A stretch of DNA of 64,000 nt from Macrostomum lignano. Taxonomy: Eukaryota. The stretch spans positions 348,781 through 412,780 of the forward strand of contig NIVC01000224.1 of assembly GCA_002269645.1 (NCBI GenBank). Direction: 5' to 3'. The translations under genes and the position numbers were made by a program. Positions 1-64,000 of this stretch are shown in pieces; position 1 is the stretch's first letter, and every line of letters begins with the position of its first letter. Under the pieces are notes generated by a model that made no database searches, had not been told where the DNA came from, and was given only the letters and a program-made list of their open reading frames with translations.

Positions 1-367
1 CCCTATTAGTTAATTAATAGGAGGCCTAATATCTGATCTTATATCTGGCCTAGGCCTATATCTGGCCGATATTAGATCTAGACTAGAGCTTAAAGTTTAG
101 GCCTTAGGCCTAGTTTTAAATATATCTACTCTACATTGACTAGCAGACTAGCTAGGGCCTAGGCCTAAGCTAAGATTGGTTGAATATGCCTTTAAATCTA
201 GATCTAGGCCTAGCCTAGCCAAATAATTGGGTGGCCTGCCATGTGCCACCCAAAATTTGATAGATGGAATGAATAGGCCTATTTGGTATTTATAAGCCTA
301 TCTAGGCCTAGGCCTAGTATTTAGAAAGTAGGTCATTTTTTTCTATTCGGCTCATTCTTAGATTTGT

Positions 368-1654
368 GGACTTCTTCAAGTTTATGTTGATAAAATACTT
401 CCGATTTTTTGATTTTTCTGAAACTTGCGGTGGAGACTTATGGGGTACCCAAAATTACAAAAGTGCAAAAAAGTGTAGAAAGTTACCTGTATGGTTGATG
501 CAATGATGATTTACTTGATTCCCTATTCTCTTAATGAGGTTCGGTGAGAAAAAGTTTCTACAAATACATTTTTGAAAGTGTATCCACTTGACTTTTAATT
601 TTATGGCACATGTGCTCGAACTTCATTAGGCCAATTAAAGATGAATATTAATAATAATATCTACAAAATATGCTACAAATTATATGCAAATGTTTTTTAT
701 ATTGCGGATATAGTTTTTTATAATTTAGTTATAATGCATAGACAGTGCCATGTCACTATGTGCTTTTTTTAAAAACTGCACGTCACAACCCGCTCAATCT
801 TTGCACTGCACTTTCACTGCACCCAGCCAAAGCAACGTTCAAAACTCACACTTGTATTTCGCACCTCAAAACCAACTACTGTACAAGGCTAGATTACTGA
901 TTCTATTGTATTAAGGCAGTAACAGCACTTAATTTCGGTAAGCAAATTCATTTAGATAAAGTTATTTTGATTCAAGTTTATGTTGATATAATTAAATAGA
1001 GATTCATTGTCAAATAAATTCCAACTTGTTTCACCCCCCCCCCCCCCCCCCCTATTAGAATTGGAACTTATCAACACAATCTTGAATAGGTCTCTATGCC
1101 TCTATTCAAGTTTATGTTGATAAAATCAATCCCCATGAAGAATCTCCCCACCCTAAAACCCCCCATTCCCCATGCCCCGGTGGTTGGTTTTAAGCTATAA
1201 CCCCCCCCCCCCCTATTAGAATTGGAATTTATCAACACAATCTTGAATAGGTCTCTATGCCTCTATTCAAGTTTATGTTGATAAAATCAATCCCCATAAA
1301 GAATCTCCCCACCCTAAAACCCCCCATTCCCCATGCCCGGTGGTTGGTTTTAAGCTACAACCCCCCCCCCCCCCCCTATTAGAATTGGAATTTATTAGCA
1401 CAATCTTGAATAGGTCTCTATGCCTCTATTCAAGTTTATGTTGATAAAATCAATCCCCATGAAGAATCTCCCCACCCTAAAACCCCCATTCCCCATGCCC
1501 CGGTGGTTGGTTTTAAGCTACATATAATTGGGTTAAAGCTACCTAAAAATGGAGCGCAAATTTGAAATCAGCACCATCAAAAACCCTTATAGAGACAAAA
1601 TTATGATCCTATCCAAATTGAAACTATTTTATCAACATAAACTTGAAGAAGTCC
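368..1654. mobile_element. Non-autonomous DNA transposon (MITE), 1287 bp, possibly Merlin-like
   Basis: Perfect 30-bp TIRs GGACTTCTTCAAGTTTATGTTGATAAAATA (368-397 and 1625-1654); 8-bp TSD AGATTTGT (360-367 and 1655-1662); three internal copies of a unit of about 165 bp. Confidence 0.88.
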
Positions 1655-2453
1655 AGATTTGTTTCCATTTTTTAAACAAATATAAGAATAAAACAAGATG
1701 GCAATTGTCAAGTTTCATTTATTAAATTATTTTGATTCTAGAAAAGTACTATACAAACTATTTTAAGTAGGCCCCTATAAATAGCTATTCTCAAGAGACC
1801 TAGGCCTAAGCTTAATCAGATCAATAGACCCTAATTTTATGCTTTAAAACTTGTTATAATATATGACACCAAAAAGCTACAATGGTCTATGGCCAAAACA
1901 TTAATAAGTGAATGAGTCTTTATAGAAACCAATAAAAATATTGTGCTAGCCTATACTTCCTATAAGTTTTTAGTATTTCTATGTGCCTAATAAACATCTA
2001 CAATGATAGTGCTATTATATTATTGCAATTTATACAAGTAAATTAGCTGATTAATAACAATGTTGAATTCACATGCAAACTAGAAATTAAACTAGCCATT
2101 TTGTTTTACTAAGCAAAATAATAACAATAAATAGTTTTTGTTATAAACATAGTCATCTAGACAGTATATATATATGAGCCAATTTTTGCCCAAATAAACC
2201 CAACTTTCTAAACTTGCTAACTTACTGCTTGCTCTTAGCTCGTTCGTTCTATATTCTCAGATAAACTTTGAAACTTTATTGAGTTAGTCATTTTAAGGAA
2301 AGAGAGAGTTACCATGCTCAGAAAATTGCTAAAAGAAGGGTTTGTAAGATATACAAAGGAAACTCAAAGAGTTGTGTTATGACCTTCTAATCCCAGTGAA
2401 TGCCCGAGTAGGACAATCTAATAAGTTCAAGTAGGCCCTATTAGTACTAGACC

Positions 2454-2550
2454 ACTCAGGCCATACATAAGATGCTACCAGACTAATACATAAGATGCTA
2501 CCAGACTAGTACATAAGAGGCTACCAGACTAATACATAAGACGCTACCAG
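2454..2550. repeat. Short tandem repeat, about 23 bp x 4
   Basis: TACCAGACTA(A/G)TACATAAGA(T/G/C)GC repeated. Confidence 0.8.
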
Positions 2551-2741
2551 TATATTCAAATGAAATTTTAAAAAACAGTTAAAGAGTGAAAATAGAAAGT
2601 GCAATTAAGATAACTTTAGTAGATAGGAACAACACCTGTACAACTTTGGTGGCAGCTCGTAGGATATTTAATAAACACTAGCATCAATAGTTAGAGTTTA
2701 GAAAGACAAAGCCAAAAGCCCTGTCACAATATTATTGTTTA

Positions 2742-3261
2742 GGAAGTGCTTATCCCCACAGTCCCTTGCCAATAATTCCAATTTTATCCACATAGATCCG
2801 TGTCAATAATTTTCAGCTTATCCCCACGGCTAAAAACTAGATTGTGCAGTTGTTTATGTTTAGTTTTGTATACTGACGTTAAATCAATATTGTCATTATT
2901 ATTTGTAATATTATCATTAAGATTATTATATTTTGAATTTTGAATTTTGCAAGTCTTATATTCGCCTTGATCTTTGGGTTGTTTGGTTGTTCTAAGCATA
3001 AGCCAACAGCTAAGCAAATATTTAAAATTAACCCTTTTAAGGACAAAAGTTTTAACAAAGTTTAACAAATACTCAGTATTATTCAGTATTCAGTACATGT
3101 AGTTTATTTGGAAGATTTATAAAACAAGGTTTTTGAACAGATTCATTTTAAGGTTCTTTATTCCAATAAGCTGCCATGAGGATAAGCTGGAAATTATTGA
3201 CATAGATCCATGTGTATAAAATTGGAATTATTGGCATGGGACTGTGGGGATAAGCATTTCC
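2742..3261. mobile_element. MITE, 520 bp, long TIRs, Mutator- or Merlin-like
   Basis: Imperfect TIRs of about 84 bp (2742-2825 and 3178-3261) starting GGAA; 9-bp TSD TATTGTTTA (2733-2741 and 3262-3270). Confidence 0.85.
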
Positions 3262-6200
3262 TATTGTTTATGGTCAAATTGCCATATTAGAAAAACTATA
3301 TTAGAATAACACATTTTAATATAGCTTTTTGCAATCCATTTGGGCTTATACACCTTGAATTTAATCTAAGATAAGTCAATGTAATCAAGTTTTTGTCTAT
3401 AGTAGCAAGGCTAAATATAGCTGCATTTAATTTGGTCTAAAAAGTATCAATTTGGTCCATAGCTGCAATTACAACTGCTGCAAAGGACTAGAAGAGCAAG
3501 ATTAACCTTAGAATTGTAGACCCTTTGCTAGGCTTCCAGAAGAATGCCATTGGCTTGTGATCAAAGCATGTGAATACCTGAAAGATAAGGAAACCATTGC
3601 TAGCATAGATTGCCTGCAAAAGGATAACAATTACCAAGGCAAGTTGCTAGAAGCTCAGGTCCAACTGCTACTAGATGTAATTGAGACAAACTCTTTGTTG
3701 ACATTGCAGAAAATGTAGTACTTAGTTGAAGGAATGGTTCCATTTGGTTGTCAGATTTTGTCTACTAGGAGAGCTCTAAAAAAGCCACAAAATTGTTAGT
3801 AGAGATGCTACTATTCCAGTAGTATGCAATAGTCTACATATAGTTGCAAGAAGGCAAGAATTTGCCAAATGGCTTATGAGAGTTTAGACCAAATTGATAC
3901 TTGATGGACCAATCTAATTGCCACTATGCCAGCCTTGCTACCATAGACAAAAGCTCCATTACATTCAAAAATGTATCCCGGATTAAATTCAATGTGCGTT
4001 AGCCCAAATAGGCTGCAAAAAGCTATATCTAATGTAATATTAACATAACTGACCTAGCTAGTAACATAGCTAGCTAGAATAACTTGAAACCAAAAGTTTA
4101 GAAGTAAGTTTAAATGTGCTAATACCAATATTTGAAAAAATAGACCAGGTTGGCTAGAAAGACTAAATTTTCTATAATTATGCCAAAAAAATCTTATTAT
4201 ATTTAATAGACTAAGCTATTTGAAGAATTTTATTTAGGCTGCAGAAGAAAAATGAGTAGATTGGAGTGGGAACACTGGTTGAAACTAATTTATTAACATA
4301 ATCTTATAGAAGTCCAATTTCCTTTTTATTTGTTACTTTCAACATTTCATTTTAAATATAATTGCAATGCATAATATACCTTTTTAAATCTTCAAAAATG
4401 TTATAATACTTTGCCAAAATATTACTTTTGTGATTTATTAAAACATTACTTTACCAAAATGTTATGTAGATATAGCCATTATATATAAGATAAGCTATTA
4501 AAACTTTGATTTTGAGGTTGCTAAATTTGAATCCCTAGAACTATTTTTCCATGCATTTTTTTGAAATCAAAAAGTCATTCCTATATTATTATTAGACACT
4601 AGACACAAAATGGCTCTTTTTGCTAGCCATTCAATGTTAGAAAATCTGTGCAAAATGTAACAAGTGGTAAAAATCCATCCTTAGAGCTAACCTTTAGTTA
4701 GCCATCACCAATTTGCAAGAGAGTGGTAAAAAATTGATATGTTATTTTATCCCTATAATGCAGCCCTCATGTTGGTTCTCAATTGCAATCACAAATCTAA
4801 AATCATACTCAAACAAAAACTTGTTATTACTTAAAGATAAATAAAATTGAACTAAAATTGGAATTAATTTTTATTAGTTCAAGATTTAAGCCAAACATTG
4901 GTTGGATTTTAGGGTGTCATACAGAATGATACGCAACATCTATCTAAAGTATGCAATAGCAAACTATGGTCTCTAGCCTTTGCATCTTTCTAATATCTCT
5001 TGGGTCTTTAAAAATGTCTTTTTTCTCTTTACTCTTTCTTTTCTTTTCTTATCTTATTTCTCTCCTTTCTTTTCTCTTTTTTCCTACTTCATTTTATATT
5101 TGCTTTCTTTTCTAGCTAGCATTTATAAATTTGAAAAGAATAGCAATATAAAAATTGTTCAATTTGTTAACAATTAATAGGCCTATTATTTTGTGATTCA
5201 AAAATTTATTTTATCTCCTAAAAATTATATTATAGGCCTTTCTTTCTTCCTTAAACAAGGGTTTTGTTATTTTTTGCCATATGTCTGTAATGCTTATGCT
5301 TTCCTACTCTTTGATGACTACTATTGCTACCTACTAACTCTGTTTGTCCTTAATAACTAGCACAGCAGGTAGCTGGCCTGAGTAGTCTAGCACTATGGTC
5401 CAAGAACCCTCGCTTAGTCTCTATTAAGTTACAATCAGATATTAGACCAAGTTCTGGTAGTTGGGTTGCTGCCACCTTGTAGGTCTTTAGGTAATATCCT
5501 CAACAGGTTATTTCCTATGTTAACCTACTGTAAGTAGAAAATAAATAAGACAAGTTAGTTAAATGTTTAATAATGTAAATAACAATCATAGGCTGATCCT
5601 AAATTATCGTTTAATTGCTCAACTGGTGTTAGAGTAACAAGCCCTAAGCCTTATTAGGTGTCAATTTGATGTTGCCCCACAGTGTAGGTTGTAGGCCATG
5701 AAACCAGGTCTTGACAATGTTGAAGGTCTGGCATGCTATCGACACAATAGCCTGTGGCAGTCTTTAATAAGCATCCCTAGGTTATCCCTAGGAAAAATGT
5801 CTAGCGAATCTGCCTAAGCTAGGGCCTAGTTTGTCTAGGAAAAGCATCTAGGAATACTAGCTCTTGCTCAAAGCCAAGCAGGTAGTCTCCTTGGATCAGA
5901 TGATGGTCTCTTTGGGCCCTCACCTACTCTGTATTTATACTAAAATCTGGGGGGGGGCTCAGAGTTAATAGGAGGCTCAGAGGCAGTTCCATGGACTATC
6001 CAGAGCTAGGAATGATCTCAGAGATGTCCATAAAACATCTGCCTCATCACAAGGCCTCTGCATGGCCTACTGGTACACTGCTTGCATGTTGCAGCATGCA
6101 AGAAGTGCAACCAAGACCCCATGAAAGCCTATCCCCTGGGTGGAAAGCTATGCTCTTCTTCCCCTTGACTAATAAGGACCATAATAAGGGAGAAATATCC

Positions 6201-6689
6201 CACTGACTAATATTCTATTTTGAGTCCATTGCAGCCTAAGCCAGATCCCCACTTGGTCATAGTTAGTTAGTATTCGAGTTGTAGCTATGGGAGCAGGGCA
6301 TAGGGTCTGTGTGCTTGCAGCGCGCCCTACCCTTCTTCCCTTTCCTTGTGCAGGCTCAGGTTGGGTGTGCAGCTGTCACGGGACAGGGAGAGAGTCTCTC
6401 CCTATCTCCCACCAAGAAATAGCCTATGCTAACTATGCTGGATCACAACATATCTATAGCTCTTAATTGCCATATATCTGTAGCTATTTAAAAAAATTAG
6501 ACAAGGAAAAACAAAGGATATACATATAAAAAGATAGGTGCAATTTTTCAATAGCCAATATATGCACAAACTCTTAAATTTATATTAGTCATACAACTTT
6601 AAAAAAAATGATTTGCTAATTCTATTTTGTCTTAGTTCATTTTAAGCTCTAATAGTTTAATTGAAATTCTTTAGTCAGATAAGCTAGGT

Positions 6690-6980
6690 CATACATGCGC
6701 AACAGTTGGCCGAGTCGGCCGATCCGGCCGACCGATTTGGCGGCCAACCAAGGAAGTCGCAAAAATGCCCACCCAAAAAAAGTAGTAGTACTAAGTAGCT
6801 GACGAGGCATTTTGACTTAATAAGACAGTTATAAGTACTCCTGCCGTTTACCCAAAGTTGCGTTAATTTTGCGTTAGGGTTTTTTTACATGTAAGTCGCA
6901 TTTTTGGCCAAAAACTACGTCGCATTTTTGTTAAAACTAAGTCGCATGGCCGACCGAATTTTGGAGGTTGCGCATGTATG
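6690..6980. mobile_element. MITE, 291 bp, P-element- or hAT-like
   Basis: 14-bp TIRs CATACATGCGCAAC; 8-bp TSD AGCTAGGT (6682-6689 and 6981-6988); internal AAGTCGCA and GGCCGACCGA repeats. Confidence 0.88.
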
Positions 6981-7455
6981 AGCTAGGTTGGCTAGGCCTA
7001 GGAGTTGTTTATATAAATGATAGCCTATATAATTACTTTTGGCCTAATGTTAGTTTAAAAATTATAAAATATATAGGCTTAGACCATGTGTTTTAGACTA
7101 AGGCTAATTATATAAGTATTTATGCAATAGCAGATTGTACTTTTGCAAATGATGGAATGATTTTTTTATAAATAGTTTTTTGATAGAAAAAAAGTAAAGC
7201 TGCTCAATGGACTATTGAGTCTTGACTAATATACCTATATTCTATAATCAGTAAACATTTATTTAGTGGCTTTGCCAAATTCCGACTTTTCAGTATATGG
7301 TATTTGCCATAATAATTAAATAAGAAAACAGCTTGCCTTGTGCATGCCTTTTTCTGCCAATAAAACAAATGCACTTTTGCACTGGCTAGAAGTTCCCAGT
7401 GCTTCAAAGCTAAGCCCTGTAATACCCACAAAGAGAATTCTTTTAACCTTCGAGC

Positions 7456-7778
7456 ATGTCCGCCGAACTTAATCCCGCGTGGATTCGCGAAACCAAACAG
7501 CTATTCGTCGATTTAACATCAAAGAATGACGAGACTCGAGCTGAGGCTTACAAACGCCTTTGCCAATTTATTCAATTCGACCTGCCAGAAGCCTCCGCCG
7601 AAGCTGTTAATGCCTATGTTGAACGATGGAATGGGAAAATTGTTGAGTTGATCAACTCTGGCGATGTCAATGACAAGCGAGGCGCCGTTCTAGCAATTGT
7701 AGCCCTGCTGGATATTGAGCACAGAGATTTGGCTGCTGCTATCTCACGCTACGATAGCAACTTAAGGGTGCTGTTCAG
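7456..7778 (+). CDS. TOR: TOR exon 1 (N-terminal HEAT)
   Basis: ATG at 7456, MSAELNP...[13 protein letters not shown]. Best donor is AG/GTTAGT at 7779; alternatives at 7783 and 7787, so the 3' boundary is approximate. Confidence 0.8.
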
Positions 7779-10700
7779 GTTAGTTAGTGACTTTAGTCCC
7801 CTGAGTTAGGTGCTTCTGACACGATCTAAGTGCGCAGAGAAGAGACTACAATTCTGACATTGATTAAGCAGTTGTAAAGTGAATAGTTAGAGCATCGGAC
7901 TTACAACTGAGAGGTCAGGGGTTCGATTCTCGACCATCTGGGAACTATTCGTGCCATTGAGCAAGGCACTTAACTCTGCATTGCTTCAGTTCACCCAGCT
8001 GTAAAATGGGTGCCAGCATTAGCTGGGGTAATTGAGGGTGTGTGTGGCGACCCCCCCAGTCCTTGGACTGAACAGCCGTACGCAGCCTTCAGATGCAGTG
8101 CTCATAAGACGAAGAAGGCGATTTTTGAGTCACGAGCGCATCACATGGCTTGTAGAATCCTAAAAGTCTCGAAAAAAGTAGTCCAAAAGTCGTTGCGTTA
8201 GCGCTTAACTGTCTAATATCTCAAACAGATTAAATAGAGTTGCTATAAATGCAAAATGCGATTCTGATTTATCAAGCGACTTGGCGACTTGTACCGCGAC
8301 ATCTTGTCGTTTTAGAGTCGTCTAGAGTCACTGTTGCCTTTGTGGAGTGACTCTTCATTGGATGACAAGGATGCTGTTTTGTACTCATCCCAATTTATCA
8401 TCCTCAAACATATCCTCCTCAGATCATTGGACGTTTCTCTGGCGGAAACTTTAGCAATCGCCTTCTCCTTGGTAGCGTCTCGAGCTCCGCCCGGCTTCCT
8501 ATCGCAGGACTTGGTCTCTAAGCACATCGATCGTTGCGCTGAAAATGTCTATCACCAGGAGGTCGGCCGGCGTCTGTTTAGCGTGCATTTGATGCGAGAA
8601 TTTGCTAAAAAGTGTCCCACAGTAGTCTATCAGGTATGGGGGCTTGTTTGCGTGATGCCTTAGTTTTGTAAATTCTTTGATATCAAGTGTGTGTCTAAAG
8701 TCTCTTTTTTTCTAATCTATAATATTTTAAATCTAATCTAGCTAATCTATCCTATCGTATCTACCGAATGTATCTAAACTAATCTAGCTAATCTAACCTA
8801 ATCTATCTAATCTACCTAAATTGAATCCGTCTGATCAAACTATCTTATCTACTCTCTAATCTACGTAATCTAATCTAATCTAATCTAATCTGTTTAATCT
8901 TAGAATTTGATAATCTTAGAATTAGAATTACACGTTTATTAAATCCGTCTACTCAACCTATCTAATCTAATCAAATATATCATATGAAATCTAATCTAAT
9001 CTAATCTATCTAATCCGTCTAATCCATCTAAGTAAATCCATCTAAACTGGTCTATCTAATCCAATCTAATATAATCTAATCCACTCTTATCTAATTTAAT
9101 CCGATGTATTATTATCTATCTAGTCTAATGTATCTAATCTAATCTATCTGCTCTGTTTCACCAATCGAATCTAATCTAGTCTAACCTAATCTAACCTACT
9201 TATTAAAAATAGGCATCTAATCTATCTCTCAGATTCCAAGACAACCTGAAACCCCGTTGTACTGCTGTCCCATTGAATCTGAAAAAAATCTCATCGCACT
9301 TTCTGACGCCACCACAGAGCATTGAAACGGTATTCGGCATTCTGTTTAGCGGCCTGCGCGACTCCAAGCAGGCGGTTAGAGAGGCCGCAGCCAGCGGTTT
9401 CCGCGCCTGCCTACGCATCACGGCCGACCGGGAGGTGACTCGGAAAGGCGCCCGATCTCGCGAGCTGCCCAGCTACTATCAGAAGATGTTCAGCACCATT
9501 ATCGAAGCGCACGAGGATAGCGAGGCTACTAAAAAGAATCGACTTAGCAAGGAAGATTTCGTTCACGGCTCGTTGCTATTGCTTAATGAGCTGCTGGTTG
9601 CCAGCAATGCGGATGCTGAGCGAGTCCGGCAGGCGGTTCTGCGAGCGTCTGCTCAGACGCCGCAGCCGATGACCACGACTAGCCTGCTTGGTCGTAGCGT
9701 CGGTGTACCATTGGATCGTCTGGGCATCGGCTCGGCTGCCGTAGTCAGCGTTGGCGGCGGTTCAGCCTCCGCTATTTCGGCTGCCGCTTCATCTGGCGTA
9801 GCTTCCGTTGTTGGTGCCGCGTCCAGCGCCGCCGTCGGTTTGTTGGGCTCGGCGGTGGGCTTAAGCATAGACGATCGAGATGACGCATCGGGGACTGTGC
9901 CAGTTGAATCTGTGTGCTGTAGGAATATGTTTGCCGAGGTTAAGAATTATCAGACTATTGGCAATAAAGTGTTTAGGCATTGTTCGGCCAGATGCGGCCC
10001 GCAGGTTGGTTTTATTGCTTGTTTCTTAATATTTTAATGCATTACAGACACTTTTACAGATGTTATTACAGACAATTACAGATGGTATTACAGACACTTA
10101 CAGATGGTATTACAGACACTTTTACAGATGTTATTACAGATAATTACAGATGTTATTACAGACAATTACAGATGGTATTGCAGATACCTACAGATGGTAT
10201 TACAGATACTTACAGACACTTACAGATGGTATTACAGACAGACACTTTTACAGATGTTATTACAGACAATTACAGATGGTATTACAGACACTTACAGATG
10301 GTATTACAGACAATTACAGATGGTATTACAGATACTTAAAGACACTTACAGATGGTATTACAGACAGACACTTTTACAGATGGTATTACAGACAATTACA
10401 GATGGTATTACAGACACTTACAGATGGTATTACAGACACCTACAGATGGTATTACAGATACTTACAGACACTCACAGATGGTATTACAGACACTTACAGA
10501 TGTTATTACAGACAATTACAGATGGTATTACAGATACTTACAGATGGTATTACAGACACTTTTACAGATGTTATTACTGACAATTACAGATGGTATTACA
10601 GATACCTACAGATGGTATTACAGATACTTACATACACTTACAGATGGTATTACAGATAGTTACAGATAATACTACAGACACTTACAGATGGTATTACAGA

Positions 10701-13700
10701 CACTTTTACAGATGTTATTACAGACAATTACAGATGGTATTACAGATACCTACAGATGGTATTACAGATACTTACATACACTTACAGATGATATTACAGA
10801 TACTTACAGATAATACTACAGACACTTACAGATGATATTACAGATACTTACAGACACTTACAGATGATATTACAGATACTTACATACCCTTACAGATGGT
10901 ATTACAGATACTTACAGACACTTACAGTTGATATCACAGATATTTACAGAGACTTACAGATGATATTACAGATACTTACAGACACTTACAGATGATATTA
11001 CAGATACTTACAGACACTTACAGATGGTATTACAGATACTTACAGACACTTACAGTTGATATCACAGATATTTACAGAGACTTACAGATGATATTACAGA
11101 TACTTACAGACACTTACAGATGGTATTACAGATACTTACAGACACTTACAGTTGATATCACAGATACTTACAGACACTCAATAAAAAGTGTCCCATATTT
11201 CCATCATCATCCCGCTCAGGTGTACCAAATTCTGCTGCACATCCTGCCCCGCCTAGCCGCGTTCAATCCTGAGAAATTCTCAGAATTTTATCTGAACCAA
11301 ACCATGCAATTCCTGCTGGACGCTGTTAGGCGAGACAAACAGAAATCGCTAACTCTGCAAGCGATTGGCCTGGTAGCTCTGGTTGTCAAGGACGAGTTCG
11401 TACCCTATTTGAATAGCGTTATGCCTGTGGTGCGACAGATGTTGCCAAATAGAGATGCACCGCCGAAGTAAGTACTGAGTTATTGTTTAATTTATTTTAT
11501 TTGGGTTGTAGTGCGACTCGCGCAGTCATGAGGGCCAGCCCCCAACGCACCGAGGGTGTGTATGCGTGGCAATCAGACCGTCAGGGGCCGATGAACACCC
11601 TGTGTGAGCGTCTGTATGATTGCATGCCTGCGTACAGTATTGGCTAAATCCCTAATGCAATTCCTAATCCAATACCTAATTCAATCTCTAATCCGATCCT
11701 AGATCTAATACCTAATCCAATCCCTGATCTAATCCCTAATCTAATCCATAATCCAATCCTTGATCTCATACCTAATCCAATCCCTAATCCAATCCGTAAT
11801 CCAACACCTAATCGAATCTCTTATTCAATTCCTAATAGAATCCCTAATCCAATCCCTAATCCAATCCCTAATCCAATCCCTAATTCAATACCTAATCCAA
11901 TTCCTAATCGAATCCCTAATCGAATTCATTCAATCCCGAATCCTAGATCTTAAGATTTTTGAAAGCTTAATTCTACTTTCGTGGCGTGATAAAGCAGAAC
12001 TGAACCCAAAACTTGGTCATCTTATAGGGGGGGGGGGTTACAAGGGGGTGCTTGTAAGCCAGGTATTTACTTCAATCTGGTAAAAGATATAATTAAAAAA
12101 TTCAAATCGTCTTGTTTGTTTCTTAAAAAACCTTACAATTTTAGCATGTCAGCGCTGTCAGCCATTCAGCTGAAAATCAAGTAGGAGTTTAGTGTCTTAA
12201 ATTATCTTAACTTAACCTTTCCTATATATGCTAAGTATTATTAAAATGCTTTATTCAATTTGTGTTGTCTTTAGTTGTTAATAATATCTACACAAGTTCC
12301 ATATTAGATATGAATATATTATCTTATGCTTATAATCTATCCATATATATATCCCTAATATTTTCAGTACTTATATTCTAAATATAGCTGGAATCATTTC
12401 TGTTCTTTGCTGAAAATCAGGTGATTGTGACGGTTCTGTACTGAAAATCAGGTGATTGTGATTGTGATTGTGATGGTTCTGTACTGAAAATCAGGTGATT
12501 GTGATGGTTCTGTACTGAAAATCAGGTGATTGTGATTGTGATTGTGATGGTTCTGTACTGAAAATCAGGTGATTGTGATGGTTCTGTACTGAAAATCAGG
12601 TGATTGTGATGGTGATGGTTCTGTACTGAAAATCAGGTGATTGTGATTGTGATGGTTCTGTACTGAAAATCAGGTGATTGTGATGGTTCTGTACTGAAAA
12701 TCAGGTGATTGTGATGGTGATGGTTCTGTACTGAAAATCAGGTGATTGTGATGGTGATGGTTCTGTACTGAAAATCAGGTGATTGTGATGGTTCTGTACT
12801 GAAAATCAGGTGATTGTGATGGTGATGGTTCTGTACTGAAAATCAGGCGATTGTGATTGTGATGGTTCTGTACTGAAAATCAGGCGATTGTGATTGTGAT
12901 GGTTCTGTACTGAAAAGCATGTGATTGTGATGGTGATGGTTCTGTACTGAAAATCAGGTGATTGTGATTGTGATTGTGATTGTGACGGTTCTGTACTGAA
13001 AATCAGGTGATTGTGATGGTGATGGTTCTGTACTGAAAATCAGGCGATTGTGATTGTGATGGTTCTGTACTGAAAATCAGGTGATTGTGATGGTTCTGTA
13101 CTGAAAATCAGGTGATTGTGATTGTGATTGTGATGGTTCTGTACTGAAAATCAGGTGATTGTGATTGTGATTGTGATGGTTCTGTACTGAAAAGCAGGTG
13201 ATTGTGATGGTTCTGTACTGAAAATCAGGTGATTGTGATTGTGATTGTGATGGTTCTGTACTGAAAATCAGGTGATTGTGATTGTGATTGTGATGGTTCT
13301 GTACTGAAAATCAGGTGATTGTGATTGTGATGGTTCTGTACTGAAAAGCAGGTGATTGTGATGGTTCTGTACTGAAAATCAGGTGATTGTGATTGTGATT
13401 GTGATGGTTCTGTACTGAAAATCAGGTGATTGTGATTGTGATGGTTCTGTACTGAAAATCAGGTGATTGTGATTGTGATTGTGATTGTGATTGTGATTGT
13501 GATGGTTCTGCACTGAAAAGCAGATGATTGTGATTGTGATGGTTCTGTACTGTAAATCAGGTGATTGTGATTGTGATTGTGATTGTGATGGTTCTGCACT
13601 GAAAAGCAGATGATTGTGATTGTGATGGTTCTGTACTGAAAATCAGGTGATTGTGATTGTGATGGTTCTGCACTGAAAATCAGGTGATTGTGATTGTGAT

Positions 13701-16700
13701 TGTGATTGTGATGGTTCTGTACTGAAAATCAGGTGATTGTGATTGTGATGGTTCTGTACTGAAAAGCAGGTGATTGTGATTGTGATTGTGATGGTTCTGT
13801 ACTGAAAATCAGGTGATTGTGATTGTGATGGTTCTGTACTGAAAATCAGGTGATTGTGATTGTGATGGTTCTGTACTGAAAATCAGGTGATTGTGATTGT
13901 GATGGTTCTGTACTGAAAATCAGGTGATTGTGATTGTGATTGTGATGGTTCTGTACTGAAAATCAGGTGATTGTGATTGTGATTGTGATGGTTCTGTACT
14001 GAAAATCAGGTGATTGTGATTGTGATTGTGATTGTGATTGTGATGGTTCTGTACTGAAAATCAGGTGATTGTGATTGTGATTGTGATGGTTCTGTACTGA
14101 AAATCAGGTGATTGTGATTGTGATGGTTCTGTACTGAAAATCAGGTGATTGTGCTTGTGATGGTTCTGTACTGAAAATCAGGTGATTGTGATTGTGATTG
14201 TGATGGTTCTGTACTGAAAATCAGGTGATTGTGATTGTGATTGTGATTGTGATTGTGATTGTGACGGTTCTGTACTGAAAAGCAGATGATTGTGATTGTG
14301 ATGGTTCTGTACTGAAAAGCAGATGATTGTGATTGTGATGGTTCTGTACTAAAAAGCAGGTGATTGTGACGGTTCTGTACTGAAAAGCAGATGTTTCTTT
14401 TAGCGAGAGTAATTTGATACAATTTTTAAAGATTTTAAAATTTTATCATATTGTTTATTAGTGTAATTCTAATCTAATTTAAATTGATGTATTTTATCTT
14501 CTGTTTTATAAGCTAGAGTAATGATATTTCTCTGCTTGTTTATTTTATTATTTGCAACAGACAATTAATGTTTGTTTGTGTATGCTGTAGCTATATAGTT
14601 CATTTATTAAGAGTTGTGCCTCTGTTTAATGTTATATTATCGATACATGTATGATTAGTCTTTTTAAGCTACTACTTAATAAATTTTTATTAACCATTTT
14701 AGGAGTCGAACTTCGCTAATCGAATCCTCAGTATTCCTGTGCATCAGCCTGATTGCCAAATCCGTTGGCACACATTTGGAACGGGGCACTATGAAGGAGC
14801 TGCTAGATTCCATGTTTGCTAGTGGTCTCAGGTGAGCTTATTGTTATTCTGTCTTGTCAGGTGTTTTGGAATTCTCGTAGAACGTCTTCTGGTCTAACCT
14901 CATAGTCCTAGCTACTGTCAATCAGATATGGCGCTTTCAAATAAACTCATTTTCCTTCAGTTATGGCGCTTTCAAATAAACTCATTTTCCTTCAGATATG
15001 GCGCTTTCAAATAAACTCATTTTCCTTTAGATATGGCGCTTTCAAATAAACTCATTTTCCTTCAGTTATGGCGCTTTCAAATAAACTCATTTTCCTTCAG
15101 ATATGGCGCTTTCAAATAAACTCATTTTCCTTCAGCTCTGTGGCTTTCAAATAAACTCATTTTCCTTCAGCTCTGTGGCTTTCAAATAAACTCATTTTCC
15201 TTCAGATATGGCGCTTTCAAATAAACTCATTTTCCTTCAGATATGGCGCTTTCAAATAAACTCATTTTCCTTCAGATATGGCGCTTTCAAATAAACTAAT
15301 TTTCCTTCAGCTCTGTCGCTTTCAAATAAACTCATTTTCCTTCAGATATGGCGCTTTCAAATAAATTCGTTTTCCTTCAGCTCTGTGGCTTTCAAATGAA
15401 CTCATTTTCCTTCAGATATGGCGCTTTCAAATAAACTCATTTTCCTTCAGCTCTGTCGCTTTCAAATAAACTCATTTTCCTTCAGATATGGCGCTTTCAA
15501 ATAAACTCATTTTCCTTCAGATATGGCGCTTTCAAATAAACTCATTTTCCTTCAGATATGGTGCTTTCAAATAAACTAATTTTCCTTCACCTCTGTCGCT
15601 TTCAAATAAATTCATTTTCCTTTAGCTGTCACTTTTAAATAAACTCATTTTCTCTAGCTCTGTGGCTTTCAAGTAAACTCATTTTCCTCCAGCTCTGTCA
15701 CTTTCAAATAAACTCATTTTCCTCCAGCTCTGTCACTTTCAAATAAACTCATTTTCCTCCAGCTCTGTCACTTTCATATAAACTCATTTTCCTTCCGATA
15801 TCGCGCTTTCAATTGGACCCTGATCCAGTTACATAATTTTTTATGTTAATTGTTTTCAGTCCCGCACTGACCGAAGCCCTGAAGCAGCTGGCTCTGCAAA
15901 TACCAGCTCTAAAGAAGGATATTCAGGATGGCCTGTTAAAAATGCTCTCCCTAGTGCTCATGAACAAGCCATTGAGGCATCCGGCAGCCAGGATCTCCTC
16001 TACAATGATCTCGTCCGGTTCATTGGGTTCAAGCAGTTCCGATGTACCGCCAGATGCCACCAATATTGTGCTGGCACTGAGGACACTAGCTAATTTCGAT
16101 TTTGAAGGTTTTATTTTTTTAAAGTTGATTTTATGTAGCATCCCTGAAGCTTAATGTAGCATCCCTTAACTTTTATGTAGCATCCCTTAAGTTTTATGTA
16201 GCATCCCTGAAGCTTAATGTAGCATCCCTTAAGTTTTATGTTGCATCCCTGAAGCTTAATTTAGCATCCCTTAAGTTTTATGTTGCATCCCTGAAGCTTA
16301 ATGTAGCATCCCTTAAGCTTAATGTAGCATCCCTGAAGCTTAATGTAGCATCCCTGAAGCTTAATTTAGCATCCCTTAAGTTTTATGTAGCATCCCTGAA
16401 GCTTAATTTAGCATCCTTTAAGTTTTATGTAGCATCCCTGAAGCTTAATTTAGCATCCCTGAAGCTTAATTTAGCATCCCTGAAGCTTAATTTAGCATCC
16501 CTTAAGTTTTATGTAGCATCCCTGAAGCTTAATTTAGCATCCCTGAAGCTTAATGTAGCATCCCTGAAGCTTAATTTAGCATCCCTGAAGCTTAATTTAG
16601 CATCCCTGAAGCTTAATGTAGCATCCCTGAAGCTTAATTTAGCATCCCTGAAGCTTAATTTAGCATCCCTGAAGCTTAATTTAGCATCCCTGAAGCTTAA

Positions 16701-19700
16701 TTTAGCATCCCTGAAGCTTAATTTAGCATCCCTGAAGCTTAATTTAGCATCCCTGAAGCTTAATTTAGCATCCCTGAAGCTTAATTTAGCATCCCTGAAG
16801 CTTAATTTAGCATCCCTGAAGCTTAATTTAGCATCCCTGAAGCTTAATTTAGCATCCCTTAAGTTTTATGTAGCATCCCTGAAGCTTAATTTAGCATCCC
16901 TTAAGTTTTATGTAGCATCCCTGAAGCTTAATTTAGCATCCCTTAAGTTTTATGTAGCATCCCTGAAGCTTAATGTAGCATCCCTAAGTTTTATGTAGCA
17001 TCCCTGAAGCTTAATGTAGCATCCCTTAAGTTTTATGTAGCATCCCTGAAGCTTAATGTAGCATCCCTTAAGTTTTATGTAGCATCCCTGAAGCTTAATG
17101 TAGCATCCCTTAAGTTTTATGTTGCATCCCTGAAGCTTAATGTAGCATCCCTTAAGTTTTATGTTGCATCCCTGAAGCTTAATGTAGCATCCCTTAAGTT
17201 TTATGTAGCATCCCTGAAGCTTAATGTAGCATCCCTTAAGTTTTATGTAGTATCCCTGAAGCTTAATTTAGCATCCCTGAAGCTTAATTTAGCATCCCTT
17301 AAGTTTTATGTAGCATCCCTGAAGCTTAATTTAGCATCCCTTAAGTTTTATGTAGCATCCCTGAAGCTTAATGTAGCATCCCTTAAGTTTTATGTAGCAT
17401 CCCTGAAGCTTAATGTAGCATCCCTTAAGTTTTATGTAGCATCCCTGAAGCTTAATGTAGCATCCCTTAAGTTTTATGTAGCATCCCTGAAGCTTAATGT
17501 AGCATCCCTTAAGTTTTATGTAGCATCCCTGAAGCTTAATGTAGCATCCCTTAAGTTTTATGTAGCATCCCTGAAGCTTAATGTAGCATCCCTTAAGTTT
17601 TATGTAGCATCCCTGAAGCTTAATGTAGCATCCCTTAAGTTTTATGTAGCATCCCTGAAGCTTAATGTAGCATCCCTTAAGTTTTATGTAGCATCCCTGA
17701 AGCTTAATGTAGCATCCCTTAAGTTTTATGTAGCATCCCTGAAGCTTAATGTAGCATCCCTTAAGTTTTATGTTGCATCCCTGAAGCTTAATGTAGCATC
17801 CCTTAAGTTTTATGTTGCATCCCTGAAGCTTAATGTAGCATCCCTTAAGTTTTATGTAGCATCCCTGAAGCTTAATCTAGCATCCCTGAACCTTAATTTA
17901 GCATCCCTGAAGCTTAATTTAGCATCCCTGAAGCTAAATTTAGCATCCCTGAAGCTTAATTTAGCATCCCTGAAGCTTAATTTAGCATCCCTTAAGTTTT
18001 ATGTAGCATCCCTGAAGCTTAATGTAGCATCCCTTAAGTTTTATGTTGCATCCCTGAAGCTTAATTTAGCATCCCTTAAGTTTTATGTTGCATCCCTGAA
18101 GCTTAATGTAGCATCCCTTAAGCTTAATGTAGCATCCCTGAAGCTTAATGTAGCATCCCTGAAGCTTAATTTAGCATCCCTTAAGTTTTATGTAGCATCC
18201 CTGAAGCTTAATTTAGCATCCTTTAAGTTTTATGTAGCATCCCTGAAGCTTAATTTAGCATCCCTGAAGCTTAATTTAGCATCCCTGAAGCTTAATTTAG
18301 CATCCCTTAAGTTTTATGTAGCATCCCTGAAGCTTAATTTAGCATCCCTGAAGCTTAATGTAGCATCCCTGAAGCTTAATTTAGCATCCCTTAAGTTTTA
18401 TGTAGCATCCCTGAAGCTTAATGTAGCATCCCTTAAGTTTTATGTAGCATCCCTGAAGCTTAATGTAGCATCCCTTAAGTTTTATGTAGCATCCCTGAAG
18501 CTTAATGTAGCATCCCTTAAGTTTTATGTAGCATCCCTGAAGCTTAATGTAGCATCCCTTAAGTTTTATGTAGCATCCCTGAAGCTTAATGTAGCATCCC
18601 TTAAGTTTTATGTAGCATCCCTGAAGCTTAATGTAGCATCCCTTAAGTTTTATGTAGCATCCCTGAAGCTTAATGTAGCATCCCTTAAGTTTTATGTAGC
18701 ATCCCTGAAGCTTAATGTAGCATCCCTTAAGTTTTATGTAGCATCCCTGAAGCTTAATGTAGCATCCCTTAAGTTTTATGTAGCATCCCTGAAGCTTAAT
18801 GTAGCATCCCTTAAGTTTTATGTTGCATCCCTGAAGCTTAATGTAGCATCCCTTAAGTTTTATGTTGCATCCCTGAAGCTTAATTTAGCATCCCTTAAGT
18901 TTTATGTTGCATCCCTGAAGCTTAATGTAGCATCCCTTAAGCTTAATGTAGCATCCCTGAAGCTTAATGTAGCATCCCTGAAGCTTAATTTAGCATCCCT
19001 TAAGTTTTATGTAGCATCCCTGAAGCTTAATTTAGCATCCTTTAAGTTTTATGTAGCATCCCTGAAGCTTAATTTAGCATCCCTGAAGCTTAATTTAGCA
19101 TCCCTGAAGCTTAATTTAGCATCCCTTAAGTTTTATGTAGCATCCCTGAAGCTTAATGTAGCATCCCTTAAGTTTTATGTAGCATCCCTGAAGCTTAATC
19201 TAGCATCCCTGAACCTTAATTTAGCATCCCTGAAGCTTAATTTAGCATCCCTGAAGCTAAATTTAGCATCCCTGAAGCTTAATTTAGCATCCCTGAAGCT
19301 TAATTTAGCATCCCTTAAGTTTTATGTAGCATCCCTGAAGCTTAATGTAGCATCCCTTAAGTTTTATGTTGCATCCCTGAAGCTTAATTTAGCATCCCTT
19401 AAGTTTTATGTTGCTTCCCTGAAGCTTAATGTAGCATCCCTTAAGCTTAATGTAGCATCCCTGAAGCTTAATGTAGCATCCCTGAAGCTTAATTTAGCAT
19501 CCCTTAAGTTTTATGTAGCATCCCTGAAGCTTAATTTAGCATCCTTTAAGTTTTATGTAGCATCCCTGAAGCTTAATTTAGCATCCCTGAAGCTTAATTT
19601 AGCATCCCTGAAGCTTAATTTAGCATCCCTTAAGTTTTATGTTGCATCCCTGAAGCTTAATGTAGCATCCCTTAAGTTTTATGTTGCATCCCTGAAGCTT

Positions 19701-22700
19701 AATGTAGCATCCCTTAAGTTTTATGTAGCATCCCTGAAGCTTAATCTAGCATCCCTGAACCTTAATTTAGCATCCCTGAAGCTTAATTTAGCATCCCTGA
19801 AGCTAAATTTAGCATCCCTGAAGCTTAATTTAGCATCCCTGAAGCTTAATTTAGCATCCCTTAAGTTTTATGTAGCATCCCTGAAGCTTAATGTAGCATC
19901 CCTTAAGTTTTATGTTGCATCCCTGAAGCTTAATTTAGCATCCCTTAAGTTTTATGTTGCATCCCTGAAGCTTAATGTAGCATCCCTTAAGCTTAATGTA
20001 GCATCCCTGAAGCTTAATGTAGCATCCCTGAAGCTTAATTTAGCATCCCTTAAGTTTTATGTAGCATCCCTGAAGCTTAATTTAGCATCCTTTAAGTTTT
20101 ATGTAGCATCCCTGAAGCTTAATTTAGCATCCCTGAAGCTTAATTTAACATCCCTGAAGCTTAATTTAGCATCCCTTAAGTTTTATGTAGCATCCCTGAA
20201 GCTTAATTTAGCATCCCTGAAGCTTAATGTAGCATCCCTGAAGCTTAATTTAGCATCCCTGAAGCTTAATTTAGCATCCCTGAAGCTTAATTTAGCATCC
20301 CTGAAGCTTAATTTAGCATCCCTGAAGCTTAATTTAGCATCCCTGAAGCTTAATTTAGCATCCCTGAAGCTTAATTTAGCATCCCTGAAGCTTAATTTAG
20401 CATCCCTGAAGCTTAATTTAGCATCCCTGAAGCTTAATTTAGCATCCCTGAAGCTTAATTTAGCATCCCTGAAGCTTAATTTAGCATCCCTGAAGCTTAA
20501 TTTAGCATCCCTGAAGCTTAATTTAGCATCCCTTAAGTTTTATGTAGCATCCCTGAAGCTTAATTTAGCATCCCTTAAGTTTTATGTAGCATCCCTGAAG
20601 CTTAATTTAGCATCCCTTAAGTTTTATGTAGCATCCCTGAAGCTTAATGTAGCATCCCTTAAGTTTTATGTAGCATCCCTGAAGCTTAATGTAGCATCCC
20701 TTAAGTTTTATGTAGCATCCCTGAAGCTTAATGTAGCATCCCTTAAGTTTTATGTAGCATCCCTGAAGCTTAATGTAGCATCCCTTAAGTTTTATGTTGC
20801 ATCCCTGAAGCTTAATGTAGCATCCCTTAAGTTTTATGTTGCATCCCTGAAGCTTAATGTAGCATCCCTTAAGTTTTATGTAGCATCCCTGAAGCTTAAT
20901 TTAGCATCCCTTAAGTTTTATGTAGTATCCCTGAAGCTTAATTTAGCATCCCTGAAGCTTAATTTAGCATCCCTTAAGTTTTATGTAGCATCCCTGAAGC
21001 TTAATTTAGCATCCCTTAAGTTTTATGTAGCATCCCTGAAGCTTAATGTAGCATCCCTTAAGTTTTATGTAGCATCCCTGAAGCTTAATGTAGCATCCCT
21101 TAAGTTTTATGTAGCATCCCTGAAGCTTAATGTAGCATCCCTTAAGTTTTATGTAGCATCCCTGAAGCTTAATGTAGCATCCCTTAAGTTTTATGTAGCA
21201 TCCTGAAGCTTAATGTAGCATCCCTTAAGTTTTATGTAGCATCCCTGAAGCTTAATGTAGCATCCCTTAAGTTTTATGTAGCATCCCTGAAGCTTAATGT
21301 AGCATCCCTTAAGTTTTATGTAGCATCCCTGAAGCTTAATGTAGCATCCCTTAAGTTTTATGTAGCATCCCTGAAGCTTAATGTAGCATCCCTTAAGTTT
21401 TATGTAGCATCCCTGAAGCTTAATGTAGCATCCCTTAAGTTTTATGTTGCATCCCTGAAGCTTAATGTAGCATCCCTTAAGTTTTATGTTGCATCCCTGA
21501 AGCTTAATGTAGCATCCCTTAAGTTTTATGTAGCATCCCTGAAGCTTAATCTAGCATCCCTGAACCTTAATTTAGCATCCCTGAAGCTTAATTTAGCATC
21601 CCTGAAGCTAAATTTAGCATCCCTGAAGCTTAATTTAGCATCCCTGAAGCTTAATTTAGCATCCCTGAAGCTTAATTTAGCATCCCTGAAGCTTAATTTA
21701 GCATCCCTGAAGCTTAATTTAGCATCCCTGAAGCTTAATTTAGCATCCCTGAAGCTTAATTTAGCATCCCTGAAGCTTAATTTAGCATCCCTGAAGCTTA
21801 ATTTAGCATCCCTGAAGCTTAATTTAGCATCCCTGAAGCTTAATTTAGCATCCCTGAAGCTTAATTTAGCATCCCTGAAGCTTAATTTAGCATCCCTTAA
21901 GTTTTATGTAGCATCCCTGAAGCTTAATTTAGCATCCCTTAAGTTTTATGTAGCATCCCTGAAGCTTAATTTAGCATCCCTTAAGTTTTATGTAGCATCC
22001 CTGAAGCTTAATGTAGCATCCCTTAAGTTTTATGTAGCATCCCTGAAGCTTAATGTAGCATCCCTTAAGTTTTATGTAGCATCCCTGAAGCTTAATGTAG
22101 CATCCCTTAAGTTTTATGTAGCATCCCTGAAGCTTAATGTAGCATCCCTTAAGTTTTATGTAGCATCCCTGAAGCTTAATGTAGCATCCCTTAAGTTTTA
22201 TGTAGCATCCCTGAAGCTTAATGTAGCATCCCTTAAGTTTTATGTAGCATCCCTGAAGCTTAATGTAGCATCCCTTAAGTTTTATGTAGCATCCCTGAAG
22301 CTTAATGTAGCATCCCTTAAGTTTTATGTAGCATCCCTGAAGCTTAATGTAGCATCCCTTAAGTTTTATGTAGCATCCCTGAAGCTTAATGTAGCATCCC
22401 TTAAGTTTTATGTTGCATCCCTGAAGCTTAATGTAGCATCCCTTAAGTTTTATGTTGCATCCCTGAAGCTTAATGTAGCATCCCTTAAGTTTTATGTAGC
22501 ATCCCTGAAGCTTAATTAGCATCCCTGAACTTAATTTAGCATCCCTGAAGCTTAATTTAGCATCCCTGAAGCTTAATTTAGCATCCCTGAAGCTTAATTA
22601 GCATCCCTGAAGCTTAATTTAGCATCCCTTAAGTTTTATGTAGCATCCCTGAAGCTTAATGTAGCATCCCTTAAGTTTTATGTTGCATCCCTGAAGCTTA

Positions 22701-25700
22701 ATTTAGCATCCCTTAAGTTTTATGTTGCATCCCTGAAGCTTAATGTAGCATCCCTTAAGCTTAATGTAGCATCCCTGAAGCTTAATGTAGCATCCCTGAA
22801 GCTTAATTTAGCATCCCTTAAGTTTTATGTAGCATCCCTGAAGCTTAATTTAGCATCCTTTAAGTTTTATGTAGCATCCCTGAAGCTTAATTTAGCATCC
22901 CTGAAGCTTAATTTAGCATCCCTGAAGCTTAATTTAGCATCCCTTAAGTTTTATGTAGCATCCCTGAAGCTTAATTTAGCATCCCTGAAGCTTAATGTAG
23001 CATCCCTGAAGCTTAATTTAGCATCCCTGAAGCTTAATTTAGCATCCCTGAAGCTTAATGTAGCATCCCTGAAGCTTAATTTAGCATCCCTGAAGCTTAA
23101 TTTAGCATCCCTGAAGCTTAATTTAGCATCCCTGAAGCTTAATTTAGCATCCCTGAAGCTTAATTTAGCATCCCTGAAGCTTAATTTAGCATCCCTGAAG
23201 CTTAATTTAGCATCCCTGAAGCTTAATTTAGCATCCCTGAAGCTTAATTTAGCATCCCTGAAGCTTAATTTAGCATCCCTGAAGCTTAATTTAGCATCCC
23301 TTAAGTTTTATGTAGCATCCCTGAAGCTTAATTTAGCATCCCTTAAGTTTTATGTAGCATCCCTGAAGCTTAATTTAGCATCCCTTAAGTTTTATGTAGC
23401 ATCCCTGAAGCTTAATGTAGCATCCCTAAGTTTTATGTAGCATCCCTGAAGCTTAATGTAGCATCCCTTAAGTTTTATGTAGCATCCCTGAAGCTTAATG
23501 TAGCATCCCTTAAGTTTTATGTAGCATCCCTGAAGCTTAATGTAGCATCCCTTAAGTTTTATGTTGCATCCCTGAAGCTTAATGTAGCATCCCTTAAGTT
23601 TTATGTAGCATCCCTGAAGCTTAATGTAGCATCCCTTAAGTTTTATGTAGCATCCCTGAAGCTTAATTTAGCATCCCTTAAGTTTTATGTAGCATCCCTG
23701 AAGCTTAATTAGCATCCCTGAAGCTTAATTTAGCATCCCTTAAGTTTTATGTAGCATCCCTGAAGCTTAATTTAGCATCCCTTAAGTTTTATGTAGCATC
23801 CCTGAAGCTTAATGTAGCATCCCTTAAGTTTTATGTAGCATCCCTGAAGCTTAATGTAGCATCCCTTAAGTTTTATGTAGCATCCCTGAAGCTTAATGTA
23901 GCATCCCTTAAGTTTTATGTAGCATCCCTGAAGCTTAATGTAGCATCCCTTAAGTTTTATGTAGCATCCCTGAAGCTTAATGTAGCATCCCTTAAGTTTT
24001 ATGTAGCATCCCTGAAGCTTAATGTAGCATCCCTTAAGTTTTATGTAGCATCCCTGAAGCTTAATGTAGCATCCCTTAAGTTTTATGTAGCATCCCTGAA
24101 GCTTAATGTAGCATCCCTTAAGTTTTATGTAGCATCCCTGAAGCTTAATGTAGCATCCCTTAAGTTTTATGTAGCATCCCTGAAGCTTAATGTAGCATCC
24201 CTTAAGTTTTATGTTGCATCCCTGAAGCTTAATGTAGCATCCCTTAAGTTTTATGTTGCATCCCTGAAGCTTAATTTAGCATCCCTTAAGTTTTATGTAG
24301 CATCCCTGAAGCTTAATCTAGCATCCCTGAACCTTAATTTAGCATCCCTGAAGCTTAATTTAGCATCCCTGAAGCTAAATTTAGCATCCCTGAAGCTTAA
24401 TTTAGCATCCCTGAAGCTTAATTTAGCATCCCTGAAGCTTAATTTAGCATCCCTGAAGCTTAATTTAGCATCCCTTAAGTTTTATGTAGCATCCCTGAAG
24501 CTTAATGTAGCATCCCTTAAGTTTTATGTAGCATCCCTGAAGCTTAATGTAGCATCCCTTAAGTTTTATGTAGCATCCCTGAAGCTTAATGTAGCATCCC
24601 TGAAGCTAAATTTAGCATCCCTGAAGCTTAATTTAGCATCCCTGAAGCTAAATTTAGCATCCCTGAAGCTTAATTTAGCATCCCTGAAGCTTAATTTAGC
24701 ATCCCTGAAGCTTAATTTAGCATCCCTGAAGCTTAATTTAGCATCCCTGAAGCTTAATTTAGCATCCCTGAAGCTTAATTTAGCATCCCTGAAGCTTAAT
24801 TTAGCATCCCTTAAGTTTTATGTAGCATCCCTGAAGCTTAATGTAGCATCCCTTAAGTTAATTTAGCATCCCTGAAGCTTAATTTAGCATCCCTGAAGCT
24901 TAATTTAGCATCCCTGAAGCTTAATTTAGCATCCCTGAAGCTTAATTTAGCATCCCTGAAGCTTAATTTAGCATCCCTGAAGCTTAATTTAGCATCCCTG
25001 AAGCTTAATTTAGCATCCCTGAAGCTTAATTTAGCATCCCTGAAGCTTAATTTAGCATCCCTGAAGCTTATTTAGCATCCCTGAAGCTTAATTTAGCATC
25101 CCTGAAGCTTAATTTAGCATCCCTGAAGCTTAATTTAGCATCCCTGAAGCTTAATTTAGCATCCCTGAAGCTTAATTTAGCATCCCTGAAGCTTAATTTA
25201 GCATCCCTGAAGCTTAATGTAGCATCCCTGAAGCTTAATGTAGCATCCCTGAAGCTTAATGTAGCATCCCTGAAGCTTAATTTAGCATCCCTGAAGATTA
25301 TTTTAGCATTCCTTAATATTTGTTCATTCAATTCTATTTTAACGTAACTGAAACTTGAAATTTTAGTATTGTAAGTGGAATAACATTTAGCATTTCATAG
25401 AATTACATTTAATAAACAAAATTGCGAATTTCTAGTTGCTAAGCATGAAGACTACCCCCCCCCCTGTAATAGCAGCCAGTGTGCCACTGTGTTATTAAGA
25501 TCCTCATGTCGTCAGCGGAGGGGAGTGTGCGTGAGAGAGAGAAGGCAAGCACGAACTAGGAAGCGCAGTATTAGCTATGCTCATGAAGTTTGCTCAGACT
25601 CTTAAAAGCTAGCAGTTGCAATAAGTTATTATTTTGGCCTTCTTGTCTGTAATGCATGCTCGCTCAGGATTACACGCTTCATGACAGGGCTTTTGCAGCC

Positions 25701-28700
25701 AGATGGTGTTCTTATTTCTAGGTCCCTCTGTATTCCTTTCTGTTCATGTAATATATTTTAGCTGCCTTGGTTCATCTTCAAGCCACTTCAAAATAGCCTT
25801 TTTCCAACTGGAGAATTGCTCTGAAGATTTAACCTGCTTTAAATATTTGTGACAAGTCGCCCTGACACAGAAAATAATTGCCCTGACACAGAAAATAATT
25901 GCCCTGACACAGAAAATAATTGCCCTGACACAGAAAATAATCGCCCTGACACAGAAAATTAATTGCCCTGACACAGACAGGAGTCGCCCTGACTCACGAA
26001 AGAATCGGCCTGACTCATGAAAGAATCGGCCTGACTCATGAAAGAATTGCCCTGACTCAAAAGAATCGCCCTGACTCATGAAAGAATCGGCCTGACTCAT
26101 GAAAGAATCGCCCTGACTCATAAAAGAATCGCCCTGACTCAAAAGAAATGCCCTGACTCATGAAAGAATCGCCCTGACTCAAAAGAATCGCCCTGACTCA
26201 TAAAAGAATCGGCCTGACTCATGAAAGAATCGCCCTGACTCATGAGAGAATCGCCCTGACTCATAAAAGAATCGGCCTGACTCATAAAAGAATCGGCCTG
26301 ACTCATGAAAGAATCGCCCTGACTCAAAAGAATCGCCCTGACTCATAAAAGAATCGCCCTGACTCATAAAAGAATCGCCCTGACTCATAAAAGAATCGCC
26401 CTGACTCAAAAGAAATGCCCTGACTCATAAAAGAATCGCCCTGACTCATAAAAGAATCGCCCTGACTCATAAAAGAATCGCCCTGACTCAAAAGAATCGG
26501 CCTGACTCATGAAAGAATCGCCCTGACTCAAAAGAATCGCCCTGACTCATAAAAGAATCGCCCTGACTCATAAAAGAATCGCCCTGACTCATGAAAGAAT
26601 CGCCCTGACTCAAAAGAATCGCCCTGACTCATGAAAGAATCGCCCTGACTCAAAAGAATCGCCCTGACTCATGAAAGAATCGCCCTGACTCAAAAGAATC
26701 GGCCTGACTCATGAAAGAATCGCCCTGACTCAAAAGAATCGCCCTGACTCATAAAAGAATCGCCCTGACTCATAAAAGAATCGCCCTGACACAGAAAATA
26801 ATCGCTTTAAAAGCGATCGATATTTCTTTAATCAATCATTGCGTTAAACGTATAAACTGTTTCTTTGAACCTGTGCGTAAATAGTTCATACAAACCTTAC
26901 ATTGCAGGTCATTCGCTGATTCAATTCATCAAGCACATTAGCAACGATAATTTTCTTGCGAACGAGAACAAAGAGATCCGATTGGAGGCAGTGAAAACCT
27001 GTTCGCAGTTGCTAACGCCTCTTGTGAAAGCTGTAAGTTACTTATGACTTTTGTGTCATTTTGATAATGTTTTTTTTCGAGGGCTGAGATTCCTGCACTC
27101 GATCCCAAAAAAATCAATATTTTCCATTCTTCAGTCTGGTTAGGATTTGCAGAGCTTCAGTAATTAGGGATGATATTCCCAAAGCTTCAGTCTTTTAGGG
27201 TGAGATTTCCGGAGCGTCAGACTTTAAGGGTGAGATTTCCGAAGCTTCAGCCTTTGAGGGTAAGATTTCCGGAGCGTCAGACTTTGAGGGTGAGGTTTCC
27301 GGAGCTTCAGCCTTTGAGGGTGAGATTTCCGGAGCTTTAGTCTTTGAAGGTGAGATTTCCGGAGCTTCAGTCTTTGAGGGTGAGATTTCCGGCGCTTCAG
27401 TCTTTGAGGGTGAGATTTCCGAAGCTTCAGTCTTTGAGGGTGAGATTTCCGGAGCTTCAGTCTTTGAGGGTGAGATTTCCGAAGCTTCAGTCTTTGAGGG
27501 TGAGATTTCCGAAGCTTTAGTCTTTGAAGGTGAGATTTCCGGAGCTTCAGTCTTTGAGGGTGAGATTTCCGAAGCTTCAGTCTTTAAGGGTGAGATTTCC
27601 GGAGCTTCAGCCTTTGAGGGTGAGATTTCCGGAGCTTCAGCCTTTGAGGGTGAGATTTCCGGAGCTTCAGCCTTTGAGGGTGAGATTTCCGGAGCTTCAG
27701 TCTTTGGGGTGAGATTTCCGAAGCTTCAGTCTTTGAGGGTGAGATTTCCGGAGCTTCAGTCTTTGAGGGTGAGATTTCCGGAGCTTCAGCTTTTGAGGGT
27801 GAGATTTCCGGAGCTTCAGCCTTTGAGGGTGAGATTTCCGGAGCTTCAGCTTTTGAGGGTGAGATTTCCGGAGCTTCAGTCTTTGAGGGTGAGATTTCCG
27901 GAGCTTCAGTCTTTGAGGGTGAGATTTCCGGAGCTTCAGTCTTTGAGGGTGAGATTTCCGGAGCTTCAGTCTTTGGGGTGAGATTTCCGGAGCTTTAGTC
28001 TTTAGGGGTGAGATTTCCGGAGCTTCAGTCTTTTAGGGTGAGATTTCCGGAGCTTCAGTCTTTTAGGGTGAGATTTCCGGAGCTTCAGTCTTTGGGGGTG
28101 AGATTTCCGGAGCTTCAGCCTTTGAGGGTGAGATTTCCGGAGCTTCAGTCTTTGGGGGTGAGATTTCCGGAGCTTCAGCCTTTGAAGGTGAGATTTCCGG
28201 AGCTTCAGTCTTTAGGGTGAGATTTCCGGAGCTTCAGTCTTTAGGGGTGAGATTTCCGGAGCTTCAGTCTTTGAGGGTGAGATTTCCGGAGCTTCAGTCT
28301 TTGGGGTGAGATTTCCGGAGCTTCAGTCTTTTAAGGTGAGATTTCCGGAACTTCAGTATTTAGATGTGAGATTTCCAAAGCATCATTTTTTAAGTAATTC
28401 CGCACATTCAATGTCTGGATTTGTGACAAGGTAGGTAGGGAAAGGTGGGGAAAGCAAAAGTGCAATTCTAGACTCAACAGTCCGCCCATAGGGTTCTGCC
28501 CATTTTTTCCCGCATCAACCCACCCGCTTGATTATGAAAGAAGAGACTTAATTAAATTAGAAACCACGCCCCCGCGCACGTCTACTTTAAACCGGCCGCA
28601 TTTCGTGAAGATTTAGTATACAGGATTATTTATTGCTAATTGGTGATGAAGCAAAGAGAAAAAAATTGTGTTTGTTTTGCTCGGAACGCAATCTTTTTGG

Positions 28701-31700
28701 ATGATTTTTGTTGCTGTGTTTTTTTAGGTTGAACACAGACATCAGGATGCCCTTATTTGAAATATTCCAATGTGTCAGGAACTCTACATTAGAATCAAGA
28801 TCCCCATATTAGAATCAAGATCCCCATATTAGAATCAAGATCCCCATATTAGAATCAAGATCCCCATATTAGAATCAAGATCCCTATATTAGAATCAAGA
28901 TCCCCATATTAGAATCAAGATCCCCATATTAGAATTAAGATCTCCATATTAGAATCAAGATCCCCATATTAGCATCAAGATCCCCATATTAGAATCAAGA
29001 TCCCCATATTAGAATCAAGATCCCTATATTAGAATCAAGATCCCCATATTAGAATCAAGATCCCCATATTAGAATTAAGATCTCCATATTAGAATCAAGA
29101 TCCCCATATTAGAATCAAGATCCCCATATTAGAATCAAGATCCCCATATTAGAATCAAGATCCCCATATTAGAATCAAGATCCCCATATTAGAATCAAGA
29201 TCCCCATATTAGAATCAAGATCCCTATATTAGAATCAAGATCCCCATATTAGAATCAAGATCCCCATATTAGAATCAAGATCCCAATATTAGAATCAAGA
29301 TCCCCATATTAGAATCAAGATCCCCATATTAGAATCAAGATCCCCATATTAGAATTAAGATCCCCATATTAGAATCAAGATCCCCATATTAGAATCAAGA
29401 TCCCCATATTAGAATCAAGATCCCCATATTCGAATCAAGATCCCCATATTAGAATCAAGATCTCCATGTTAAAATTAATATCCCAATATTAGAATTAAGG
29501 TACCCATATTAGAAATATAAATCCCTCATATTAGAAATCTAAATCCCCATATTAGTAATCGAAATCCCTCATACTGGAAATCCAAATCCCTATATTAAAA
29601 ACTTAAATCCCCCATTAGAAACCAAAATCCCCGTATTACAATAAGATCCCCATATTAGAATCAAAATTCCCATATTGCGATCATATTGCAATCCCCATAT
29701 TGGAAACTAGTCCTTTAAGAAAAGAGCATTTTAAAATCCCCACTCCTGATTTATCCCAGTGCTCGTCACCGGATGGCGCCTCCGAGAGCGGCGTGAACAC
29801 AATTAGCAGCGTACTAACCAGACTACTGGAAGTAGGCATCACGGATTTTGAATCGGACATTCGCAAAGCTGTTTTACTGTGCATGGACGATCGGTTTGAC
29901 CTGTATCTAGGCCAGATGGAGCATCTGCACACACTGTTTGTGGCTTTAAACGACGAGAATTTCAAAATTCGCGTCCTAGCTCTGCGAACTATTGGCAGAT
30001 TAAGTGCTGTTAATCCGGCTTATAGTCAGCCAAATTTGAGACGGTTTCTGCTGCAACTGCTCACTGATTTGGATCTGGCTTTGCCCAATAGGCAGCGCGA
30101 GCAGTCTGCGGTGCTGCTCAGTCACTTGTTGAATACGACACCTAGGTACGGCTGGATTTTCGCCCTGATACTCAAATCTCACTCTCCCTGATGCTCAAAT
30201 CTCACTGTCCGTGATGCTCGAATCTCACTCTCCCTGATGCTCAAATCTCACTATCCGTGATGCTCGAATCTCACTCTCCCTGATGCTCAAATCTCACTCT
30301 CCCTTATATTCACATCTCACTCTCCCTGATGCTCAAATCTCACTCTCCCTGATGCTCAAATCTCACTGTCCGTGATGCTCGAATCTCACTCTCCCTGATG
30401 CTTAAATCTCACTCTCCCTGATGCTCAAATCTCACTCTCCCTGATGCTCAAATCTCACTCTCCCTGATGCTCAAATCTCACTCTCCCTGATGCTCAAATC
30501 TCACTCTCCCTGATGCTCAAATCTCACTCTCCCTGATGCTCAAATCTCACTCTCCCTGATGCTCAAATCTCACTCTCCCTGATGCTCAAATCTCACTCTC
30601 CCTGATGCTCAAATCTCACTCTCCCTGATGCTCAAATCTCACTGTCCGTGATGCTCGAATCTCACTCTCCCTGATGCTCAAATCTCACTATCCGTGATGC
30701 TCGAATCTCACTCTCCCTGATGCTCAAATCTCACTGTCCGTGATGCTCGAATCTCACTCTCCCTGATGCTCAAATCTCACTCTCCCTGATGCTCAAATCT
30801 CACTCTCCCTGATGCTCAAATCTCACTCTCCCTGATGCTCAAATCTCACTCTCCCTGATGCTCAAATCTCACTCTCCCTGATGCTCAAATCTCACTCTCC
30901 CTGATGCTCAAATCTCACTCTCCCTGATGCTCAAATCTCACTCTCCCTGATGCTCAAATCTCACTCTCCCTGATGCTCAAATCTTACTCTCCCTGATGCT
31001 CAAATCTCACTCTCCCTGATGCTCAAATCTCACTCTCCCTGATGCTCAAATCTCACTCTCCCTGATGCTCAAATCTCACTCTCCCTGATGCTCAAATCTC
31101 ACTCTCCCTGATGCTCAAATCTCACTCTCCCTGATGCTCAAATCTCACTCTCCCTGATGCTCAAATCTCACTCTCCCTGATGCTCAAATCTCACTCTCCC
31201 GGATGCTCAACTCTCACCGTTCACGGTCAAATCTTAGCCCTAAATTTTAATTTTCACCCCGTGAGCCTTTAATATCAGCAAATCTAACCAATCGTCAGGT
31301 TTGTTCAACCATACGGCAAGTCTTTGTTCGCGGCTCTGCTACCTCGCCTTGCCAGTCCTCAATTAGAGAACAGCAGCTCCCCGCTAACCGTGGCTCTGCT
31401 TCAATGCGTTGGCGAACTGGCCCGGATTTGCCCGGCTCCACTGCGAGACCACATAGACACCATCTATCCTATGCTGCTTGGCCTTCTATCCGATCAGCAA
31501 TCGCCGGATAAACGCGAGAAAGCAATTTGGGCTTTAGGTCACGTGGTTAGTAGTTCAGGATTTCTAGTTCGGCCGTACGAACGGTTTCCGGATCTGTTGA
31601 ATACTCTGCTGACTATGATGCGTACGGAGCATTCTAAGGCTATTCGTAGGCAGGTAAGTGGCACTTTGTAGTTTAATAGTACATATGTACTTTAATTTTG

Positions 31701-34700
31701 AGTCAACTTGCACTTTACCGAAAAGTACACGGGTACTTTTACGAGTAGCGTTAAAGTACATGTATGTATGCACACCAAATAAAAAAATATGTTGATATTA
31801 AAATACGAGCATCTGCGTACTTCTCTGACCAAAAACGTACTTTTATTTAAAGTACATGCACGTAAATTTTTTTGACCAAAAACGCTGAATAACTCTTTAA
31901 GGGACTCTAGCGACTCTGGGGCAAACTCTTGTGACTTTTGAGTCATGAGCGCATCACGTGAGGGGTAGAATCGTAAATAGGTCGCGAAAAAGTGGTCCGA
32001 ATGTTTAAAAAATTTTCTTGTAACTTTCCAGGTGCTTCGCGTGATCGGCTGCATCGGGGCCCTGGATCCGTTCACGCTAAAAATCTATCTGAACGAAGTT
32101 GACGCTGTAGGCGATACTCAATACATTTTGTCCCTGCACGAAGTTGAGGAACGTTCGGAGGTTGACTTGACTCAGAATGAATTGCTAGTGTCAGTTAACT
32201 GGGCCACCTTCAATGAGTTTTATGCCGCGTGCGCCTTCTCTGTCCTGATGGGCTTGCTGAGAGATCCTGGCAATCAGAATTCCTCTCTGACTAATAATAT
32301 TGTAGCCGCTATTATGTTTATGTTCTCTTCGCTGCAGTCCCAGGCTACTAAATACCTTAATCAGGTGAGAGGACTTTGAGTGAATTTTGAGTGAAGTTTA
32401 TCGACTCATGCGTGATAGTCATCGTATTCGGGATTGTAAGTTAAGATTTATGATTCAAATTCGGACTTTTATGTTCAAGATTCGAATCTTTTTTGATACA
32501 GTGATTTGGGATTCGAATGTTTAAGATGTAGGGATATGGGATTCGGATATTTGGGATTTAGGGATATGGGATTCGAATATTTGAGGTATCGAGATCTGGG
32601 ATTCGAGTATTTAAAATGTAGGGATATGGGATTCGAATATTTGCAATGTAGAGATATGACATTCGAATATTTGGGATGTAGGGATATGATATTCGAATAT
32701 TTGGGATGTAAGGATATGAGATTCGAATATTTGGGATGTAGATATGAGATTCGAATATTTGGGATGTAGAGATATGAGATTCGAATATTTGGGATGTAGG
32801 GATATGAGATTCGAATATTTGGGATGCATCGATATGGGATTCGAATATTTGGGATGTAAATATATAAGATTCGAATATTTGGGATGTAAGGATATGAGAT
32901 TCGAATATTTGCAATGTAGAGATATGAGATTCGAATATTTGGGATGCAGCGATATAGGATTCGAATATTTGAGATGTAAGGATATGAGATTCGAATGTAT
33001 GGAATTTAGGGATATGATATTCGAATATTTAGGGTATCAAAATATTGGATTCGAATATATGCAGTACCAAAGTATTATATTTAATTTTAATATTGCAACG
33101 CTATTTCCAAACAATGTCCCTCTACGCTTTAAAAACGCAGGTGGTTCCTCTGTACCTGGACGTCGTAGGCCAGAAGTCGCTGTCATCCGACATTCGCCGC
33201 TACATGATAAGCCAGCTAGCCGAAATGGTCAACATTGTCAAATTGCACATTAAACCATTTATGCCGCAGATTGTCAAATTAATGCACGAATTCTGGAGCG
33301 AAGAGGATAGCGAAATATTAATCTCGCTAATTGAACTGCTGGTCAGCTGTTTGTACGCCTGCGGCACCTGTTTTCGCGAGTACCTGCCCGTTGTGCTGCC
33401 GAATTTGCTCAACGTATTGAATAATGATTCGTGCGAAGATAAGCGATTGACTACTCAGGTGAGCGAATAATAGTAATCTGATGCTTTCTAATGTACCTTT
33501 GTTCTGGGTATTTTTTATGGGAGGCTTCACAAGCGCTAATTTTCATAAGCGCTAATTCATCTACTTTCACAAGCGCTAAATTTCACAAACGCTAAACTTC
33601 ACAATAGCTACAAATTCGCCACCTACTTTCACAAGCGCTAAACTTCACAATAGCTACAAATTCGCCACCTAATTTCACAAACGCTAGATTTCACAAACGC
33701 TAAACTTCAGAATAGCGAAACCACCTACTTTCACAAGCGCTAAACTTTAAAGTAATTCATATTTAATTTTTATTAATTGTTGGGATTTCAATACTTCTAT
33801 CTGTTGTCAATTTTCTGTAAATCTGTAAACATGGAGTCTCTAGACTTATGCAGACTTTTGAGAATCATAGAGGCTCAGAAATTTAATAAAATTATTGTAA
33901 TCAAATTATTTCAAATTATTTCAAATTTTCTTATTCTAAGAAACTCTAGAACCTTATCTCTGAAATAACTATATTTCTAAGAAGCTCTAGGACCTTATCT
34001 CCGAAATAACTATATTTCTAAGAAGCTCTAGAACCTTATCTCCGAAATAACTATATTTCTAAGAAACTCTAGAACCTTATCTCCGAAATAACTATATTTC
34101 TAAGAAACTCTAGAACCTTATCTCCGAAATAACTATATTTCTAAGAAACTATAGAACCTTATCTCCAAAATAACTATATTTCTAAGAAACTCTACAACCT
34201 TATCTCTGAAATAACTATATTTCTAAAAAACTATAGAACCTTATTTCTGAAATAACTATATTTCTAAGAAACTCTAAGAACCTTATCTCCGAAATAACTA
34301 TATTTCTAAGAAACTCTAGAACCTTATCTCTGAAATAACTATATTTCTAAGAAACTCTAGAACCTTTCTGAAATAACTATATTTCTAAGAAGCTCTAGAA
34401 CCTTATCTCTGAAATAACTATATTTCTAAGAAACTATAAAACCTTATATCTGAAATAACTATATTTCTAAGAAATTATAGAACCTTATCTCCGAAATAAC
34501 TATATTTCTAAGAAGCTCTAGAACCTTATATCTGAAATAACTATATTTCTAAGAAACTCTAGAACCTTATCTCTGAAATAACTATATTTCTAAGAAACTA
34601 TAGAACCTTATCTCTGAAATAACTATATTTCTAAGAAACTCTAGAACCTTATCTCTGAAATAACTATATTTCTAAGAAGCTCTAGAACCTAATCTCTGAA

Positions 34701-37700
34701 ATAACTATATTTCTAAGAAACTATAGAACCTTATCTCCGAAATAACTATATTTCTAAGAAACTATAGAACCTTATCTCCGAAATAACTATATTTCTAAGA
34801 AACTCTACAACCTTATCTCTGAAATAATTATATTTCTAAAAAACTATAGAACCTTATTTCTGAAATAACTATATTTCTAAGAAACTCTAAGAACCTTATC
34901 TCCGAAATAACTTTATTTCTAAGAAACTCTAGAACCTTATCTCTGAAATAACTATATTTCTAAGAAACTCTAGAACCTTTCTGAAATAACTATATTTCTA
35001 AGAAGCTCTAGAACCTTATCTCTGAAATAACTATATTTCTAAGAAACTATAAAACCTTATATCTGAAATAACTATATTTCTAAGAAATTATAGAACCTTA
35101 TCTCCGAAATAACTATATTTCTAAGAAGCTCTAGAACCTTATATCTGAAATAACTATATTTCTAAGAAACTATAGAACCTTATCTCTGAAATAACTATAT
35201 TTCTAAGAAACTATAGAACCTTATCTCTGAAATAACTATATTTCTAAGAAACTCTAGAACCTTTCTGAAATAACTATATTTCTAAGAAGCTCTAGAACCT
35301 TATCTCCGAAATAACTATATTTCTAAGAAACTCTACAACCTTATCTCCGAAATAACTATATTTCTAAGAAACTATAGAACCTTATCTCCGAAATAACTAT
35401 ATTTCTAAGAAACTCTAGAACCTTTCTGAAATAACTATATTTCTAAGAAACTATAGAACCTTATCTCCGAAATAACTATATTTCTAAGAAACTCTACAAT
35501 CTTATCTCCGAAATAACTATATTTCTAAGAAACTATAGAACCTTATCTCTGAAATAACTATATTTCTAAGAAACTCTACAACCTTATCTCCGAAATAACT
35601 ATATTTCTAAGGAACTCTAGAACCTTTCTGAAATAACTATATTTCTAAGAAGCTCTAGAACCTTATCTCCGAAATAACTATATTTCTAAGAAACTCTACA
35701 ACCTTATCTCTGAAATAACTATATTTCTAAGAAACTCTACAACCTTATCTCCGAAATAACTATATTTCTAAGAAACTATAGAACCTTATCTCTGAAATAA
35801 CTATATTTCTAAGAAACTCTACAACCTTATCTCTGAAATAACTATATTTCTAAGAAACTATAGAACCTTATCTCGAAATAACTATATTTCTAAGAAACTC
35901 TACAACCTTATCTCTGAAATAACTATATTTCTAAGAAACTATAGAACCTTATCTCTGAAATAACTATATTTCTAAGAAACTCTACAACCTTATCTCTGAA
36001 ATAACTATATTTCTAAGAAACTCTACAACCTTATCTCTGAAATAACTATATTTCTAAGAAACTCTACAACCTTATCTCTGAAATAACTATATTTCTAAGA
36101 AACTCTACAACCTTTCTGAAATAACTATATTTCTAAGAAACTCTACAACCTTTCTGAAATAACTATATTTCTAAGAAACTCTACAACCTTTCTGAAATAA
36201 CTATATTTCTAAGAAACTCTACAACCTTATCTCCGAAATAACTATATTTCTAAGAAACTATAGAACCTTATCTCTGAAATAACTATATTTCTAAGAAACT
36301 CTACAACCTTTCTGAAATAACTATATTTCTAAGGAACTCTAGAACCTTTCTGAAATAACTATATTTCTAAGAAGCTCTAGAACCTTATCTCCGAAATAAC
36401 TATATTTCTAAGAAACTCTACAACCTTATCTCTGAAATAACTATATTTCTAAGAAACTATAGAACCTTATCTCTGAAATAACTATATTTCTAAGAAACTC
36501 TACAACCTTATCTCCGAAATAACTATATTTCTAAGAAACTATAGAACCTTATCTCTGAAATAACTATATTTCTAAGAAACTCTACAACCTTATCTCCGAA
36601 AAACTATATTTCTAAGAAACTATAGAACCTTATCTCTGAAATAACTATATTTCTAAGAAACTCTACAACCTTATCTCCGAAATAACTATATTTCTAAGAA
36701 ACTATAGTACCTTATCTCTGAAATAACTATATTTCTAAGAAACTCTACAACCTTATCTCCGAAATAACTATATTTCTAAGAAACTATAGAACCTTATCTC
36801 TGAAATAACTATATTTCTAAGAAACTCTACAACCTTATCTCCGAAATAACTATATTTCTAAGAAACTATAGAACCTTATCTCTGAAATAACTATATTTCT
36901 AAGAAACTCTACAACCTTATCTCCGAAATAACTATATTTCTAAGAAACTATAGAACCTTATCTCTGAAATAACTATATTTCTAAGAAACTCTACAACCTT
37001 ATCTCCGAAATAACTATATTTCTAAGAAACTATAGAACCTTATCTCTGAAATAACTATATTTCTAAGAAACTATAGAACCTTATCTCCGAAATAACTATA
37101 TTTCTAAGGAACTTCCGAAAGTTACTGTATCTTTACAAAAACTCCCCGAGTGATATTTTCTAAATTTCTGGTAAAGTGTGTTAAAAATCACCTTATTATC
37201 GTTAACAATACCTAGTGTGCATGTTTCAACCTACACAGGTGCTAGACGCTGTTCAACAGCTGGGCCCCAACGCTGAAGAGTATCTGCACGTCCTGGTGCC
37301 CGCCATAGTGAAAATTGTAGTCTCAGATCACACGCCATTGAGCATTAAGACAACGGCGGTTGAGACTCTGTCCATACTGAATCACAACTTCGATCTGGGA
37401 CCCTACGCTAGTAGAATCGTATTGCCAACATTGAAAATGGTTCAGAAAGTTGCCGTACAACCTGCTACGCAAGATCAGCGCGATCTGCTCACCGCAGTTA
37501 TGGATTTATTCTCCTCAATGTTCCTACAATTAGGCACCAAATTTATGACATTTTATCCCATTGTGGATAGAGTTATTCGGCGCTGCAAAATTCAACAGCA
37601 TCAACGCTTTGATTTGATTGCTAATAAGGTAAATACATTGCCTTACGAGTATTACATAGGAATATTTTTATCCTAATACAAATCCCTTGTAGCCCTATAA

Positions 37701-40700
37701 TAATCCCCCCTCCAAGCTGCATTCAAAATCGCCATATAACAATCCCACCCAAAGGCCCTTCGAAAATCGCATTAATAATAATTCCCCCCGTAAGCCAAAA
37801 AAATCGCTCTAATGATAATTCCCCTGTAAGCCTCACTTTAAATCGCTTTATGATAATTCCCCTGTAAGCCTCACTTAAAATCGCTCTATGATAATTCCCC
37901 TGTAAGCCTCACTTTAAATCGCTCTATGATAATTCCCCTGTAAGCCTCACTTTAAATCGCTCTATGATAATTCCCCTGTAAGCCTCACTTTAAATCGCTC
38001 TATGATAATTCCCCTGTAAGCCTCACTTTAAATCGCTCTATGATAATTCCCCTGTAAGCCTCACTTTAAATCGCTCTATGATAATTCCCCTGTAAGCCTC
38101 ACTTTAAATCGCTCTATGATAATTCCCCTGTAAGCCTCACTTTAAATCGCTCTATGATAATTCCCCTGTAAGCCTCACTTTAAATCGCTCTATGATAATT
38201 CCCCTGTAAGCCTCACTTTAAATCGCTCTATGATAATTCCCCTGTAAGCCTCACTTAAAATCGCTCTATGATAATTCCCCTGTAAGCCTCACTTTAAATC
38301 GCTCTATGATAATTCCCCTGTAAGCCTCACTTTAAATCGCCCTATAATAATCCCCCCAAACCTCAATAAAAACTTCCCTATAATAATTCCCTCCCAAGCC
38401 TCACTAAAAGTTACCCTATAATTATTTTTCCCCTCAAGCCTCATTGAAAATCGCCCCATAACTACCACCCAAAGCCCCAATAAAAATCGCCCAATAAAAA
38501 TCTCCCCAAGCCTCAATAAAAATTCTTATAATAATCTTCCTCAAGCCTCATTGAAAATCGCCCTATAAATTCCCCTCAAGTCTCAATAAAACTCGTACTA
38601 TAATAATTCCTAAGCTTTATTGATAATGCAGAGCTTATTTAATTTCCAAGGAATTTCGACTATGCAATCAAAGCTCCAGAATTTAATAAAATTTATTAAA
38701 ACTCTCAACCGCCATCTCCAGGTGTCAAAAAACACGGTGCTGAGCGACTTCTTTGCCAGCGACCCGGCTCTACTCCGAGTCACAGAGATTGGCGGCCGTC
38801 TGTCCTCAGCATCCACTGGCGGCCGGCTTCATCATTCGACAAGTCGGCGACGGGACAAGCTGGTCGGTAGCGCCGCTAATGCCGCCGGTGCAGCGGCTTC
38901 GTCGACAGCCAACGCCGCGGCCGTCAGCGCCCAGCAGAATCAGAAACTGCAATCTTTGGTGCTGCAACGATCGTGGCAGATTTCTTCGGTAGTGTCTAAA
39001 GACGATTGGCATCAGTGGTTGAGAAATCTAACGGAGACGCTGATTAGGGAGAGTCCGTCTGTTAGCATCAGGGCTTGCAGGCTGCTAGCACAGGCCAATC
39101 CCGCTATTGGTAAGGCTATTTATAGTATTTTTTATCATGAGCTATTATCTTTTGGGAGGTTAAAATTTCTTATTTATTGCTTTCTGGGAAAGAGATTCCT
39201 AAAGCCCGAGTTTCAAAGCCTCAAAATTTGATTTTCTAGGCTTACAGTATCTGAGGAGGAACATTTCCAAAGCTTCTAAAGTCTGGAAGAGGTGAGATTT
39301 CTGAAGCTTCAGTATCTAAGGAGTGAGATTTCCTAAGCTTTAGTCTCGGAGAGGTGAGATTTCCCAAAGCTTCAATATCTAAGGGGTGAGGTTTCCTTAG
39401 CTTCCGTATCTGAGCGGTGAGATGTCCTTAGCTTCCGTATCTGAGGGGTGAGATTTCCAAAGCTTTAATCTCAGAGAAGTGAGATTTCCTTAGCTTCCGT
39501 ATCTGAGGAGTGAGATTTCCTTAGCTTCCGTATCTGAGGAGTGAGATTTCCCAAGCTTCCGTATCTGAGAGGTGAGATTTCCTAAGCTTCCGTATCTGAG
39601 AGGTGAGATTTCCTTAGCTTCCGTATCTGAGGAGTGAGATTTCCCAAGCTTCCGTATCTGAGAGGTGAGATTTCCTAAGCTTCCGTATCTGAGAGGTGAG
39701 ATTTCCTAAGCTTCCGTATCTGAGAGGTGAGATTTCCTTAGCTTCCGTATCTGAGGAGTGAGATTTCCTTAGCTTCCGTATCTGAGGAGTGAGATTTCCT
39801 AAAGCCTCATTATCCAAGGAGTGAGATTTCCTAAAGCTTCACTATCTGAGGAGTGAGATTACCTAAAGCTTCATTAGTTAAGGGGGTGAGATTTTTTAAG
39901 CTTCAGTATCTGATTTAAGATTTCCTTAAGTTTCATTATATGAGGGGTGAGATTTCCTAAGCCTCATTATCTGGGGGGTGAGATTTCCAAGAATAAACTA
40001 TATGTTTAGTCCCGCAACGCAACGCACAGGCAAGCAACTATTCAACGCGGCATTCGTGAGCTGCTGGAGCGAACTACCCGACAGCCTTCAAGACGAACTC
40101 ATCCAAGTGCTCGAACAGGCTCTCAGCGCCTCTAAAGATGTACCAGAGATCTCCCAGACAATTTTAAACCTGTCCGAATTCATGGACCACCGGGACAGCT
40201 CGCCACTGCCGTTGAGCGTGAAACTTCTAGCCGATAAAGCTATCAAGACCAGGGTGTACGCCAAGGCGCTCTATTACAAGGAGACAGAATTTCGCGACTG
40301 CGTACAGTCGAAATTCGATCCGTCTAATTATAGCGACATCCTAGAGAGTCTAATTAGCATTAATAATAAACTGGGCATGGTGGAGTCCGCCGAAGGCGTG
40401 CTGCAGAATGCCGCCTCGTATTTTAAAGACGGCCTGCGGAATCAGGAGTTCTGGTTTGAGAAGCTGCAGGATTGGACTAAAGCTCTGATGCTCTACGAGA
40501 GAAACATTGATCAGCATCCCAATACTGCTAAACTGGTGAGCGGAAGTCGCTTTCTTGTGCTTAATAACTTACTTCTTCGTTGGATTAATTTGTTTGGAGC
40601 TGAGCATTTGATAGTGATGAAGCGGAGCATTGGATAGTGATGAAGCTGAGCATTGGATAGTGATGAAGCTGAGCATTGGATAGTGATGAAGCTGAGCATT

Positions 40701-43700
40701 GGATAGTGATGAAGCTGAGCATTGGATAGTGATGAAGCTGAGCATTGGATAGTGATGAAGCTGAGCATTGGATAGTGATGAAGCTGAGCATTTGATAGTG
40801 ATGAAGCTGAGCATTTGATAGTGATGAAGCTGAGCATTGGATAGTGATGAAGCTGAGCATTGGATAGTGATGAAGCTGAGCATTAGATAGTGATGAAGCT
40901 GAGCATTGGATAGTGATGAAGTGAAGCTGAGCATTGGATAGTGATGAAGCTGAGCATTGGATAGTGATGAAGCTGAGCATTGGATAGTGATGAAGCTGAG
41001 CATTGGATAGTGATGAAGCTGAGCATTGGATAGTGATGAAGCTGAGCATTGGATAGTGATGATGCTGAGCATTGGATAGTGATGAAGCTGAGCATTGGAT
41101 AGTGATGAAGCTGAGCATTGGATAGTGATGAAGCTGAGCATTGGAGAGTGATGAAGCTGAGCATTGGATAGTGATGAAGCTGAGCATTTGATAGTGATGA
41201 AGCTGAGCATTGGATAGTGATGAAGCTGAGCATTGGATAGTGATGAAGCTGAGCATTTGATAGTGATGAAGCTGAGCATTGGATAGTGATGAAGCTGAGC
41301 ATTGGAGAGTGATGAAGCTGAGCATTGGAGAGTGATGAAGCTGAGCATTTGATAGTGATGAAGCTGAGCATTGGATAGTGATGAAGCTGAGCATTGGATA
41401 GTGATGAAGCTGAGCATTGGATAGTGATGAAGCTGAGCATTGGATAGTGATGATGCTGAGCATTTGATAGTGATGAAGCTGAGCATTTGATAGTGATGAA
41501 GCTGAGCATTGGATAGTGATGAAGCTGAGCATTGGATAGTGATGAAGCTGAGCATTTGATAGTGATGAAGCTGAGCATTGGATAGTGATGAAGCTGAGCA
41601 TTGGATAGTGATGAAGCTGAGCATTGGATAGTGATGAAGCTGAGCATTGGATAGTGATGAAGCTGAGCATTGGATAGTGATGAAGCTGAGCATTGGATAG
41701 TGATGAAGCTGAGCATTGATAGTGATGAAGCTGAGCATTGGATAGTGATGAAGCTGAGCATTGGATAGTGATGAAGCTGAGCATTGGATAGTGATGAAGC
41801 TGAGCATTTGATAGTGATGAAGCTGAGCATTGGATAGTGATGAAGCTGAGCATTGGATAGTGATGAAGCTGAGCATTGGAGAGTGATGAAGCTGAGCATT
41901 TGATAGTGATGAAGCTGAGCATTGGATTGTGATGAAGCTGAGCATTAGATAGTGATGAAGCTGAGCATTACAGTAAATTATTGATTCGTTCCCCCACCCA
42001 ACCCTCAAATTAAGGTGGTCGGCCGTCTCCGCTGCCTGGAGGCGCTGGGCGAATGGACAGAATTGGAGGCCACAGCCACGGAGAAGTGGAGCTTCCTATG
42101 CGAGAACACGGACCAAGAGCGGGACAAAGTGGCCGCTATGGCTATCAATGCCTGCTGGTCCAATCGATCCTGGGACAAGCTGTGCAGTTTCCTAAAATTT
42201 TTACCCAAAGATTCTTACGACGCCAATTTTTTCAACGCCGTCTACGCCATTCATCTGGGCGTGTTTGATGAGGCGCGCTGTTTCCTAGATCGCAGTCGCG
42301 ACATTCTAGACGCTGATATTGCCAATGCCGCCAGCGATAGCTACATGCGATCTTATAGTATCTGCGTGTCTGCCCAGACTCTTACTGAACTTGAAGAGGT
42401 CATGGAGTACAGATTAGAGACTGATAGGCGACCGCTGATCAGGGAGTGTTGGTCTAAGCGATTGGAGAGCTGCGATAAACAGGTTGAAGATTGGTGGCGA
42501 TTGCTGCAGGTAAGTCTGAGGCGGAGTCGAGTCCTAGTAGTCTTTGTAGCTGAGTTATCATCGCCTAAGTCTCAGTAGTAAGTAGTTATCACTACCAGCA
42601 AATCTCGATAGTCTGTAGCTAAGCTATCACTACCATTAAATCCTGTGGTCTTTGTAGCTGAGCTATCAGTACCAGTAAGTTCTAGTGGTCTTTGTAGCTG
42701 AGCTATCACTACCATTAAATCCTAGTGGTCTTTGTAGCTGAGCTATCACTACCATTAAATCCTAGTGGTCTTTGTAGCTGAGCTATCACTACCATTAAGT
42801 TCTAGTGGTCTTTGTAGCTGAGCTATCACTACCATTAAATCCTGTGGTCTTTGTAGCTGAGCTATCAGTACCAGTAAGTTCTAGTGGTCTTTGTAGCTGA
42901 GCTATCACTACCATTAAATCCTAGTGGTCTTTGTAGCTGAGCTATCACTACCATTAAATCCTAGTGGTCTTTGTAGCTGAGCTATCACTACCATTAAGTT
43001 CTAGTGGTCTTTGTAGCTGAGCTATCACTACCATTAAGTTCTAGTGGTCTTTGTAGCTAAGCTATCACTACCATTAAGTCCCAGTGGTCTTTGTAGCTAA
43101 GCTATCACTACCATTAAGTCCCAGTAGTCTTTGTAGCTGAGCTTGTCACTTAACAAGCACGGCAATCATGACCTGGTCTATGTATCTTAAAGTAAAAAAA
43201 CACTACACCCTGGGGTCTTTGTAACTTATACGTCAAAGTTTCTAAGTATATAACCAGTATATATCTGTGTAAATCGCATATTATATTATCTTTATATTAA
43301 TCATCGCAGTGTTCTCATAATGCTTATCCCTAGGTTCGCTCTCTGGTACTCAATCCCGTCGAGCAGATGCACGACTACCTCAAATTTGCCAGCCTCTGTC
43401 GGAAAAACAGTCGCACCAGCTTCTCTCTGCGCGTCATCGCCAGCTTGATGGGATTTAATCCCGCCGCGCCGGGGGCCAAGCCGTTGGCTCCGGCTATGGC
43501 CGAGGTAAACAGTCTCTGTGCTGCTGTATATCTTGATTACGGTTGGGGATTAGTGAGGTGGATTGCTAGCATATAACCTATGCATGGATTAAGCAATAGA
43601 ATGGATTGCTAATCTATAGCTCTATACATGAATTAAAGAATAGAATAGATTTCTAATCTATAGCTCTATACATGGATTAAAGAATAGAATGGATTGCTAA

Positions 43701-46700
43701 TCCATAGCTCTATACATGAATTAAAGAATAGAATAGATTTCTAATCTATAGCTCTATACATGAATTAAAGAATAGAATAGATTGCTAATCTATAGCTCTA
43801 TACATGAATTAAAGAATAGAATGGATTGCTAATCCATAGCTCTATACATGAATTAAAGAATAGAATAGATTTCTAATCTATAGCTCTATACATGGATTAA
43901 AGAATAGAATGGATTGCTAATCCATAGCTCTATACATGAATTAAAGAATAGAATAGATTTCTAATCTATAGCTCTATACATGGATTAAAGAATAGAATGG
44001 ATTGCTAATCTATAGCTCTATACATGAATTAAAGAATAGAATAGATTGCTAATCTATAGCTCTATACATGAATTAAAGAATAGAATGGATTGCTAATCTA
44101 TAGCTCTATACATGAATTAAAGAATAGAATAGATTGCTAATCTATAGCTCTATACATGAATTAAAGAATAGAATGGATTGCTAATCTATAGCTCTATACA
44201 TGAATTAAAGAATAGAATGGATTGCTAATCTATAGCTCTATACATGAATTAAAGAATAGAATGGATTGCTAATCTATAGCTCTATACATGAATTAAAGAA
44301 TAGAATGGATTGCTAATCTATAGCTCTATACATGAATTAAAGAATAGAATGGATTGCTAATCTATAGCTCTATACATGAATTAAAGAATAGAATGGATTG
44401 CTAATCTATAGCTCTATACATGAATTAAAGAATAGAATGGATTGCTAATCTATAGCTCTATACATGAATTAAAGAATAGAATAGATTGCTAATCTATAGC
44501 TCTATACATGAATTAAAGAATAGAATGGATTGCTAATCCATAGCTCTATACATGGATTAAAGAATAGAATGGATTGCTAATCCATAGCTCTATACACGAA
44601 TTAAAGAATAGAATGGATTGCTAATCCATAGCTCTATACATGAATTAAAGAATAGAATGGATTGCTAATCTATAGCCTACATGTATTAAAAAGAGTATAA
44701 TGGATTATTGCTAATCTACAGTCTACATGGATTAACAAATAGAATAGATTGCTAATCTATTATGCCTACTTGGATTAAGGAATAGAATGGATTGCTAATC
44801 TACCCTCTATCCCACAGGTAAGCCTAGCCTACGCCAAGCACCTGTGGTTCTCCGGCCAGAAAGCGGAAGCAACCAACCGGCTTACGCAGCTCATCCGGCA
44901 GCTGGTGGCCCATCAAGACTCCGCTGGCCAAAGCGGCGGCAGCATGACGGCCAATTCGCCGCCAACCGTAGGCGAACGCCGCCTGTTAGCCAAATCCTTT
45001 CTTAAGCTGGCCAATTGGTATTTGGAGACTCGAGTGCCCGACGCTGCCCTTGGTGGCGGCGCGGCAGGCAGCGGCGGCGGTCAGCAACAGTCGGCGCTTA
45101 ACAGCGACGATGATCAGATCTTCTCCTGCCTGCCGCCGGAGCAATGGCGCGGCGGCCTGGTGCAGCCTAGCAGCCCTATTGTGGCCGACAGCCCCTACCT
45201 GTACTGCATGCACCGCTGTCTCGGTCTGGTCTCCGCCGCTACTGATCGGGACGCTGAATTGCGCAAGGCGTGGGCTCGATTCGGCCTGATGAGCTACGAG
45301 AGTTTGTTGCACCTGAAAACTGAGGTTCGCTTGCCTTGTAATGTGTTTTGTTGTTCAACTAGCCGATATGTATCGAATAGCCAATTGCCGATATGTATCA
45401 TAAATAGCTGATATGTATCGAATAGCCGATATGTATCGAACAGCCGATATGTATCGAATAGCCGATATGTATCGAATAGCCGATATGTATCGAATAGCCA
45501 ATTGCCGATATGTATCATAAATAACTGATATGTATCGAATAGCCGATACGTATCGAATAGCCGATATTTATTGAATAGCCGATATGTATTAAATAACCCA
45601 TGTGTATTAAATTGCCGATTGGTATTAAATAAACCATGTGTATTGAATAGCCGATATGTATCATAAATAGCTGATATGTATCGAATAGCCGATACGTATC
45701 GAATAGCCGATATTTATTGAATAGCCGATTTGTATTAAATAAACCATGTGTATTGAATAGCCGATATGTATCGCAAATGCTTAATATGTATCGTATGGCC
45801 GAGATGTATCGCACATGCTTGATATGTATCAAATAGCCGATATGTATCGAACAGCCGATATGTATCAAATTTCCAAAATGTATCATAAATAGGCGATATA
45901 TATATCGCAAATAGCCGACATGTATCGAAGAACTAATATGTATCTTAGAAGCAGGTACCTAATACAAATAGCCGATATGTATCGAAAGTTCACTTCCAAA
46001 TCAGGTTGTTAAAAATTCTGTTGGCTTTTCACAAACTCCGCACAGATCCGACCCGAACCGGAAGCTCGAACCGATTATCACCGCCTTGTTGCCGCCTACT
46101 CGCTCAACGCTGTACGCGGCTTCGTTAAATCGCTCTGTCTGTGCACCGGCAACAGTCTGCAGGACAGTCTCCGCCTCATCAATTTATTATTCGAGTTCGG
46201 CGCCGAAGACCAAATAGTTCAGGCTGTCAATGATGGACTGCACAGAATCCGATTGGAGAACTGGCTGCTGGTGATTCAGCAGATGCTGGCTAGGATTGAC
46301 TCGCCTAGGGACATGGTCAATGCTGAGATTGTCAACATCCTGGTGGAGGTCGGCAAGGCCCATCCGCAGGTGAGCTCTTAGTGTCTGTCTTAGTGCCTGT
46401 CTTAGTGTCTGTCTTAGTGCCTGTCTTAGTGTCTTTCTTAGTGTCTGTCTTAATGCCTGTCTTAGTGTCTGTCTTAGTGCCTGTCTTAGTGTCTTTCTTA
46501 GTGCCTGTCTTAGTTCCTGTCTTAGTGTCTGTCTGTCTTAGTGTCTGTCTTAGAGTCTGTCTGTCTTAGTTTCTTCTTGGAGTCTGTCTGTCTTAGTGTC
46601 TGTCTTGGAGTCTGTCTGTCTTAGTGCCTGTCTTAGTGTCTATCTTAGTGCCTGTCTTAGTGTCTATCTTAGTGCCTGTCTTAGTGTCTATCTTAGTGCC

Positions 46701-49700
46701 TGTCTTAGTGTCTATCTTAGTGCCTGTCTTAGTGCCTGTCTTAGTGCCTGTCTTAGTGTCTATCTTAGTGCCTGTCTTAGTGCCTGTCTTAGTGCCTGTC
46801 TTAGTGTCTATCTTAGTGCCTGTCTTAGTGTCTATCTTAGTGCCTGTCTTAGTGTCTATCTTAGTGCCTGTCTTAGGGTCTGTCTTAATGCCAGTCTCAG
46901 TTATCTGCCTTATTTATGCTTTTTTGATGTCTGTCTGCTTGTATGTTTTTTTTCTAGTCAGTTACCTTTAATAGTCATCTAATAATAGCTCGAACAAACT
47001 TTTACGGCATGCAAATAATCCATTTTCCTTTTTATTCTTTGTTTACCTTACACTTCTATAGTATTAATCGCTAGATTATTAGGCAAACAAAAAAACATTT
47101 TTATAGTGTAATTACGCCTTTCATACCCGCCTCCGCCGCCCACGCACAGGCCATGATCAATCCGTTGATTCTTGCCTTCAAATCTGGCGGCACTCAGCGT
47201 CGGCGCTGGAACTGCAACAAAATTCTGTACAACATGGAGAGCCACTCGGCCAGGCTCGTTAGCGAAGGCTTCATGCTCAACGAGGAATTGATTAGATTGG
47301 CCATCACCTGGGCCGAGATGTGGTACGAATCAATTGAAGAGGCTTCCAGAGCATTCTTTGGCGAGACTAAGGATATCAGGTTGGTGAATTCGGCTTGAGA
47401 CTTTTCATTGACAGATTTAGGACGGTGGCCCAGCAAATGAGGATCTGGGAGGCTGGCCCAGCAAATGAGGATCTGGGAGGCTGGCCCAGCAAATGAGGAT
47501 CTGGGAGGCTGGCCCAGCAACTGAGGATCTGGGAGGCTAGTGGCCCAGCAACTGAGGATCTGGGAGGCTGGTGGCCCAGCAACTGAGGATCTGGGAGGCT
47601 GGTGGCCCAGCAACTGAGGATCTGGGAGGCTGGCCCAGCAACTGATGATCTGGGAGGCTGGTGGCCCAGCAACTGAGGATCTGGGAGGCTGGCCCAGCAA
47701 CTGAGGATCTGGGAGGCTAGTGGCCCAGCAACTGATGACCTGGGAGGCTGGCCCAGCAACTGAGGATCTGGGAGGCTGGTGGCCCAGCAACTGAGGATCT
47801 GGGAGGCTAGTGGCCCAGCAAATGAGGATCTGGGAGGCTGGTGGCCCAGCAAATGAGGATCTGGGAGGCTGGTGGCCGAGCAACTGAGGATCTGGGAGGC
47901 TGGTGGCCCAGCAACTGAGGATCTGGGAGGCTGGTGGCCCAGCAACTGAGGATCTGGGAGGCTGGTGGCCCAGCAAATGAGGATCTGGGAGGCTGGTGGC
48001 CGAGCAACTGAGGATCTGGGAGGCTGGTGGCACAGCAACTGAGGATCTGGGAGGCTGGCCCAGCAACTGAGGATCTGGGAGGCTAGTGGCCCAGCAACTG
48101 ATGACCTGGGAGGCTGGCCCAGCAACTGAGGATCTGGGAGGCTGGTGGCCCAGCAACTGAGGATCTGGGAGGCTAGTGGCCCAGCAAATGAGGATCTGGG
48201 AGGCTGGTGGCCCAGCAACTGATAACCTGGGAGGCTGGTGGCCCAGCAGCTGATGACCTGGGAGGCTGGTGGCCCAGCAACTGAGGATCTGGGAGGCTGG
48301 TGGCCCAGCAACTGAGGATCTGGGAGGCTGGTGGCCCAGCAACTGAGGATCTGGGAGGCTGGTGGCCCAGCAACTGATAACCTGGGAGGCTGGTGGCCCA
48401 GCAGCTGATGACCTGGGAGGCTGGTGGCCCAGCAACTGAGGATCTGGGAGGCTGGTGACCCAACAACTGAGGATCTGGGGGGCTGGTGGCCTAGCAACAG
48501 GATCTGGGAGGCTGGTGGCCCAGCAACTGAGGATCTGGGGGGCTGGTAGCCCAGCAACAGGATCTGGGAGGCTGGTGGCCCAGCAACTGAGGATCTGGGA
48601 GGCTGGTGGCCCAGCAACTGAGGATCTGGGAGGCTGGTGGCCCAGCAACTGAGGATCTGGGAGGCTGGTGGCCCAGCAACTGAGGATCTGGGAGGCTGGT
48701 GGCCCAGCAACTGAGGATCTGGGAGGCTGGTGGCCCAGCAACTGAGGATCTGGGAGGCTGGTGGCCCAGCAACTGAGGATCTGGGAGGCTGGTGGCCCAG
48801 CAACTGATAACCTGGGAGGCTGGTGGCCCAGCAGCTGATGACCTGGGAGGCTGGTGGCCCAGCAACTGAGGATCTGGGAGGCTGGTGACCCAACAACTGA
48901 GGATCTGGGGGGCTGGTGGCCCAGCAACAGGATCTGGGAGGCTGGTGGCCCAGCAACTGAGGATCTAGGGGGCTGGTAGCCCAGCAACAGGATCTGGGAG
49001 GCTGGTGGCCCAGCAACTGAGGATCTGGGAGGCTGGTGGCCCAGCAACTGAGGATCTGGGAGGCTGGTGGCCCAGCAACTGAGGATCTGGGAGGCTGGTG
49101 GCCCAGCAACTGAGGATCTGGGAGGCTGGTGGCCCAGCAACTGAGGATCTGGGAGGCTGGTGGCCCAGCAACTGAGGATCTGGGAGGCTGGTGGCCCAGC
49201 AACTGAGGATCTGGGAGGCTAGTGGCCCAGCAACTGAGGATCTGGGAGGGGGACAAAATCGCTAGAAATCAGTTTTTCAAACCCGTGTACATTTCGGCTT
49301 GTACTGCTTAGCAACCAATTTTCGCCTGCATCCTTCTAGGCTGATGCTGCAGATTCTGCAGCCGCTGCACGAGTTGATGACGAAGCCGCCCGAGACCCTG
49401 CAAGAGACTGCCTTTCACCAGGAATACGCCAGGGAGCTGCAGGAGTGCCTGGAGCTGTGCGCCAAATATCAGCGCTGCCGGCACATGCAGGAACTGAACG
49501 TTGCTTGGGATATCTACTATAATATATTCCGGCGATTGGGCAAACAGGTGTGCTTTGCGTGCTTGTGAAATTTCAATTCTTCACTAATGAAGAGAAGAGG
49601 GTAGAGAGTGATAAATTACAGAGTGAAATGTGAGAGGCAGAGGGAGTGCAAATGAAGAGGAGTATAGTGCTAGGAGAGAGTGAAAAGGCATAGAGAAGAG

Positions 49701-52700
49701 AGTGAAAAGGCAAGGAGGAGAGAGTGAAAAGGCAAGGAAAAGAGAGTGAAAAGGCAAGGAGGAGAGAGTGAAAAGGCAAGGAGGAGAGAGTGAAAAGGCA
49801 AGGAGGAGAGAGTGAAAAGGCAAGGAGGAGATAGTGAAAAGGCAAGGAGGAGAGAGTGAAAAGGCAAGGAGGAGAGAGTGAAAAGCCAAGGAGGAGAGAG
49901 TGAAAAGCCAAGGAGAAGAGAGTGAAAAGGGAGAGGTGAGGGATGGATAAGCGAAAGATAATATTGGCCAAGAGATGGTTAAGTGACTACAACAGTCGCA
50001 AACAAATACCAAGGATTAATATCCCCAATTCACTACTTGGGCCTTAGGTACCAGCCGTGCAGACCCTGGAGCTCAGCTACTCAGCTCCACGCCTGGCAAA
50101 CTACGGCACAGACTGGGAACTGGCCGTGCCGGGCACCTACCTGCCCCGAAAGCCGGTTATTCGCGTTGCCGGCATTAAGCCAACTCTGAAACTAATCAAT
50201 TCTAAGCAGAAGCCGCGTATACTCACCGTGAACGGGTCGGACGGTCACGGGTACACGTTCTTATTGAAAGGTCACGAAGATATTCGACAGGACGAGAGAG
50301 TTATGCAACTGTTCGGTCTGACTAACTCATTGCTAATGAGCAATATTAGGACTGTGCGATGCAACCTGACGTGAGAAGTTTACTGATTATTTATGTTTCT
50401 TTTTTATTTTACTAGTTGTGGTGGGATTCTGTTTATTAGTAAAGAAAAGTTCAAGCTTATGATGCGTTTAATGAATACGTGTTTTCTGCGTCTGTGGTTA
50501 TGAAAGCTTGTGTTGTGTTTATGACAGTCTATGGTTACGATAGCTTGTGTTTATGACATTCTGTGTTTATGACAGTCTATGTTTACGATAGCTTGTGTTT
50601 ATGACATTCTGTGTTTATGACAGTCTATGGTTACGATAGCTTGTGTTTATGACATTCTGTGTTTATGACAGTCTATGGTTACGATAGCTTGTGTTTATGA
50701 CATTCTGTGTTTATGACAGTCTATGGTTACGATAGCTTGTGTTTATGACATTCTGTGTTTATGACAGTCTATGTTTATTACAGGCTGTGGTTATGATAGC
50801 TTGTGTTTACGATGGTTGTGTTTGACATTCTGTGTTTATTACAGGCTGTGGTTATGATAGCTTGTGTTTACGATGGTTGTGTTTATGACATTCTGTGTTT
50901 ATGACAGTCTATGGTTACGATAGCTTGTGTTTATGATATTCTGTGTTTATGACAGTCTATGGTTACGATAGCTTGTGTTTATGATATTCTGTGTTTATGA
51001 CAATCTGTGTTTATGACAGTTTGTGTTTATGACAGTTTGTGTTTATGATAGCTTGTGTTTATGACATTCTGTTTTTATGACAGTCTGTGTTTATTACAGG
51101 CTGTGGTTATGATAGCTTGTGTTTATGACATTCTGTTTTTATGACAGTCTGTGTTTATTACAGGCTGTGGTTATGATAGCTTGTGTTTACGATGGTTGTG
51201 TTTATGACATTCTGTGTTTATTACAGGCTGTGGTTATGATAGCTTGTGTTTACGATGGTTGTGTTTATGACATTCTGTGTTTATTACAGGCTGTGGTTAT
51301 GATAGCTTGTGTTTACGATAGCTTGTGTTTATGACATTCTGTGTTTATGACAGTCTATGGTTACGATAGCTTGTGTTTATGACATTCTGTGTTTATGACA
51401 GTCTGTATTTATGACAGTCTGTGGTTATGACAGTCTGTGTTTATGACATTCTGTGTTTATGACAGGCTGTGGTTATGACAGTCCGTGTTTATGACAGTCT
51501 GTGTTTATTACAGGCTGTGGTTATGATAGCTTGTGTTTACGATGGTTGTGTTTATGACAGTCTGTGTTTATGACATTCTGTGTTTATGACATTCTGTGTT
51601 TATGACAGTCTGTGTTTATGACAGTCTGTGTTTATGATGGTTGTTTATGTTTGTGTTTAAGATAGTCTAGCCTGTAGTGTTTAGCATCTAGTCTACGTTT
51701 ATAGTAACATGCTGTTTATTTGCAGCATGGGTAATTATGATATGTTTGTGTTTATGATAGTTCATTTACTAACTGAGAGTTCAAATATAGTTAACTGTCA
51801 CGCCTTATGCCATTAAACGTCAGGATTCAACGGATGTCCATCATTCCGTTGTCAACCAACACCGGCCTGATTGGCTGGGTGCCAAATTCGGACACTCTGC
51901 ACACTCTCATTAGAGACTACAGAGAGAAGAAGAAAATTCGACTCAATCTGGAGCATTGGACTATGCTCAAGGTTTGTAGTTATGCAATGTGCTGTTGTAA
52001 TTTACATTTTTGTACTACTAAATTGACATTTAACGCATGTCAACATTAAATCTATGTTCATTGACGGTTGAACAGTACACAGAATCTGATTGGCTAGTGT
52101 ACACAGAATCTGATTGGCTATTGTACACATAATCTGATTGGCTAGTGTACACAAAATCTGATTGGCTATTGTACACAGAATCTGATTGGCTATTGTACTC
52201 AGAATCTGATTGGCTATTGTACACAGAATCTGATTGGCTATTGTACACAAAATCTGATTGGCTATTGTACACAGAATCTGATTGGCTAGTGTACACAGAA
52301 TCTGATTGGCTATTGTACACAGAATCTGATTGGCTAGTGTACACAAAATCTGATTGGCTATTGTACACAGAATCTGATTTGCTATTGTACACAAAATCTG
52401 ATTGGCTATTGTACATAGAATCTGATTGGCTATTGTACACAGAATCTGATTGGCTATTGTACACAAAATCTGATTGGCTATTGTACACAGAATCTGATTG
52501 GCTATTGTACTCAGAATCTGATTGGCTATTGTACACAGAATCTGATTGGCTAGTGTACACAAAATCTGATTGGCTATTGTACACAGAATCTAATTGGCTA
52601 TTGTACTCAAAATCTGCTTGGCTAGTGTACACAGAATCGACTGATTGACTAGTGTACACAGAATCTGATTGGCTACTGTACACAAAATCTGATTGGCTAT

Positions 52701-55700
52701 TGTACACAAAATCTGATTGGCTATTGTACACAGAATCTGATTGGCTATTGTACTCAGAATCTGATTGGCTATTGTACACAGAATCTGATTGGCTATTGTA
52801 CACAAAATCTGATTGGCTATTGTACACAGAATCTGATTGGCTATTGTACTCAGAATCTGATTGGCTATTGTACACAGAATCTGATTGGCTATTGTACACA
52901 AAATCTGATTGGCTATTGTACACAGAATCTGATTGGCTATGGTACAAAAAATCTGATTGGCTATTGTACACAGAATCTGATTGGCTATTGTACACAAAAT
53001 CTGATTGGCTATTGTACACAGAATCTGATTGGCTATTGTACACAGAATCTGATTGGCTATTGTACACAGAATCTGATTGGCTATTGTACACAAAATCTGA
53101 TTGGCTATTGTACATAGAATCTGATTGGCTATTGTACACAAAATCTGATTGGCTATTGTACACAGAATCTGATTGGCTATTGTACACAGAATCTGATTGG
53201 CTATTGTACACAGAATCTGATTAAATAGTTTACTTCTATTAGGTAAACTTACTAAGTTAGCTTTTTGTAGGAAAAATGTGCAAAGTGTCTACTTATAGTA
53301 AAATAATAATTAAACAATCATTTTTCCAGATGGCTCCGGAATTTGACAAGCTGACAATTGCTCAAAAGACGGAAGTGTTCGAATACGGTTTAACCTCATG
53401 CGAAGGCGACGATTTAGCTAAGATTATCTGGGATCGGAGCCCCACCGCAGAGGTAAATAAGGGCGGTTCATTTCATTTGCAAGATAGATCGCCTGTGCAT
53501 CCTAAGCGAAGCGTCGTGTGCCTTTTAATTTTTGCCCAAAATTATTTAAATAATATACGCTAAAAAGCTTTTTATGCTACTGTAAGTAGAAATATCAACA
53601 TTTTAATCTATATACACTGCAGCTATGGTTCGAACGGCGGACTAACTATATTCGCTCTCTGGCCACAATGTCCATGGTTGGATACATTCTGGGCCTGGGC
53701 GATCGGCACCCCTCGAATATTATGCTAAATCGAGACACTGGCAAAATTGTTCACATCGATTTTGGTGACTGCTTCGAAGTGGCCATGCATCGGGAGAAAT
53801 TCCCCGAACAGGTGCCATTCCGTCTGACTCGAATGCTGATTAAAGCGCTGGAAGTGACCGGCATCGAGGGCTGCTTTCGTCAGACCTGCATCCTAGTTAT
53901 GAACCTGCTGCGCGAGAATAAAGACTCAATCATGGCCGTGCTGGAAGCCTTCGTCTACGATCCTCTGCTGCAGTGGATTCTGCTGGATCATAAACGGGAA
54001 TTCGGCGACGCTAAGAAGACTATGCAGAACTTTCGCCGCCCAGCCGATCCCATGGCCGCTGTTGCCGATGCCGCAGCTGCCGCCGTGGCTGCCGCTGATC
54101 CGCAGGTTGGTGGAGTAGCTGTTTTTTTAAATAGTCTTGATTACATTGTTAAGCTTTGTTTCACTAGAGGCGTCTGAATAGTCTGAAGCTTGTGTAATCA
54201 AGTGACTTTCAAGTGATTGTGTCTGTGGAAAGTCGAATGACCTTGTGTCAGGAATTTTAAGAGTGTCTATGTGGGTTGTGTCAGCTGTGTCTAAGTTGTG
54301 TCAAGAGTGTCGATGTGGTTTGTGTCAGGAATGTCGATGTGTTTTGTGTCAGGAGTGTTGATGTGGTTTGTGTCAGGAGTGTCGATGTTGTTTGTGTCAG
54401 GAGTGTCAACATTGTGTCAGTAGTGTCAAAGTTGTGTCATGAGTGTCGATGTGGTTTGTGTCAGGAATGTCGATGTGGTTTGTGTCAGGAATGTCGATGT
54501 GGTTTGTGTCAGGAATTTCGATGTGGTTTGTGTCAGGAATGTCGATGTGGTTTGTGTCAGGAATGTCGATGTGGTTTGTGTCAGGAATTTCGATGTGGTT
54601 TGTGTCAGGAATGTCGATGTGGTTTGTGTCAGGAATGTCGATGTGGTTTGTGTCAGGAATGTCGATGTGGTTTGTGTCAGGAATGTCGATGTGGTTTGTG
54701 TCAGGAATTTCGATGTGGTTTGTGTCAGGAATGTCGATGTGGTTTGTGTCAGGAATGTCGATGTGGTTTGTGTCAGGAATGTCGATGTGGTTTGTGTCAG
54801 GAATGTCGATGTGGTTTGTGTCAGGAATGTCGATGTGGTTTGTGTCAGGAGTGTCAACATTGTCTCAGTAGTGTCAAAGTTGTGTCATGAGTGTCGATGT
54901 GGTTTGTGTCAGGAGTGTCGATGTGGTTTGTGTCAGGAGTGTCGATGTGGTTTGTGTCAGGAGTGTTGATGTGGTTTGTGTCAGGAGTGTCGATGTTGTT
55001 TGTGTCAGGAGTGTCAACATTGTGTCAGTAGTGTCAAAGTTGTGTCATGAGTGTCGATGTGGTTTGTGTCAGGAATGTCGATGTGATTTGTGTCAGGAAT
55101 TTCGATGTGGTTTGTGTCAGAAATGTCGATGTGGTTTGTGTCAGGAATGTCGATGTGGTGTGTGTCAGAAATGTCGATGTGGTTTGTGTCAGGAATGTCG
55201 CTGTGGTGTCTCAGGAGTGTCACTGTGGTTTGTGTCAGGAGTGTCAGATTTATAGTAGAAGTGTCAACATTGTGTCAGTAGCGTTGAAGCGGGTTGTGTC
55301 AGGAGTTCTAAGTTAGATTGTGTTAAGACTCAAATCTGTGTTAGTGTTAAAGAATTGTTGAAATTCATCAAGTTTCCACAGACTCTGTTTTAACAATGCC
55401 AGCACAAATTTCAGGCTGCCGGAGCCGCAGGCGGAGTCGGCGCTGGTAACGCCGGAATTCAACAGGCGCCTGGCGCCGACGCCGCCGATATGGAAGGCTA
55501 CAATCCGTGGCGGCATCATTTAGTCAACGGGCCCTGGTTTGGCAACTACGAAGAGTCGAAACAGTTGCGCAAGCGCAGCCGTTCTGGCGTTGTCTACGTG
55601 GAGAAGAGCGGCATTTTCGGCCTGATCTTCAGCGCCCGACCGCCGCCTTTTCATTCGGCGACGACAGCGACTAGCGGCTACCCGGGCGGCCCCGGCAACA

Positions 55701-56020
55701 ATGGCGGCGTTCTGAATGCGGACTCCTCGGAGAGAAGCTCCAGGCAGAACAGCGGCGCAACGTCCGCGGCGGCGTCGGCTGCTGCTGCTGCTGCCGCTGC
55801 CGCCGCAGCCGGCGCCGTGGTTGTGTCGAAGCCGATTAATTCCAAAGCCACCGACGTGATTGGCCGAGTTCGGAAGAAGCTGACTGGACAAGATTTTAAC
55901 GATTCTACTGATAGTAGAGATTTTGTTAACACTATCAGGCAGGTGGACATGCTGCTGGCCAATGCTACGTCTAATCAGAATCTGTGCCAGATGTACATTG
56001 GCTGGTGTCCGTTCTGGTAG
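7456..56020 (+). CDS. TOR: Target of rapamycin serine/threonine kinase, complete gene, 25 coding exons, about 2789 aa
   Basis: Exons joined by hand at GT-AG sites with consistent phases give HEAT repeats ([14 protein letters not shown]), FAT ([25 protein letters not shown]), FRB ([20 protein letters not shown]), kinase ([36 protein letters not shown]) and FATC ([12 protein letters not shown]-stop). Exon lengths sum to 8370 nt, divisible by 3. Homology is judged from remembered human mTOR sequence. Confidence 0.97.
7868..8120 (+). mobile_element. tRNA-derived SINE in TOR intron 1
   Basis: A-box-like AGTTAGAGCATCGG and B-box GGTTCGATTC, followed by the core motifs TTGAGCAAGGCACTTAAC and CACCCAGCTGTAAAATGGGTGCC seen in CORE/V-type SINEs. 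3' end approximate. Confidence 0.75.
8318..8633 (+). CDS. TOR: TOR exon 2
   Basis: ...[15 protein letters not shown] then donor GTATGG at 8634. Acceptor is ambiguous (AG ending 8315, 8317 or 8325, depending on the exon 1 donor). Confidence 0.75.
8720..9215. repeat. Degenerate (TCTAA)n microsatellite, intron 2
   Basis: Repeated TCTAA/TCTA units. Confidence 0.85.
9318..10004 (+). CDS. TOR: TOR exon 3
   Basis: CTGAC..CCACAG acceptor; [25 protein letters not shown]; Ala/Ser/Gly insert; ends CGPQ/GTTGGT, phase 0. Confidence 0.88.
10041..11177. repeat. Minisatellite, intron 3, about 22-bp unit
   Basis: TTACAGATGGTATTACAGACAC with TTACAGA sub-repeats. Confidence 0.95.
11220..11467 (+). CDS. TOR: TOR exon 4
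   Basis: CTCAG/GTG; [17 protein letters not shown]; donor GTAAGT, phase 2. Confidence 0.92.
11648..11945. repeat. Degenerate 6/12-bp repeat, intron 4
   Basis: TCCCTAATCCAA-like units. Confidence 0.8.
12410..14392. repeat. Compound minisatellite, intron 4, 31+6n bp unit
   Basis: GGTTCTGTACTGAAAATCAGGTGATTGTGAT with a variable number of TGTGAT. Confidence 0.96.
14703..14831 (+). CDS. TOR: TOR exon 5 (not in ORF track)
   Basis: TTTTAG acceptor; [42 protein letters not shown]; donor GTGAGC; phases 2/2 fit both neighbours. Confidence 0.9.
14923..15812. repeat. Minisatellite, intron 5, 35-bp unit, about 25 copies
   Basis: TTCAGATATGGCGCTTTCAAATAAACTCATTTTCC plus a CTCTGT variant. Confidence 0.96.
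15860..16107 (+). CDS. TOR: TOR exon 6
   Basis: TTTTCAG acceptor; [34 protein letters not shown]...NFDFE; donor GTTTTA, phase 1. Confidence 0.9.
16131..25313. repeat. Satellite array, intron 6, 21-bp unit, about 9.2 kb (about 435 copies)
   Basis: Variants TAGCATCCCTGAAGCTTAAT(T/G) and TAGCATCCCTTAAGTTTTATG. Confidence 0.98.
25470..25860 (-). mobile_element. Probable 5'-truncated LINE 3' fragment
   Basis: Minus strand reads [26 protein letters not shown]..-stop (25744), resembling the FKxxLKxWL C-terminus of LINE ORF2 proteins, followed by unique sequence. Family unassigned. Confidence 0.4.
25856..26805. repeat. Minisatellite, intron 6, 19/21-bp unit
   Basis: CGCCCTGACTCAT(G/A)AAAGAAT; edge units read CCCTGACACAGAAAATAAT. 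Confidence 0.95.
26908..27032 (+). CDS. TOR: TOR exon 7
   Basis: TTGCAG acceptor; GHSLIQF...[14 protein letters not shown]; donor GTAAGT. Confidence 0.92.
27165..28380. repeat. Minisatellite, intron 7, 30-bp unit
   Basis: GAGGGTGAGATTTCCGGAGCTTCAGTCTTT, about 40 copies. Confidence 0.96.
28790..29690. repeat. Minisatellite, intron 7, 20-bp unit
   Basis: TATTAGAATCAAGATCCCCA, decaying after about 29460. Confidence 0.95.
29760..30145 (+). CDS. TOR: TOR exon 8
   Basis: TCCCAG acceptor; [12 protein letters not shown]...[13 protein letters not shown]...[11 protein letters not shown]; donor GTACGG, phase 2. Confidence 0.9.
30168..31215. repeat. Minisatellite, intron 8, 23-bp unit
   Basis: CTCCCTGATGCTCAAATCTCACT. 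Confidence 0.96.
31299..31653 (+). CDS. TOR: TOR exon 9
   Basis: CTAAC branch plus GTCAG acceptor; FVQPYGK...[23 protein letters not shown]; donor GTAAGT. Confidence 0.92.
32032..32364 (+). CDS. TOR: TOR exon 10
   Basis: TTCCAG/GTG; [13 protein letters not shown]; donor GTGAGA. Confidence 0.92.
32480..33060. repeat. Minisatellite, intron 10, 30-bp unit
   Basis: GATTCGAATATTTGGGATGTAGGGATATG(A/G). Confidence 0.93.
33141..33458 (+). CDS. TOR: TOR exon 11
   Basis: CGCAG/GTG; VVPLYLDVV...[11 protein letters not shown]; donor GTGAGC. Confidence 0.9.
33525..33750. repeat. Irregular short repeat, intron 11
   Basis: CACAA(G/A)CGCTAAACTT and CCACCTACTTT units. Confidence 0.7.
33950..37115. repeat. 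Minisatellite, intron 11, 41-bp unit (38-bp variant), about 3.1 kb
   Basis: CTATATTTCTAAGAAACTCTAGAACCTTATCTCTGAAATAA. Confidence 0.97.
37239..37628 (+). CDS. TOR: TOR exon 12
   Basis: CACAG/GTG; [14 protein letters not shown]...ASRIV; donor GTAAAT. Confidence 0.92.
37690..38615. repeat. Minisatellite, intron 12, 38-bp unit
   Basis: ATGATAATTCCCCTGTAAGCCTCACTTTAAATCGCTCT; homogeneous 37810-38340 with degenerate edges. Confidence 0.94.
38722..39109 (+). CDS. TOR: TOR exon 13
   Basis: CTCCAG/GTG; LQRSW...[13 protein letters not shown]...RESPS; donor GTAAGG, phase 1. Confidence 0.92.
39240..39990. repeat. Minisatellite, intron 13, 31-bp unit
   Basis: GTGAGATTTCCTTAGCTTCCGTATCTGAGGA. Confidence 0.93.
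40030..40535 (+). CDS. TOR: TOR exon 14 (start of FAT)
   Basis: CACAG acceptor, phase 1; [15 protein letters not shown]...YAKALYYKE...[10 protein letters not shown]; donor GTGAGC. Confidence 0.93.
40600..41970. repeat. Minisatellite, intron 14, 23-bp unit, about 59 copies
   Basis: GTGATGAAGCTGAGCATTGGATA. Confidence 0.97.
42015..42509 (+). CDS. TOR: TOR exon 15 (FAT)
   Basis: Rarer AAG acceptor; [14 protein letters not shown]; donor GTAAGT. Confidence 0.9.
42590..43145. repeat. Minisatellite, intron 15, 40-bp unit
   Basis: CTTTGTAGCTGAGCTATCACTACCATTAAGTTCTAGTGGT. Confidence 0.94.
43334..43504 (+). CDS. TOR: TOR exon 16 (FAT)
   Basis: CCTAG acceptor; [25 protein letters not shown]; donor GTAAAC. 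Confidence 0.92.
43580..44800. repeat. Minisatellite, intron 16, 44-bp unit
   Basis: TCTATACATGAATTAAAGAATAGAATGGATTGCTAATCTATAGC. Confidence 0.96.
44818..45324 (+). CDS. TOR: TOR exon 17 (FAT)
   Basis: CCACAG acceptor; [10 protein letters not shown]...FLKLANW...[12 protein letters not shown]; donor GTTCGC. Confidence 0.88.
45360..45985. repeat. Minisatellite, intron 17, 18-bp unit
   Basis: ATAGCCGATATGTATCGA, semi-palindromic. Confidence 0.92.
46046..46369 (+). CDS. TOR: TOR exon 18 (FAT; not in ORF track)
   Basis: CACAG acceptor; AVRGFVKSL...NSLQDSLRL...[16 protein letters not shown]...GKAHPQ; donor GTGAGC. Confidence 0.93.
46381..46895. repeat. Minisatellite, intron 18, 12-bp unit
   Basis: GTG(C/T)CT(G/A)TCTTA. 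Confidence 0.93.
47150..47379 (+). CDS. TOR: TOR exon 19 (end of FAT, FRB helix 1)
   Basis: CACAG acceptor; AMINPL...[23 protein letters not shown]; donor GTTGGT, phase 2. Confidence 0.93.
47425..49250. repeat. Minisatellite, intron 19, 31-bp unit (28-bp variant)
   Basis: GGTGGCCCAGCAACTGAGGATCTGGGAGGCT. Confidence 0.97.
49340..49547 (+). CDS. TOR: TOR exon 20 (FRB)
   Basis: TTCTAG acceptor; LQPLHELM...[15 protein letters not shown]; donor GTGTGC. Confidence 0.93.
49660..49930. repeat. Purine-rich minisatellite, intron 20, 22-bp unit
   Basis: GAGAGTGAAAAGGCAAGGAGGA. Confidence 0.92.
50048..50370 (+). CDS. TOR: TOR exon 21 (kinase N-lobe)
   Basis: CTTAG acceptor; SKQKPR...[21 protein letters not shown]; donor GTGAGA, phase 2. 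Confidence 0.94.
50500..51650. repeat. Minisatellite, intron 21, 16-bp basic unit with higher-order blocks
   Basis: TTATGACAGTCTGTGT, TTACGATAGCTTGTGT and related variants. Confidence 0.93.
51824..51971 (+). CDS. TOR: TOR exon 22 (kinase hinge)
   Basis: GTCAG acceptor; [26 protein letters not shown]; donor GTTTGT. Confidence 0.93.
52073..53222. repeat. Minisatellite, intron 22, 24-bp unit, about 47 copies
   Basis: CTGATTGGCTATTGTACACAGAAT. Confidence 0.97.
53330..53452 (+). CDS. TOR: TOR exon 23 (LST8-binding element region)
   Basis: TTCCAG acceptor; [18 protein letters not shown]...GDDLAK; donor GTAAAT. Confidence 0.93.
53623..54105 (+). CDS. TOR: TOR exon 24 (catalytic and activation loops)
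   Basis: CTGCAG acceptor; LWFERRTNY...GLGDRHPSN...DFGDCFE...EAFVYDPL; donor GTTGGT. Confidence 0.94.
54250..55310. repeat. Minisatellite, intron 24, 24-bp unit
   Basis: TGTCAGGAATGTCGATGTGGTTTG with recurring GTGTCAACATTGTGTCAGTAGTGTCAAAG interruptions. Confidence 0.95.
55415..56020 (+). CDS. TOR: TOR exon 25 (long linker plus FATC)
   Basis: TTTCAG acceptor, phase 0; [11 protein letters not shown]...[15 protein letters not shown] at 56018-56020. Confidence 0.92.
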   Translation, partial: AAGAAGGVGAGNAGIQQAPGADAADMEGYNPWRHHLVNGPWFGNYEESKQLRKRSRSGVVYVEKSGIFGLIFSARPPPFHSATTATSGYPGGPGNNGGVLNADSSERSSRQNSGATSAAASAAAAAAAAAAAGAVVVSKPINSKATDVIGRVRKKLTGQDFNDSTDSRDFVNTIRQVDMLLANATSNQNLCQMYIGWCPFW

Positions 56021-56026
56021 CTGCTG

Positions 56027-56924
56027 GTAAGTGCCCACTATATACGAGGCGGTGGTGGCCCAGAAACTAACAGATTTCTAGATTAGAAGGAGTTAGATCG
56101 AGATAGATGAAGAGAATTGGTGGCATTGGTAGCTCGAGACACTAGAGGATCTGAGAAGCTGGCCCAGCAACTGGGGATCTGGGAGGCTAGTGGCTCAGCA
56201 ACTGATGACCTGGGAGGCTGGTGACCCAGCAACTGAGGATCTGGGAGGCTGGTAGCCCAGCAACTGAGGATCTGGGAGGCTGGTGGCCCAGCAACTGAGG
56301 ATCTGGGAGGCTGGTAGCCCAGCAACTGAGGATCTGGGAGGCTGGTGGCCCAGCAACTGAGGATCTGGGAGGCTGGTGGCCCAGCAACTGATGACCTGGG
56401 AGGCTGGTGACCCAGCAACTGAGGATCTGGGAGGCTGGTAGCCCAGCAACTGAGGATCTGGGAGGCTGGTGACCCAGCAACTGAGGATCTGGGAGGCTGG
56501 TGGCCCAGCAACTGAGGATCTGGGAGGCTGGTGGCCCAGCAACTGATGACCTGGGAGGCTGGTGGCCCAGCAACTGAGGATCTGGGAGGCTGGTGGCCGA
56601 GCAACTGAGGATCTGGGAGGCTGGTGGCCCAGCAACTGAGGATCTGGGAGGCTGGTGGCCGAGCAACTGAGGATCTGGGAGGCTAGTGGCCCAGCAACTG
56701 AGGATCTGGGAGGCTGGTGGCCGAGCAACTGAGGATCTGGGAGGCTGATAGCCCAGCAACTGAGAATCTGGGAGGCTGGTGGCCCAGCAACTGACACTCT
56801 GGGAGACTGGCCCAGCAAAGGATGATCTTAGAGGCTGGCACAGCAAGTTTCAGCCATGGAGGTTATTTCTGCAGCTAAGCACTTTACTTTTAAACAGTCT
56901 AATAATTCACCACCCCAATTTCAG
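56027..56924 (+). other. Putative intron in the TOR 3' UTR
   Basis: Consensus donor CTG/GTAAGT 6 nt after the stop. Candidate acceptor CCAATTTCAG at 56924 with CTAAT about 25 nt upstream. Contains the 31-bp array. Confidence 0.5.
56150..56830. repeat. 31-bp minisatellite downstream of the TOR stop (same family as intron 19)
   Basis: GG(T/C)GGCCCAGCAACTGAGGATCTGGGAGGCT. Confidence 0.95.
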
Positions 56925-57491
56925 CATCGTGCAAGAGCTTTTGAAATCGGAGAGTGCAAAATCTACAAAAGAAGTTGTTTCAAACAATTGTGCTTATAAT
57001 TGACCTCAAAAATTAGAAAAGATGTCTCACTAATTCTTTATTCTAATGCTACAAAAGAACGTTTTATAATGACTAACTTTTTAAGATATGCATTGTTGCG
57101 TATAATTAATAATTCGTTGTTTTTCAAAACCATGAAGATTACGTTTTGAAGTTGATAGAACACAGTTTTAAGGCTAACCTAAATTATCACTTAAAATTAT
57201 ACAATATTTTAATGCAGTGCAAATTTATCGTAGTTATATAAGTTAAGTTTAAACATTTTTGACCATCCGTTTCTAGTATTATATATTCTGATTTGCACTA
57301 ACTGCAGTCTTTTTATATAAATTGTAATCGCTTTTACGCTTTGAGTTAAATAATTATGCCAATATATTAATGAATCCATTATACTACTAGCATCACTATT
57401 CAATTATATAATACATGTAGGCTCGTGTATAATCCGTTTTACCTTTGATAAATTAATTATTTTGTGTTGTAAATCATTGCAAGTGTAGTGA

Positions 57492-57497
57492 AATAAA
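57492..57497 (+). promoter_or_regulatory. Candidate TOR polyadenylation signal
   Basis: First canonical AATAAA I found downstream of the TOR stop, followed by U/GU-rich sequence. Confidence 0.45.
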
Positions 57498-57689
57498 AAA
57501 TTGACCCTGTTTTGTCTAAATTGAATATTAGATAATAGAGTAGATAGTATTAGCTATGAGTTGTCTTGCTTGTTTTCAATATTTGGATTTAGATTATAGA
57601 TTTTAGTTTTAAATCTTTAACTTCCTACCGTGTCATTTTCTGTCCTTTTTTTCAGCATCCTGTACTTTTGTGCTCTTTCTTTTTAACCC

Positions 57690-58240
57690 TCCCTCTCTCT
57701 TCTCCCGCTTTTTTGCCTTTTCAGTCTCCCCTCTTTTTCACTCTCTTCTCTTGCCTTTTCACTCTCTTCTCTTGCCTTTTCACTCTCTTCTCTTGCCTTT
57801 TCACTCTCTTCTCTTGCCTTTTCACTCTCTTCTCTTGCCTTTTCACTCTCTCCTCCTTGCCTTTTCACTCTCTTCTCTTGCCTTTTCACTCTCTCCTCCT
57901 TGCCTTTTCACTCTCTTCTCTTGCCTTTTCACTCTCTCCTCCTTGCCTTTTCACTCTCTTCTCTTGCCTTTTCACTCTCTCCTCCTTGCCTTTTCACTCT
58001 CTTCTCTTGCCTTTTCACTCTCTTCTCTTGCCTTTTCACTCTCTTCTCTTGCCTTTTCACTCTCTTCTCTTGCCTTTTCACTCTCTTCTCTTGCCTTTTC
58101 ACTCTCTTCTCTTGCCTTTTCACTGTCCCCAGTCAGTCAGTCAGTCAGTCAGTCATTCAGTCAGTCAGTCAGTCAGTCAGTCAGTCAGTCAGTCAGTCAG
58201 TCAGTTAGTCAGTCAGTCAGTCAGTTAGTCAGTCAGTCAC
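57690..58240. repeat. Pyrimidine-rich 21/22-bp minisatellite followed by (CAGT)n
   Basis: CTCTCCTCCTTGCCTTTTCACT to about 58125, then CAGT repeats. Confidence 0.94.
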
Positions 58241-58350
58241 CACTCAATTTATTGCATGATACTCTAAACTTTTAGCAGGCATACTTAACCAAAAAAGAAA
58301 AAAATTGCAAGAAAAGAAAAAAACAAACTATACTAAAAACTTGAAAGACA

Positions 58351-59520
58351 ATGTCCGGCGATCTGTCCACCGACATCAACCCGTTGGAGATTGGCTGCGT
58401 AGACGAGGCGGCTTCAGCGGAGCCGCACAAGCTGCTGTCTCACCTGTTCCCCTCCAAGATTGGCGGCAAGCCGGCATGGCTGGCCTTGGACCAGCTGCCC
58501 GGGGAGGCGCAGCTTCGATGCTGCATCTGCTCCAACCGAATGACCTTCCTGATGCAGGTTTACTGTCCGATTGAGTCCAGTGTGTCGGCCACGGCTTCCG
58601 ATAATGCCGATAACAATACCGATAATGACACTTTTCATCGTTGCTTATTCTTTTTCATGTGCTCCAATGGTGGTTGCTATGGCAACGTGGATAAATCTAG
58701 CACGCCGAATGCTCCCGTGAAAGTGTTTCGCTCCCAGCTGGCTAGGAAGAATCCGTATTACCCGTTTGAGCCGCCGAACTACGAAGCGAGCTGGTCGGAG
58801 ATTGTCAAACTAATCGATGCTAAGCAAGTGTTTCACCCGTCGTCATGGCAACCGCTATGCGCCCTGTGCGGCTGCCCAGCTAGCGGCTCTGAAGCGGTGC
58901 AGTGCGACGACTGCAGCTACAAGCCAGGCGGGCTGTACTGCTGCAAGGAGCATCGCGACGCCGACGCTACACGACGCGCCGAGTTTTGCAAACTTGTCGA
59001 TAAACAGCAACATAAAATGGATGGAGAACTTCTACTACGTTTGTGGACGCTGCAGTCGGATTTAAACGATGAGCAGCAGTTTCTGCATAGCAACGGTCGG
59101 CCGCTACCTGAGCTGGGCCTACTCATCGGCCCCGATCCGGGCAACGGCATGGCCGACGATAAAATCGACATGAATCGTCGATTCGGCGATGTGCCCGACG
59201 ATGAAGTCGCCTCCGACGATGCTAATGATTCGTCGTCGTTGTCGTCTGAAAATGTCGACGATGATGTCGACGCAGCGATGGAGGTTGCAGACGATGGAGA
59301 GCGCCGTCGGCAGCAGCAGCAGAGCTCGCCGACCCCGATGCACTCGACAAATCAGGCCGGCGACGCGGCTAATATCGACGCCGCTGCCGTCGCTGATTCC
59401 GAGGCTAATCGCAGCTTCAACGAATTCGCCGCCGGAATCGAACAGCTGGCCGCTAAAGAGACGCCGGCCCTGAAACAGCTGGCCGAGTTTAAACGTGCTA
59501 CTAGACGCGAGCCCGGACAG
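58351..59520 (+). CDS. PDCD2: Programmed cell death protein 2 (PDCD2/Zfrp8/Tsr4-family uS5 chaperone), exon 1
   Basis: FPSKIGGKPAWL, CxxC..FLMQVYCP, FHRCLFFFMC, KVFRSQL and a MYND-like Cys cluster; donor CAG/GTGAGA at 59521. Confidence 0.9.
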
Positions 59521-59619
59521 GTGAGAGAGAGAAATGGGGATGAGAGAAAGGTGTAATAACTGTGACAGAGGCGATATTAAATGTGCAACCTAACTCTTAG
59601 TTGGTAGAAAATAGATGAA

Positions 59620-60135
59620 GATAGGTGGAGACTGGAAGATTGGTGAATGCTAGAGGAAGATATAGAGACTACAGGGAGATGGGTAGAGACTAGATGAAGA
59701 AAGGTAGAGACTAGATGAAGATAGGTAGAGACTAGATGAAGATAGGTAGAGACTAGATGAAGAAAGGTAGAGACTAGATGAAGATAGGTAGAGACTAGAT
59801 GACGATGGGTAGAGACTAGAGGGAGATGAGTAGAGACTAGAGGGAGATGAGTAGAGACTAGAGGGAGATGAGTAGAGACTAGAGGGAGATGAGTAGAGAC
59901 TAGAGGGAGATGAGTAGAGACTAGATGAAGAAAGGTAGAGACTAGATGAAGATAGGTAGAGACTAGATGAAGATAGGTAGACTAGATGAAGAAAGGTAGA
60001 GACTAGATGAAGATCGGTAGAGACTAGAGGGAGATGAGTAGAGACTAGAGGGAGATGAGTAGAGACTAGAGGGAGATGAGTAGAGACTAGAGGGAGATGA
60101 GTAGAGACTAGAGGGAGATGAGTAGAGACTAGAGT
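59620..60135. repeat. Minisatellite in the PDCD2 intron, 21-bp unit
   Basis: GTAGAGACTAGAGGGAGATGA and GTAGAGACTAGATGAAGATAG. Confidence 0.94.
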
Positions 60136-60420
60136 GAGAAAGTTAAAGAAGTTAGACTGAGAACGTCGTGATGTTAGACAAAAATGGAAAAAGACATAGG
60201 AGAGAACGGAACGAGAATAATTAATAAAGACACAGTAATTATCGTTTAAGCGATTTCTACTACCCAACAATCATAATAACTCCACAATATTGATGCAAAA
60301 ATCGTAGTTTAAATTTATATATTAGCCCCCGATATGTATTGTTAACATATCGAAAATAATAATTATAATAACGTTATTATAATAACTTTCCACCAAATGC
60401 CATACTCGCTCTTCCCTCAG

Positions 60421-60690
60421 GTATTTCGCTATCAACGCCACGGCGCGCCTCTACTAATTAGCGATCAATCAGTGGCGCCGGCGCCAGCCTGCGCTAGATG
60501 CGACGCCGCTCGCCAATTTGAATGCCAAATCACTCCACAGCTGTTGAACTGGCTGCCATTGAATGAGTCACCGGATAGCGTCGGGCCAGATTTTGGCAGC
60601 GTGCTCGTGTACACCTGCTCCCGTAGCTGCCCGCTAGCTGGAGAACTCGGCAACTATGCGGAAGAGTTCGTTGCTATTCAGTATGTATGA
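60421..60690 (+). CDS. PDCD2: PDCD2 exon 2 (PDCD2_C domain)
   Basis: CCCTCAG acceptor, phase 0; VFRYQR..PLLIS..CARC..RQFECQITPQLL..DFGSVLVYTCSRSC..EEF; TGA. Total about 479 aa. Confidence 0.9.
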   Translation, partial: VFRYQRHGAPLLISDQSVAPAPACARCDAARQFECQITPQLLNWLPLNESPDSVGPDFGSVLVYTCSRSCPLAGELGNYAEEFVAIQYV

Positions 60691-60869
60691 ATTCTTCATG
60701 CAGAAAAAACAAAATAATTGAAAATTTTTTTCGATCGTACTTGATTAGATTCACAGATGCAAAATAACTCGATACGTCACTTGCAATTAAGTTGTGAAAA
60801 AGCAGAGCATCTATTCTTTATTGAGTAGTTTGTGTGCGCTCAGTGACACTTACGTTTAATGTTTAAGTG

Positions 60870-61385
60870 TTAGCCAATAAGAGAGCAGTAAGGAGAGAAG
60901 TGAAAGTCAGAGGGACGAAGTCAGAGGGGCAGGCCCAATCTATCTCAGCCAATGTGAGAGCAGTAAGGAGAGAAGTGAAAGTCAGAGGGACGAAGTCAGA
61001 GGGGCAGGCCCAATCTAGCCCAGCCAATGAGAGAGCAGTAAGGAGAGAAGTGAAAGTCAGAGGGGCAGGCCCAATCTAGCCCAGCCAATGAGAGAGCAGT
61101 AAGGAGAGAAGTGAAAGTCAGAGGGGCAGGCCCAATCTAGCCCAGCCAATGAGAGAGCAGTAAGGAGAGAAGTGAAAGTCAAAAAGACGAAGTCAGAGGG
61201 ACAGGCCCAATCTATCTCAGCCAATGAGAGAGCAGTAAGAAGAGAAGTGAAAGTCCGAAGGACGAAGTCAGAAGGGAAGACCGAATCTAGTTCAGCCAAT
61301 GAGAGAGCAGTAAGAACAAAGTGAAAGTCAGAGGGGCAGGCCCAATCTAGCTCAGCCAATAAGAATGCAGTAAGGACGGAGGTCA
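60870..61385. repeat. Tandem repeat, about 61-75 bp unit, about 8 copies
   Basis: GTCAGAGGGGCAGGCCCAATCTAGCCCAGCCAATGAGAGAGCAGTAAGGAGAGAAGTGAAA. Confidence 0.9.
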
Positions 61386-62383
61386 AGTCAGGCGCAAGCG
61401 TATATGAAGAAAGCCAAACTGTTTATCAGCCTGGTTGGGGGCTGTTGCCCAACCCATTTTTGCTCACGCACTGGATTTGGCTTTTTCAACTTTTACTGCA
61501 AATTTCAGTTTGTAAAATCCAATTTTTACTTTTATTTAAGAAGAAACGCTAATTTTACTACTGAAAAAAGAGTAGATAAGGACAATTTTGTGAGTGACAC
61601 ACTAGTTATTTTAGTATCCGTGATCATTATCTTGAGCATTTAAGCTGGCAAGATCGGTCTGTCTTATTTTCGTTGTCTAATTTGGCATTATAAAACATCT
61701 ATTTTTGTATTCTTTTGCTTAATTTTCTTTGTTTGTTTTCTTTAATTAACGCGCAACACTTTAATACTACTTACAACAGTAATTGATTTTATTTTCCGTC
61801 ATATTTATTCAATATAACTTATTTCAGCGAGAAGTTCTGTAAGTTCTTCTGCATGCAATTGGTGTGCTTCAACTAATGCCTACTACTTATAGTAATCATG
61901 TATTTCTATTTAAGCCTTATTTTTGTTTATTTCTCTCTTTATCCAGCTGTTTTGTGCCAAAAGCATAAAATCTAGTAATTATTAATAATATATAAAAATA
62001 ATCTTCATTTTTTTTCTAATACTATATTGGCCCCATATTAAATTACCATCGATCCATCATTTGCTTGCTATGGTCCAAACTAATAATAACAAAGCGTTTA
62101 AATAAACGGTGCAATAATACTTAGTTGATAAAAAACAAGCATATCGACATTGAATTTTTTTATTTAATAACCCTTTTATGTGTAGTTATTTAGTTGCGAT
62201 GCTTAGAAAGTTATTTTCGATACATATCGGCTATAATTATGTTCACTCTGCTTATGTCACGAGTCGAAATCCTCTCTTTAACGTAATCCGTTTTCTATTT
62301 TCAGCAATCTCAGTTGTCATTATTATATTAAACTGGTTTCTCTTCGTCATAATAATCGGATAAAATAATTGATTGATTGGTCC

Positions 62384-64000
<1,617 letters not shown>

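Follow-up and report, generated by a model that had tools for sequence, protein, structure and literature searches.

A co-oriented TOR-PDCD2 gene pair in Macrostomum lignano: a candidate spliced-leader operon with a genome-encoded spliced-leader suffix

Genes of the window and layout of the TOR-PDCD2 spacer

We analyzed a stretch of 64,000 nucleotides (the window) of the Macrostomum lignano scaffold NIVC01000224.1 (locus L001). Its genes were read as follows.

7456 to 56020, + strand: TOR gene, coding sequence modeled as 25 exons encoding 2754 aa
55466 to 56020, + strand: last coding exon of TOR, with the stop codon TAG at 56018 to 56020, by direct reading
58351 to 60690, + strand: PDCD2 coding sequence, 479 aa, ATG at 58351 to 58353
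58351 to 59520 and 60421 to 60690, + strand: PDCD2 exons 1 and 2, separated by an intron (59521 to 60420) with a 21-mer array inside
60691 to 62129, + strand: PDCD2 3' UTR, with AATAAA at 62101 to 62106 and a probable cleavage site at GTTGAT/AAAAAA (62129)
62298 to 62386, + strand: start of a third gene (739 aa), annotated ATG at 62384, acceptor-like TTTTCAG ending at 62304

The TOR product carries the Pfam domains mTOR_dom, FAT, FRB, PI3_PI4_kinase and FATC, and its exons are backed by tblastn with TOR orthologues, which also guided the splice choices; the 2754 aa were obtained from a single combination of splice sites. This rebuilt protein had no exact match in the protein collection, the last exon matched nothing in word-index searches, and M. 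lignano TOR was absent from the representative set in an exhaustive search. The PDCD2 translation, which contains the Pfam domain PDCD2_C, is identical to PAA87627.1 (BOX15_Mlig009522g2, Mlig009522.g2). Introns are missing from its first 390 codons, and the intron that is kept after codon 390 lies at a position common to the PDCD2 gene of Physella. Exact-product look-ups of PDCD2 variants and of the unspliced exon-1 ORF returned three GenBank genomic loci only and no RNA-derived contig, and the supplements of further M. lignano papers held no entry for TOR or PDCD2.

The third gene begins about 175 nt past the PDCD2 3' end. As the initial annotation had noted, the three genes are co-oriented, all of them lying on the + strand in L001. 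TOR is also found upstream of PDCD2 in two paralogous loci (L002 and L003), where the first exon of the third gene is colinear as well. The three loci are 97 to 99% identical, and conservation of splice motifs among them therefore says little.

The spacer between TOR and PDCD2 measures 2330 nt. Three tandem arrays, on which the initial annotation was silent, fill 53% of it. The main elements are listed below.

56160 to 56838, no strand: 31-mer tandem array (TRF), 22 copies here, 46 and 32 in the paralogues
56925 to 57672, + strand: AT-rich unique segment, probable terminal TOR 3' UTR
57673 to 58124, + strand: CT-rich 21-mer tandem array, 91% pyrimidine
58130 to 58239, no strand: (CAGT)n microsatellite, 27 copies here, 73 and 220 in the paralogues
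58242 to 58258, + strand: ACTCAATTTATTGCATG, genome-encoded 3'-terminal 17 nt of the spliced leader (SL, 35 nt) of M. lignano
58259 to 58350, + strand: A-rich PDCD2 leader, containing TTTTAG/CAG (58270 to 58278)

The order of these elements is the same in all three loci, and the array lengths vary two- to eight-fold. In the same orientation, the 31-mer satellite also fills a homology-supported TOR intron at 47426 to 49253. The AT-rich segment contains the only AATAAA or ATTAAA of the spacer (57492 to 57497), and each of the three loci has a single such signal per spacer; on this basis we predict TOR cleavage near 57515. A strong acceptor-like site ends at 57655, and the distance of "about 160 nt" initially given between it and the signal is 158 nt, a stretch with 47% T. 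The leader, likewise described as A-rich, has 62% A after 58278. No credible ORF was found in the spacer, and Rfam detected no known RNA family in the spacer or elsewhere in the window.

A possible spliced-leader operon

The resolution of operons by SL trans-splicing, which the initial annotation had invoked for flatworms, is documented in M. lignano itself, which has one 35-nt SL. In this species, SL trans-splicing affects about 30% of genes and operons comprise about 15%, and multi-gene precursors make up about 7% of the assembled transcripts. An operon at the present locus is thus plausible but ordinary. According to the published definition (PMC8629364), the genes of an operon are adjacent and in the same orientation, have no opposite-strand gene between them and are separated by a repeat-adjusted distance of less than 1 kb, the mode being near 100 bp. 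In addition, SL-containing reads mark the 5' end of the downstream gene, and one polycistronic precursor spans both genes. TOR and PDCD2 are adjacent, share their orientation and have no gene on the opposite strand between them. Once the TRF arrays are subtracted, 181 to 201 nt remain between the TOR 3' end, predicted at about 57515, and 58259 or 58279. This is far below 1 kb, and the layout is common to all three genomic copies. Furthermore, PDCD2 (Mlig001567.g1 / Mlig009522.g2) is flagged TRANSSPLICED and "Neoblast, stringent" in a published table. An operon is supported by this entry as well as by the single donor-like site of the spacer and by its pyrimidine tract, which has no AG over 408 nt and is followed by a CAG. 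Genes of one M. lignano transcriptional unit share a name prefix; we also considered reading the size of the unit from the Mlig number and rejected this, the numbering not being sorted by length.

We consider the TOR-PDCD2 pair to be most likely a repeat-inflated SL-type operon, a reading in which our belief and our doubt are about equal. It would be a reasonable operon of a known kind, the pair itself being newly described. We infer that co-transcription would proceed as follows. Polymerase II would transcribe TOR, and the TOR mRNA would be cleaved and polyadenylated about 20 nt past the sole AATAAA (57492). Transcription would then read through about 0.75 kb into PDCD2, of which only about 0.2 kb is unique sequence and the remainder is pyrimidine array and (CAGT)n microsatellite. 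The 35-nt SL would finally be added at a CAG within about 220 nt before the PDCD2 ATG.

This arrangement resembles the SL operons described in the same species with the same leader (Wudarski et al. 2017, PMC5730564; Ustyantsev and Berezikov 2021, PMC8629364) in its adjacent co-oriented genes, in the trans-splicing flag on the downstream gene and in a repeat-inflated gap whose repeat-adjusted distance is far below 1 kb. Unlike in these operons, the SL site seems to fall on a genome-encoded SL suffix without an AG. The SL2 operons of Caenorhabditis elegans are similar in that 3'-end formation of the upstream gene is followed by a short U-rich spacer and by addition of an SL onto the downstream gene. 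However, M. lignano has a single SL type, and the nematode spacer is about 100 nt long compared to kilobases here, a length due to the satellites.

It is rather unlikely, in our view, that PDCD2 is instead monocistronic, with a promoter of its own in the spacer. PDCD2 transcription would then start at about 57520 to 58240 and its outron would be replaced by the SL; TOR would end independently, and the adjacency would be incidental. Such an arrangement would be in agreement with the finding that about 60% of trans-spliced M. lignano genes lie outside operons, with the raw length of the spacer (2.3 to 3.6 kb across the three loci) and with the neoblast enrichment of PDCD2, no TOR being among the table entries listed. 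Additionally, the synteny comparison suggested in the initial annotation went against the pair: in two other lophotrochozoans, the cestode Anoplocephala and the snail Physella, TOR and PDCD2 are not adjacent within 10 kb, which leaves an ancient functional TOR-PDCD2 coupling unsupported. On the other hand, a promoter would have little unique room, about 160 nt following the poly(A) region plus about 20 nt from the microsatellite to the leader, and the pair lies within the published 1-kb rule for operons.

Co-transcription of TOR and PDCD2, if real, would place a master growth kinase under one promoter with a chaperone of the ribosomal protein uS5, in an animal used as a stem-cell model. The operon, if true, would be a tidy, unsurprising addition to the approximately ten thousand catalogued M. 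lignano operon genes.

A spliced-leader suffix encoded directly before PDCD2

The SL copy that directly precedes the PDCD2 leader is the one unexpected feature, new here. Compared to the published M. lignano SL sequence (PMC8629364), it matches in 17 of 17 nt, ends exactly at the end of the SL exon and is the only exact match within the window. The 17-mer is exact in L002 and has one mismatch in L003. At the point where the match stops, the SL RNA gene continues with GTAAG; after the 17-mer, the genuine SL RNA gene (L088) reads GTAAGACACC and the window ATACTCTAAAC. Directly before 58259, TG and not AG is found in each of the three loci. All three thus encode, beside a 5' UTR, an SL sequence that ends at the SL exon-intron boundary, as relict SLs do. 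A metagenome scan for the 17-mer gave mostly chance matches; beyond these, it returned a real SL RNA gene and five transcripts from other genes, each capped with the SL.

The published PDCD2 mRNA is a separate transcript of 2969 nt. In L002, exactly this length results if the transcript begins with the base that follows the relic, ends at GTTGAT/AAAAAA (23 nt after AATAAA) and lacks the 900-nt intron. Judging from this one length value, 58259, right after the 17-mer and its AG-less junction, seems to be the published 5' end, rather than 58276 or 58279, where the initial annotation had expected SL reads; a 5' end inside the (CAGT)n microsatellite combined with the upstream AATAAA may be an alternative fit. 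With the SL joined at 58259, the sole uORF would have 3 codons, starting from the SL's own AUG, and acceptors upstream of 58259 would open uORFs of 32 to 191 codons. Because a 5' end at 58259 follows TG and not AG, the TRANSSPLICED call may be an artefact, or the 17-mer may be the footprint of an SL-bearing cDNA.

We regard the first of these as improbable. It would mean that PDCD2 is not trans-spliced now, that its capped start lies upstream of 58242 and that ordinary reads starting in the 17-nt suffix were trimmed as leader. Reads starting inside the relic could indeed mimic SL reads, so that the flag may be false. In the published pipeline, reads containing the SL are trimmed and then used for peak calling, the 2969 nt fit exactly in L002 with a start on the base that follows the relic, and the junction at 58259 has TG in all three loci. 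Moreover, a sequence formerly taken for an "SL RNA" was recognized by the same group as in fact the 5' end of a protein-coding gene. Against an artefact stand the trans-splicing of 85% of M. lignano neoblast genes and the presence of a conserved CAG 20 nt downstream. The full SL includes CGGTCTCTTACTGCGAAG, and SL reads with at least 20 nt of leader have GCGAAG 5' of ACTCAATTT.

For the second, we tentatively propose that cDNA-mediated conversion, with the gene's own SL-capped mRNA as the source, rebuilt the 5' end of PDCD2 ("mRNA recycling"). The old acceptor would have been erased, and the gene would now depend on TOR read-through and a new acceptor. We hold this origin of the relic to be possible, though short of probable. 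To our knowledge, "mRNA recycling" has so far been documented for dinoflagellates.

As in the relict SLs of dinoflagellate retrogenes (PMC5585692, PMC6050394), a 5'-truncated SL lies in the DNA directly before the 5' UTR, extending from just past the internal AG of the SL to the boundary of the SL exon. Unlike these retrogenes, PDCD2 keeps an ancestral intron and has no clear poly(A) relic, the AG is absent from the genome, and the case is a single one, in a metazoan. Partial SLs at retrotransposon loci of parasitic flatworms have been explained by reverse transcription of SL-bearing transcripts (PMC12582326). These also represent partial SL sequence in flatworm DNA, but the PDCD2 copy is located at a conserved cellular gene and not at an LTR or LINE element.

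A full retrogene origin of PDCD2 was rejected, since the intron after codon 390 is placed as in Physella; retention of this ancestral intron indicates that PDCD2 is not a simple retrocopy. Retrogenes are marked by lost introns and a poly(A) remnant, whereas here this intron is kept and the 3' end has only an A6 run. A partial 5' conversion of PDCD2 is possible. The leader was also considered as an SL RNA pseudogene, which would continue to resemble the SL RNA beyond the exon, in the stem-loops and the Sm site. We do not favor this reading: what the leader has in common with the SL RNA gene L088, around the Sm site, is only a non-significant 9-mer, TTTTAGCAG (58270 to 58278), the local-alignment P of leader and gene being 0.035 against shuffles and 0.13 against genomic windows.

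If the "mRNA recycling" reading is true, some of the "trans-splice sites" published for M. lignano would be no real junctions but SL suffixes encoded in the genome. We consider that the genomic SL copy matters more than the operon, as it suggests a genome-wide test for SL suffixes located directly before annotated trans-splice sites that lack an AG. Such a test would clear false positives from the M. lignano trans-splicing catalogue. It would also reveal if metazoan genes take up recycled SL-bearing cDNAs, a process that has been proposed as one way in which operons and promoterless gene copies originate.

Candidate splice sites after the TOR stop codon and before PDCD2

Splice-like motifs immediately downstream of TOR are the following.

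56027 to 56032, + strand: GTAAGT, candidate 5' splice site, 6 nt past the TOR stop codon
56848 to 56924, + strand: three acceptor-like [TC]TNCAG sites, ending at 56853, 56874 and 56924

The consensus donor was read where the initial annotation had placed it, separated from the stop codon by CTGCTG (56021 to 56026). The + strand of the window contains 16 GTAAGT, and the chance of finding one in the 10 nt that follow a given stop codon is about 0.0025 (about 0.02 for GT[AG]AG). This donor is the only GT[AG]AG in the 2330 nt of the spacer, is identical in the three paralogous loci and resembles confirmed TOR donors, for example CTGCAG/GTAAGT at 42510. Similarly, TTTCAG at 56853 and 56924 resembles confirmed TOR splice sites, and the second of these two is conserved throughout the three loci. 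The region downstream of the TOR stop codon hence contains both a consensus donor and a consensus acceptor, as the sequence of a 3'-UTR intron would. Most simply, GTAAGT is the 5' splice site of a candidate 3'-UTR intron extending from 56027 to 56853, 56874 or 56924, which we find plausible from the motifs. If used, this intron would excise the 31-mer satellite and would lie too near the stop codon for NMD, and the donor would not normally join the PDCD2 leader.

Indeed, the dicistronic TOR-PDCD2 mRNA that the initial annotation had envisaged, made by cis-splicing of the 56027 donor to 58275 or 58278, is very improbable: the spacer has no other donor and a CAG does precede the leader, but cis-splicing to operon-resolving acceptors is very rare and considered deleterious in 24 parasitic flatworms, nearer acceptors (56853 to 56924, 57655, 57724 and 58132) and the poly(A) signal intervene, PDCD2 has a published mRNA of its own (2969 nt), and 58275 is missing in two of the three copies.

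The acceptors carry little information, as the 3' ends of confirmed TOR introns have little beyond CAG and the spacer holds 56 CAG, along with six [TC]TNCAG. All motifs of the initial annotation were recovered at their positions, with small slips only. The AG ending at 56924 lies in CCCCAATTTCAG/C. The one ending at 57655 lies in CCTTTTTTTCAG/C, which has seven T and not eight. Those ending at 58275 and 58278 lie in CTTTTAG/CAG/G, and the PDCD2 ATG is located 72 nt, not 73, after 58278. Of these last two, the CAG at 58278 is conserved, and 58274 to 58275 reads AA in the other two genomic copies. Further acceptor-like sites, absent from the initial annotation, end at 56853, 56874, 57724 and 58132, the last of them (CCCCAG, AG at 58131 to 58132) closing the 408-nt AG-free stretch that runs from 57724 to 58130.

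The TOR-PDCD2 locus and its spacer

Translated, positions 58351-59520 matched a PDCD2_C protein of Macrostomum lignano at 98% identity; when this segment was joined to 60421-60690, the resulting 479-aa product was identical to PAA87627.1 (BOX15_Mlig009522g2). Upstream lies a gene for a protein of 2754 aa that carries mTOR_dom, FAT, FRB, PI3/PI4-kinase and FATC domains. Orthologue-guided mapping placed this TOR gene at 7456-56020, in about 25 exons separated by introns filled with tandem arrays, and a third + strand gene begins at 62384. The region was recovered base for base in L001, the window's own copy of the locus (GenBank scaffold NIVC01000224.1, assembly Mlig_3_7; offset, window coordinate minus 48350). 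Almost all TOR introns have tandem arrays of their own, as do the intron of PDCD2 and both spacers.

By direct reading, all motif positions of the initial annotation were confirmed to within one base. Left unmentioned there were three tandem arrays, which make up 53% of the spacer between TOR and PDCD2, and acceptor-like sites at 56853, 56874, 57724 and 58132.

Elements of the TOR-PDCD2 spacer
56018-56020, + strand: TOR stop TAG, then CTGCTG, then GTAAGT at 56027
56160-56838: tandem repeat, 31-mer array
56924, 57655, 58275 and 58278 (ends), + strand: AG dinucleotides
57492, + strand: AATAAA, the single poly(A) signal of the spacer
57673-58124: tandem repeat, CT-rich 21-mer array
58130-58239: tandem repeat, (CAGT)n array, in which TCAGTC reads like an initiator-type motif
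58242-58258: copy of the 3' end of the spliced leader (SL)
58351, + strand: PDCD2 ATG

The locus is present three times in the assembly (L001, L002 and L003), always with one order of elements: stop, six bases, GTAAGT, 31-mer array, TTTCAG, AT-rich unique sequence containing one AATAAA, CT-rich array, CCCAG, (CAGT)n, and leader with ATG. Because the copies are 97-99% identical, this shared order proves little. Array lengths differ, with 22, 46 and 32 copies of the 31-mer in L001, L002 and L003, respectively, and an eight-fold spread of (CAGT)n among these near-identical paralogues (27 copies at 58130-58239, 73 at L002 9597-9890 and 220 at L003 9009-9890). As for the acceptor pair proposed before PDCD2, the CAG at 58278 is kept in all three copies, but the AG at 58275 reads AA in L002 and L003.

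A spliced-leader copy in the DNA and the start of the PDCD2 mRNA

M. lignano uses one 35-nt spliced leader, CGGTCTCTTACTGCGAAGACTCAATTTATTGCATG (PMC8629364). Its last 17 nt, ACTCAATTTATTGCATG, lie in the genome at 58242-58258, with (CAGT)n on the 5' side and the PDCD2 leader on the 3' side. The sequence occurs once in the window, against about 1.7 x 10^10 possible 17-mers; it is exact in L002 (9893-9909) and present at the same place in L003 with one mismatch. A scan of metagenome contigs yielded a true gene for the SL RNA, together with five SL-capped transcripts. After the leader, the SL RNA gene reads GTAAGACACC and the window ATACTCTAAAC; since the two part there, the copy stops exactly at the exon boundary, as would be expected for a spliced product. 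It starts directly after the leader's internal AG, where the genome reads CC.

The SL RNA gene is complete and of Macrostomum type (L088 617-734, Ga0302322_100095745), and the five leader-starting transcripts (L052, L058, L062, L067 and L090; Ga0316592) come from public metagenome and metatranscriptome contigs, so flatworm RNA was present in those samples. The acceptor pair of the initial annotation, TTTTAGCAG (58270-58278), is identical to L088 691-699, where the SL RNA gene has its Sm-site region (AUUUUUAGCAG), and it comes after the SL copy, which is the correct order. Taken by itself, this match was not significant, with P values of 0.035 when compared with shuffled sequences and 0.13 when compared with windows of the genome.

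In Supplementary Table 2 of PMC5816591, PDCD2 (Mlig001567.g1, Mlig009522.g2) appears as TRANSSPLICED, "Neoblast, stringent", with a length of 2969. In L002, the distance from the first base after the SL copy to GTTGAT|AAAAAA, minus the 900-nt intron, is exactly 2969 nt. This 3' end falls 23 nt past AATAAA; a start after the conserved CAG instead would put it 43 nt past the poly(A) signal. From this length fit, the annotated trans-splice site of PDCD2 seems to lie at a genomic TG, without an AG. Reads beginning inside the SL copy may thus have been trimmed as SL reads, falsely flagging the gene as trans-spliced. Alternatively, conversion of the gene's 5' part by an SL-bearing cDNA may have left the copy behind as a footprint. 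A full retrocopy was ruled out, as the single PDCD2 intron lies at the same place as in Physella.

The spliced leader ends in AUG, and the choice of junction therefore sets the length of the resulting uORF: a harmless 3 codons at 58259, 22 codons at 58279, and 32-191 codons at the upstream acceptors. This predicted pattern fits 58259 as the ancestral SL junction.

Similar SL sequences are known as relict leaders in dinoflagellate retrogenes (PMC5585692, PMC6050394) and, in parasitic flatworms, as partial leaders where retrotransposons lie (PMC12582326). For conserved cellular genes of animals, our literature search returned no description of a copy of this kind. The main weight of the locus, modest overall, lies in this copy and its bearing on published M. 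lignano trans-splicing calls.

Operon reading and the candidate 3'-UTR intron

In M. lignano, about 30% of genes are trans-spliced and about 15% are assigned to operons. Multi-gene precursors account for about 7% of assembled transcripts, and genes that derive from the same transcriptional unit carry a common name prefix. Repeats inflate the intergenic distances of operons, which peak near 100 bp once repeats are subtracted, and the working threshold is 1 kb (PMC8629364). From the predicted TOR cleavage site (near 57515) to the PDCD2 leader we counted 743-763 nt, or 181-201 nt without arrays. With this distance and a single poly(A) signal, the pair conforms to the published operon rule. The proposed co-transcription of TOR and PDCD2 is thus compatible with the rule. 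The initial interpretation as a whole is partly supported, and an SL-type operon has about an even chance. The synteny check proposed earlier spoke against it: neither the cestode Anoplocephala nor the snail Physella has TOR within 10 kb of PDCD2. It is well established that TOR drives ribosome biogenesis and that PDCD2/Tsr4 is a chaperone of uS5, but this functional link is only a rationale for co-transcription. Read as an operon, the locus joins the thousands of M. lignano operon genes already catalogued and is not new in kind. About 175 nt beyond the predicted PDCD2 3' end (62129) lies TTTTCAG (62304), and after it comes the ATG (62384) of the third co-oriented gene, so the unit could hold three genes.

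The donor at 56027 is strong and resembles real TOR donors, and no other GT[AG]AG occurs in the spacer. By chance, GTAAGT would fall in the 10 nt after a stop with a probability of about 0.0025, and GT[AG]AG with one of about 0.02. Downstream of the 31-mer array lie three TTTCAG/TGCAG sites. Spacer acceptors are weak evidence, because confirmed TOR introns end in barely more than CAG and the spacer holds 56 CAGs. A TOR 3'-UTR intron starting at this donor is plausible; its removal would reduce the predicted 3' UTR of about 1.5 kb to about 0.6 kb. The 31-mer satellite also fills a homology-supported TOR intron (47426-49253), in the same orientation as just after the TOR stop (56160-56779).

The same donor had also been proposed to join TOR to the PDCD2 leader, giving a dicistronic mRNA. 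This is unlikely, since several closer acceptors and the poly(A) signal intervene and parasitic flatworms very rarely cis-splice onto operon-resolving acceptors.

Features of the two proteins

M. lignano TOR seems absent from protein collections, though the gene itself is on record. In the last exon of our TOR model, positions 55466-55830 add about 120 residues between kinase and FATC, including a poly-alanine run; the insert is without counterpart in other TORs, and a protein search with it returned no sequence. In PDCD2, the MYND zinc-finger region (58850-59010, residues about 170-220) is expanded and divergent. According to precomputed Pfam assignments, flatworm PDCD2 proteins have PDCD2_C without zf-MYND, unlike those of molluscs.
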